Assembly: GCA_030704615.1 (NCBI GenBank)
Contig: CM060734.1
Coordinates: 36,208,001-36,272,000 of the forward strand
DNA length: 64,000 nt
Reading direction: 5' to 3'
From: Takakia lepidozioides
Lineage: Eukaryota > Plantae > Bryophyta
Shown here: positions 1 to 64,000 of the stretch, piece by piece
Numbering within the stretch: the stretch's first letter is position 1
How the letters are laid out: each line of letters begins with the position of its first letter
Notes under the pieces: generated by a model
The model's database searches: none
What the model saw: the letters and a program-made list of their open reading frames with translations, nothing else
What the model was told of the DNA's origin: nothing
Made by a program: the position numbers and the translations under genes

Positions 1-3000
1 GATGTCAAGTTTAGATCTTGACACCTGATTTAATACTTGAACTAATTTCAAGTGTTAAATACAAATAACTAGATTTATTCTAGTTAAATTTACATTACGT
101 TTAATTTAACTTGGAAAGCGATGTAGTTGTATTGCGATATGTATGCGCACAACATTCCCTTCGGGAGGTATATATATATATATATATCTCATTGAAGTCA
201 ATCTCAAGCGTCGACGGGAGACCTGTTGTGTTTAACTAACTCCTTACGCGCTTTCACTGCTTTGGGTGGGTCTTTGTAGGGTTGTCGAAGGAAAGCAAGG
301 ACTAGCAACACAAGATTTAGAGAAAAAAAAACTTCTGATGAACTTCAACAATGAATCCAACGATGAACATTGTCCTCATCTACAGATCTGACACGTGGGT
401 TTTTAAGAAAAAATTGAATCACTATATTAGTAGTTAACAATTACTTTAGAATGAGAATTATTTTAATTTGAAAATAGGGTTTCATAATAATAATGTTGTT
501 CCCAGCTCTTCTAAGAGAAAATCGAGATGGAGCTGATCTGTCATAGATGTACGATTGCAAGATGTGAGACAAGGATTAGCAAAACTTCAACATGCTGTGG
601 AGTGGAACGGAGTGGAATTAAGGAGCAGAATGGAATGGAGGAGTGCAAGACTTGCATGATTATTAGCATTTCATTGATATTCTAATCTGAATGTAGTCTC
701 GTTCATCAATACTATTAGAGTTGTAGATAACATTATTCAATATATATTATTACTTGTTCAGTTGTGATTAATAATACTAGATAAATGTTCTAACTATATC
801 AGACAAGGCTCGCATGGCTCCCAAAACTTCCAAGCACACAAAGTACTGATAAAAATGCATACCACTGAAGGTCATAAATAGGGTGCGCAATCACTAAGCA
901 GACCTTTTAAGGTGCTTAATGCGCGCGCAGTTGCTAATGTGCGAAAAGTTCTACGTCCGCGAAAATGGCTGCATATTGCATATATGAACTCATGTCACCC
1001 ACCATTTTTTGGAAGTAAGGTGTTGATTCAGATATTTCATAACATGGCTCGCGTGATATTTGCCATAATGCGCACAATTTCCATTTATCTCCGATAGGCC
1101 ACGTGCAATATTTTGTCATACAACTGATGAACACCAACCTCCCGCTATAATGTAGGCAAGTGTGACATAAGCTCACTACAACACACTATGATTTTTAACA
1201 CCGTCGGTATTTTACTATGAGTTTCAATATATGTCACTTTTCACTATTTCTAGCACCAAGTAGTGAAATGTGCTAATATTAGTAAAAGAATTCACTGCAA
1301 CTATCAAACGCTTCACTACAAAGTTCTTTATTCTATCACCCTAAGTCAAACTCACAGTGACCTGCAACCTCGCAGACACCATTTAATGCGTTCAACCACC
1401 ACATTATCTGGTTCTTGATGCTACAGGAGTTAGCTTCACCATGGTCTAGGAAGATGGACTCACCTTTGCAGTGACTTTCAATGAACTCTACGTCCTCATT
1501 AGACCGGGGCCGGTGAGGGATCGCGACGAGGCCATCTAAATCACCCCGTGATCCGTACTAGCCGGGGCCACCAGCGCCTTAAAGACCCAATTATCTTTCA
1601 ACGATAAGTGTATTCATATTTATATGTAGTGATGCTCTTATGCACAAATCACATCAGGTATGAAATTTAATTTATTTACTTTATAATAATCCATAGATTT
1701 TTGGCAAGAACCCAAAAATAAAAACTAGATCTAGGTGGGTAGTTCTCCCAAAAATTACATCAAACAGGTTTCATGTGACCAAGATATGATCAAACAGACA
1801 TCACATGAATTAAATTTGATCATTATAAATTCTAAATGAAATGCATATTGCTGATGACACATTTCAAATGTACTCCCAGCCAGATATTGTGTTCATGCTG
1901 AAGGTCTCTTTTGATGATTCACAATTATCATACTGTCAAGTAATCGCAGACAAAAATACCAACACCTTTTTTACCATGTTTTGCACCTAACATGCTGTCA
2001 AGCTGGTCTTCTATTCAGAATGGAATACTATAGACATCATCATGCTATAAACCCTTATCCACGCGGGCATTGAAGTCACATAACAAGATTACATGACATT
2101 TGTCACAAAACTAAGCAGTCATTTTAAGAAACCCTTGACATCTTTGACAAACATGGATCCCTCAGTTGACATGTAGACATAGAATCTAGTCCTAGTCACA
2201 TTTTGTGTTCATACTGAAGCTCCCCTTTGATAATTTCACAATTATCACTGAAAAAATCGCAGACAAAGGTACCACCACAAATGTGGATAAGATTTGTTTG
2301 CAGAATTTGAATTTAGAGCCACGGCCTGAGGTATCTTGTTCTTGATTTAGCAATGCACCTGCTCAATCCACAAACAACTATTAGCTATCATCTGCTTGAT
2401 GCCCTGTTGGGCTACAATTTATGTCCAATCAGACAAACACAATTTCACTTAACAAAGAATCATAGAGATTGCATAATCAGCTCCACTTTGCATACCTCAA
2501 AACTGTGACATACAGTGGCCCCAGATTAGCAAGAAATAACAAGAAACAACAACACTCACCTAATCATCTTCCACTTCCAGGGATACAAGTACCGATTTGA
2601 TTCCACATAACACGTCTTCTGATAGCTTGTATACAATGTCATTTTCACTTGTCATGTACTATTTGGGAGGCATGAAGAACTTCACCGCACACATTAGATG
2701 TGTATGCATATAAACAACATGAGAATCCTTTAATAAAATGTAAGATAATTCACTCCTGCTCTATTTCTGATAGTAAAGACCAGCCACGACCTCATCTCAT
2801 TCAATGAAAGATGTTTCCAACTTATCTTTGAAAGTCTTTCTAATTCGATGAAATGGCCTTGTACAAGATATTATCCAGAATGTAACACCGTAGTATGATT
2901 TTGACCATAAACTCCTGAAATGACACAAAGTGCAAAAGGTTCAACACTTTAAAAGATTCAAGGTTCAAAAAGTTCAAAAGGTTGATAATTAGGTGCTGTG

Positions 3001-3700
3001 TGTTTGGCCGCGAGTAAGGACTGGGACTACAACGTTTTCATAAATTTTTTTAGTGCAAGAGACTTCCGATGCAACAGATCAATCAAGGAGACAAAACTAT
3101 GGGATTGATGGTCATCATCCAAATGTGGTTTTTTCCTATGAATTTGTTGTCAGTCGCCGCAACATATAAGCTAGGGATTTATAGATGTGGAATTGAAAGC
3201 TGGTAGCCGGACAGAGGTGTAGGGAAGGGGTGAAACTCAATCATGCATATGCGTGTTGACAATTCGTGTATGAGCCAGAGCTTGACACTAGCCCTAGAAA
3301 AACCTAAAAGGCTCATGCCTTTGCAAGTTCTTTTCTAATACAAGTGTGTTCATTATTCGATAGGATTAGGGACAACGTTGTAAAAGATTTTATCGAATGT
3401 TATAAGACCAGACTTGTGACCAAAGACTACTCGTAAAAAACTAGTACTGATTATGTACTACATTCATCCATCGCATCGCACACTTCAACACACTCTGGGA
3501 GTGAAATTTAAAATATAGATATACTGTAGCCATATGTCACGTCCGTCGCGTCAGGTTAGGTCTAACGCTGACGCAACTTGTGTCACGTTGGTTTTATCGA
3601 ATAATTTAGTTATGGTATAATTGATCACTTCATCCGCCACGCCGCATTATCAAAGACAGTTGACATGGTGGCTTCATAATGGTTTTTTTATAAATTACTC

Positions 3701-4319
3701 CGACTGCCAGTATTGGTGGTCGTTTTATTTGTTTTTATTTTTAAATATCTGCGACCGCCAGTATCGACGGTCGCAACATTTATAAAAAAACAAAAGCATA
3801 CGACCACCAATATTGGCGATCGTAGCATTTTATTTTACTTATAAATGTATGTGACCGTCAATATTGGCGGTCGTAATATTCTATTTTATTTATAAATACG
3901 TACGACTGTTAATATTGGCGGTCATAATATTTTATTTATTTATTTAGATGCGTACAATCACCAATACTAGTAGATGTAATTAATTATATTATTTTTATCT
4001 TTATTTTCGATTTATTTTATTTAAAAAAATTACAACCGTCAATACTGGCAGTTGTAGCAATTTTTTATTTTCTTAAAAATACTAGCGATCGCCAATATTG
4101 ACAGTCGTTTTTATTTTTCTATTTCAGATTTTTTGAAAAATCCTTGTGGACCGTGAACATCGACGGTCGCAATAATTTTTTTATTTTTTAAATATCTGCG
4201 ACCGCCAATATTAGCGGTCGTAGTATTTTAATTATTTTTAAAATGCCTCTGATTGCCCATCTTGGCGGTCACATGCATTAAAAATAAATAAATGTTGCGA
4301 TTGCCAATATTAGTGGTCT
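3701..4319. repeat. Array of 12 degenerate 22-bp palindromes (consensus CGACCGCCAATATTGGCGGTCG) separated by AT-rich spacers; probably subterminal repeats of a DNA transposon
   Basis: Units start at about 3701, 3752, 3801, 3852, 3903, 3955, 4033, 4086, 4148, 4199, 4250 and 4298. The period is mostly 48-53 bp and the consensus is its own reverse complement. Confidence 0.85.
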
Positions 4320-4499
4320 CATAGATATTTGATTTTTAGTTTTTTAATTACAATAAAATCTTATTCATGTGGTGAGTCCACCTGGGCCGCTATCTTGATA
4401 TCCACGATAAATACTTAATGATAAAGATGATAAATAAATGGTAACGTCCGATTTGGAACGTTATGTCCATATTTGTAACTAGGTTACCAACACCGGCAA

Positions 4500-5525
4500 G
4501 CCACAATCGTGATCATCTGCAATGTGAACAGACCAAATACCCATCTCAATAGGCTCTAGGGTCTTGAACAAATCTCGTCTATCTGCCATATGTTCAAATG
4601 TACCTCTATCCGCGTACCAAACTTTTATGTCTGATTGCTTAATTGATGCGGCAACAAAGACAATACTCTTACTATCAATAATATTCGCTTGACTTTTCTC
4701 TTAATCTTTTCGATCTTTTCTTTTGCTTCTATACTCTCTTGTCCAGACCTTTCTTTCCACACTTACTACAGCATGTGCTCATTTATGTGCTCAGAATTAT
4801 TTCTTCTGTCATTCCTATCACGGCCATAGATTCTCTCAATATCTTCGCCAAGAAGGCATCATCGTCATGTTCCTCTAATACATCTCTTATCTTACTAAAA
4901 AACTCTTCTTTAAGCAAACTAACTTAATCTCTGAATGGTCTGTTAATCACACATTATTCGAAGGGCCAATTATATGATATGAACTTGAAAATAGACTATA
5001 AATATAGTTGAATCAATTGTTGTCTTATCCATATCATTTAATTGTCGTGCCATGGTCTTAATCTTGCTAATGTGACTAGCTACGTCATCGAGACTGTATC
5101 TTAAACTCAAAGAATGTTGTTGCAACACATATTGCTTGTTCTTCGATGTTAAATATAACTCATGAATACTAAATAGTAATCAGTCGGCTTCACATGTCAT
5201 GGGCGGTTTTATAACTGATAAGTCTCTACATGTGCTTCTTATCAGTTGAAGTACATCTTTGCAACATTGTTCTTAGTGTTCCACTCTTGTTCAATTCATT
5301 TAGCTATCGTTGCTACTCTAGTGTCTGATCCATCAAGTACCCCTAAAAGTACCTTAGCTTCTAAAACTTCCACAATATCTGAAAGTTTTTCCCATGGAAG
5401 CGCGTATTAATGTGTGAAAGATTTTTTACGTCTGCTCTAGTTCCCATTGATTTGTGTGTATGCAACTAATATATTTAATTTAGCTAAGTGTGTGTAGCCA
5501 GTATAGATATGGGCCCATAATATGA
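4500..5525 (-). mobile_element. Degenerate Ty1/Copia gag-protease remnant
   Basis: The minus strand at about 4619-4510 reads WYADRGTFEHMADRRDLFKTLEPIEMG, matching the Copia protease W..DSGAS.HM motif. A gag-like DDVASHISKIKT lies near 5055-5090. TTATGGGCCCA on the minus strand at about 5510-5520 resembles a half-tRNA-Met PBS. Many stops. Confidence 0.65.
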
Positions 5526-6292
5526 TGAAACGAACGATGAATACAATGAATTGTGTATATTATTGCAACTATAAGAGAGCAACTAATACTACAAAGCAAG
5601 GCTACGATGTTCAAACCAAAAGAATGTTAGACGGGCACAATCGTAACTTTTAAGGCTAGACGAAATGGATCTAGTTACAAGCGTAAAGCTCGTGAGAAAA
5701 AGACACACTCACAAATGTGATCACTAAGTCCTAATAGGGGTGGTGCAATCGCAGTCATAAGCCAAGCAATCTATCTACCAAGAAAATGATGTACCATATT
5801 TTAATGTAGCAATTTTAATAGTATTTAAAAGTTAATTTATTTTTTTCTTAATTCATGTAGGGTCACCATAATAATCTTTGGGATTGGTGAGGTCGACCTC
5901 ATTTTGTCTGAGAAAATTACATATAAAATTTAAAAAATTATAAAATTTTGTCAAATAAATAATTTCAAATAAAAAAAATTAAATGATTATATATTAAAAA
6001 TATATATATATATAACGCCAGCTGGAGGTAGCGTAAATAAGAGCCTCTTCCACCATAACAAAGTTAAAGATATGTTGGATATCAACAATTACAGTCAATT
6101 ATTATTATTATTATTTTCTTTTAAGACTCAGATCAACCTTAATGTGGGGGTACGTAAAGCCTTTCGAGTCATTGGGAGAGGTTTGGGCAATCCTACTACC
6201 CTCGTTATGACCGTTAAAAAGTGATCATCTTGCAAACAGAAAGCAAACCAAATTTGTGAAGTGGCACATAAATTACGTCTGCTTTGGGACAA

Positions 6293-6450
6293 CCAGCATG
6301 TAGCAAAGTGGTAATGAGCACATACCACGTAGGATGTGGTTGTGGTTCAAACCACGGTCTGGTGTGTCATGAAGGTATCCACCTTCCTAGCGGAAGGCAG
6401 TAGCCCTTCGGGATGAAGTGACTCCATAAGTTATGCTTCCTTCGGGAGGG
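6293..6450 (+). mobile_element. tRNA-derived SINE, family 2
   Basis: A-box-like TAGCAAAGTGG and B-box GGTTCAAACC. About 95 bp are homologous to 51900-51995 on the opposite strand. The CCTTCGGGAGG 3' motif also occurs at about 158-169. Confidence 0.6.
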
Positions 6451-6910
6451 CACATCATACATTTTTTATTTTTTTTTATTTTTTTTCTGCTTTGGCAAGA
6501 GTCTTTTTCCTCCATCTATATCTATATATAACACCTCCTTTGAAAAAAGGCAATAAGGTAACTGCATGGCGAAATGACTCTTAGTTACGTCGACTTTGGC
6601 CAAAGTCTTTTCTCTCTTTATATGACACCATTTGTCTTCCACTCAGATTGGGCACAAGGTCACTAGCCACAAGACTACGGCAAACAACGTCTTGTATAAA
6701 TATATTATATATATATAACATATTTTTGCTGCTTACGCTATTGCTGCAAACAAACTACATTATTTTTTCATTGTGATCTAAACTTACTTTATTTGGTTTA
6801 TCCATGGTTGAAATTTGTTATTTATCTGTAATTAGTGATAATAACTTACAAGATATTCTCGCGCATATAACTACTACAAAATTAAATGATTAATTTTTTT
6901 GTGGAAACTA

Positions 6911-7755
6911 CCCTATTGACCTAGCTTCTTAGGCAATAATTAATTCATAATCAAATGCCTAATTAAATTTAGAACATTTTTGGAATGTGCCTAAAACTTG
7001 GAAAATTTTCCTGAGAAGTGCTTAATTGCTCGAAAATTGTGAAAAACACCAAAATGTCTAGATATGTGGAAAAAATGCCTAAATTGTATTACTTAAAGTC
7101 CAAAAAAATGGCAAAAATACCTGCAATTTATAATTCATGTCCACACAACTTCCAAAGGGCCCTACATTGATGCAACTACATCTTCATAATTCTCATCACC
7201 TACCTCATATGAATCTTCTGAATTTGAGAGAATGTTAAGATCGGGAACATCATCATCCTGGATACGCATGTTTGCAAGACATTGGCTCATGCTCTTGATG
7301 ACACTTCCATCAAGGTAGACATCAGGAACATCCTCCATGACAAGATCTCCTTACTTGGGTGTCTCCAGCCATTCTTTTATCAATTATATATTTTTTTAAA
7401 GAAAATTATCTCAACAATAATTTATGAGGATTATCTCAGCAATTATTTTTGACCTCCCTAAAAAACTATTGTTGAAGTAATTTTCTCTTAAAAAAACATA
7501 ATGGTCTTGAAAATAGATATTACCTCAATTTTCAAGACCATTATGTTTTTTTCAGAGAAAATTACCTCAACAATAGTTTTTGAGGGAGGTAAAAAACAAT
7601 TGTTCATTATTATCCAGGGTCGACTGTAATACATGCCTATTATTTGGAAATTACCTAGGTGAGGTGCCTAAATAATAAAAACGAATCTGGCTAATAATAT
7701 TTTATTTTTATTAATTATTAGGCACGGAAGTGCCTAATAAGCTAGGTCAGTACGG
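6911..7755. mobile_element. Non-autonomous TIR element flanked by TA (Tc1/mariner-pogo-like), with an internal foldback
   Basis: Left end CCCTATTGACCTAGCTTCTTAGGCA vs reverse complement of right end CCGTACTGACCTAGCTTATTAGGCA (22/25). TA on both sides (6909-6910, 7756-7757). No ORF. Confidence 0.65.
7440..7602. repeat. ~75-bp-stem inverted repeat (foldback hairpin)
   Basis: 7440-7514 is the reverse complement of 7528-7602 at roughly 90% identity (e.g. CATAATGGTCTTGAAAAT / ATTTTCAAGACCATTATG). Confidence 0.85.
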
Positions 7756-9726
7756 TAGTTGATTAATCTCGTATGGATTTAACCCCGAAAGGACCACGCG
7801 ACCCATTTTGGGCCTCAACATGCCATTCAATCTCCTCTAGCGCCCTTCGATCTTTAAAACCAAATCGGGCCCACAAAATAAGTTATCTGCGGCTTGCAAT
7901 TAAGCACAAATTTGTCTTGATTTGCTCTTGGGCCTACCACGGTGCCTATGTGTGAGATCAAAGCCCAAGCACTAAGCATTGGAAGGAAGTAGATGATGTG
8001 TAGGTGATTCATGGTGCACAGACATGCTTGACTATCTAGTATGGCCTCCCACTAAATGACGATGTGACAAATTGATTTTTACTAGTTTATCTTGAAAGGG
8101 TGCTGACCCTGTTGTTCAAATTAAGGCTAGTACGATACCTGCCAAAGAAGTATGGCTTTCCAAATCAGGCCATTAATTACATTTAGTTAGTGGGTTTTAG
8201 CCCGCTTTTAGCCAAAATTTTGTATTTTGACTATTTCTGATTTAATTTTTTTTAGAGAGATGGTAGGAAAATTTGGCAGTTGTGCCATAGTTGGGCATGG
8301 CTTTTTGCTTTTAGCAAAGGTGGCTATTGCATGGCAAAAATATGAAAAGTCAGCAAAATTGTTCAAAGCTCACTTGCCCATCCCCATTGTGTAGAAAGGA
8401 GGTACCATCAAATTTGTTTCTTTTCAGCTGAAATTTTGCAAAGATATGCAGCTTCGCTCAATTATACATTGGAGTCTATTCGTTTTCTGTTTCCATATGA
8501 AAAACAAGCCTCAAATAGCAATGAGCTCTCTTCTTTTGGCAAAACATAGAGGGGAGGTGAGAGTAAGGGGCATGACTCAGCACAACACACCAATCGGAGC
8601 CTTGACACGGTGTAAGGTCCTTTGACCACATTTTCTCCATTGACTTCAACATGTTGCAAATTCTCTCTTCTGCAGAAGAGAGCCAAAAATTCCATGATTT
8701 GTTTTTCCATACAAACTTTGAGGAAGACAAGTTGGACCATTGATTTCAACATTGGCCCAAGATCAAACTTTATAATTTTAGAGATCCAATCGTGGATTTT
8801 GTTTTTTGTTTTGCATTGAATAAGGAAAGAAGGTGGGCATCCAATCGTGGACAGGCTTGGATTGTTCCCAATATGGAGATATGGTACCTACAAGGGGGTT
8901 TGGTCTACAAGGCCATTTTCCACACAATCCCCCCCCCCCCACTGCCGCCCCATCCCGCCTCTCCCCCCTCCCCCCTCCCCTTGTCATTTAAGGGTTTCTG
9001 CAGTGGGAAACAAACATGACACAAATGATATCTAAGTTATGTATGTAGAGATATATTCATGATATATCATCAGACATCTCAGAACTCATACTTTAGCCAT
9101 AGTTAGTCTAGTGACTTTGAGTGATTAATGATCTTGCCTATCGAAGCGAAAAAAAATATAATGTCTACTATCTTTTCATTTTGAAGGACTATTAGTCTTT
9201 TGTTGGGAAGACGGATACTTGACAACAGTCATTCAAACCTCCCCAAACGATTCAAAAAGTCCCAAGATGCTGGCCATACATTAATTGACCAGTCGATCTA
9301 AGTATCCCACTCTACAACTTATTGACTATTATGGGCTATATGATCAACATCCAAAGATGGCCTAGTGGTTAGCATACAAGGCCGCTTCACAAGTATTCAA
9401 AGATAGAGAGAAGACTCCAACCAAAGTTGACGTAACCGAGAGCCTTGCCCATTAGCTATTGGTCTTAATGGTTAGGTTGGACATCGTTGTTTTGAATTTG
9501 CATTTTGTTGGTTATTGTAGCTGTAAATAATCTGATTGCTGTGATGAATGTTAATTAGTTCGAATACATGTATATGTAATTTAAGATGATCACGAAGAGA
9601 ATTAATTATGTGGGTGTGAATGTCACCTTATAATCCAAAGACAACACCATAATTTAGGTTGAAGAGACCGGGAAGAGTCACCATAATTTTTTTGGTAGCA
9701 TTTTTTTTTGTTTTTGTTTAAAAAAA

Positions 9727-9942
9727 GGAAACCTGGGAGCGACTGCTCACAATTCAGACCATTGAGAAAGGGGAAAAATTCACCCCCTTTTAGATAAGCC
9801 ATTGGGCACACAAGACGGAAATGCGGTCATCCCTAGACCAACCGGTCACAAAACAAATCATACCCAAAGGACAAAGTAACAAAATATGAACCTTGAACCA
9901 CCACGGTGACGCAGAGTGCACATATCCAAGTGAGCTACCAGC
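9727..9942 (-). mobile_element. tRNA-derived SINE, family 1 (older copy)
   Basis: Homologous over its length to 55752-55961 and 56502-56679 (GGAAACCTGGGAGCGACTGCTCACAATTCAG...GAGCTACCAGC). A-rich tail on the minus strand. Confidence 0.75.
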
Positions 9943-11399
9943 CACAAATGTTTTTCTTTCCTTCTAGATATTATCTATTCTACGCCTATGTGGTCTCTAC
10001 ATATTGAGCTAGATTGTCATTGTAGGTTTTTTTTGTTTTGTTTTATTTTTATGTACGTTGAGATCTCCCAAACCGCAAGGCCTGTGCCCAGGTTCTTGAT
10101 ATCGCTGGAAAGCCCTTGATATATAGGGGTGCATCAAGGCAGTCTCATAATTTTTGGACCTGCGATGTCGGAGATTTTGAATTTCAAGTTTTTTATATTC
10201 TTGGAAATTCATGTTTGGGTTTTTCTGGAATATAAAACACCGTACAACATGTGCTCAACGCCTACAGAGGCCACACTACGTAGTGCATTTTTTCACTCCC
10301 AAAAACTAATACCCCTTAAAAATAATGTGAGGCTAGTCAAGTATCAACATTCATCCACAATAATGGACCTTCCTTACCTTTACACCATCCCCCCAAATTT
10401 GAGGAATTTTCACCATTGATTTTGGTAGATTACATTTTTGTTTTGGTAAAATTACAGAAAAAACAGTGTTTGGAAAGTATTTTCCTTGCTTTGACCAAGG
10501 GCTTTTTGAATTTTCCATAATGTCTACCCCAAATTTTCATAATCTATAGTACAAATGCCAAGTGCATGCCAAATTTCACATGAAACGAAGATTTATTGCG
10601 TAGGCTGCTTTGTATGTGTTTTTGTGAGGGTTGACATAACCATCCATAAACAAGCATATTCAGACCCCTCCAAAAACCATTACAAATCCTTTTGGTCAGG
10701 GACAAACTTACATTACCCCTAAGACGGTAGTACCCAAATTTTCAGTAGGATGTATTTGAGAATATCGGAATTCAAATAGGGCGATGCGTGGCCCAATCAG
10801 GGTTGGCCACGCCGCCAGTCAACTCCCCTCTACCCAACGGTTTCTGACTTATGGCGGCCTTATGGAAATCTTGAGACTGCCAAGCTGGGCCAAGAGACTG
10901 GAACGCACATGATTTTTTTTTTGGTGCACCCTGCAATGCGTGCTCCAGATGGCATGCAATAAATTCAAGCAGGTCTACCACCAAAGTCCAGCGGGAAGTG
11001 GACCCTGCATGTGCGGAGTGACGTGGCGAGATTTCACTGGCGCCCCTTTTTGGCCGCCATCGCATTAAATAGTTGCAGACCCCTCACACGTGCTGGCGGT
11101 ATGCCACTGCACGGACAATCCAGCAGACGGGATGAGTGGGACTATCGTCAGTCTGCCGTCGTCGCATTCATCAAGTCCAACAGACTTACTCCTGATGATA
11201 GATTCATCCGAAGAGTGTTACCGGGTCGCACAAGAAGTCCCCTTCCCACCAATGGGCTACTACTTCCAGCTTCCTACCCATTTATTTTAGAGAAGACTAG
11301 CAACATTGTAAGATCTCAATGGAAAAGTGCAATCTTTGACAACACGATATGTTGTTTTCGGATTTGTCAAATCTTCTCAACCCGTGTCCAGAGTGATAC

Positions 11400-11700
11400 A
11401 AAATGGGGTGACACTAGAGTGAATGCATTCTCTGGTGCACGCAGGGCCAACGGTCCTGACGTAGTACTGTTTGGCGTTGCACACGGACATGCACGTTGGG
11501 GCTGCGTTGCAATAGGCACACTTGAACGTTCCTGGAGGAGGAACTCTTCCTTAGGACAAAATGGGGTCGTCGAATTGCCAATCCAGTCTGTCTCATTCCG
11601 GGTGCTTTTGCTCGTGTAGTGGTAACAGAAGGGAGTGTCTGTCCCGAGGTGACGACAACGTACATCAAGATGTTGCAATTGCCTTGCCACGGATAGACCA
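11400..11700 (-). mobile_element. Frameshifted Cys/His-rich remnant resembling the WRKY/GCM1-type zinc finger of Mutator-like transposases
   Basis: Joining frames gives ...RNETDWIG...F.../PPPGTFKCAYCNAAPTCMSVCNAKQYYV...TRECIH. The family assignment is pattern recognition only. Confidence 0.3.
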
Positions 11701-13849
11701 CTTGGTCACTCCATTAGCATTCTAAAATATTTAATGGTGAGGCCAAGGTAAGAGGGGTCCAGCAGTCCAAGTATGTCCAGCAGCAAATAGTCTAGATCAC
11801 AGAAAAGCCCACTGGACCACCTCTTGTAAAGATAGCTTTTTGAGGGTCACATGGCACTCCTAAGAAAAAAAAACACTTGTACCTCTGAATCTGCAGACCC
11901 ACCAATGGGCTGCTCTGTCTCCATTTGTCGACGTCGACCAAGCTTGTCCTTCCTCCCTCCTTGGCTCCCTCCATCTCACAGTACTCTTTTTGCTTTCTCT
12001 TTTCTCGCTTTTATACCAAACAAAGGTCCCATGGACCCAACGGTGGTGACTGGTGACGCTTCATCACACCACATCTTGTAGGTAAGTTGGGGGATGACCG
12101 AGAATAAGGTCATGCTTGACAAGACACTTTGAGCCATGTTGTGGTAGCCCTCCGGGTTGAAGTGACACCATAATTTAGGCTTGCTTCGACAAGGGTCGAC
12201 CTTTTACCTTATATCCTTTATTATTATTTTAATTTGGCAGGTTGTGCATTTGGGGCACATGTTGGTAGATTGTGCATTTTCATCACATGTATGCGGACCA
12301 ATATTTGTAGGTTGGGCATTTGCGCTGCAATGAGCAATGATATTGATCCCAGTCTAATATGTGGAATGTATATATATAGAGCTGTGTATCTTGGTTGGCA
12401 TGTGCACGCCCCCCAACACGACCCACACTCATCCCTCCCTCACCACTGAAGTCCGTGAACTCAAGAGGATGATGATGAGAAGGTGGTAGGTATCTATTTT
12501 GTTTTTCCTGCATGGGCCCGCCCCGGCCCCAACTATTGGCCTTCAAATGGATTCGAATCCATCCCATCTCATTGTCCTTAGAAACTGGGAACAGCAGCTA
12601 ATGAAACCTGGACAACTGTCTTGTAACAATTCAGGGACAGCCCCGGCCATGCAGGCGCATTCCTTCTTGTGATGTGGCTTTTGGAGAGCTGTAGGGACCC
12701 AGAAATTTGTGGCCCCGAAAAGCAGGTTTCCGTGGGCAACGTTATGCGTGAGGGCTTGTGAGGGTGCGACAGCAGCAGAATTTGTTGGGTACAAAAACGA
12801 TGGCTGACGGTGTGAAAGAGTCCGATGTCCTGACTTGGGTCTTTGGGAAAGCTTGTTCGAAAGCAGAGCACGCACCTACACGTACTTGAAGAGTGGTGGG
12901 GAGCTTCGCATGTAACTAGCGAATACTGATTACTTCATGCTGTAATGATTGTCACAGTGTTGGATTGTAGTGAAGGATCGACATTTTGTCACGAGACCGT
13001 CTTGCAGGGCGAGATTCCTCAACAAGCTAAGTAGTGCTCAAGGGTGTCGCAGTTGAAATGTGCTGGCGCACTCATGTGGATGCAGAAAGCGCACAATAAT
13101 GTTGTACTAACAAAGGACGCAAAAGGACCATAGCTTGGTGCTCGCTTGTGGACACGTAGACGACAAGGTTGTGTGGGTCCCGGGCTGGCCCAATATTATT
13201 GGCTCCCTTTTGTTTTTGGGGATTTGTAGCTTCTGTAGCGTTTTTTGGAATCTTCAATTACTAGCATTTGTCTAGCAAAGCTCGCAAGCAACTGATCTGG
13301 ATTAAAGCGTCTTACTGCCTGGAGAAGGAGTTGCTTAGATGGAGTGTTGATTCAAGTGAGTCTAAGGGATTCAAGGGATTCAAATGTGCCTCGGGATCTA
13401 AGGGATTCAAATGTGGAGCAACTCGGGGGAGTTGAGAAAGTCTGGCCTGGAACTTAACATTCCTTTTATTCTTCCCCCAACTTTGTACAACTGACTATTC
13501 AAACTTGGACGAGAGACAGCTGTTGCAGAGGCTGGAAGTGTAAGTCTCTCCTAAGTTACTTGATCGCTGAATATTCATGTAACTGCACAAAGTACTTGTA
13601 GGTCTTCCCCTACTCCAATATATACCCTGCAGGCCTGCCCCTACTTCTCGATCTCTGCAGTTCCTCGCTCGGAACTAGTCCCTCTTCAAGATTGCATTCT
13701 GTCGGAGCCTCCTCCATCTGACTAGCGGCAGGCAGATAATTTGAAGTACAGAGTTCTAGCAGAGACACGTGGAAACATACTCCCTGTGAAATTGACCGAC
13801 TTCTACACTAAATCTTGAAAGTCCATAGAGTCCTGTGAGGAGGGGATAC

Positions 13850-16800
13850 ATGGGGGGGCTCAAGGGAACTGCGCAGGGAGTTGTATTCTTACTTCTAATT
13901 TTCCAATGTGTTGTTGCTCTGGGGATGCAAACTTCTACACTTGATGCTCCCAGGCGAGGCCTTCTTCACCCGGGAGCCAACAATCAGAAGCATGATACCA
14001 ACAGCCGTCAGGCAAGCTTTCCCCAACCACAATTGTTCATTTCTGTGGAACTTCCGGTTCCAGACTCGAACCTGTTCACTATATGGCACGGATGTGCGTC
14101 AATTTTCATCTAGGATCCAACGGTGTAAATATGTATATTCATGTACAACTGGTTGCTAATTCCTCTTTTCTGAGGTGATCTAGTGCTGGGAAGAGTCAGC
14201 TGAAGTTGTAATTTCTTTAATTGAGGTGTTCGGTGTTCTCATGTTTCCAACGATGTAGAGCAATTCTGAAACTGTATGTACACCATAATCTCACGAGTCT
14301 GCCAGTGTTTTAAACTTAGGACTTCTTTAGTCGGCTGGAAAGGAAATCAAGCAAACATATGCAAGATCTGTATTTCTGACATCTGCACATCCAGAATTGT
14401 GTCAATAACGACTCGTATCAGCTGGCACGGTTCCAAAGGGCGGAGGCTGTGTACATAAAGATCTAGACTACCAAACTTCCTGGGAGAGAAAAGCTGTATC
14501 GAAATGAGTCCTACAGACTGCGGGAAAATTCAAGAAACAATGTCCAGAACCCGACCTTCCAGATGGGTGTTCCTCTTTTCATGGTCCTCTTACCCCCGTA
14601 ATCTCCTGGATTGTGAGCAAATAATGGAGACCAGTGACAATTACTTGTTCGTGTGAACCAGATTCAGTTGACTAGTCTGACTGCCTCTTGATTGTGGTGA
14701 CAGGCGATTAGGGTGGAGCTCATGCACAGAGATCACCCATCGTCGCCCCTTAGCCCTTCAAGCCCCAGAACATTCACCGAACGGTTTGGTGAGGCTGTGA
14801 AGAGAAGTCGTGCACGCAGGGATCATATTGCACGTAATATGAAAGCTTCTGGGACGTCTGCCGCCTACTCGAGCCCCGTATCATTCGGTAATGGAGAGTA
14901 CCTGATGGAAATTTCACTGGGCACACCGGCACAGAAGTTTTCCGCAATTGTCGACACTGGAAGTGATTTGGTGTGGGTTCAGAGTTTGCCCTGCGCAGCA
15001 TGCTATACGCAGACTGGGCCCATGTTCGATCCAGCGAAGTCCCGAACTTACAGAGGAGTTTCCTGCAACAACAATTTGTGCCAGGTAGAACTACAAACAT
15101 TAATTTCTTGTTCTTCGAGCGGAATCTGACCTGTCAGGGCGTTAGTATTGATTTACGGGAAAAAAGGAAGGTGTGCGAACACCCAGCACTTTAAAGTCTA
15201 AGTCGAGTGAACTCGATTCTTTTCGCAATGTTCAGCATGGTCAAGTGATCGAGAGCATTCAGAAACGTCCCCTGCATTTGAGCCTGGGCACTGTGGACGC
15301 TTCTCCACCATCCATGCATAACTCATGGCAGGCTAAGTACTGCAATTTCTGGCCCCTCTATATCATATCTTTATTTGTCAGACCTTTGAAATGGTTTTTA
15401 GCCCTGTAGATTATGAGAGACCCAACATCCCCTGGGAACTCATTGATGTCTTGAGCCTCTAAACTTCTCTTGCTCTGAAAGCCCATTGAGCTTGACCAGC
15501 AAGTGAGCACTAATAGTGTTCTTCTAGGATTTGTGTGCATATTTGCTGCAAAGAGTAGTTACTATTGTGCCCTATCACCTTTCTTGCATCTTGCCCTCCA
15601 AGTCTTTCATTTGAAATCCAGTCCACGGACCCGTCTTTTTCTTTTTCTTCTTCTTTTGACCTCGCAAATTGTCCCAGCAATTACTGAAGATTTGTGTTCA
15701 GCCCCTCAGCAAATTGTAGGAAAAGGTCTACTGAACTCTGCAACGTGAACAACTGTTTGTCCCAGGCCCTGCCATCTCAAGTCTGCGCAAAGTCGGACTG
15801 CCAGTACCAGTATACATATGGAGATGAATCCACCACCAGCGGTGACTTTGCCTACGAGACGGTCACTTTCGGCGGAGCCGCTGGCATCCCTAATTTTGCC
15901 TTTGGTTCTGGACATACCAACCTGGGTACTTTTGCAGGTGCAGGTGGACTTGTGGGTCTGGGACAAGGCCCCATTTCTCTTCCTTCTCAGCTCAGCTCTA
16001 CTGTGCCCAACAAATTCTCCTACTGCTTAGTTAGCTTGAAAAGTTCAGTAACTACGACCAGTCCCATGTTCATCGGAGATGCGTCATATGGCGGCGCAGG
16101 CTTCACATATACTCCCATCGTCTCCAACCCCATCAATCCGACATATTATTATGCGCATGTGACTGGCATTACTGTTGCTGGAAAAGCTCTGACTATTCCA
16201 GCAGGCACGTTTGATATTGATTCCTCAGGCACTGGGGGAGTTATCCTAGACTCCGGGACGACCATCACATACTTCAACTCGAATGCATATATGCCCATCT
16301 TATCGGTAAAGCACCTGGGATCTAAACATATCACTTCAATTTTTTAAATCTTGCATGACATAAAGTTTTAGTATGTACAGTCTTCAAGATTCTTTATGCA
16401 CTGGACTATACCTGTAGCCTGGGTTAATTTCTCAAAACTAGCTGTATGTACTGAACTCCAGCAACCTTTGCCTCACTATCTTAGTGCACGAAGGTAATGG
16501 GACGAAAGATTACTCAGGGACTGTGCACAGACTCACCTATGTTTTGTTCTGGTGCCAGGCCTTCATGTCAGCAGTCAAATACCCACCGGTTGATGGGTTT
16601 TTCTATGGACTGGACCTTTGCTTCGATGTCACTGGGGTTTCAAATCCGACGTTCCCTGACATGGTGGTGCACTTTACCAACGCCGACTTCGTCCTGACTG
16701 CTGAGAATAATTTTGTGTTTGTGGACACGACCAACACTGTTGTTTGCCTTGCTATGGGGAGCAGTTCGGAGTTCAGTATATTTGGTAACATCCAGCAGCA

Positions 16801-16873
16801 GGATCATGAGGTGGTATACGATAATGTGAATCGTCGGATTGGATTCAGGTCCGTGAGCTGTGATACTTTGTAA
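13850..16873 (+). CDS. Nepenthesin/CDR1-like (A1B) secreted aspartic protease, about 465 aa, 4 exons
   Basis: Exons 13850-14011 (signal-peptide-like MGGLKGTAQGVVFLLLIFQCVVALG), 14704-15084, 15766-16305 and 16559-16873, all phase-0 joins. Catalytic DTGS and DSGT motifs, GEYLM, C..C NAP insert, YGD, FSYCL and GNIQQQ motifs are present. Exon 1 depends on a GC donor and is less certain. Confidence 0.92.
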
Positions 16874-18925
16874 GTCGAGGACATGTCTGGCCAAGGAACC
16901 TAGGTCTGTTGGCCTGAAGCAGCTCCGTCCTCTGGGAAGCCCTGAATATATAAGTTGTACAGCCCCATCGGATCGAGCTCTGTCTCAAATTGTCCGGATC
17001 GCCGTGTTAAGAAACGGATGTTCCATATGGCCACAGACAAGATACCTATCTTCACATGGCGCACTTCTGATCTTTATCAAGAAAGATGTTCTTCTTCCAG
17101 CCGTTAAGACCTAACAACGGGATCTTGAACATCGTTTGAAGCTCGGACCGGGCTCTTATATTGTAAAGCGTCGTTGGCCCTTAGCTTCAATGCCTTCCAG
17201 TACACTTATCCTCCGCTCACTGGGCCATCTGGAATCCTGTGTAAGATATCATGAATATTAGCGCCAGTAGATCATGAAATGCAACACAGATTACAAAAAC
17301 TTGAAGTTGCGAATTGCGAGCATAAAGTTTGGACCAGTGAGGTATCCAAATTGAAGGGCGCCTACAGTTCAGAATTAGTCAGTGCATTTGTACAATTAAT
17401 TATTCACTGTGTAAAGTATGACTTGGGGCCTTTCAAATCTCGCAGCTGGTCACGAGTATTTGACATAATTTGTTGCGAGCAGTCTCATGTACAGTCGTCC
17501 TGCCTCATCCACTTGTACATTGCAAGTCTCAAATTGTAAAGTTTAAACATGTCATGAACGAGAAACTTATCTCGGGAACCGGATTATCTCAAGGATAGCG
17601 CAATCTCAAAGACATGCTGGGCCTTAGGGACTCAACAATTGTTGGGCTTGTGGTTTTCTCGACAAACATCGAAAGCATCGGAAATCATTCCCAAACAAAG
17701 CGAGTTTTTGGCAGCTGGAAAGTAGCGCCACATGTAGATCCACCAGCACACGGCAACCACAACTTGTAGTGGGAGCTCACGGTTAAGTGGACAAAGCAGC
17801 GTCTGTGCAGTCGTCACTGAGGGCCCACCCTAGGCTGCTGTCCTCATGCTTGGAATCAGTACCTTATGTAAGCCTTTTTTTTACGCTGTCACAGCTCTCT
17901 GTGGGGTCTCAGAGAGTTCAGTTTTGAAGGGTACCTTAGACTTGCATTTGCAAGTTTTCTAAAAATTATGCCCTTCACGTTGAAGGGCTGTGATTTTGAC
18001 AGCCCTTCATATTTTTTAGACGCTATTCAACAAGCATGCATGTAACATAAAAATGATTTTTCTGTACAATACACATGAAATGAAAGTCAGTCATATAGAC
18101 AGAGAGACTCTTTGCTCCATTTTAGCATGCATGCTACAAAAGTTGGAGCACTACATGTCAAACGCTATATGCCCTGGTTACAGGGGCGACGTTAATTTTT
18201 GCACGGACTGGTTAGTTGAAACTCCACATTTGGGAGACACGGCAGAGATAGCCCTGGGGCAGGGGGCCTCCATCACGATCTGGGCGCGTTGACCAAGGAC
18301 ATCATATCGCATTAACTCCCAAATAACTCACAAGTTTAATGTGGCGTGGTTGGCTGGTCTCGGTATAATTGGCAAAAGTGGCGGGCAGTAAGGTGAGCAG
18401 GTTGCAAATCCGGGTTGAGCCAACCATGGAGCACTTTTTTGGATCCCGGGCCGGTAGATTGCCGTTTTGGGGCAAGTACTGTGGCACAACTGTGGAGATG
18501 CTCTAACCATTGCTAGTAGTGGCTAATTAGCCACCACTGCGGCGGGGGCCTTAGGGAATCATATCCATTGACTTCCATGAGAATGTCAAAAACAATAATT
18601 ATTAATAATGTTTTGTGAAACATTTCAGACCTACACACCAAAAGACCAACTTGGAGCCTACCACAGAGTCCCATCATCCATAAATATAGGATACCAATAC
18701 CTGGACAAGGTAGGTAGTAAAATATGCGGAGCCCCTTTGCTACTCTGGACATCAAGCAAAGAGCCAATATTGGACGTTGTGAAGGAGATGTGCTCATTTC
18801 CCATCACAATTTCCAGCTCTTGTCGGCCTATTCTATCAAGGCACGAACCCTTCATTATTAAGCACTTGCACCTTGATTTTTGAACCCCCGACTCTTGAGG
18901 CTTGAACCCTTCATTATTAAACTTA

Positions 18926-20657
18926 GGCCCCGGCCGCACCTGCCAATTAGTACATCAATCAAGTTAGGTAATTGACATTAGCGGCAGGGAGATGGCCGCA
19001 CATGCCGATTAAGAAGCCGGTTAGATAACCGGCCGATTAACAGCTGTTAAACGTTGTAACGGGGAGAGGGCGAGATTTAACACCTCTTCCATGGAGGTGT
19101 TAAATCTCGGTCAACAATTAAAAATCGGGTAGTGGCGGAGAGGTTTTGCAGGTGCTAGACGCTCGCGATGGCGGGAGAGTAGAAAGGTTCTTGTAAGGCA
19201 GGCGCTCGCGATGGCATAGAGTGCAGAGGGGAGAGTGGGGAGGTTCTTGCAGGGCAGGCGCTCACGATGGCATAGAGTGCAGAGGGGAGAGGCTCTTGCA
19301 GGCAGTGTCTGTCTCAATTTTTTTTATCCAGAGATTGCAAGGGAGAGTGTAGGAGAGAGTGTAGCATGTCTTCCACAGACACCACAGGCGCCACAGGCAG
19401 TGGTGATGGCTTAGGGCTGGTTATGAACTCACCAAACTTGACCTGTATTAACATAGTTGGAAGCTGGTTAGAATTCAGTGACCATCATGATATAGAATGT
19501 TGTAAAGCATGTCTGGTTATAGGTTTGATGAAAAGCTAGTGTGCTCATTCACCATTCCCTGGAAACACCGCCTACTACGTAAGATTATGGGCTAAGTGTG
19601 GGTTGCACATGGTTCCTTGCACCAAGCTGAGGCCGATCCGATTAGGAAAACTGAGGATCTGTTGTGCAGGCTTGTATATACAAGAACAGTAATTCAGATT
19701 CAGACAAGTGAAAACAATAATTCAACGAACAGTAAATCATTTGTCTAATTAATTACCTCTTGCGCTTACTACAATCAGAGGGCAAGAGAGACATCTCACC
19801 TAAAAAGTTGATGAGCAGTTGCTGGTGCAGTGGATGTTTTGCTAGTACCAAGAGCCCATAAAACAGTAGGTGTGGTAACTGCATGCATTTCCCCATTACC
19901 CAACTCAGTATTCTCCCTCCTTGTCAAGCCCCCTCAAATTCCACAAGCCAGACCATAAAATTAGCTTCAAGCAGGAGCATTCACATTGTGATTATCACAA
20001 CAACTTCATTAATGTAAAGGAGAAACGCACATTTCCAGTTTCCAGCATGTTAGTGAGAGTCCGCACAACCTCCTCTTGATGTGCACGTCCTTTACCTGCC
20101 TGGGCCGACTGCCATGACATCCAACCCCCTAAACTTAAGCTACTTCTTGCTCAAGTTTATTCGATTTGATGCGACTTGATTCAAGCTGCTGCACATATGC
20201 CTGTACCACACAACCAACCACCCTTCACTCTCAGCTAAAGACCTATATATGTTCACGGCATTCGGTGTCTACTTGTGCCACAGACTTGAAACTGAAGCAT
20301 ACAACACGCCTTTGATCCAAGAGAAAACCACATTTTTCCTGAGCGGGGAAGCTTCGTAACTCATGTGGAAAAAAAAAAACACCATTTTGGAATGCAGTTG
20401 TGCGACGCAGTGAAAAGCGTCTATGCCGGTGACCAAGTAGAGAAGTACTAGTGAAGAACCAAGATTGCAGGGATTGCAGGGACGACCGTGGAGGCTATAG
20501 GCAGGAAAGAAAACCGGGCAGCAGCACGGTTTGTTAACCGCGACTTGCCTAGTTGACTAGATGGCAGGTGCGGCCGGGTCCTTAATTAACTATCGGGCCG
20601 GTCACTTAACTGTCCGGTTAGCTGTCGGTTAGCTAACCGGCAGGTGCGGCCGGGGCC
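18926..20657. mobile_element. Non-autonomous PIF/Harbinger DNA transposon (1.73 kb)
   Basis: Perfect 19-bp TIR GGCCCCGGCCGCACCTGCC (18926-18944 / 20639-20657). TTA target duplication at 18923-18925 and 20658-20660. No transposase ORF. Confidence 0.92.
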
Positions 20658-21440
20658 TTAGACTTTCATTGCAAGTTTTTTTTTTTTTTAGCCCTTCATG
20701 ATGAAAGATTCAGATTTTATCTGGCCTTTCTTTTTAAGGGCTTTTTGCCCTTCATATGGAGCATTTTTGCAAGTTGAAGGGCATTGCAGTCTTCAAAAAT
20801 AGACACTGGACCGACTCTCTGAGCCTTATGATCTATAGATCATGGAATGTCTCAAATGAAAATGACTGCACAATGCCCCGAGGCACATGGGCAACAGCAT
20901 GAGAACAGTGCCCGATATGTATCTTGAAAGCCCTCTAAACGGGCAAAGTTAGGGACCGGTGAGAACTTCACGAGGATGATTACACTAAACTGAGATGAGT
21001 GGAGCATGTATGTATGGTAACCATTTCCAAACCCTAAGTCCCAGAAATTGTTGCAAAGGCCAGATTTCAAAATCTCGTTTGCTGACTTGAGTGTGAGATC
21101 CTATGCACAATCTGGAGGCGAAAGCATAGGATCGTCCTTTTCATCCTCTTAAGACTTCAAGGATTACTACCCCACATAGGACTTCTCACAAAAGTGTGAA
21201 ATGATTTATACATAAATATGTCAGAGTGCACACCGTCGTAAGGGGCAATAGCCACAAGACAAACTGGCTCTTGGTTACGCATGCTTTGGTGGGAGTCTTC
21301 TTCTTCTTATGTCAGAGTGCATTGCCAACCCTGCATGGCTGATAAGTCCTGCTGTTTCAATCTTATTCGCAAAGATGTTGGTTCTGCGTGAATTCTCATT
21401 ATCACGTCTGCACCTGTCTCCCCTTATTTAATCAGCTTAC

Positions 21441-21743
21441 TGTTGCTATTAATTAACATATTAATGTTTGCATTTGCTTTTAAGAACTTAGGGCCCTACG
21501 TGTGCAAAGCCCCCTAGGTACTAATTTAATAAATAGTTAGTTAGTAAGTAGGAAGAGACCCTGCTCTCCTTCTTTATATACCCTCTCAGGGCGGTGGGAC
21601 CTTCTAGAAGCCACCCCTAGCAGTGGACCCTTCTAGAAGGGTGGGACACATGTTAGACCCTAATCAGGCCTACTCCCACCACTTGACAACTGTACCCTAA
21701 CTAGGCAAATTGGCCTTAACCATCCCTTATTTAATAGGTATCA
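21441..21743 (-). mobile_element. Possible solo LTR (~300 bp)
   Basis: TG...CA ends (TGTTG...TATCA), a TATATAAAG box on the minus strand and internal duplicated GGACC(C)TTCTAGAAG. The 5-bp flanks (CTTAC/CCTTC) match only partially. Confidence 0.35.
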
Positions 21744-22275
21744 CCTTCTTGCCTTCTTTTTTTGGACCCCTTCATTTCTTGAAATCCCTCTACATTCTAG
21801 TGATGAGCTTCACCTCTCTTGAGTGGGATGGTGTTGGTTGGGATTGTGGGAAGGTGGTTGTGATAAATCTGTGAGTGAATTGTCAATCAGCTGGAGGACT
21901 CTGGTTGCCAGGCACAAAAACATGCATATTATGTAGTACTATTCCTAAGGCCACAATGAGAGCGCTAGAAAACCATCAAGGCCACCACGAGGAATATGGA
22001 GAATCTCATCAAGTATTAAGCAGCAGGCAACAAGGTCCAATTACAAGATGTGTAGGGTACAACAATGGCTTCGCCTGTACTCAACTACACATACTAATGG
22101 AGCTTTCTCCTTCAAGTTCTGAAATTGGTTTGGTAGTAATCGTCAATTTGAAGAAGCTGTAATGATCATTTCAATCTAGCATGTCCTCAGAAAATAGTTT
22201 GTAACAACGTCTGAGAAATAATCAACTGGACATGCATGTTTGGTTCAAAGTTCGAAATTGTCATGCCGCATCAAT

Positions 22276-22425
22276 CTAAGACATCACTTCAAGAGCTTCT
22301 CTTGTTTTCCCCAGCACGTTCAATGCAGTGGCTGCAACATGGGCGGGTGTCAATACTGCTTCAGCTAACTGGTCTTTAGGTGCACCATGGTCGATGTAGC
22401 AGTCCGGAAGTACTAATGGTCTCCA
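22276..22425 (-). pseudogene. DXS: Isolated terminal exon of 1-deoxy-D-xylulose-5-phosphate synthase
   Basis: After a CAG acceptor, the minus strand reads [49 protein letters not shown], the characteristic plant DXS C-terminus. No upstream DXS exons are found in the window. Confidence 0.85.
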
Positions 22426-22491
22426 CTGCTCCTCGGCCAGTCACACTGGCTTCTATCTTTCACTACTATACAATGGCAGAGCATGAATGAG

Positions 22492-22718
22492 CTAATGATT
22501 GAAATTCACCATATGTAGGCCGTTGCCATATATATCATAGAAGGCCATGTGGAAACAGCTGGGTGTGATGGAAACAGCTGCAAAGCCCTGGCCATCATAA
22601 TAGAACACAAGCCCATGATCCTTTCCTGCATTTGCGGTGGGGGGGGGTGGTGCGTGGGGGGGTGCTGATGCCCTTCCAAGCCTTGGATCCTCCTCCACTT
22701 GTTGGGAAATGCAATGGG
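22492..22718 (-). pseudogene. Isolated terminal exon of a low-molecular-weight purple acid phosphatase (PAP3/PAP17 type), frameshifted
   Basis: After a CAG acceptor: PLHFPTSGGGSKAWKG, then a frameshift in the poly-C tract, then FYYDGQGFAAVSITPSCFHMAFYDIYGNGLH*. Confidence 0.8.
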
Positions 22719-22889
22719 CTGCCACAACAGATTCCAAGTCAGTTAGATTCCTATACTGATTGAGAAAGAAATGAAATGAATTTTATAACATCTCGGAAAC
22801 TCAAAGAGTGGGAGAAAAGAAGAGATATGCAGGTAGGCTACCAGGCATCTCTGGTCCTCATCATGAAAAATATGTCATGGATTGGGAGA

Positions 22890-23110
22890 AGGAGAGACTG
22901 AACTCATAAGACGTTGTTTGTTGTAGCCTTGTGGCCATTGATGCCGTGCCCAGTTTGAGCGGAACACAAAGGGAAAGAAACTACCTTTGTCAGGGGCTGA
23001 CGCCAGTAGTATGACATGCCTTGGAACAGACAATCGATCCGAGTTTTCCAGATATCGTTTAGAAATCCCTTTACACAAGCATCAATCTACTGTGTGTGAT
23101 GTGCCCTACC
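22890..23110 (-). mobile_element. LINE 3'-end fragment; inverted copy of 25670-25860
   Basis: The reverse complement matches CACACAGCAGATTGATGCTTGTGT...CTGACGTCAGCCCCTGACA...TTCCGCTCAAACTGGGCACGGCA...CAAACAACGTCTTATGAGT. Confidence 0.75.
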
Positions 23111-23286
23111 TATAACCAGGAGAAGTGCCCATTCTGAGCAAGTTTGAATCAAGAACGCACAACTGAAAAACTTCATTATTTTACTTGAAGATAGCTCAAC
23201 TGTCCGGCTCTTCATACTGGTGGATTGGATAGATGTAAAGCTTCTCCAGCTCATGGCAAGCAACGCAAATTTGAATGTTGCTCAAT

Positions 23287-25014
23287 TCACCAGTAATCCC
23301 TGCAAGAACAAACCCCGTCTTGGAAGTGGTGAAAGCGGTTGGCATCCCATAGATAAACTTGATGTGGCAGTCACTAGACACTAAGCTTCTTGATAATTCG
23401 GATAGGAGTCCAAGGGGATGTGCTGATGAGACCAAAACCAATTGCCAGCTTCTCACTGTGGTGGCAAAGAGAAAATCCCTTTGCTTCTCCTCCACATCAT
23501 GCAATACGAAGTGAGTGTCAGGCATGTACCCGGCCTCCTTCATATGCCCATACAAGCTCTCCAGCACAGCACGAATGTCCTCTCTGTGGATGTGATGTGT
23601 CATCTACAACAAACGTATGGACTTGATTGTCAACCTCAATGCAAGAGCCACCTGGCTTCGTTCTGATCCTTCTCTTCTTCATCATGTTCCTAACCCTTGC
23701 AGCATCCTCCCATCTGCCAGCCGCCGCATAGATGTTTGATAGCAGCACATAAGTAGCAGCATGCTGAGACTCCCACTTGAGAAGCCATTTTGCTGCATGT
23801 TCTGCCAGCTTTACATTGCCATGTCTGCAGGCCCAGGCCCCCCACACTGCCGCACCTGGTTCAATTGGCATTCTATTGAGGAAGTCTTCTGCCTCATCCA
23901 AGTGACTTGCGCGGCCAAGAAGGTCCACTAGGCAGCCAAAATGCTCTACTGTAGGAGTGAGACAGGTGACACTGTCCGGCTTCAAGCCGTTCTTTTGCAT
24001 TCCTTCAAATAGTTGCAGGACCTCCCTATGACAACCATGCTGTGCATATCCTGAAATCATCGCACTACACGACACCAAATCTCGTTCAGCCATCCTGTCG
24101 AACACTTCCTTCGCATCCTCCATGCACCCACATTTAGCAAGGTCCACGAGGGCATTTTGTTCAGAATGACACCGGGTACAAATCCAGCTCTGATGATGTT
24201 GCCATGGACCTCTTTGCCCTTTTCCAGAGCTGCTAGGCTTGCACACGCATTGCAAACACACACAAACGTGATGTGGTTGGGCTTCACCCCTTCCTCATCA
24301 TTTGCTCATAGGTCTCCAAAGCCTCCACCCCACGTCCCTGCTGTGCATACCCTGCAATCATTGCGTTCCACGACACCACATTTCGTTCAGCCATATTGTT
24401 GAACACTGCCTTTGCATCCTTAATGCACCCACATTTGGCATACATGTCCACTAGGGCAGAGTTCAGAAGGACATCTGGTACAATTCCAGCTTTGACGATG
24501 TCACCATGGACCTCTTTCCCCTTTTCCAGGGATCCCAGGCTTGTACACACATTGCAAACACAAACAAACGTGATGTGGTTGGGCTTCACCCCTTCGCGCA
24601 TCATTTGCTCATAGTTCTCCAAAGCATCCCATGCTTGGTAAATCCTGCCAACATTATATTCCACGTGATCAAAGATCGTTGAGGCATTCTGTTGAACACT
24701 TGGTGAGCATCCATGATGCTCCCGCACTTAACATACATGTTGACGAGGGTGTTGAGTAGAAAAACATTTGGCGTGAATCCACTTTGGATTATGTGAGTGC
24801 GCACCTGCTTTCCAGCTTCCAGGCCTTTCATCTTGATGCACTTATGCAAGAGACAGACATACGTATCTGAATCTGCTGAAATGCCTCCTTGGTTTAAAGT
24901 CTGTAGAGCCTCTTTCAATCTGCCTGCCTCACAAAGCATCTTCACATGCCCAGAAGTGCCAGAAGAGGCATTGTGGACTCCCTCTCTTGATCCTCTTCCA
25001 GAAGCTGTGGTCAT
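23287..25014 (-). pseudogene. PLS-class PPR-E/E+/DYW RNA-editing factor pseudogene
   Basis: PPR motifs (NSALVDMYAKCG, NVVSWNAMIAGYAQ), E domain (AATYVLLSNIYAAAGRW), PG box, CHHSEKLA and terminal NRFHHFQDGVCSCRDYW* (stop 23287-23289). It is split over at least 5 frames, with internal deletions and a damaged CxxC region. Confidence 0.93.
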
Positions 25015-25339
25015 GGTTGAGGTGCCTTATTTTATCAGCTGTGCCGCTGCAGCTGCTGCCTTTAGTTGACCATCTACCCATGCAGGTTTCTTGTAGCTAT
25101 CGATCCACAGGGAATCATAGGTAATCTTGTGCTTGGGTGAATCTGGACCCACATTCTATCCCTGCTCCTTCAGCTATCCATGCTCTGCACAAATCATGCA
25201 TACATCCTTGCCTTGCTGCTAGCAGCTGACAATGACAGCCTAGATTTGTTCTAGCAAACACCGCAACCCTAATTATCACACTAGTTCCTATGCTGACTTG
25301 CGCTTCCAACAGGCATTCACCTTTTTGCCTCAATTGTTC

Positions 25340-25860
25340 CACCCTTGACTGCGGTCAGAAACATCTTCATTTCAGAGCTTCTCCTCATCTCTGTTATCTG
25401 CTTTTCTATCTGCTTTTGAAATTTAAACTCAGGGCAGGAAGCCTACCTTTGAACAGTAAACAGAAGCAGAGAGGAAAGGGAGAGTGCAATTGCCCGCTTG
25501 TGGGCAACCCGAAGACAATATTCATTTCCTGATTCACTGCCCGGGGTACTCTCACCAGAGAGGCGCTCTCCTGAAATCTATCAAGGGAATTGTGCCTGTA
25601 CCTATGTTTACCAACTTTGTAAGTCTCGAGGCTGAGCCAAAAGCCCAGGCCCTTCTGGGGCCTAGTACTGGGCAAACCACACACAGCAGATTGATGCTTG
25701 TGTGAAGGGATTTCTAGAGGATATCTGGAAAACCCGGATCAATGTTCTTTACCAAGGTAAGTCTTACTACTGACGTCAGCCCCTGACAGAGGTAGGTTCT
25801 GTCCCTTTGTGTTCCGCTCAAACTGGGCACGGCAAACAACGTCTTATGAGTACATTCTGT
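25340..25860 (+). mobile_element. LINE C-terminal zinc-finger (zf-RVT-like) and 3' end fragment
   Basis: KLRAGSLPLN...C(P)ACGQPEDNIHFLIHCP...FLEDIWKTR, followed by the dispersed 3' motif also seen at 6636, 22890, 31261 and 31987. Confidence 0.7.
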
Positions 25861-26024
25861 TATCTGCTTTTCGATACTTTCCTGTTGCCACATTGGCAAT
25901 AACACGTCAAAATCCATCATAGATCCACCAACGAGCTAACTTGCAGAATTTAACCTGAAAATTTAGGGACGACTCTGATAACAGGGAAAATCACGCTGAA
26001 ATGTGTTGGAGAAGGTGCCTTCAT

Positions 26025-26222
26025 TATGCCCACATTGCCACCAATATCCTTTGAAGTGCCCAGGCCATCAATCATTTCTTGATTGTAGCCCAATGTATGC
26101 TTGAGATCAGCAGAGTAGAGAGAAAATACATATGAAATTCCACCGCAGGCTTGCATCCACATGCCAAGACACAACCCTAACCACTTGTCGTTCAGAAATT
26201 TCTTTACCCTCAACCCCCTCAT
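26025..26222 (-). pseudogene. N-terminal fragment of a nodulin-like/NFD4-type MFS transporter
   Basis: KWLGLCLGMWMQACGGISYVFSLYSADLKHTLGYNQEMIDGLGTSKDIGGNVGI. Similarity stops abruptly and no further exons are seen. Confidence 0.85.
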
Positions 26223-26539
26223 TTCTCAAATAGGCTATCACCCACTACGACTTGATTGTCAGGTCTCTGGCATCATCTGTAAATAGAATGCTGACCGTGC
26301 GCATACCCCTAGCTCATTTTATCCTTCATCCAGTGAACACCATCAGCAAATCTTTTTGCCTTTCAGAGGTTGATTGGGTGTCTTCTTTGCTTGTCAAGGC
26401 CCATTGGGTGTCTTCATTTGCTTGTTACCATTATTTCTTGGCATGCCATTTGGAAATCAGCTGAGCAGCTATAAGATTTATCAAAAGCCTAGTATACCAA
26501 CACGAAACCGGCTTTTCTTCCTGAGAACAAAAGAAAGCT

Positions 26540-26690
26540 GATCATGCATTGAGAATGGAAATGAACGTGACCTTGTTGGGCTTTATGCCTTCCCGTATCA
26601 TCTGCTCATACATCTCGAGAGCCTCGGTACCACACCCATGCAGGGCATATCCTGCAATCATCGCACTCCATGAGACCACATTTCGGTGAG
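26540..26690 (-). pseudogene. Isolated PPR motif fragment
   Basis: The minus strand reads RNVVSWSAMIAGYALHGCGTEALEMYEQMIREGIKPNKVTFISILNA*, with an in-frame stop where C of NAC is expected. Confidence 0.85.
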
Positions 26691-29042
26691 CTCTTGGTGT
26701 GCCCAATCGCCTCCTTGGTTCACAATGTGCCGCGCCTCTTCAGTCGTCCTTCCTTACAGAGTGCCCTCACATCCTCACAGGCACTCGAAGGGTTCCTAGC
26801 TCTCTTGGTCTTCTTTCAACAGCAGTAGTGATGGTGGAGGCTTCTGTCCATGAAACACCGCAGCTTGAGCTTCAAACAGCTCAAGAACTCAGTTTTGGTT
26901 TTTTCGGGCAGTCCGGGCAACATCCAAGAAAATTGACAACGATGACGTGGTGACAAAACGTGGAACGATGACGTGGCGGAGATGACGAGGCACTATGGCA
27001 CCCTATATCTGCTCTACGCTAAACTAGCTTCCGGCTGTGTGCCCAATCATGCCCACCTTCAAAGATTTGGATTTCATGCGGATTGAACTTTGCTCCGGAC
27101 GTGAAGTCGAAAACTAGGCCAATGCCAGGGCACTTCGACGGCCTAATCAATAGAATGACTTCAAGGAAGTCGTTTGGGTTCCAAGTTCGAACAGCCAGTG
27201 TTTGGGACCCATTTCTGAGGACCCGCTTGGAGAGTAAACGGATGTGTGGACATCAGTGTCTGATTGTATTCCCGGCATGGTTCGAATCTAAACATGAAGA
27301 ACAACAGAATGTGCATCGCTTTTCTTTCTTTACCTACTTTTAGGTGGTCTGGCGACTTCGGATTATCACAAAACGGTCGCATGGAACTTTCAACAGTTGA
27401 TAGGACAAGTCACAATTTCACATGTACATTCATGAACATTCAGACGGGGGCGTATCCAAGTACTAACGGACGAATACACTCAGATCGTCATCATGGTGAG
27501 TTGTAAGTGTGTCTGGATTGCTGTGGACGACGTAGTGAATATCAGGATCTCTTTTTCCCCCTTCAATCTCTTCTGTCTGAGGACCTCATGTTTCCTTGAC
27601 ATGAGCATCATCCAATCTCGTCCATATACTCCTTTTCTTTTCAAGAATAGGATGCCGTGAGAGAAAAATTTCCTTCTTAGAAATTAGGCAGAAATGTGCC
27701 GATGGCGATCATAAACCTGTTGATTTCACACCGAACCCCCACTCATTACAGGGCCTATGTATCTTAGTTAAAGCTTGTAACAGTCGTAGATGGGCACCAA
27801 GTAGAGGGCTTCAATATGTAGCTCCTGCAACCAAAAAAAATGCAAATCCAGCTCCTACCAAGGCCACAGATGGAAAACAAGGCCCAAAGGTGATCCGGGC
27901 CGGCTGTCAGACCATAAATTCCCTCAATTAAAAACAAACTGAAAATTCCATGTCAAGGAAAAATGCGAAGTCATGTTCAAGTGTCAATGGATAGGAGGAT
28001 GGTGACTTCTGGCCATGCATAAAGAACTTCCAGCTTTCTCGAAGGAAACCGGTGGGCTTAAACCTGTGAATCCACCGTCCACGGCTGTCGCAGTGATCAG
28101 AATCTATAATCTACGCGCCAGGCTGGCCAGTGCATTACAACAGCTCTTGCGAAGTTCCTGGTGCGTTCTTCACGCACGGTAAGCCTCCTCCTGTCGGGGG
28201 TTATCTACACTCGCCCCGCCACTCGGCTACCGCCTCGTGGTGGGGCTCATGTAATCCCTCCCCTCCACTCGGAGGCTTACCCTACACATAAAAAGTCTGC
28301 AACCAGCAGCTTTCACTAAATTGCACAGAGCCCTGCCCACAAGGGGGACCTTTAATGTGCAAATTACAGAATAATCCACCATGAATAAGGGATGAACAGG
28401 TACAACCTCAACTTGTCACGGAAACGCAATGTTACCAAGCAGCTTCAATCATTTTTGTGGAGGGACAGATGATAATGAGCACAGGACCGCACTCCATCAC
28501 AAGGTCACCTGGAAATACTTTTCTGCTACCAGTGATAGAAATTTGCAACGTCATACCCTACTCTCCATCCCAGAGATGGGATCAAGTTGATGATTGAAAC
28601 CTCATGAAGGGCTGCCTGTTGCCACAATAATTGGGCTTGAGGTGCCCTTCAAGTTAGCTTCCTGGTCCAGTCAGCCCGGGCCTCTGCACGGGACTCCTTC
28701 CCTACCACCAATGAAGGGGCAACTCGATTCATGCAAGAAAACTGCTGCTTGACAAGGCTGTCAAGAATCGAAATCACAGATCTTGTTGTGATGGCCTTTT
28801 GGATTGCTCGGTTGTACTCATGATTCCAAATCTCACCAGCAAGGCTCAATCCAAAGGTAGAGCTCATATCAATAAAGGCTACCCGTTGAGCTGCTGCTGG
28901 TACCCGAGCCAAGTGAGCACTAAATCGATGTATGTTGATGGAAGATTGATCTTGAAAGGATGGAGGCTGAATGGACTGCCAAACCAAGAGATGCAAAACT
29001 CTTTTGGGGTTTTGCTACATCAAAAAAGAATCACTTAAGGTG

Positions 29043-32000
29043 CTACAATGTCAATTCAGAAGGGAGGCAAGGCAATCGCTCTATACTGGCTCCAAGAAGG
29101 CGGAACTTCTGATCTAGTCTCTCATACCCCCGATCAATATGGCCCACACCCTCAATATGGGTGGTCCCCTCAGCTGCCATTCCTGCAAGGACAAGTGCTG
29201 CCCCAGCTCTGAGGTCTGTGGCTGTCACAGGTGCTCCATACAACGAGCTGCAACCAAAAAGCATGATTCTCACATGTTTGTCACGAATTCTTGCCAATAC
29301 ATCATCTTACATCTTCCATACATGCCCATACATCCATCCTCTATACATGTATTCAGCTACACCTACGACCTTTAGATGCACAGGCAGTCATGTTTATCTT
29401 CAATGCGAACAGAGATACTCAACAGGCCTTCATATACTCTACACACAAAGAATCACTTTTTGCAGGCAACACAAAGAGCAACGGTAATTATCTAGTTTCC
29501 CTTGGAGCGAAGGCCCATTGAGTTGATGTAGGTCCACATTTTCTTCAGAACAGAACGAACTACCTGCCCTGATCCTTGCCGCTAATGATGGCGATGTTCC
29601 AACTCACTTTCACGTTAGCTCCAAGCTTCTGTAGCTCCTCAACTGTTTGAACAACCCCTCACCCATTAACATTGGCACATGGATAAGACTGTCTTTTGGT
29701 AGAAGGTACCTTCAGTTGGTGAAAGAATTTCAATCTCTCAAATTCAACATACATGTGAACACCCATGTTTTGCATGTAAATATTGTTTGGGGGTTCAAAC
29801 CATGGCGCATGCGGCTCTCGAATACTGTCTCCTCCACGATACTTTGGCCACTGCAAGTTGTCAAAAGGGACATGAGCTGGGGTTGCAAGTCGGTTGGAAA
29901 GCCTGGATATGGAAGCGTTTTCACCTCAGAGCTTCTTAGCACCTGTGGCGAGTTAATCTGCAACCAGCCATAGTTCTGTCTCTAAGAGGAAGATCTCAAT
30001 AGCTCTAGCTTCTCCAACTTACTCTTTTCCCTCCCTAATCCCAAGAACCAAAACCCATAGACATACACCCTCTTCTTTGGGGGAAGGGGATAGTCTCACT
30101 GGATAGATCTAGGGATATCATCTTGTGCATACTTTTGGACCCAAGTCACAATCACTCTATGCAATCGACAGAGGACCCAGATAACCAACCTTTGTCAAGT
30201 CCAGCTGGAGCTGACACCTGTCAGGATTAGAAGATGCCTTCGGCAACTCCAACCACGAAGGAAGTAGGTGGTAGACAATACGCCAACACCATATTGACCA
30301 CAGAGAACCATTTCCTCCTTTAGCTTCATATTGGACACTACTAAAAGAAGTCACAATGAGAAAATAGGGAAGACATGGGAGAACTCAAACAAAGGTTCCC
30401 TTCAACCGATGCTGTTTAGTGTGTCTCATCCCGTGTTTCTTCTATCTGATGCAGAGGGAGCCACACCAGTAAGAAAGTGAAGAGAGATAGCCACTGATTA
30501 GACTTTGCTTGCCATAGGCTTGTGGTCAGCTTGGAAGTGCAGAAAAGGGGAGGACGAGGGGGAGAGGGGATTAGTGCAATGTGTGTAGAGCAGAATGTCT
30601 TGACTCTAGTAGTGGGTTTAACCTTCATTTTGGGTATGAATGATGTTGGCCTCCCAACATCCACTACTGTAGCATCACTATCTGATGCAAAATCCACCCC
30701 AGAATTCATATCCCAGAGTGGTAACAGCTTTTGGCATTGTCTAGAATGTAGACAAGTTGCAGACGACAAAGATGACACCTACCCGCAACCCATGACACCC
30801 TGTCTGCTGTATCCGGCAGCCAATGGCACGGAGCTTGCTCATGACTGAAGTCAAATGCCGGGGCACCACAGGGGCCATTGATATAGCTGAGCGCGTGATG
30901 GCAGCTGCTACCAAAAAAGTCCCAGCTTCAATTCGATCTGGTATAATCTTGTAGTCCGTACCGTGCAACTTCTTCATTCCCTTGATGGTGAGTGTGTTAG
31001 TCCCTGCTCCATGTATGCTTGCTCCACAAGATATCAAGAAATCGGCAAGGTCTACCACCTCCGGCTCCTATCAGCATTTCAATTCCCACAAATCAGACAG
31101 TGCAGAGCTTTCAAGGGAAGCAAATGGTCTCTTAAATGGCACTGGAGTCTCACTCCCCTTCTTTTTCCAGGGATTAGTGCACACCGCCATCAGGGGCAGT
31201 ACCCACAAGATGAAGAGGCTTTTCTTTATACTGACTTCAGGCATTATCACCTCTCTCTTTTTCCCGCTCAAACTGGGCGCGGGGTCAATGGCCACAAGGC
31301 TACGGCAAACAAAGTCTTATGAGTACAATCTCTCTCTCTCTCTCTGTGCGCAGGGATTATGGCCAGAAGGGTACACCCTGGCAAACTTACAAAAGGAACT
31401 GTGGGAAACGGTATCTCTATCTGACAAGTGAGGTTCTCCCGGTTCGTGGCTTAGAGCTCCTAGGGACATTCCAGGTTTGAGTTCATACCTAGGTTGGTCC
31501 CTACAAGGAAACACTCCAGACAGGAACGTAGTTTGCTTTAACTCGTCAACATGTTAATTTCGCACTTTTCATTCTCTCTTTCTTCTTCAAAGGTGAAGTT
31601 CTTTATATCTGCCAGGGGCAGCTGGGTTGTGGATTTTTAGTTTTCAAGCCATAGGTGTCTGTAGAGGTGAGGTACAAAGGCAGCACGGAAGACTCCAAAT
31701 CTGTACGAAACAGATTTAAATTGGGTTGTCAGGGTAGGAGAAGAGAATTTCTAGGCAACTTGTTGGCACTGGAGCTACAGCAGGAGCAACAAGACTGTCG
31801 CGGCACAGGGAAGAGCAACAGATAATCTGAAAGGCTCCTAAATAAGACAGATCATCACATATTCTCCTTTTGCAGCACTGAATTTGAAAGTATATCCTAA
31901 ACATCGTACCCACAAATCAGGTATATCCCCAGCTGGGCTAACTGAACAATCTCAGCAGCTAACTCTTAATTTAATCTTCAGGGTTTATGGCCACAAGACT

Positions 32001-33454
32001 GCGGCAAACAATGTCCCATGAATACATCTTAATTTGACCTTCAGCCTAGTCCAAAGCCCTTTCACGTACATCTTGAGTTCCAGCTTTTACATGGCAGCTA
32101 CAAAACAAGTGCACGCAATCTTCCTTGAATTTGAGAGTCATGAGAACTCCAAGAGTGAAAGAAAAGAGAGCGGACTTGAAAACCTGAGCCACATTCGATA
32201 ACGTAGTATTTCCGTCAGCCAATGCTGCAGCCATCATCAAAGTTTCCGTGGCTCCCACACTGGGGTAATCGAGGCAGAAGTTGCCACCAACCAAGCGCTT
32301 TCCGTTCAATGCGCGTGCATGCACCTTGCCTTGCCTACAGACACCTTTTCCTGTGAGCCATTACATAAAGAGCACTCTCATCTCTCCCCCTCCCATCTCT
32401 CTCGCCACCTCCCTCCATTTTACGTACTCTTCCTGATTCAAACTCAGTGAGAGACCGATGAGCAGCTGCTTGATTTTACCGAAGAAAAACAAGGCTGGGT
32501 TTATACCTGGTTTGGAGGAGACATTCACCAAAAGACAGTTTTTCAACACCTTGTAAAATGCAGCCCTAAACTTGATCCAGCCAAGAAACAGTCGACAGAA
32601 GGCTACCTAATCTCCACTTGGGCACCAAGAGCTTCCAACCCGCGCACGTGAAGATCGATGGGTCGGGCGCCTATGTTGCATCCGCCAGGCAAAGGGACCA
32701 CAGCCTCGCCTTTCCGTCCGACTAAGGCACCAATAACAAAAAAACTTGCCCTCAGTTTCCTCACCGCTTCTGGGCATGGCTCAACGGACGTCAGATTGCT
32801 GGCATCCACAATGATACCCGAAGGCGACCGCTGGATACGAACCCCAATTGATTGCAAAACTTGGAACATGCGACGTATGTCATGAAGGTCCGGTATCATT
32901 CGAAGGCTCAATTCCTGTTCTGAGCATAACGCCCCAGCCAACACAGCCAAAGCTGAATTCTTGGCTCCACTAATCTGAACCTCCCCGGACAAAGTACGCC
33001 CACCAGTAATCTCCAAACATTCGACCAATGGCCCTGGAACCCGAGCGCCCATGGAGAGAGGGAGAGACGACACCTCAGTCCCATCGGCAACGTCCACGCA
33101 TTCGACCAATGCCCCTGGAACCCGAGAACACATTGAGAGAGAGAGAGATGGCAGCTGGAGTGCCAGCCTGCGGTACACTTTCTTAATCTCCTTCTTGGAT
33201 GCTGCCGGTCTAAGCCCTAAAGTGGGCAAATGCTCACCATGTCCTCTTCCACGGTATGATCGCACCTCCACACCACTCTTCGCCCCCTTCCAGCTTATGG
33301 ACTTCGAACTCCCCGACCCTTTGCACCCTGTGACAGATTGGCCATGAAATGCACTCTGACATGCTACCTTCTCCACGCCGCAATCACCAAACAGTCGAGC
33401 CATTTTCCCTTGATTTCCTACGTTGATCTTTCCTCCACTTAGCTCCATATTCAT
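29043..33454 (-). CDS. murA: UDP-N-acetylglucosamine 1-carboxyvinyltransferase (plastid peptidoglycan pathway), about 574 aa, 6 exons
   Basis: Exons 33454-32607, 32334-32184, 31067-30783, 29957-29801, 29642-29564 and 29247-29043. All introns are GT-AG with consistent phases (2,0,0,1,2), total 1725 nt. Motifs: [62 protein letters not shown]. About 145-aa N-terminal extension. Confidence 0.96.
31200..31346 (+). mobile_element. LINE 3'-end fragment with (CT)n tail, in MurA intron 2 (second copy at about 31987-32027)
   Basis: TTCCCGCTCAAACTGGGCGCGGGGTCAATGGCCACAAGGCTACGGCAAACAAAGTCTTATGAGTACA, matching the 25810, 22900 and 6636 copies. Confidence 0.65.
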
Positions 33455-36187
33455 CTCACTTAGACGTCCTGCACTGAATGCCCCAGCTTAAAAACTGTTA
33501 TCTTTTGCATTTAGTTTTTTTCCTTCCCACTCGAGCTTGGCCTTCACGCTCTTTCGATGGTTCCATAGGAATGTACGAAATCTGCCCAAGAAGAAGGTGC
33601 ACTTTATCTGAAGCGGAAAACTCCCAGCCTTACAATCTTATCACTTCAAGGCCCTTCCCCTGCGTGTTCCAAATCTGGAACTAAGTGCTGCTACTGCTCT
33701 ACAACCCAGGGCGTGTCTCTTCTTCATTCACACTCCATTTGGGTGTCACCCTCCTGACAAATCAACAATGCGCAAGTACAATCTTTCTCTTCTTCCAGAC
33801 TGGTGGCCCTCTTCCTCTTCCACACAAGGGACGCGTCCTCCACACTGGCATTGCCTGCTGTTAGACACGAGACCCCTTTCTCATACCCACCCTGCGTTGT
33901 GGTTGATAGGACAAATAAAGAGTTTTGAATGTTGTTGGCCTGTCTCTCTCCCTCCCTCTTGGGCTGTGCATGCACACTAGTAGGTCTGTAAATATGCTGG
34001 ATTCCCTAAAAGAGACACTCCGGGGAACCCAATTACCTTTACCGTCCACAAAAAGGATTGAGGATCCTTGTTGCCAGCTACCATCTTCCCTCGTACAGCT
34101 GTTGCGCCCAATAATACCATCCCACTTCCAAACTAATCCAGGTTATAAGACCCTGCTAATTAATCGCCTTATTAGGCACCAGAAGCTACCCATCACTGCA
34201 ATCACTCTAATTTTGTCATACAGGAAGCAGTACATGAGGATGTGCCATGTAATTGGGTTTTTGTTGTGTGTGGGAGCTAACCAATGCAAAGTTGTTTGTC
34301 CCAATGTGTGACAGGAGGAGGCCGTGTACAACATTCTTCCAGAAATCCTCATTATAGAACAGAACAAATGTCCACTAGGGACCCAGAAATTGTCATACAC
34401 TGTCTGCTGTCTGATATGTATGTAACAGTGTGAGGACGCCCATTGATATAGAGTTGGGCACTGCAACTGGAAGCCATAGATCTTCTTTGTCTTGTTACTA
34501 AAAGTAAGAGAGTAACTTTCTCATCCCTGCCATGATTTGAAAGTTAGTGAATCTCATCCATCCACAGAGGGCCAATAGGTGGGCTGGGGATGGATTCCGC
34601 AATCCCTAGTGATAAGCCATGCTTTGACTAGGTCACCATTGTTATCCTTCCTCTTCCATTACGTCCCTTCAATTGCTTTCCATGGCAAATGTAGCTTGGG
34701 TTTGAGGAAAGTCGGGCCAGTTAGACAGTAGCATGTGGTGGCTGGATTGCATGCACAGGTGGTGGGCAGGGATGGGCAGGGAGGGTAACCGCAAAACACT
34801 TTAAGCCAGCGTTCTAGTCTTATATTCGGCAGCTGCAGGGTATCCGAAGCTGAATCATAAACAACAAGTGTGGGACCAGGCACACCACACCGCTATTTCC
34901 ATAACGGAGTATTGTTTGTTGGCTCTTCTTGTAGAGGAAAACTATGCATGCCAAGTTTTTGCCTACATGTGTGTGAGCTTCATTCATTTTGTTGCTTCTT
35001 TTGTCTTCGGTTCGGCAAAACAGGTGGCGTTGAAAAAGCTGGACTACACAGCAACGTTGGATTTCATATTGGCAGACTGCACATGTGTAGCATTAATGTG
35101 GTGGACGATCTGGTACATGGCAAGGAGTCGTTGGCCAATTCATCTGTCAAAAACTTTCGTGTATGTACGGAGTGCTGTGAACTCCTCAAAAGGACGCCAA
35201 CCAGCTTGCAGTGTTTTTCTTAAGAAATTTGGAAAACAGCACGAGTGGCTACAGAGTTTTGCAGGAAATAGCCATTTATTCTGTTCATCCACTGTAATTC
35301 ATCCACCTATGTGCCATCATCCATTATATCATCCATATTTGGCGAATTCATCCATAATTTATTTTGATTTCATCCATGAAAAAACAGTGGATTTGCGACA
35401 ATATTTTATTTTATTTTTTGAGGTCGAAATCTGGCGATTATTCGCCCCTAAAAGAATGTCTGCCAGCTTGATTGCATCTTCTTAATATAAGTAGTGCAAT
35501 CCTTCTATCCTTCCCAAGCTTGGTACTACTTACAAGATTTCCTGAACACTGAAGTGACATCAAAAGAGAGTGAACTTTTGCTGGGCATTTCTGCATATTG
35601 AGGCCCAGAGTGCTCATCTGCCATCATGCAGAAGGTATACCTCGGTTCGCAACTCCTTTATACCTAGTCACTAGCAATTAATTGAGGTTTCCATTCAAAT
35701 AAAGATGGTTCAAGTTCCAATTTACATTTTTGAAAGGGCCTGCCTGCAGAGCCCACCAGAGTAAGGTTGAGGCTGAGGATAGCCCTCACCCTCCTTTAAC
35801 CCCTAAACGAGTGAGCCACCCCTCGTTTTCATCCACGCCGTAAGTTCCATGGATGAAGTCCAATGAACATGCGGTCTGAATGAAAAATGTAGGCGCCCGT
35901 GTCCTCTACATGCTCCAACAAATGGCACACGGAAACCATAAATTCCCTGCACGGTAGGATTTTCTTAGTGCCAGGAGTACCAGATTTGGGTGGTGTCCAA
36001 GCAGGTTGACCTCCAACGTGGCAGCCTAAGGGGGTGTCCACGCAGGTAAGTCTCCCACGTGGCAGGTTGGAAAGCCTTTCAGAAAATGCCCCATCCACGC
36101 CTAGAAATTTACTCTGAATCATAAATCATTTAATCATTTAATCATAAATCATAAATGAAAGAGGTTATTTTCTCCTCTCACTACAAA

Positions 36188-36250
36188 GGGGCCTGATTTG
36201 TGAGCTGTCGCTCCCAGGTGCTTCCCTTTTATAAAAATAAAAATAAAAAA
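36188..36250 (+). mobile_element. 5'-truncated SINE family 1 copy (3' end and A-rich tail)
   Basis: GGCCTGATTTGTGAGCTGTCGCTCCCAGG...TAAAAATAAAAATAAAAAA is the reverse complement of the left end of the 56502 copy. Confidence 0.6.
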
Positions 36251-37356
36251 ATCTTTTTGGCATGTGTACTTTACATTGGAGCAAAGCATACACTCACCGT
36301 AAGAATTTGGATTCCAAGTAAAATTTCTATACGTTTAAGGAGCCTTGGTTGAGTACATCAAATTGGCGAAATCAACTCCCCCAAAATTCACATAAGTTAC
36401 AAAGCACCCCCTACTCTAGGTCTTTCAGAGTGCAAGTGCCCCTAATTGTCAATCCACCCAAGAGAAATATGGATACTGAAAATTTTATGGTATGTATTTT
36501 CATTTGGGTTCCAATTTTTGTCATTACGTTTTGTTATAAGCTCCCATTTGCAAAGTGTCAAACCTGCCCAGATTCTGTGATGGTGTTCATGTTGTCAGTA
36601 GGGATGAGGTTGTAAGGTTCATCCAAGTGGATGGATGGGGTAGGAAGTATGGCAAGTGTAATCAAGGTACATATTGCTTTTTTACAAAAGTGAAAAAATT
36701 TAGCTGGTCTATACTTCCTCTAGGCGTTCACAGCTCTTTCCCGTTCTTATATATATATATGTATGCGTTTCCTACCCGGGAAAGAGTGTTCTCTCCAACA
36801 TTAACTTAGGCCGCTTCACATTAGAGAGAGGACCGCAAAGGAAAGCGTAGGTCAGTCGTGTAACAAATCACCTTCTGAGCTGGGATGGTCTTTGCACATA
36901 TCACGATCCTTTTGCTTTGTACTGTCTATCCGTGTTCATAATCACACACAAGGTACTAACAAAGTCATTCACCCAACAGATAAAGTTTCTTTAACGTCCA
37001 GTGCATACAAAATGCCTGAGGAAACTCTCGCACAAAATGAAGACGAAACCCTAGGATAAGGAGGTAACCAAAGCCTGTACCAATGAACGGGAAGAACCGG
37101 CAGCCAGTTACATGCCAGCCGAGTGCCATCCTGGAATTTCCGGGTATGACATGAAACCTCCGGAAAATGAACCGACGGAAAAAATGGCCCAACAAGTGCA
37201 GAAAAGTATCCTTGGCAGGAGTTGAACCTGTCAATGCCCTCCACCAGTTGGAGGCCAAGGATCGAACCCTTCTAAAATGCAAGGACCTCAACCAAAAGTT
37301 GAAGGGCCTTGAATTTTAGAAGCGTTACCTATCTAAACAAACAAACAAACATAAAT

Positions 37357-39622
37357 TCAAAACTGCAAATCATCATTCGTACCTTCTGCATATGATGGCC
37401 CACCTTCTGGTTGTCCAACTATTGGCTGTCCAGCTAAATATAGCTCAGGATGAGAGAACAAATGTCTGAAGTTTGTGGAGTTCTTCCACAAAGATATGGC
37501 CTCAATCAAAACAGGTTGACATGCCTGCACACTTGGCCCTTCCAAAGCAACACGAAGCACACTTTCCAAGTTCTTTGTTTTCAACTTGTTTCGAAATTTA
37601 GTTTTGATTGAGTTTTGAACTGAGAATGCCCTCTCACATGCGGCAGTGCTTACACATTGAACTCGAGCAATTTCAGAAAGCACAAGCAAGTTTTCATACT
37701 TCATCGTTAGAGAAGGGTTCCAAGTCACCATGCCCCAAAGATCCTTGAAAGTTTTCTCCATCCACTCGGTACTTGCCTGTAGTTTGAAAGCAAAGAACTC
37801 TCGTTTCACCGCTGCTATGTCAACAAGGGCAGGCAATGTCCTTCCTGCAATATGTCTTTCGACACCATAGTGCGCACATAATATTTCCAACTCTACTACA
37901 CCCCAACTTGCTAACCCCACTTGCCTAGTTGGTAGGTTACATGGACTCAATATTTTGAATGCACTTACAACTCCGTTGTCCTCAAATCTGGCATCCAAAG
38001 CATTGCAAACAGCCTCTGCATAAAGCTTTTGGAAGGTAAGTGCTGCCTCCAAATCACCCCCCATCCTCTCTCGTGTCATTTGTACACCATGAAAAATTGG
38101 ATCCCCTAATCTCAGAGGCTAGCCGCCTCAAATACCCACCATGAGGACCAAATTCCGGGATGATGTGATAACCCATTTCCTCATTGAAGGTGGATTGGTT
38201 CAAATCCGTGCTATCCTCAATGAAAAACATTCGTATTTGTGCAATCTCTGTCTTAACTATGGACCCAATGCTGGTTACATCCACAAACTTCCATTGGAAC
38301 ACACGTGAGAGTAGAGATAGACCGTGCAACATATCAGCCAAAAAATACAAGACATAAATCATTTTGAATGACCTAAGCTTGTTATACAAAAGAGAGGCTG
38401 ATCCATCATCATTGGCAACCGGCACATCTCTAAAATACGTGACAACACTCTCAAGACTATCACAAAGCGATGTCACGGCCTGCCACCTATATAACCAACG
38501 AATCTTGTGAAACCTTTTGAGGCACTTCTGAGCATCATTAAGCTCGGTCTGCAAAGCTTGCAAGGTTGCCTTATGCTTAGATGATTTGCGAAAATGACCA
38601 GCAAGAGAGTTCAAAAGTGTGTCAACCTCATTTGAAATAAGATGACATGCTGATGTCTTGGCAGCTTCTAATGCTGCCAAGTTGGTCCTATGTGCTACGC
38701 AATGGACGGCCAACATAAAGGGGTTTACCTTTTGCTTAAGACGAGCAGCCACGCCGGATCGAGCCCCCACCATGGTTGCTGCCCCATCCGAACCAAACCC
38801 CAAAAACTTATCTACATCCAAACCCCACTCTTTCAAACTAGTTAGTAAACACTCATATATCATTGCGGCATCCTTCTTGCCATCAATAATCTGAAGTAAA
38901 CCCAAAAACAGAGTGACTGGCAAACCCTCTTCAACAAAAGAAGCAAAAACAACAAGATGACCGGTCACTGAAATGTCAGTTGATTCATCTATCATGATTC
39001 CATAGTACTTGGAATCCTTCACTCTATCCAACACCTTTTTCTGAACAACACATGAGATACAATACAATATATCAGCACACGACTTCTCATCATGGTACAG
39101 TTTCTGGGTAATACAAGCTTTGAGAGTAACCAAAAGTTGATACAAACCTGGAAATTTGCTAAATGGCAAGGCCTCCAAACCAATGTAGTAAGCAACTTGG
39201 AAAAGAGCCAAAACAGCATCATCACAAGCTCGATTAGCACTAGCTATGGCTTTCTCCATGGCTTTCTTACCAGATTGTAGGGCCCAAGAGAACTTACGAT
39301 GCTCTTCTGACCTAGCATGGTCTTGGAATGAATTCACCTTGACATTGACAGAACCAGCATTTGCAAAGACTGTCCTCCATCCTTTCCCTCTACAAACTTT
39401 ACAAAAAACCCTACCTAGATCATGGTTAAACTCAATCCAATCAAATTGAGTGTACCAAACATCTTTCCATGCTTTCTGGGCTGCCTCTACACTATTCGAT
39501 GGCTTGTCCATACCACTTGAAGATGAGGCAGGGGGGACAGCGGAAGGAGACTCCTCATCACAATCACCAGTGCGACCAGTCCTAAATAACATATTTCTTA
39601 GATTCCTTTGGCGCTTGGCCAT
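37357..39622 (-). pseudogene. hAT (ZNF862/ZMYM1-like) transposase of about 754 aa, interrupted by a single 1-bp frameshift
   Basis: TTF-type zinc finger (W..QFDW...FCKVC), IDESTD, SDGA, HCVAH, IRWL and STAACERAFS dimerisation domain. ATG 39622 to stop 37357 is 755 codons + 1 nt, with the extra base in the A5 run at 38092-38096. Confidence 0.9.
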
Positions 39623-40101
39623 AGCCAAGACCTTACAAAATACAAATTTATAGCACGGAAATTGCAACAAGGAAAGGCCAGCGAGTGCAAGCAGGCGGGA
39701 GCGTCGGCAGCACATCAACATACAGCCAGTGGTAAGTGCGGGCCCCGGCAGGTGAGATGTGGACTTAGCAAAGAACGAGTGCAAGGCCTGCCAACTGCCT
39801 GAAGCAAATCAGAAAATAGAAGGGGAGGTGGGTCAGAAATGGGTGCGAGGTGAGATGCAGCCCTCCCAGCCGCCTTTGCCCGACACAAAATAGACACAGC
39901 TTGTGCCTACTGCAAAGCAACAGAAACCGTGGTCGAAAGAACGGTAGAAGAACCGAAGGGGGAGGCCTACCAATGCCCTTGCTTTTTACTGCATGATGAG
40001 CACAAAGTATGCAGAAAGTCATGTAGTTGTAGACTTCGAAAGGCAAAAGTCATAACCTCTCACTAGGAAAAGCAAAGACATAACCAAATGAAACAAAGAC
40101 T

Positions 40102-40578
40102 CATGCCTGGGCCTTGAAGTGTGGTAGCACGCAGCGAGTGCAAGCAGGCGGGAGCGTCGGCAGCACATCAACATACAGCCAGTGGTAAGTGCGGGCCCGG
40201 CAGGTGAGCAAAGGACTTAGCAAAGAACGAATGCAAGGCTGAAAACATGCCTGGGCCTTGAAGTGTGGTAGCACGCAGCGAGTGCAAGCAGGCGGGAGCG
40301 TCGACAGCACATCAACATACAGCCAGTGGTAAGTGCGGGCCCGGCAGGTGAGCAAAGGACTTAGCAAAGAACGAGTGCAAGGCTCTTCTAGGGTTTGCCC
40401 CCAACCGCCCTGGCTCCGTCCGTTGGATGTAACCAGGCGTGGGCCCTGGCATGCTGGATTTCCGCCACGTGGCAAGGCTCTTCTAGTCTCTTCTAGGGTT
40501 TGCCCCCAACCACCCTGACCCCGTCCGTTGGATGTAACCAGGCCTGGGCCCTGGCATGCTGGATTTCCGGCACGTGGC
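40102..40578. repeat. Tandem repeats in the hAT 5' region: 2 x 144 bp (40102, 40246; third partial copy at about 39679-39788) and 2 x 105-bp period (40383, 40488)
   Basis: Near-identical direct repeats visible in the sequence. Confidence 0.9.
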
Positions 40579-41096
40579 AGCATTCAACGGCCATTTTCCG
40601 TTTTCTTATAAGATAAGAACGGCTGGAATCCGTCCAGGCGTGCCAACTAAGGCATATTTCCGGCATTTACTGATACGGAAAGGCAAAAATCCGTCCTCTG
40701 AGTCAGGCACTCGGATGATTTGAATTGCTTAAAATTGGTTGCGATTATTTATTGTTGTTCATTTGTTGAATTTGTATGCAGCCGAATTTAATTTTCATTT
40801 GCAGGAAATGAACCGGTTGATATGTACAATGGCCGGATTTATAGCCGAACACACCAAAAAAAAAAAGGAATATTACCGGTTGTAAAACAATATGTAGGAA
40901 ATTGACCGCCTGAAGTTACCACTAAGGGGCAGCTGCCGACCCCCCAACCCACTTAGCCGGTTGGTGTTGAAAATGAGCGGCTGAAAATGAGCGGCCACTG
41001 GCTGGTTCAACTCAAAATATTTCCCGGACACTGGCCTGTACTTACTTATTACCGAGCTTTTGGGGTCGCAAATTAACTTACAGGGTGGATATGGAG

Positions 41097-41102
41097 CACG
41101 TG
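41097..41102. promoter_or_regulatory. G-box (CACGTG) with nearby ACGT cores upstream of the bZIP gene
   Basis: CACGTG at 41097-41102, and CACGTT at about 41124 and 41210. Function is untested. Confidence 0.3.
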
Positions 41103-41352
41103 GGTTATGCAGGGTGAAGTAGCCACGTTGCGAGATCTGGGCTGTGGATGCCGTTTGTTCCCCATCGAGGGAAAGACGGTCAAGGGTGAGGAGGAGTCAG
41201 CGGCTGGAGCACGTTGTCTCCCGTGGGACGTTGGATGGAGATAAGGGTAGATCTGAGCCCTTTGACTAGAAAGATGGGAAGGTTAGGTGAAAGAAGGAGC
41301 AAGCTCAGGCAGAAGCTATGGGAGCGAGGGCGATGGTCGGGCTAGGGGGGCT

Positions 41353-42805
41353 ATGGAGGCAGGTAATGGCGATGGCGTGGAGGAAGAGAGCAAGCGAGAT
41401 GGGAAAAGTCTGCGCAGGCCTCCATCTGTGGACGATCTGTTTGCGCCCATGTTTCGCTTGGATGTGCATTCTTCCAGGGTAGCGTTGAGCTCTGGAGCTG
41501 CAGCAGCAGCAGCCGGGAGAGATGGTGGGGAAGGGAGTGCAGCCAGGCCGGAGTTCGTGGCGGCAGGTAGGAAGGAAGTCTTTGCAAGTGCAGCATTGAA
41601 GGAAGAGGTCGGTCGAGAGGGTGCTCGGCAGTCTTACGCGGCAGATGCACAACCTCCCTTTGCTGGCGGTGAGCCTCCCCATTCTAGATTAGCGGTTGGT
41701 TCCTTGCCATGCGCTTAAGAAGCTTTGATGTGAAGTCAGGCATGCTGGAAGCGCTGGTAGTCCTTTATCAACTTTGGTTGCTGTGGAGACCGTTTTAGGG
41801 TTCGTGAATCACATGGAAGAGAGAACGTTTCGGATGTCGTAGTAGTTACTGCTCGACTCGTGAAGAGAGGGACGTTTGGATGAGAACAACTTCCATCTTT
41901 TGTCTCTTGTAGTCCCGGTGTCTTTTAGGTTTCCGCTGAAATCAACTGAGGTAGGTTAAAGTACTAGGTTTTTTAATAACTCGGGGTGCTGATAGTCTGA
42001 AAATCTGGCAGGGGTGGAGGGGTCTGGAAACAAGAAGTATGCAAAAAGTAGTGGAGACGCTGAAACTCAGACTCCAGTCAATGGCACGAAGGATGCCCTG
42101 TTTTCTTCACGGTGGAGCATTGCAGTAGAGAAGGGCGTTTCAGATGCTAGCAAGGAAAGGTTTGGTGAAGTGGAGAGACCTGTGTCTGGCACTGTGACCG
42201 AGAGCTCCACAGGACTTTCGGGTGAAGTGGATAATGGGTCACTGTCGCCAGATGTAAAACCCGGCGTCACTTCCTCGGGAACTGCAGATCCGGCAATAGG
42301 GCTGGATGGCTTTTCATCTTTGGGGGCCAAAGAGGCAGCTTCCAGTTTCACAAATTCTGAAGCTGGAGGTCAGTCCAATTCCACATCTGACGATGACCAG
42401 CTGATCGTAGACGAGAGGAAGCAAAAGCGGATGCTCTCAAATAGAGAATCAGCACGTCGATCACGTCTTAGAAAACAGCAACATCTGGATGAATTGCGGG
42501 CACATGTGGCACATTTGCGGGCTGAGAACAATCACATGCTGAATCGGTTTGGCCTCGCATCCCAGCAGTATGCACAATTGACCGATGAGAACCGTGTGCT
42601 AAGATCCCATGCCATGGATCTAAGCCGCCAGCTGCAACGGTTGCATCATACGGCTGCTGCACGGCACCCTGGTGGTTTACAGGCGCTTGGCCTCGGTTCT
42701 GGACACTTGGACCCATCATCCTCACCCTTGACCTTGACCTTGCGCTCTGGCAGATCTGATGGAGATGGCTGGGCGACATCCTCGCTCCCAGCCTCTTATC
42801 CATAG
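41353..42805 (+). CDS. bZIP transcription factor (group S/C-like domain), about 369 aa, 2 exons
   Basis: Exon 1 41353-41668 (G|GTGAGC) and exon 2 42012-42805 (CAG|), phase-1 join in frame. Domain DERKQKRMLSNRESARRSRLRKQQHLDEL plus a long leucine zipper. Confidence 0.88.
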
Positions 42806-45800
42806 AAAGGACGGGGTTTTGTACAGGAGATTCACTATATGGGCTACCTAATCCCAATTGTAATGTTAGTCTTTTGCCATTTTGAAAGTAAGCATATACT
42901 TGTACTTAAAAAGTAGGTAGTGACCGCCTCTATTGTCTACTGCTTATTTGCTGAGGGGTCATAACCTCTGTTTATGACGTGCTTATCATGCCAGGAGGAC
43001 AAGATCCCATGTTTTACTATCGAAGACTGTTGTTTGTCAGACGACCAGGGCCACTTCCTTGTACAATTTTTTTCCCAGTGTCTGGATCTGTGGGTTTGAA
43101 GTGGGCGACCCTTTCTCCCTTGGATCTGTTTCATGAGTTCATGTTTCCAAATGTCTAGGAAAAATATTCGTACCACCTTACTTGGAGAATGATGTTTGCA
43201 CAGCTGCAATGACTAGGATATACAACGCTCAGCTTGGATGCATCATTCATCTGTACTCTTGGAAGAATATTATGAGGAAGACGCACCACATACCCATCTT
43301 TACGATTGTCATGGTGATGCTGTGCACAATACATTTCACGAGCCCATCTTCACTAACAAACTTCTGCAAAGAGGGGTTGTAAGTGGGAAATTTCTGCAAG
43401 AATTACTGCCATTCCCACCCTTCAGTGCTGCGGCTGTGAAATCATGAATACAAGCATGCATGAGGAAATAATACTTTGCCCTTTAAGTGGATAGTCAACT
43501 AAGTTTGCTGAATATGTATATATATATATGCCTTGGCTAGAGCTGTTAGAATTTGGCTGTGACAGCTTTGGAGAAGTCATCTGATGACGGGCGTTGTGAC
43601 ATGAATGTGAATGGGTGCTCAGGAAAATGCTCTATAGGTGAGAATTCTGAAAGAAAAAACTAGCGGCATCTTGCAGAGAAGCATAGCTCGACATGTAAAT
43701 TGCATAAGAAACATCAGATGAGGGAGCAAGATAAGAAAAGCACGGTGTGGTAGTTGGGCTTTGTTTTCCAATACTCTGTAGAAGTAGATATAAATGCACG
43801 AAGATGCAGGGATGCATATAGTATCCACGGAGGGTATCCAGCATCTAAAAATCTAGAGAGATAGGCTGCAATAGGGTTGCGGCCGGCTCTGTGTACAAAG
43901 AAGATGCAATGCCGCCTTTATGAGTAGATCAAACAATGACACTTTGTTTGCAGAGCTCGTTGCAGAGAGAAACTGACGGTTTGCAGGTACTGGGGCTTGC
44001 TGCGAATTCTTTAAAATTTCACGCCGACTTACCTGGTCGCGAATTAGCTGGATAGAGATCGCTGCTCTGTCGATGTGCACGACCAATGGAGGTATTGATG
44101 GACTCAAATTTTAGAAGTGAAAAGGATAGTACCCGGGGAACTGTTGTCTTGAATGCTTTGCTCTCGCTCCCCTGTGTCCCGACTCCCGAATTTGTGGGTA
44201 TTAGCGGAACCTGCGCCCATTTGACGTGTAGTAGCGCTCTCACAGTGAACCCAATCTGTGCGCCGTTCAAGCTTTCTTCACACCTGTCAGAAACGTTATG
44301 CACGTCAAGCATAACGTTTTTTTGGTTGTAACTTGTGAGAAAGAATCATCCATGTAGAGAGCTGCTATGAGCCAAAACCATCTATGCAGAGAGCTAATAT
44401 AAGCAAGAATCATCCATATAAAGAGCTGATATGAGAAAAAAGCATCCACGCATACAACGGTAGATACTAGAAAAGAAGGTCGTAGCTACGAGAAATAGCT
44501 GGCATTGTCCAGAACCCACGGAAAGATGACACGTTGACGAGATCTCTTTCTAGCTAGGGAAGAGGGGGGTGAAGGAGCTTCTAGTTGTGGAGAAAGTATA
44601 ATTGAGATCTTGATGTAGGTATCGCCTTCCAACAACATGTGCTACGCAACATTGATTTGGAAAGTTTGTAAACCGCTTGAGTTGTATGTCATACATGTGA
44701 ATTGTAAACGAACGCATTTTATGGCACACCATGCAATTCACATCAAAATACATAGACAAAACAAAGATAGCAACTTATCTGTGTCAAATATTTTGGATCT
44801 CAGCCCCCCTCATGAGAGTGTCAGACATGGTGGAGTAACGACTATTGATTGAAGAGGCGAGACCTATCTACTTTCAAAAAGGATAACAGCCAAAATGCTA
44901 AATTGAAGGATATTTCAGCTTGGTAAGTAGACAAGAATGTAGGCAGGAAACACTGGCAACATGTAATGACAATGTTGTTGGATAAGTGATAGGTGTCACC
45001 TTGCTCGAGCTCTTCCTTATTCCTCAATATTATTCTCTGAGTTGACACAGCTTCATACCTCGAACTCAAATTTCATTGTAAGAAAAAACTGCATATATAT
45101 TTTTTGCAAGCATACATTAAAGATGTGTGCAGTCCTAATACTGCTATCATGCTGCCAATGCATGCTAAAATTGTGTCGGGCAGCAGACTTTGCAGACTTT
45201 AGAATAGATCAAACTGGCTACAAACCAAAAAACCACATGTCACTAGTTGCATCTCTACTCTGAATCTATGATTATTAATGCAAACTAAGGACTTCTATAT
45301 GTGCCTTTGTTGAAGTATGTATATATGTACATGGTTCTAGTAACGTCTTCCTTTTAGAAAGGTGTGCTTACAGTTGACTTTGGTATCTTATTTGCATTTA
45401 AAATGGTACTGCATCTAATGTTGGTTTATGTGCAGACTCGTTGTGTGGCCTGTTAATCTCCATCTAGCTTTTTGAAAAGTTGTGGACACCTTGTTGATCT
45501 TTCTCACACATATTTGGGTTTACTCTGTTGGTTGAGACCTTTGAAATAACGTTACATGGTGAAGAAGGCAAATTGATTGGGCACTATAGCTATTCATGGC
45601 TATAAGCTACAAACCAGAAGTGGGATAGAAGAGAAAAATGAAGAAAAAGAGGTCGCAAAGAGACATAAAATATAGTTCATAAAATAGAACTAGAAAACTT
45701 CATAAGGTGGCTGAGGGGGGTAGTTTCCTGACACTATGATGATTTTGTACAAAGAAGGGCAATATAAACACAAGGAGGTTTGAACAGATCTCCATATGAT

Positions 45801-46466
45801 CCAGATGGATATCTACTAGAGTACTCCAACAACATTGACTGGTGAAGCCGGAGCTTGTGTTTCTCCACTTTGAAGAATAAAGACCAACCACCGCATGACA
45901 TGGAGAAACATGGACGAAAACCATTTTCCATTCTTCTGCATGTGGTTAATTTGTGATTTTTTTCCCAAATAGTTGGTTGATTTTAAGACTTGTGACGACT
46001 CCAACACATTCAAAATGTGCGATAGATATCATACAATTCTGCCTCTCATTCCTGGCATCATTAAGGCTTAGAAATGTACCTTGTTCAAAGGTTGCAACCG
46101 GGACAACTCGATCATATTTAAATTCAGCTCAGTCATTGATATCTAAGAGACTGATAAGAACATTTTAGGGCCCTGGCTCTTATTTTTCAATCTCAAATAC
46201 ACTGTAGAAAACCTTATCTTCAACATATATAGGCAGTTCATTTACATAATTCAAGCAAGATCTGTCGCCATTGAATAACCAAGCGTCACACGTCATTCAC
46301 TAAATCTATAGACATCAATATGTACACAAAACTCACAATCTCTATCATTAACCAATAAGTTGCTGAACTTTTGTGCGAACAGACCCAAGGTGTAACTGGT
46401 GTAAAGGAAGATATGTGAAGTTTTCATCTATCCATCTTTTTCTATCTTCGAGCTTTGGAAGTCTTC

Positions 46467-46650
46467 CTAGCAGTTCACAATGTTAATTGGATATATGTAC
46501 AGCACCAGTGCAGTGAAGGATTTTGCGAGAGAATCTGTCACTCCAGCAAAGCTAGCAAAGCTGTTGAACTCTTTGCCTACAATGTCAATCTGAATACCCA
46601 GACAAGCTGCCTTTGTAGCAGTCACAGGCCCATGAGCAGAAAGTATCAAT
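46467..46650 (-). pseudogene. C-terminal fragment of a HEM4/uroporphyrinogen-III-synthase-like protein
   Basis: ILSAHGPVTATKAACLGIQIDIVGKEFNSF...GVTDSL resembles the plant HEM4-domain AAHGPVTA...LGV.VDVV...F.SF.GVV.AL segment. Confidence 0.55.
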
Positions 46651-46710
46651 TGTCTCTCATCTTTCCAGATCTGGAGTCTCTATTCTGTGCGCAGGAAAAA
46701 GAACAAGCAC

Positions 46711-46835
46711 ATTAATAGCTGATTCTGTCTTCTTGATGAGCCACTCCATTGTCGTACTGGGCTTGATCAAAACCCAGCTTGTTTTGCACATCATAAATTT
46801 GCACTGCTTTTGAAACTGACAGCCCCGCACATGTC
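46711..46835 (-). pseudogene. Class II TCP domain fragment, frameshifted
   Basis: LSVSKAVQIYDVQNKLGFDQ, then a +1 nt shift, then PSTTMEWLIKKTESAIN, matching the helix-loop-helix half of CIN-type TCP domains. The basic region is degraded. Confidence 0.75.
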
Positions 46836-49800
46836 CTCTTATCTCGGCGACTCAATCTTCTGAGTAGATGGTTCTGAGAGTCCTGCAAAACATGTAAAGT
46901 CCAGTATCGATCTTCATATTTTTGTCTCATAACACAGTGTCGGTCACCGTTTTTGCGTCTGCAAACACAAATCTTGGCTCCCTGAGAGTTCGGGTAATGT
47001 GGGAAAATAAAGGAGTTTGTTCTAGTTCTCTAGTGGTGTTATGGACTTAGGTTTCGTAGAATGTCAAGTTGCATACATTCAGGCCGTACATATATTGTAG
47101 TGCAGAAAAATATCGCATACGTCTGTCACACGGTCAGTATGGCCCTGGAACACCCGCGCCGGTCTCCTCGTCACTACATCGTATAAACATAGCACCTAGT
47201 CATCCACAGAAAGAGAAACTAAACTTGTGGTCGAACCTCAAAACTAGCGGAGACTCTATTCCACAGCAACATGACCATCACCACCGTCTTGCAAATGTGC
47301 TTATCTGGACACCACCCAACCTTCTTCCACAGATACACCCACGTCCCAATCGCTCCACTCATCCCTTGTTGGCTCACGTCTGACTTTAAGAACATTAGCA
47401 TTGGTACCTCTTCTTGACCTTATAAGAGGTGCGATTCGGATTTTTCGATTAAGGACATCAACTTCGCGCACGACGCCCAAAGCTGAAGTCATCAGATATT
47501 CTTTGGCGTATCCAACCATTGGCCATGGTGGTACAGTACCTACACCACTCACTATAAATTTTAAACATAAAACTCGTCGCTTACATAAAACTCGTCACTT
47601 TCATAAAACGATCTCAGGCTCATGTATATTTGTTATTCTTTTGTTTTTTGGAGAAGGTGGAACGCGGGATTGGCTTTGATCAATCACTTTGATTCATGAA
47701 ATTTCATAATGTTGCAAAGGACAAAATGCAACATGTTGGACCAACACTTTTTGGGGATAAGCATTTTGGTTGTTTTCACCGAATTTCGTAAAATACAAGT
47801 TTTTGCACATTTTGTTTGTCACCAAACTCTAACCCACATTTCTACAACATTTCAAGATAATTGGAGTCGTTTTTTATGTAGCGGGGTTGCAAAGTTGAAT
47901 CAAAAGATGAGTAGTCAGAAATCTCACTTAGAATTTTTAATGTACACAACAACCGTAATTTGTAACTTGGTGAGTAACGTGAAGAAGTTTTAGAATTTGT
48001 TGAGATAAAATCTGCTGGGTTTGTATATTGGGAAGGTCACTCCCTAGATCTTTTACGAAATTTCCCCTCCAACCGCTTATCTTCCATAATGCCGGTTACA
48101 TTAAAGCAATAAATATGTCCTCTAATAACATCGCCATGAAGAGGATGATTTTTTGGATGAAGAACATATATCCAATGTCTATGTACAGAAGAGAATTAGT
48201 GTTGAGATTAGTGGTATTTCTACCAACATATAGTGTTGCTTGCAGAGAATTAGTCTTGAATGGGTTTACCTAGATTTCTCTCTCACTGCTCTCTCTCAGT
48301 GCCTTAATTTTTGCAGTGGCACATTTGTTATAGAGGCCAAGGAATTGGCCTCATGTTTTTCAGTATTATGTCAACGCCCAACAGGTACAATGGTAAAAAA
48401 TCGATTGTCGTCAACTCTTGGCGAGCCCTAGGGATGCAAATATCCGAGAAATGTTTCATATACATTTAAAGATATTTTAGTGCTTTATAGTTGAATAATT
48501 GTTCTTTTCTTTATTTCTTTCCCTCCCATATAATTGATAGTATTTTCTGTCTGCCCAGCTTTGGGCAATGAAAGTTTATGTTGGATGCTCATTATATTGA
48601 ACAAATTAACATGAAAACTAGGCAAAAAAATCTATCTTACCCTTCTTTGGAATTATTAGTAATGTTTTCCTCCGTGTTCGCATTATCTCCTTAAGAGGTG
48701 CTCTCCCCTGCTTGGCAGTAACATCCAACATCGGTTGTGGCAACCCAAGTTCCCCCCTCCGCCTCCATATCGTCTTTGTCGCTGTCATCCCCCTCTTACC
48801 TTCTAGCACAAACATAGCAACTACCCATTGCAATTAGAGGCACTGCCTCAACTACATTATTCAACTAAAATGACATGAAGACTTAGCATAAATTTACAAT
48901 GTCTTACTTTTCTGTGGAATTTTCAGAAGTGTTTTTCTCCTTGTTCGCATCATCTCCTTGGTAGTGGTATAAGCATAATTCAATGAGCACTTATAAGAAC
49001 ACAAACTACCAAAACGCAAAGCACATAACTTTAGGTGGCGTTCCTTCACAACACTCTTCAATGTTGTCTGAGCTCTTTTATCCTCTCGGGGGATTGGGTG
49101 CATTCTCCAATGAGGTGGAACTCTGTTAACCAATCTTTCACAAACTTTCTATTCATCATGTGTGATCGATACTGCAAATGTCAATGTTTCTTCAACGCCT
49201 CTGTCCCGAAACACTTACCTAGATCCCGGTCTTTAACTTTTGGTGGGTAGAAGATGTCCAACAAACGTAGGTGGTACTCCAACTGTTGACAGCTTTTCCA
49301 CATCTAATTCTATTAAGATGATGTTAAGGTACAGTCAGATCGGCAAGTTTAAGATTATAGTGTAGTAAAAATCCTAACATAAAGATTGGCCAAGGCAAGT
49401 GTTGAAATACTCTAGACAATGTTTCAAAGGTTCAATATTGCAACTCGTGCACTGAACTTACGAGTATAAACCTTATGTAAGGTTGAAGGATCTAGAATTT
49501 GGCGATTCGATGTGATGTCGCAACCACGAAAGTTCGAAGTGCCTGTACCACAAAATATTACATTAGCATTACTAATATATAATGTAATATGGGCCAAGTC
49601 TACGGTCAAGAAATAAAGAAGATCAATCAGGATGAAAATAAAGGTACTAGGACCACAAGGAAAAGATACAACAACAAAGAGAAAAGAAGCCAGAAAGAAA
49701 AAATGGATGACACTTGTGGAATCCAATAGTTGTATTGGAATGATACATACGAAAGGGATTTTGTTGACAAGAAAGAGAAATGAGATGGTGGAGATGGATA

Positions 49801-51830
49801 AGGAAGTGGAGAGGTGTTTATGCCAACATCTGACAGACATTGACGTACTAGAGCCTTGAAATGAGGTACGCTGGAGCAAGTACATCAATATTTACAAATC
49901 TATAATGCTTCAAGACGTTTTGTACAAGGTTGGTGACGACGTCGTCGTGCAGGCAGATTCCATAGACTCGACACCATACAAAACTAAGATTATTAGCTTG
50001 TACACATCGCGAAGCTCTCTGAATATTTGATGCCACTGGTGCTCAGGAACTCGTCTCATTTTTAGCGCAATTATAAGGGTCCTCATGAACTCCTGATTGC
50101 CAACAATGAGCTCACGGATATTGGCTATAGCGGATCCGCGGTCTGATATTTGCCCACTTGCCATCGAGTTTTTTCACATGAATTTGATTGGATGTTCCCA
50201 TATGACCACATGTGTATTCGGCCGTTGGATTGCATTTGACATAAATTCATGTTGATATCACTTGCTCGACAAGGAATGGGTATAGTGTCGCATATGAGAT
50301 GCAAGATCTTCAACCTAGAGACCGGTTAGTATATATATATATCATTTGAAAAATTGTGAGACACATTATTGCGATGTGACGGCTTATAATTGATCTCAGA
50401 CCTAACACTTGACAGAAGATCCTCAGTTCCCTGTTCATGAACACATCATATGTTTGATTCATCAGTACTTGGAGTTTCCATGCTTCTGTATCTTGCCCTG
50501 CCATCAGAAAGTTCTAATACTATGTATATCTCAGTGAGTGTAGCGTCAACAAGTTTTACAACCCAATATTATCTACCCTTCCCTGTGACAAACACTATGA
50601 AGAATGAACGATAACAAATTTTGGAGTTCAGCCCCAGTGATGATGCGCTGGTATTTTGAAACATTACACCACATTTATTCTACAATAGAAAGAACTTTCC
50701 GGAAAGACTTACTTCTGCTGAAAAGGTACATGTCATCTTTTGGTCTCCGAATACAGGTGATGAAGTGCGAGATCTATTTCATAAATAAAAAATTGTCATT
50801 GGCTGTATAGCCATAGTAGCTCTATAATGGTGGATTTTATGGGTGGGTGTCACCGTTCGTGTGGGGTCTTGGTTTGCTTGGGGGGGATGTCTACACATAG
50901 GGGCAGATCAGTGGGCCAACCCCCGCTTACTAGGTTATTCTTTGAGATGATACACAGAGCTCGGTCCTTGAATAACACGAACACGAAGATTCAAAATAGA
51001 GTGTATGTGTCTTGTCATTTGCTCTTGGCAATGTATATCCTTCATCAACCTTGTTTTTTTTTTCTGGTCATCTGTTTTGATCTAAACGTATAAGTACTCG
51101 TTGATTGTGCAAATTACCTCGTTGTTTTCACTTCCTAGGTTTGCATTCTTTGTGTCTTCATTTTGTCTTGGTTCATATGGTAGATCTGCTTAAATCTTGG
51201 AGTATGAAACTTGATATAGTTGGTAGTTCGGAACACCTGCAATGCTGGGTAACAGAAGACTATCACGCGAATACATAGGCCTAGTGACGGGTGTGTTTGT
51301 TATTTGGTGGAAGCTTGGACATTGTGACCTTAGATTTTGGCCTGAGTTCTCTATCGGAGGTAATCTTCATTAGCCTAGTCCTCCCTGCCTTTAGTTGATT
51401 TGACCTCCATTGATTTGACCGATAGATTAAAAATAAAAATAAAAATAAAAAAAATCCAGAGGCTTATGGGTATTATAAGTGAGTCATTTACCACAGGGAT
51501 TTGTGCAATTTCAAGTTTTGGAATGGCCTCCTTTGGAGATAGCCTATAATTTTGTAGGTCCTTGGTAGTTAGAGTAGTTTGACCCCCCCTTGCAAACACC
51601 TACAAAAGACCATTTTCACCAAAAGATTGGATTCACATGAATTTTTGACATGCCAACGGCCACCCTATTGTAGGTTTTTAAAATGTGTGTTTGGCTCATA
51701 GGAAAAATCAAGCAGCCCTTAATTAGCTTGGTCAAAACTCTAAATGCATAGTTTGAAAAACCTCCCCACTATAACAACCACACCAGCTAGCTCTTCTTGA
51801 GAAGAGATAGAATAAGTTGTTGATGTGTAT

Positions 51831-51861
<31 letters not shown>

Positions 51862-51899
51862 TAGTCCAACTCTTTTTTATTTTTTTACCTCTTATAACA

Positions 51900-51995
51900 G
51901 GAAGGTGGACACCTTGATGACACACCAGACGGTGGTTTGATCCCACAACCACATCCAACGTGGTATGTGCCCATTACCATTGGGCTACATGCTGG
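51900..51995 (-). mobile_element. tRNA-derived SINE, family 2
   Basis: Reverse complement CCAGCATGTAGCCCAATGGTAATGGGCACATACCACGTTGGATGTGGTTGTGGGATCAAACC matches 6293-6390. Confidence 0.6.
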
Positions 51996-53557
51996 TTGTC
52001 CTATATTTCTCATTGTCCAAAAAATAGACAAGAGACAAAAATTCAATATTAAGAGTTTTGACATTTCATTAACTATTAGTATTATCATATATATAGTATA
52101 TATATTTACTATCGTAATAAATTAGTAAATTGAAGCAGGCTCACCACAAAACCAAAGTTTTGAATTTCCGAGGATTCGAAAACTGGGCAAACCATTGAAT
52201 TTAGTTTGGTGGTTTTATCATAATTAGTATCTAGAAGTGCAATAACATTTACATAGAATATATGAAGAAACAAAAGAAAGAAAGAAAGTAATATTAGAGC
52301 AAATTTGACCAAAAAACGGTTCTCATAATTCAATTTATTTTTCCGAACAGCTTAAAAAATATGACGATGACGTGATCGACAATGATGTATCCGACGAAAT
52401 GTGATACTATGGCATCATATTCCTGCTCTACCTAAAGCTATTCTCCGACCTTCGGTCGTCACTAGAATAATAGTGAATCCGGGGTAGGAGGGGTGGGGAA
52501 GATTTGATAAGGGGGACTGCCGAAGGAGCCCACGTTGCCTGAATTCGGCAAAAGTACTGTCAGATTGCACACGTGCATTAAGTTTTTACATTATTCATAT
52601 TGTTTTTCAAATTAATGTATTTAAAATAATGATGATGCTACAAAATAATGATGCTACAAATTGAAGCTATAGCATACCCAAATTTTATAAGGCAATACTG
52701 TGAAAGCTCTAATTTGTGGAAGTCTACTAAGGATATAATAAATATCTTATGCAAGTAAACGGTTGACAAAATCAAAATTCATATATTGAGTTCATGTAAT
52801 CTCAGCAATCAACCATGAATATTAACGGTTCAGATAATTACAAGAGGTTGAAAGGTGGTTATAAGTATGAGGAGCTGTATGATCTTTTCTTTTGTACCGT
52901 ACTCATCTATTTGCTATAATGGGGCTAGATCGATTTTGGATTGTGGCCGTCTTGACAAATTTATTATTGCCTAGTCTTGTAAAACGATATTTCATTTATA
53001 GTATCATGTAAACTATAATTGGGTTTATAAATTTGATGGATAACCTAAGGACACTCTCCGACTCTTGCATTATGATGTACATAGTAGGTTGTTTGAGATA
53101 TCAGTGCTCTTACAGTTTCAGCAAATTAAATATTTGGCATTGATACTTAACTACCATGAAAGCAACTACATTATTTTTCTGAAGCATGTTGTTGGGTGAA
53201 ATATATCCCGCTCCAAATTGGAAGAGACGTATGCGCGTAAGATGTTGAGTCTTGAACTCTTTCTATAGATCAACCCGTCTTGGATAAATAAAGTGGTATA
53301 GTAGATGTGCTTGTCTCTAGCATTAGATGTATCAAACATAATTTCTGATTCAATTATGGTGCAAATTGTGATATTGGTTATTCATGTACTAAGTTTTTCT
53401 CAAGTTTGTATAACTTATCATCTTTCATGTTTATGACCCACATGACACTGATATCTATTGTTGACCAATGCTAAATATTTCGACGTAATCATGTTTTCCA
53501 ATGTAATAAAAAGAGCATCATAATTAATACTATGTATGCACAAATATTTTATACATA

Positions 53558-54613
53558 ATGGAAAACAAATCATTATTGTGGTTTCATCCAGAGAAAAGTG
53601 GATGGCTTATGCTACAAAAGGGACACGATAAGACATGGAAAAAACTTCGTTGTATGATCAAAGATGAGTTTCTATATTACATACATAAGATGAACCATAC
53701 GGAGCCAACAGGTATTATCCCATTGCGAGGATGTAAGGTGGAACTTGTCAAATCCGAGTTGAAGAACGTTGAAAAATATGTATTTACCATTTATATTCTA
53801 CAACAATTGATACGTGATGGTCTTACAAATCATAGAAAATATATTTTTGCTGTAAAAGACTCTATTGATCGTCAAGCATGGGTGGATGTTATATTACGGG
53901 CTTCAGAGTCTAAGCATATTTTACGTATACGAGTTGAACATGAGCGGAAAGAATATCGGGATTTGGAATTGCGTTGGAAAATTGCCAAAGATCATGATGT
54001 TGGTCTATTCGTACCCCCAACAACTTTACCTGGAGAGGAGGATCCATTGGTGTTGCAAGCATTGGCTGATGAGCTTATGTCTATTTATCATCATGTTCAG
54101 CTTGCCAATCAAAGTTTGAAAAACATCATTACAAAAAATGAAATTATATCTATGCAAGCTACAATGCTTCAAGAGGTTGTTACCAATCTTGAGCAACAAG
54201 TACAACGACAATATTGGCAACATATTCAACATGATATAAAATCTTGTAATGAATGTTTAGAGTGGCTGTTGACAGCGCGATTTTCCTTACAAGATTTATG
54301 TAAAGAAGTGGATGTGATGGAAGGCATTGAGGAGTTGTGTCCTGAAGTAACATTGGTCCAAGGAGTGGATGTCACATTATTGCAAACTTTGAAAAATCTT
54401 TATACATTTGACCATGCGATTGTAGGATTGAAAAATCTACCTACTGCCATGGAACTACAACACCTTCGAGAACATATGAATGTCATTTATAAAGAAGAGC
54501 TTGTTTTGATACAAATAGCACTTCAAGGAGTTATGTTGGCATCACAATTTAAAAACCAAGAACAAACAAACAAAAAACCATCAAGACTAAGTATTAACAA
54601 CCAAAAGAAATGA
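53558..54613 (+). CDS. Intronless pleckstrin-homology (PH) domain + coiled-coil protein, 351 aa
   Basis: 1056-nt open frame in very AT-rich DNA. PH signature EKSGWL...KTWKK...LYY...EPTGIIPLRGCKVEL...YIFAV...RQAWVDVI, followed by heptad-rich helical sequence. Confidence 0.8.
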   Translation: MENKSLLWFHPEKSGWLMLQKGHDKTWKKLRCMIKDEFLYYIHKMNHTEPTGIIPLRGCKVELVKSELKNVEKYVFTIYILQQLIRDGLTNHRKYIFAVKDSIDRQAWVDVILRASESKHILRIRVEHERKEYRDLELRWKIAKDHDVGLFVPPTTLPGEEDPLVLQALADELMSIYHHVQLANQSLKNIITKNEIISMQATMLQEVVTNLEQQVQRQYWQHIQHDIKSCNECLEWLLTARFSLQDLCKEVDVMEGIEELCPEVTLVQGVDVTLLQTLKNLYTFDHAIVGLKNLPTAMELQHLREHMNVIYKEELVLIQIALQGVMLASQFKNQEQTNKKPSRLSINNQKK

Positions 54614-55751
54614 ACAAGATCGTTATAACAAATTTTATGTCTTATGTGTATGCTTTCATTTTATTCTATTTATCACACACACACACACACACACATATTT
54701 ATCTACTTTTTAATTATAAAAATTAAATGATTAGATTATAAACTTCATAGTTTATTTATGTATAAGTGCTAGTAGTGAAAAGTGTCAACAATGAAAACTT
54801 GTTGGTACTCATAACCATTGCATTGTGTGTTGTAGTGGTTTGTCCGAGAGGTTATTCAAGTGTGTGTTATAGTTTTGGAGTTATTGTAGTGGTGAGGAAT
54901 ATATATGAGTGTGGTATATGGAATTGATTCATTTTGCAGATGGCTTCATGTAAAGCCACTACTTCTGCACATTTGATGGTATGGAGGAGGGATGGTAAAT
55001 ACAGAAAATATTATTTAGAAAAAACATAAATAACTCAATCTCACAAAAAAATAAGCGGCTAGTCAAGTATGGCTCTTCCTTGTGAGTAGTAGAATTTATG
55101 TTCCTCCATAACACCTAGACTTGAAAATTCATGCATTTATATTTCGTAAGTTGGTCAATGACAGAGATGATAATAATAATATTTCTGCCTAATGGCCCCC
55201 ACGAGGTTATTTTTTCCTGTTTCTTAATTTGATTAAAAGGGCTCCGTCCCCTTTATAAAAAATAAAAATAGAAAATAATATTTAATATTTGATGCCTCCC
55301 CAAGGAAGTGTAAAATATGGTGTCTCTTCAGCCCCAAGGTTTACAACAAAGATGATACTTGAGGGAGGTGTTACCTAAAGAAGGCACATCGTGGAAGTAG
55401 TTTTCATCAAAGAGGAGGAGGTGACACCTGGGAAAGGCATAACAAGTGTTTAGCGATTTTTGACTCTATAATGCAGTGGTTTTTTCTTATAGCAAATTTT
55501 TGTCAAAATGCTTCCTTTTTTTGGGGCTACTAGTACCTCGGGAAAAGACATTAAATATATGTATATATATATATATTTTTCCCAGTTTTTGGAGAGATGA
55601 ACGAGAGGTTGTCGCCAGAAAATCTGTATGATGCCATCATGGACCCGTTAACACGTGCCACCTGTCACATAGCGACTTTCTAGGGTACCAACTTTTTTTT
55701 CCGCCACATTGGGCAATCTCCTTTTTTCTTTTTTCTTTTTTTCTCTTTTTA

Positions 55752-55961
55752 AGGAAACCTGGGAGCGACTGCTCACAATTCAGGCCCTTGAGGAGGGGGA
55801 AAAATTAACCCCCCTTTCAGATAAGCCATTAGGCACACAGGTGGGAAACTTCACCACCAGACCAGCCGGTCACGAACAATCCACACACCAGGCAGGGCAG
55901 CGGGTTTGAACCCTGAACCACCAGGGCGACACACTGTGCACTTACCAGCTGAGCTACCAGC
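55752..55961 (-). mobile_element. tRNA-derived SINE, family 1 (best-preserved copy)
   Basis: Minus-strand 5' end GCTGGTAGCTCAGCTGGTAAG (A box) ... GGGTTCAAACCC (B box), with an A-rich 3' tail. Confidence 0.82.
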
Positions 55962-56501
55962 TGATGTGCATCAACAAGCGGCTAGTCGCATATGGCTCCT
56001 CTTTGTGAATTGTGAAATCTACTTTCATCCATAATAAAAATTTCAAAATTCATCAAATTATTGCTCATAAATTGTTCAATAAGACAGATGTTACCTGAGA
56101 GAGGTGTTATCTGAAGGCACATCATGAAGTATTTAGAGGAGATGACACCTTCGTAGGGCTTAGCAAAATTTTTTCAACGATGCGTAATCTGCTCTTGCGA
56201 CCTTTCCCTTTCTAAGGCGCCAAGTATTTTTAAAATAAATACGGGTTATTTTTTCCCGTGCCTTATTTAGTTTGAGTAACAGAGGCTCTGTTCTCTGTTC
56301 CCCTTTTCAAATAAAATAGAATAAAATAAAAAATAAAATAGAATTAATTCTCTTCTAACATATTTTAATTAAAAGGTCAAAATATAACTAGTTGACGGAC
56401 GAGTCATGCCAGTGATTGTTTATCGATTCTCATTTTTCATCTTCGTCGTAAAGTGGTCAGTTGATCCAAGGTGTGGTTTTTTTGTTTTTCTTTTTCTTAA
56501 A

Positions 56502-56679
56502 GGGAAACCTGGGAGCGACAGCCCACAAATCAGGCTCTTGAGGAGCCTGATTTATGGGCCACGGAGGCACACAGGAGACAGAACGCCACGAACAATCCAC
56601 ACACGGGGGCAGGGAAGCGGGATTGAACCCCGAACCACCAAGGCGACACATTCTGCACTTACGAGCGGAGCTACCAGCC
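56502..56679 (-). mobile_element. tRNA-derived SINE, family 1 (variant middle)
   Basis: Same head (GGTAGCTCCGCTCG...GGGTTCAATCCC) and same 3' end as the 55752 copy. Confidence 0.75.
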
Positions 56680-59512
56680 AATGTGCAGGTGTTCCCCTTT
56701 TCATAAAAACAAAATAAAAAAAAGACTTTACGGATGACAGGGCCGACCACCAGACGGCTCTGCAGAGTGGTCACACGAGGGATTGCGCCTGCCACACGCC
56801 CGCTTGTGGCCGTGCGATAACAACACGGTGACGGCACCAATCAAACTCGGAGCAGAGCTGCGGCTGCTGCGACCTGGCAGGCAGGCCCGTGCGAGGCTAA
56901 CAACCCCATTTTCCATCCATCCGCTCAACACCATATGAATGGATGGACCCATATATCTTGCGGAAATGGTAGATGAAGTGCAGAAACAGTGGATGAAAGG
57001 GGATGGGGGGGGGGCGACGGTCAACAGAGAGGGTTGACGGTACCAACCGCGCAACGCAAAACGACAGCGATGCCAGCCTCTGCGCTCCCTAAATACGCTT
57101 CGCACTGTTGCGCCGTGGGATGGTGCTCATCGACGGACGCAGCATCTTATCACTTCCGCAGGAGGGGCAGAATGGAACGGAGTGGTCAAAGATAGTACTC
57201 CAGGCACTAAATCTGTCTCGCAAATAATGGCAGCGTCGCTTAATGCCCACGATCCCTGCCCCCCAAAATGCCACCCTGCCGTCTGACCCCGCTCTTGCTT
57301 CTCGTCCGTCTCGATCGACGAGCGTTCCGTTCGTGTGAGCACTGCAAAAGCTCTGGTCCTGTTCAACCGTTGCGCGGCTTTTGAGGCTCCCAGTAGTTTT
57401 GTTTTTCGTCGCTCAGACGTCCACAACGGCGCCGATGTCGGTCGTTCAGGAACTGACAAGCGCGGGCCCAGGTTGTGCACGCGTGCCGTGGGTCATCATT
57501 CTGGCCCAACTAAGAAGCAGCCACGTCGGATAAAAGCAGGTCCCAAATGACTGCCCCCTTCACTCGGCGAAGTACCCAGGTCGCCGCGATGATTAGTGTG
57601 CATCATTCGCCCATTGGCTGTTTGTGTAGAAGAAAACGTGGGTTTAATTGGCCGTGTCCGAGGTTGTTTGTTTTGTTTTATATATGTGTCAATGGAGTAT
57701 GGGTGAGACGACTGCAATTCCACGTTCTCGCTCCGTCTTTAGCTCGCCTTGTCGGGCGGCAGACGTCACAGGACTTGCGGAAGGCCCACCCGCACGTGCA
57801 TTCGAACTTGAATACAAGAGGAAGAGTACAAAAAGGTCGAGAAGAGCGGGATACTCGGGCAGTAGCAACGTGCCACGTTGGAGGAAGATTGAGGTCCTCA
57901 AATGGGCGGGACGTGGATGGAGGCGAGGCATGGCTAGCAGTAGGATCGACACGTGGCCAGCGCAGGGTTGTCGTTCCGCTTTGTGTGGGGTCGTCTCTCC
58001 TTCTCACGGAAGCCTCTGTCTGTCGCTGTGTATCTTGCAGTCTTGGTCTGCTGCAGGCACTTCGCAGGTTGCTCAGTGATAAGAAGCAATTAGAGTTGCA
58101 AGACTTCGGCAGAATCTAGGCTGTCTGCATTATTCCTATGTGTCTCTTTTTTCAAGTACTTTTCTGGCGGTTAGATGGATGGTATGGAGCGCGGTGAAGC
58201 GGCATTGTGGAGTTGTAATCCCGCTCGCTCGCCTTTCCAAAGTATGGTGAGATCGATGATACCGTGCCGGCACTTGAAGCCGCACTAAGGAGTAGCGGTC
58301 CGCCTGTTCTTGATGTATTCCTCTCTCTTCTTTCAAACCAATAGGTGAGACTGGCACAATCTCTCTGTATTTTTTTCTTACGGATCTCTCTGTGCCTCTC
58401 TGTGCTTTTTCTTTAGCTTGGCTAGATCGATTCCATTGTTAGCCTTGATAAAGGTGAAGAACCCGTCATCCTCTCTCTCTGTTTGATTGCGAACTCTCCC
58501 GCTCCCCTCTCTCATCTGAGACGCGCTGCACGGAGCGGGGTCGAAATCTTTCCGTCTTTCTGTTACAGTCGGCCATGCGACCATACTCGTTATGGAGGAT
58601 AGCAGCATCTCGCATCGTTCTTCGTTCCTTATCTCTCTCCATATTCAGTTTCTTACTGCCTTTTAGTCGGCGATGTTATGGCCCAGTGATCTCTATCGTT
58701 TATCTCCGTATTCTCTGTTGTTTTATTCCCTATACTGTGTCCTGTTGAGGTCGGACGGTAGCAATCACCCATCCACTTATCCCATCCGTAACGCAGGAGT
58801 AGATTCTCACTTCATCAGCAATTTCTCTCTCAAAACAAGCGGAGGGTATGGGGTAGCAATCTCCCTAGTCCTCACCTCCCGTCCTCGCTCTGTCTTTCAT
58901 GCAGGTCGACACAGGGTTGGCGGATGCCATTTCTGGATCTTAAAGAGCATCAAGAAGTAGTGTCCGTGTCTTTCTTGCTGAGTGGAATTGGTTACCAAGG
59001 GCTTCAAGAGAAAGGACCTGTCTTGGATCTGTTTGAAATCATATCTGGTGGCTACAAGTTTCGGTCTTTTACATTTTTCACTCATCAACCTTGGCATAAG
59101 TCAATCTCCAGGGACTAGACACAGGCAATCACGATTTATTTTGTCAAATATGTAGAGAAAGTGATGCACAGAGCGACAAATCAGAGAAATAGAGACCACT
59201 TCAGGCGTCCTAATGGTGTACATTCCTGTCTGAGAACGTGGGACGATCTATGCATTGATCTGAGCAAGTGGAATGCTTGTGCATAGAACCTTGCTTAAGA
59301 TAGTTATGATTTCAGACAGCTGTTAATCAGAGTGAGTGTAAGAGTAGGTGAGCTCTCTTTACGTCATTGAACCCTCCCAAGTTCTATCTTGGAGCTCTGA
59401 AGTTGCTTCTGATTCACAACACCTATATCCGTACGTCTCTTTTTTACAGAATTCCACTGCACACTCAATCCCTCTTCCTCTCTTCAATATACAGTACTAA
59501 GTCATCACCAAA

Positions 59513-62500
59513 ATGAGTGAAACGTGCCCACTTCCTGCTCCGGCCGGACCAAAGGGGGGTCCAGTGCAATTTGCAGAAGTAGGGAAACATGCCAGGGATT
59601 TATTACACAAGGGGTTTATAGGAGGTCATCTGGTGTCAATTTCCTGCCTGGGCCCTTGTGGTGCCACATTGACATCCACTGCCACCATTGTACACGATGT
59701 CACAGTCTGCGTCATGTCCACCAGCCTCAGGGAGGGCAAGCATAAACGTGATCTCTCCTTCAGCACTCTGAATAATAAGGTGCGTCTGTCCCTCTTTAAT
59801 CAAGTGTCTCGTTTTCTTTTTTCACTGTCAGCAACTACATTCGCATGATGCCTATTCCAGTACTGGCTTACTCAAGAATTCAGGTCTGATGGTAGTGGAC
59901 AGGAGTTCACATATTTTGGCATTGTTTCCTCTCAATTGAATGTGGAGTGAAACTTGTAAAGAAGCCATTTGATGCAGAGGGCTACGCAGTTGTTTCAAGA
60001 ATGTGCTTGATAGACTTCCTCTTCTATGATCACTCCGTTTTCCGCATTTCTCCTTTTCTTCAATGGATGTGTGTCTCTTTATCTTGTGCAGATCAGCGCC
60101 GCAACAATGTGCACTAATTGTTACTGTCCAGGCTTGACAGTGGGGCTGCAAACAGTGCTGCCTGGGGTATTGCATGAAGGGAAAGTTCAGGTCTGTGGAC
60201 TTCTAACATGTTGTGCCTCTGGGTATTGCAAAATGTGTTCAAAACCCTAAACCCCAAATTTCCACAAGGAAATGAAGGAAGAAACTTAGTGTAAAGACCA
60301 CGGAGATGTAGTAATGGACAATAGCTTGTGAACATTGTCTGCTATATATTTGACTAGGGGTATCTGCCCAGGAGTCACATGACATTGACATCATCCTATT
60401 ATAGATGATATATCTATCCCCTTAATGTAGATGAGATCCAAATGGAAATACCCAGTCACGTGGAGCTCGAATAGGCTAGAGTGTGTCCACTGGTTAGCAC
60501 AGATAGGATGCGGCTATGACCACACTATGTGTCACACTTCATGGAAAAGGACTGGGATAGGGTAAAAAATAAGGGCACATTAGAGGAGAATGAAGTACAT
60601 AACTTCTTGGTTGCAAGGGACGACCATGATTTCAGTGCAGTCCAGAAGTCCATTTCAACCATGTGTGTGAACTTTACAAGCATTAGATGTATTTCTTCTG
60701 TTGTTAACTGTCTCCTAGTCAACACTCGGTGTTTATTTGTGTTGAATGTCTTTGCTCATCATGTAACAGGGTGTTATATTTACTTGGGATATCTGAAGAG
60801 CAATGTAAGGTTACACCAAAAAGAATTTGAAGTGTAGAAATTCTCATTCTGCACAGTCAATTTGCCCCTACAGGTGCAGTACCAGAATGAATGTTCTGCC
60901 CTTAGTACAAAGGTTCATGGTTTGAAAGGAAGACCTGAAGTTGAAGTGTCTCTTAATGCGGGCTGTCCAACAATCTTTGCTGGTGGGTCAGCAATCTACG
61001 ACACTCTTGCAAGGCGCGTGGTTTCTTCAAAAGTAGGTGAGTCAGGTCTTTTCCACTCTCTCTGCTCTCTGAACTGTTTTAAAGCCTTGAATGAAGAACA
61101 ATATCTCATTGAGTGCTGGGCACTTCAAATATATAGAGTAGGTTACTTCCCACTCTGCAGTAGGCTAATACAGCTGGGAAAAAGGGAGCCCACATACCCA
61201 GATGTGGACATGAGGGTGAGGGTAGTGTCATTTGATAAGGCTGCTTAACAATTGGGGATTATGCATGGAATTTTGTTTTGAGTGAGGCACATCGAACAAT
61301 GCAGGATACAACCATACACACAGTAGGCAGATTGTACGGCTATTTTCACTGCAATGTCATGTTTCAGGCCCTCAATGGAAAAGTCCAAATACAATGCCAC
61401 TAGACCTCTTTTGCTTCACTTCATGAAGCCTCAGGCCATAATGGAAGCTGTGACCCTCTGGGGTCTAATCTTTGGAATGATTACGCACATAAGATTAATG
61501 CTATTGGAAAGATTTATTTTGTGAAATTCTGGACGTCTAGAATCGAATACATTGTAAGAGGTCAGTCTTCTACTGAAAGGCACCTTGTATGATGGAAGTA
61601 GTCCCTTCTGCCCACCTCCTTTGCCCCTCCCTTCTCTCAACTTTTGGGCCCCTCCAAACCCAAGTTGGGGTCTATGACCAGTCTACTGAGAGCATCTCTA
61701 TGCTGGCAGAGCATTGGTGAAGTGTGAACTTGAACACAGGTACTTTCCACACTGTTGGAAGTGAGTAACTTAAAATGAATTTGGTTGCTGTTCTATTCTC
61801 TTGTCATCCCTCTCCCCAGCTTTCTGCTCCATCAAAATTGGTTCACAATTTGTGGCTGATTGCAGCAGAGTCTCATGAACATGTCTGGGGGCGCATTGAC
61901 ATCCATGCATTTTGCTATGCATGAATCATCTGGCTTGGTTTGGCAATATGTGGAAAGACATATTATCATATCTAATCCACTGATAGTTTCATTTCAGAGC
62001 TTGTAAGATTCCTCGATACATGTGTTCCACTTTTAGCGACTCCAGGGAGTAATGTGTAAGTGAAGGGCTACCTGGCCACTCCTTGAGGGGGAAGAAATGA
62101 ACCTTGTGAGGCTGTGTTTACCATGGCCTTGCATGGAACTCACTGAATGTTGGCAATGAAATAATGTTCCATGAGAACTACTTTTCACCAGTAATATTGA
62201 TCACTCATTGGTACACAGGTGTTGGCTATTCTACAGACAACACAACTGCTGCTATGTTGTATGATCCGTTGATTGACAAATGTGTCGATGCCTATTTCAC
62301 TCGCACCCTTTTGTCCCAAGCCCAGATTGGGGGCCAATTCACCCGCCTGATGGAGGGGGGACTCAACTCTGCTAAATTTGGGGGATCATATTCCTGGGAC
62401 CAACAGACTGTAGTTAAGGGGCGGGTAGATCACCGCGGTATGGTAGCAGGCTTGCTTGAGTTCTCCCCTAGCCCTCTTGTCACATTTGGTCTCCTCACAT

Positions 62501-62574
62501 CAGTCAACCTAAGGGATGTGAAAGCGAAGCCCCAAATTGGATTGAGTATGTCAGTGCTGGCCAGTAAGTCCTAA
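59513..62574 (+). CDS. VDAC: Divergent mitochondrial porin (VDAC)-like beta-barrel protein, about 294 aa, 4 coding exons
   Basis: Exons 59513-59779, 60092-60190, 60874-61036 and 62219-62574, GT-AG with consistent phases, total 885 nt. Motifs GP..F.EVGK.ARDLL.KGF, GKVQVQY, D..TVVKGRV...G.VAGLL and K.K.QIGLS. Confidence 0.88.
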
Positions 62575-63369
62575 ACAATAAGTGCATTTTCCTAGCGTGT
62601 GGTGGGTACTTGGAGCTGGCTGGCTGCATCATGGAATCTTGAAAGGGACAGTTAGCTGCTATTCAACGATAATTCAAGCAATACAAAGTGAGCTTTTGGA
62701 CCATTGCTGCAGCTGCTTGAAGGATGTCAAAGCTTGAAGGCACTTAGATTGTTGTCGGATTTTGCCTGTATCAGCAGCCTGATGGAAAGGACAAATCGCA
62801 ACAAGTGTATTACTCTTCAGGAGGAGATGGAGATGATGGGCATGCTCAACAGCGTCTCCAGGGTGTTGAGTGGAATGGGACATAAGGATTCTTTCTTTCT
62901 TCATTGGCTGGGTATGAAATTCTACCCTCATTGAAGCTGTACGGATCTGAGATCAGCAGTTGATCCATCAAGACTTAGCCGCAAGGTGAAATTTGCGGAG
63001 TTGTACCAGTATGAAAAGGAATTTTGATAGGTAAGGTGAGGAATTTCGTAAGACAGATTGTGTCAATTGGTAGGTAATGAGAATGAACACGCCCATTTAG
63101 TAAGTTGGAAGATAACAAATATCTCCAAATGGTGATATTGGAAGGCGCGGCTCAAGCATGAGAGAACTTGCAGTGCATACCGGAAAATTAATTTAGATAC
63201 GCGCTGGGAATGTCGGTGATGCTCAATTTGTGGAGGTCCACCATTAGAAAAAGCTTTCAGTTTCTTGACTGTAACTTAGTTCCATGACTTTCATGTCTTC
63301 TGTGCTTGCTTTTGAAGACAAAGAAAACTGATAACATCCTCTGACTCAAGTCGGATTCAAATGTCAATC

Positions 63370-63600
63370 TTCATGAATCCATCCCACAAACCCGTCACAC
63401 TCATATCATATCCATTGTGCATTCATCTACTGTGTATTCATGCATCCTCCATTCAAGAATGTTTTCCATTATTCAACATCCATTGTACATTCATCCATTG
63501 TACTCTCATCCATCCCACATTCATCCATCTGTTTGCATTGTTTGCAGTCATCCATTCGTTTCTCATCTACTCTACATTCATCCATAATGTATTCATCTGT
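63370..63600. repeat. Degenerate (ATTCATCC)-like low-complexity repeat; similar tract at about 35280-35380
   Basis: Recurrent TTCATCCAT/ATCCATT words. Confidence 0.6.
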
Positions 63601-64000
63601 TGCTTTCAAGTGGGGATGACCACATCCTTTTATTATTTCGCCCAACTTGTTTCCGCGGTTGAGGGTGCTCTTCCGCGGAAATACACTCTGTTTCTTACTT
63701 GGCGCGTTAACGTGGCGTTTAAGCTCGATGACGTGGAGTGAGCCCGGTTACGTGACGTGAGCGCTACCGTGAGCGCTACTGCGCTCACGCCGAGGTATCC
63801 CTGCTCGTGCTAGTGCTTCAAGCGAGCTACTGCGGTGCTGTCGTGGCTGCCAACGACGCGGGTCCCCGCCGCTGCAGGGCGTCTCTCCTCCGCTCACCAC
63901 GGCTCTCTCTCTCTTCAGCTCGTTTTGATCCTGCCTCTGCACGGCGTTTCTACCACACAGGGGAGCGAGAGTTCAGCCCGTGCTTAGGGCAAGAACGCAA

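Follow-up and report, generated by a model that had tools for sequence, protein, structure and literature searches.

On the minus strand of the 64-kb stretch of DNA analysed here (the window), positions 32603-33454 form an open reading frame of 283 aa, the C-terminal half of which is MurA, the UDP-N-acetylglucosamine enolpyruvyl transferase that carries out the first step of plastid peptidoglycan synthesis. The frame belongs to a gene of six exons, whose features are given below together with the evidence for each; X5 and X6 are two probable RNA runs from independent studies, the contigs of which were placed on positions 30000-34500.

33455..33999, minus strand: 5' leader of the MurA transcript, 545 nt or longer, in which seven upstream ATGs lie (X5 contig 9, X6 contig 21).
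33454-32606, minus strand: MurA exon 1, coding (RNA-supported; splice joint 32606/32333).
33233..33454, minus strand: codons 1-74, presequence, in our reading descended from that portion of a J8-type exon 1 which encodes the transit peptide (P0123-P0127 and P0131 align here by phmmer and tblastn).
33155..33232, minus strand: codons 75-100, remnant of J-domain helices I and II (Pfam DnaJ; exon border of the donor family).
33080..33156, minus strand: upstream copy of a tandem duplication, degenerate (repeat search, family D1).
33135..33148, minus strand: (TC)7 microsatellite on the coding strand, (GA)n on the plus strand, within LPSLSLS (sequence).
32999..33075, minus strand: downstream copy of the duplication, leading into the first enzyme strand (repeat search).
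32606..32998, minus strand: remainder of exon 1, enzyme, with the SGAKN Lys and the catalytic Cys (Pfam EPSP_synthase, alignment to solved MurA).
32183..32333, minus strand: MurA exon 2 (RNA joints 32333/32606 and 31066/32183, GT..AG; tblastn).
30783..31066, minus strand: MurA exon 3 (piece of X5 contig 9; GT at 30782-30781).
29801..29957, minus strand: MurA exon 4 (AG/GT sites and tblastn).
29564..29642, minus strand: MurA exon 5 (AG/GT sites and tblastn).
29043..29247, minus strand: MurA exon 6, coding part (AG/GT sites and tblastn; stop codon TAG at 29045-29043).

The enzyme part of the gene is well preserved. Pfam EPSP_synthase (PF00275) matches residues 150-282 of the exon 1 frame with an E value of 1e-27, and solved MurA chains align to residues 146-282 at chain residues 5-148. 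Exon 1 carries the SGAKNSAL motif, in which the Lys of SGAKN is kept, as well as the Cys of the catalytic loop (PGGC.IG.RP), the loop aligning with LPGGCAIGSRPVDLH of chain 5bq2_A; this residue is Cys115 in E. coli numbering. The coding lengths join in frame (849 + 435 + 441 nt, i.e., 1725 nt or 574 codons and a stop), homology to MurA extends over the full length and all exons are open, the six of them aligning with P0018, P0019 and P0022. They also match the exons of loci L003 and L004 one for one, a pairing that concerns the exons and not exact intron positions.

The gene is transcribed across its whole first exon. X5 contig 9 (2664 nt) is spliced and runs unbroken over 32606-33999, through the junction at 33155 where the J-like segment ends, and it splices 32333/32606 and 31066/32183 with GT..AG borders on the minus strand. 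The 31066/32183 joint is found again in X6, in which contig 20 covers 33085-33270, likewise across the junction, and contig 21 lies at 33740-33890. X5 contig 9 and X6 contig 20 thus each hold both parts of the frame in one mRNA, and the continuous transcription through 33454-32607 that an earlier note on this DNA had asked for is present in X5 contig 9, starting upstream at about 33999 and not below the J-like segment, as it would have to for the note's idea to be refuted. RNA depth falls to zero above 34077 and in the intron (32416-32566) in both runs; as the RNA evidence consists of assembled contigs, 33999 is an apparent start of transcription, and rare isoforms would be dropped. The X5 RNA differs from the assembly by three single bases (two in exon 1, one being L5V) and a 2-nt gap, so that it comes from a different individual. 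The junction is also present in the source DNA contigs. The chimera is real, both as DNA and as mature mRNA. A phase-compatible intron over the J-like piece can be drawn on paper (GT at 33237-33236, GTGAGC to TTCCAG near 33115/33034); no such joint occurs in the X5 or X6 contigs and the candidate was rejected for all but a minor isoform.

The seven upstream ATGs of the leader open short reading frames that all end at or before 33460, and they would depress initiation at the main frame. Candidate start codons of MurA lie at 33454, 33448 and 33403, the latter two with A at -3 and G at +4. From here the frame runs on for 150 codons without a stop; the other two contain 5 and 6.

Ahead of the enzyme, the stretch from codon 9 to codon 100 (33155-33430, minus strand) shows homology to the first exon of the J8 family of small plastid J proteins. 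The earlier note had read residues 75-100 (33232-33155) as J-like, and the sequence does read so: a DnaJ search of the N-terminal residues, the failure of which was to have counted against the idea, returns Pfam DnaJ (PF00226) at residues 78-101. The match covers profile positions 5-28 of 63 and scores 19.7-23.5 bits (E 1e-3 to 6e-5, varying with the piece scanned), under the gathering score of 27.8 bits because only one third of the domain is present. A complete J-domain would have 63-70 residues and score above that threshold; the MurA N-terminus falls short of both, and its LALQ runs on without an HPD, which agrees with the description of helices I and II without HPD given in the note.

More telling than the J motif is that the homology takes in the presequence as well, beginning about 65 residues upstream of the motif. 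An exhaustive phmmer search with residues 1-150 against 1.84 billion representative proteins yielded ten matches at E <= 1e-3. Of these, seven (110-184 aa, E 1.6e-10 to 8.3e-4) represent small J proteins or read-throughs from exon 1 of their genes; an eighth, of 606 aa, contains repeated J motifs and aligns at residues 72-100 only; and the remaining two, long repeat proteins, are taken as spurious. The longest alignments begin at query residues 9-18, well upstream of the motif. Among the matched proteins, P0127 is a complete J protein of 180 aa (Pfam DnaJ, 57 bits), laid out as a presequence, a J-domain and then an acidic, Trp-rich tail, and it aligns to query residues 12-101. A profile built from seven J8 exon 1 pieces of other species, with the window sequence left out, found the MurA frame in a six-frame search of the window with 61.6 bits (E 1e-17), the next-best piece having an E value of 3. 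Likewise, tblastn with seven J proteins against the window gave E values of 5e-10 to 8e-15 at 33152-33454 and none better than 0.1 elsewhere in it. A word search with residues 1-150 gave no J8 match; there is no 5-residue word in common.

The alignment of small J proteins over residues 9-100 bears out the proposal that the N-terminus was taken from a plastid J-protein gene. The Ser/Gly/Lys-rich stretch that had been noted upstream as transit-peptide-like turns out by homology to be part of the captured J8 exon, its counterpart in a J protein being NVERVLLQSSLHADAV. Residues 1-74 comprise 11 Ser and Thr, 15 Gly, 11 Lys and Arg and 5 Asp and Glu, and in an AlphaFold model made with the J8 alignment residues 1-71 have no confident structure, with a helix at residues 87-99 (pLDDT about 80). 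The J remnant is unlike the subfamily consensus at 8 of its 26 positions and has lost family-invariant residues, departures that fit relaxed constraint as judged from the alignment.

The donor family can be named with some precision. A word search with P0127 collected 460 relatives, many of them annotated as "chaperone protein dnaJ 8, chloroplastic", the name also given by an Atlas feature search; among bryophytes, Sphagnum, Ceratodon, Physcomitrium and Marchantia are represented. The Arabidopsis protein AtJ8 (At1g80920, DJC22) falls within a clade of small J proteins that is confined to land plants (PMC3720927, PMC2844072), is among the 19 J proteins reported to be imported into chloroplasts in Arabidopsis, and has about ten homologs in Physcomitrella in its clade (PMC3720927; also PMC2844072). 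Both in the presequence and in the J motif, the MurA N-terminus is most similar to the dnaJ 8 family, and closest to one subfamily in it, which starts MRKLLRGGQVSITRAF (the MRKLLRGG subfamily), with 38-45% identity over 85-99 residues. A tree places the MurA N-terminus beside this subfamily with a support of 85/55, on a long branch of 1.02 changes per column. Compared with the genes of the dnaJ 8/DJC22 clade, to which AtJ11 and AtJ20 are related (PMC2844072, PMC3720927), residues 9-100 of MurA align with exon 1, i.e., with the presequence and TLGL..AASK.EIK..YR.LAL, and it is directly after ...LALQ that those genes have an intron. In contrast to them, the MurA N-terminus lacks HPD, helices III-IV and the C-terminal WEEWMGWEGAG motif, and its J piece is sub-threshold in Pfam and off the subfamily consensus at the positions counted above.

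The end point of the homology is exact. Similarity to J8 reaches exactly to 33155, where codon Q100 (CAG) ends, and this position corresponds to the border of exon 1 and intron 1 in J8 genes, which in genomic loci consist of three exons. Exon 1 ends TAC CGC AAG CTG GCT CTC CAG|GTGATC in L007, TTG CAG|GTGCTC in L011 and CTC GAG|GTAGGA in L005, and in the spliced J8 transcripts L001, L002 and L013 the border is followed by the HPD codons (CAG|TAT CAC CCG GAT GTG, YHPDV; CAG|TATCACCCGGATGTG). At the same point MurA reads TAC CGC AGG CTG GCA CTC CAG|CTGCCATCTCTC, i.e., CTC CAG|CTGCCATCTC. The earlier note had placed the end of the match at a (GA)n microsatellite (33135-33148); the microsatellite does exist there, but it merely adjoins the junction, and the true end at 33155 is set by the donor exon border. 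J8 exons 2 and 3, including the HPD exon with YHPDVCKG, have no match by tblastn in the 64-kb window. Since a cDNA copy would have brought YHPD with it, the sequence points to a captured piece that came from a genomic exon 1 by exon shuffling and not from a cDNA. The exactness of the border suggests, moreover, that splicing once defined the join and that the intron was lost later, the loss itself being inferred. We also considered whether a stub of the J8 intron survives in the 40 nt after Q100, a CT-rich stretch in which the intron GT would have become CT. One in six comparisons with J8 introns beat shuffled sequences (p about 0.009, L007), and deletion of these 40 nt would break the MurA frame.

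An in-frame tandem duplication of 81 bp (27 codons) has doubled the beginning of the MurA domain and now separates the J piece from the enzyme; it keeps the frame because 81 = 27 x 3. The two copies (family D1: 77 nt, 79% identity, spacing 81) both lie within the span of X5 contig 9, and no difference from the assembly is listed there. Tandem Repeats Finder missed this duplication, which was found by another repeat search.

Other MurA genes have nothing comparable at their front ends. A word search with exon 1 returned plant MurA pieces that are up to 90% identical, all of them from about residue 139 on, and by tblastn and blastn the similarity to MurA relatives starts at 33025-33115, mostly at 33034-33037. 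The 24 plant relatives whose N-termini were compared, a comparison that the earlier note had called for, have long, unrelated N-termini, and the J piece is absent from every one of them. In the moss proteins P0001-P0009 and P0011-P0016, 100-250 residues that are unlike the J8 exon precede the VEC motif, and the J8 exon 1 profile found nothing better than E 0.07 among 120 MurA relatives, the relatives compared being proteins of 155-495 aa. Profiles of the usual moss N-termini detected no relic of such an N-terminus in the window. Because the relatives are without the J piece and the window holds no N-terminal relic, comparison of the sequences argues that the J8 exon replaced the usual MurA front end in this lineage and therefore that an existing extension was probably exchanged.

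Measured against canonical bryophyte MurA (Marchantia MpMurA, PMC11588093; moss P0001-P0016), the enzyme is homologous, its exon 1 part is 76-90% identical to that of the moss relatives and the catalytic Cys is kept; the differences are the J8 exon in place of the usual N-terminus and the 81-bp duplication. The Bryopsida-like MurA set shares motifs such as SSRVRVG, RKSKSFD and ELTEVSPFRPG, which are absent here. The paper on bryophyte MurA (PMC11588093) does not mention a J-domain, and we found no paper in the literature that describes a fusion of MurA with J8. A metagenome scan with the J8 exon 1 alignment revealed no second fusion; two loci match at residues 74-100 only and are otherwise unlike the window. 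Comparison of the window with J8 locus L011 and MurA locus L003 showed only the MurA exons in common, and a search around the captured exon for inverted repeats of the transposon type found none.

Taken together, we consider it probable, at roughly 0.8, that the locus holds a nuclear MurA gene of six exons, both intact and expressed, with its first 100 codons derived from exon 1 of a J8-type (DJC22) gene. The following course of events could account for it. A J8 exon 1, comprising the transit peptide, helix I and the greater part of helix II, would have been captured by MurA; the HPD loop and helices III-IV, encoded in donor exon 2, would never have been brought along, the copy ending where donor exon 1 ends. 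Translation would begin at 33454, 33448 or 33403, and the J8-derived presequence would direct import into the plastid and be cleaved off upstream of the J remnant, so that the mature protein would probably run from helix II through the duplicated linker into the enzyme. The remnant may then stay on mature MurA as an inert N-terminal tail with no stimulation of Hsp70. The HPD between helices II and III is needed for that stimulation. Lacking HPD and helices III-IV, the remnant amounts to half a J-domain and cannot work as one.

Several other explanations have to be weighed against this reading. By itself, a sub-threshold hit of 24 residues in 64 kb would be weak evidence. That the J motif arose by chance in an amphipathic stretch rich in Lys and Arg, or through a chimeric assembly, is nevertheless next to impossible, being refuted by the homology of the presequence, the profile E value of 1e-17 and the RNA contigs. 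A more serious objection is that the J8 stretch might be transcribed and not translated, a relic in a long 5' UTR, with MurA made from M107 (MCSR) or M134 (MGAR). The seven ATGs in the leader would be consistent with such a relic, as would the loss of invariant residues in a remnant that departs from the consensus at 8 of 26 positions. On the other hand, 150 codons have remained open in phase with MurA where the other frames have 5-6 stops, and given the 38-45% identity to its relatives the reading frame has stayed open through much divergence. The ATGs at 33448 and 33403 lie in the sequence context given above, and a start at M134 would lie only about 13 residues before the alignment with solved MurA, too few to accommodate the targeting signal of an enzyme in a plastid pathway. 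We therefore regard an untranslated relic as unlikely.

It is less likely still that the gene is a decaying, redundant MurA duplicate, the chimera having arisen incidentally when the copy was inserted into a J8 locus and the work being done by another MurA of the moss type. The surroundings lend this idea some colour, with pieces of PPR, E and DYW genes 7-11 kb away and hAT transposase-like ORFs 3.4 kb upstream, and the in-frame duplication does disturb the start of the enzyme region. Decay is nevertheless hard to reconcile with six open exons flanked by GT..AG (borders of which two appear in RNA and the others were read from sequence), with an enzyme part that is 90% identical to the best relatives and keeps both the catalytic Cys and the SGAKN Lys, and with expression in two independent RNA data sets. 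A different and rather far-fetched idea, which we rate lower again, gives the remnant a use: J20, a relative of J8, is said to hand DXS to Hsp70, and the half J-domain might similarly serve as a docking or decoy surface for stromal Hsp70/Clp quality control and link the turnover of MurA to chaperones. The same low rating applies to its counterpart, in which the gene would be the only MurA of the species and the conserved moss extension of 100-250 residues would be dispensable.

The derivation of the MurA N-terminus from a J8 exon 1, which we prefer, follows a known route, transit-peptide capture by exon shuffling, of which it is another instance. As described in PMC8018952, rpl32 of Populus borrows its presequence from a duplicated gene for Cu-Zn superoxide dismutase, and plant cytochrome c1 is described as a case of targeting-exon capture (Long et al. 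1996, as relayed in PMC7456531). In both, the targeting exon of one nuclear gene was joined to the coding sequence of another organelle protein where an exon begins or ends, together with a few residues from the mature part of the donor protein, as in MurA. Unlike the recipients in those cases, MurA had long been in the nucleus and possessed an extension beforehand, which makes this a replacement and not a first acquisition; its donor is a J protein of which half a domain is left, and the join lies within one exon, with no intron.

Plastid peptidoglycan genes in bryophytes are a model for bacterial enzymes that were kept and re-addressed after endosymbiosis. In the present gene an exchange of signals can still be read, as the donor family is identified, the join is exact to the base, the half-domain is recognisable and the chimera is expressed. 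It offers a natural experiment in two respects, one being the role of the long N-terminal extension of moss MurA and the other whether a J8 presequence with a stub of helices I-II is sufficient for import. For annotation, the gene illustrates that true homology can underlie a sub-threshold DnaJ match at an enzyme's N-terminus without the function of a J protein.

The MurA proteins of other mosses (P0001-P0016, and the loci L003, L004 and L012 in other genomes) carry an N-terminal extension that places 100-250 residues before the VEC motif, far exceeding the length required of a transit peptide. In the genes of these mosses, the long extension and the start of the enzyme are encoded by one exon, and members of the Bryopsida-like MurA set have in common the motifs SSRVRVG, RKSKSFD, APICGVENGVASEV and ELTEVSPFRPG.

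Two features of the Takakia gene lie in its leader and at the start of the enzyme:

33455-33999, minus strand: seven upstream ATGs in the MurA leader, opening ORFs of 4-36 codons

32999-33156, minus strand: a tandem duplication of 81 bp that keeps the reading frame, its two copies 79% identical, and that repeats the strand with which the MurA fold begins

The final upstream ORF of the leader stops 6 nt ahead of the main ATG. The upstream ATGs may exert translational control, or they may be a sign that most transcripts begin further downstream. Both copies of the duplication fall within the span of a spliced RNA contig from run X5.

Several of the ‘proteins’ that databases hold for the J8 family, the chloroplastic dnaJ 8 family from which the first 100 codons of the Takakia MurA probably derive, are read-throughs of exon 1. 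P0129, a gene-caller product (4001-4333 in L005 and 1764-2096 in L006), runs from J8 exon 1 through the unspliced intron 1 into exon 2 and is a false protein of 110 residues. A stop codon lies inside J8 intron 1 in both of these loci, and the gene there is therefore not translated as P0129.

Further features were found within MurA intron 2 and on either side of the gene:

31251-31320, within MurA intron 2: roughly 60 nt of a dispersed repeat that is present in very many copies, with a (CT)n run behind it

23196-24727, minus strand: ORF pieces with PPR, E-motif and weak DYW-deaminase matches

37357-39784, minus strand: two adjoining ORFs with hAT-transposase features (zf-C17orf113, DUF4371 and the hAT C-terminal dimerisation region)

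42014-42805, plus strand: an ORF that encodes a bZIP domain (E 1e-12)

Summed DNA-contig depth over the intronic repeat reaches about 312,000, against 23-29 in its surroundings, and this piece forms the end point of many contigs in each of the four runs; ARAGORN ruled out a tRNA identity for it. The hAT-like ORFs, which lie some 3.4 kb upstream of the point where the MurA mRNA starts, could possibly have had a part in the movement of the J8 exon, and the PPR, E and DYW pieces agree with a region that collects gene fragments. The bZIP ORF is probably an exon of an adjacent transcription-factor gene.
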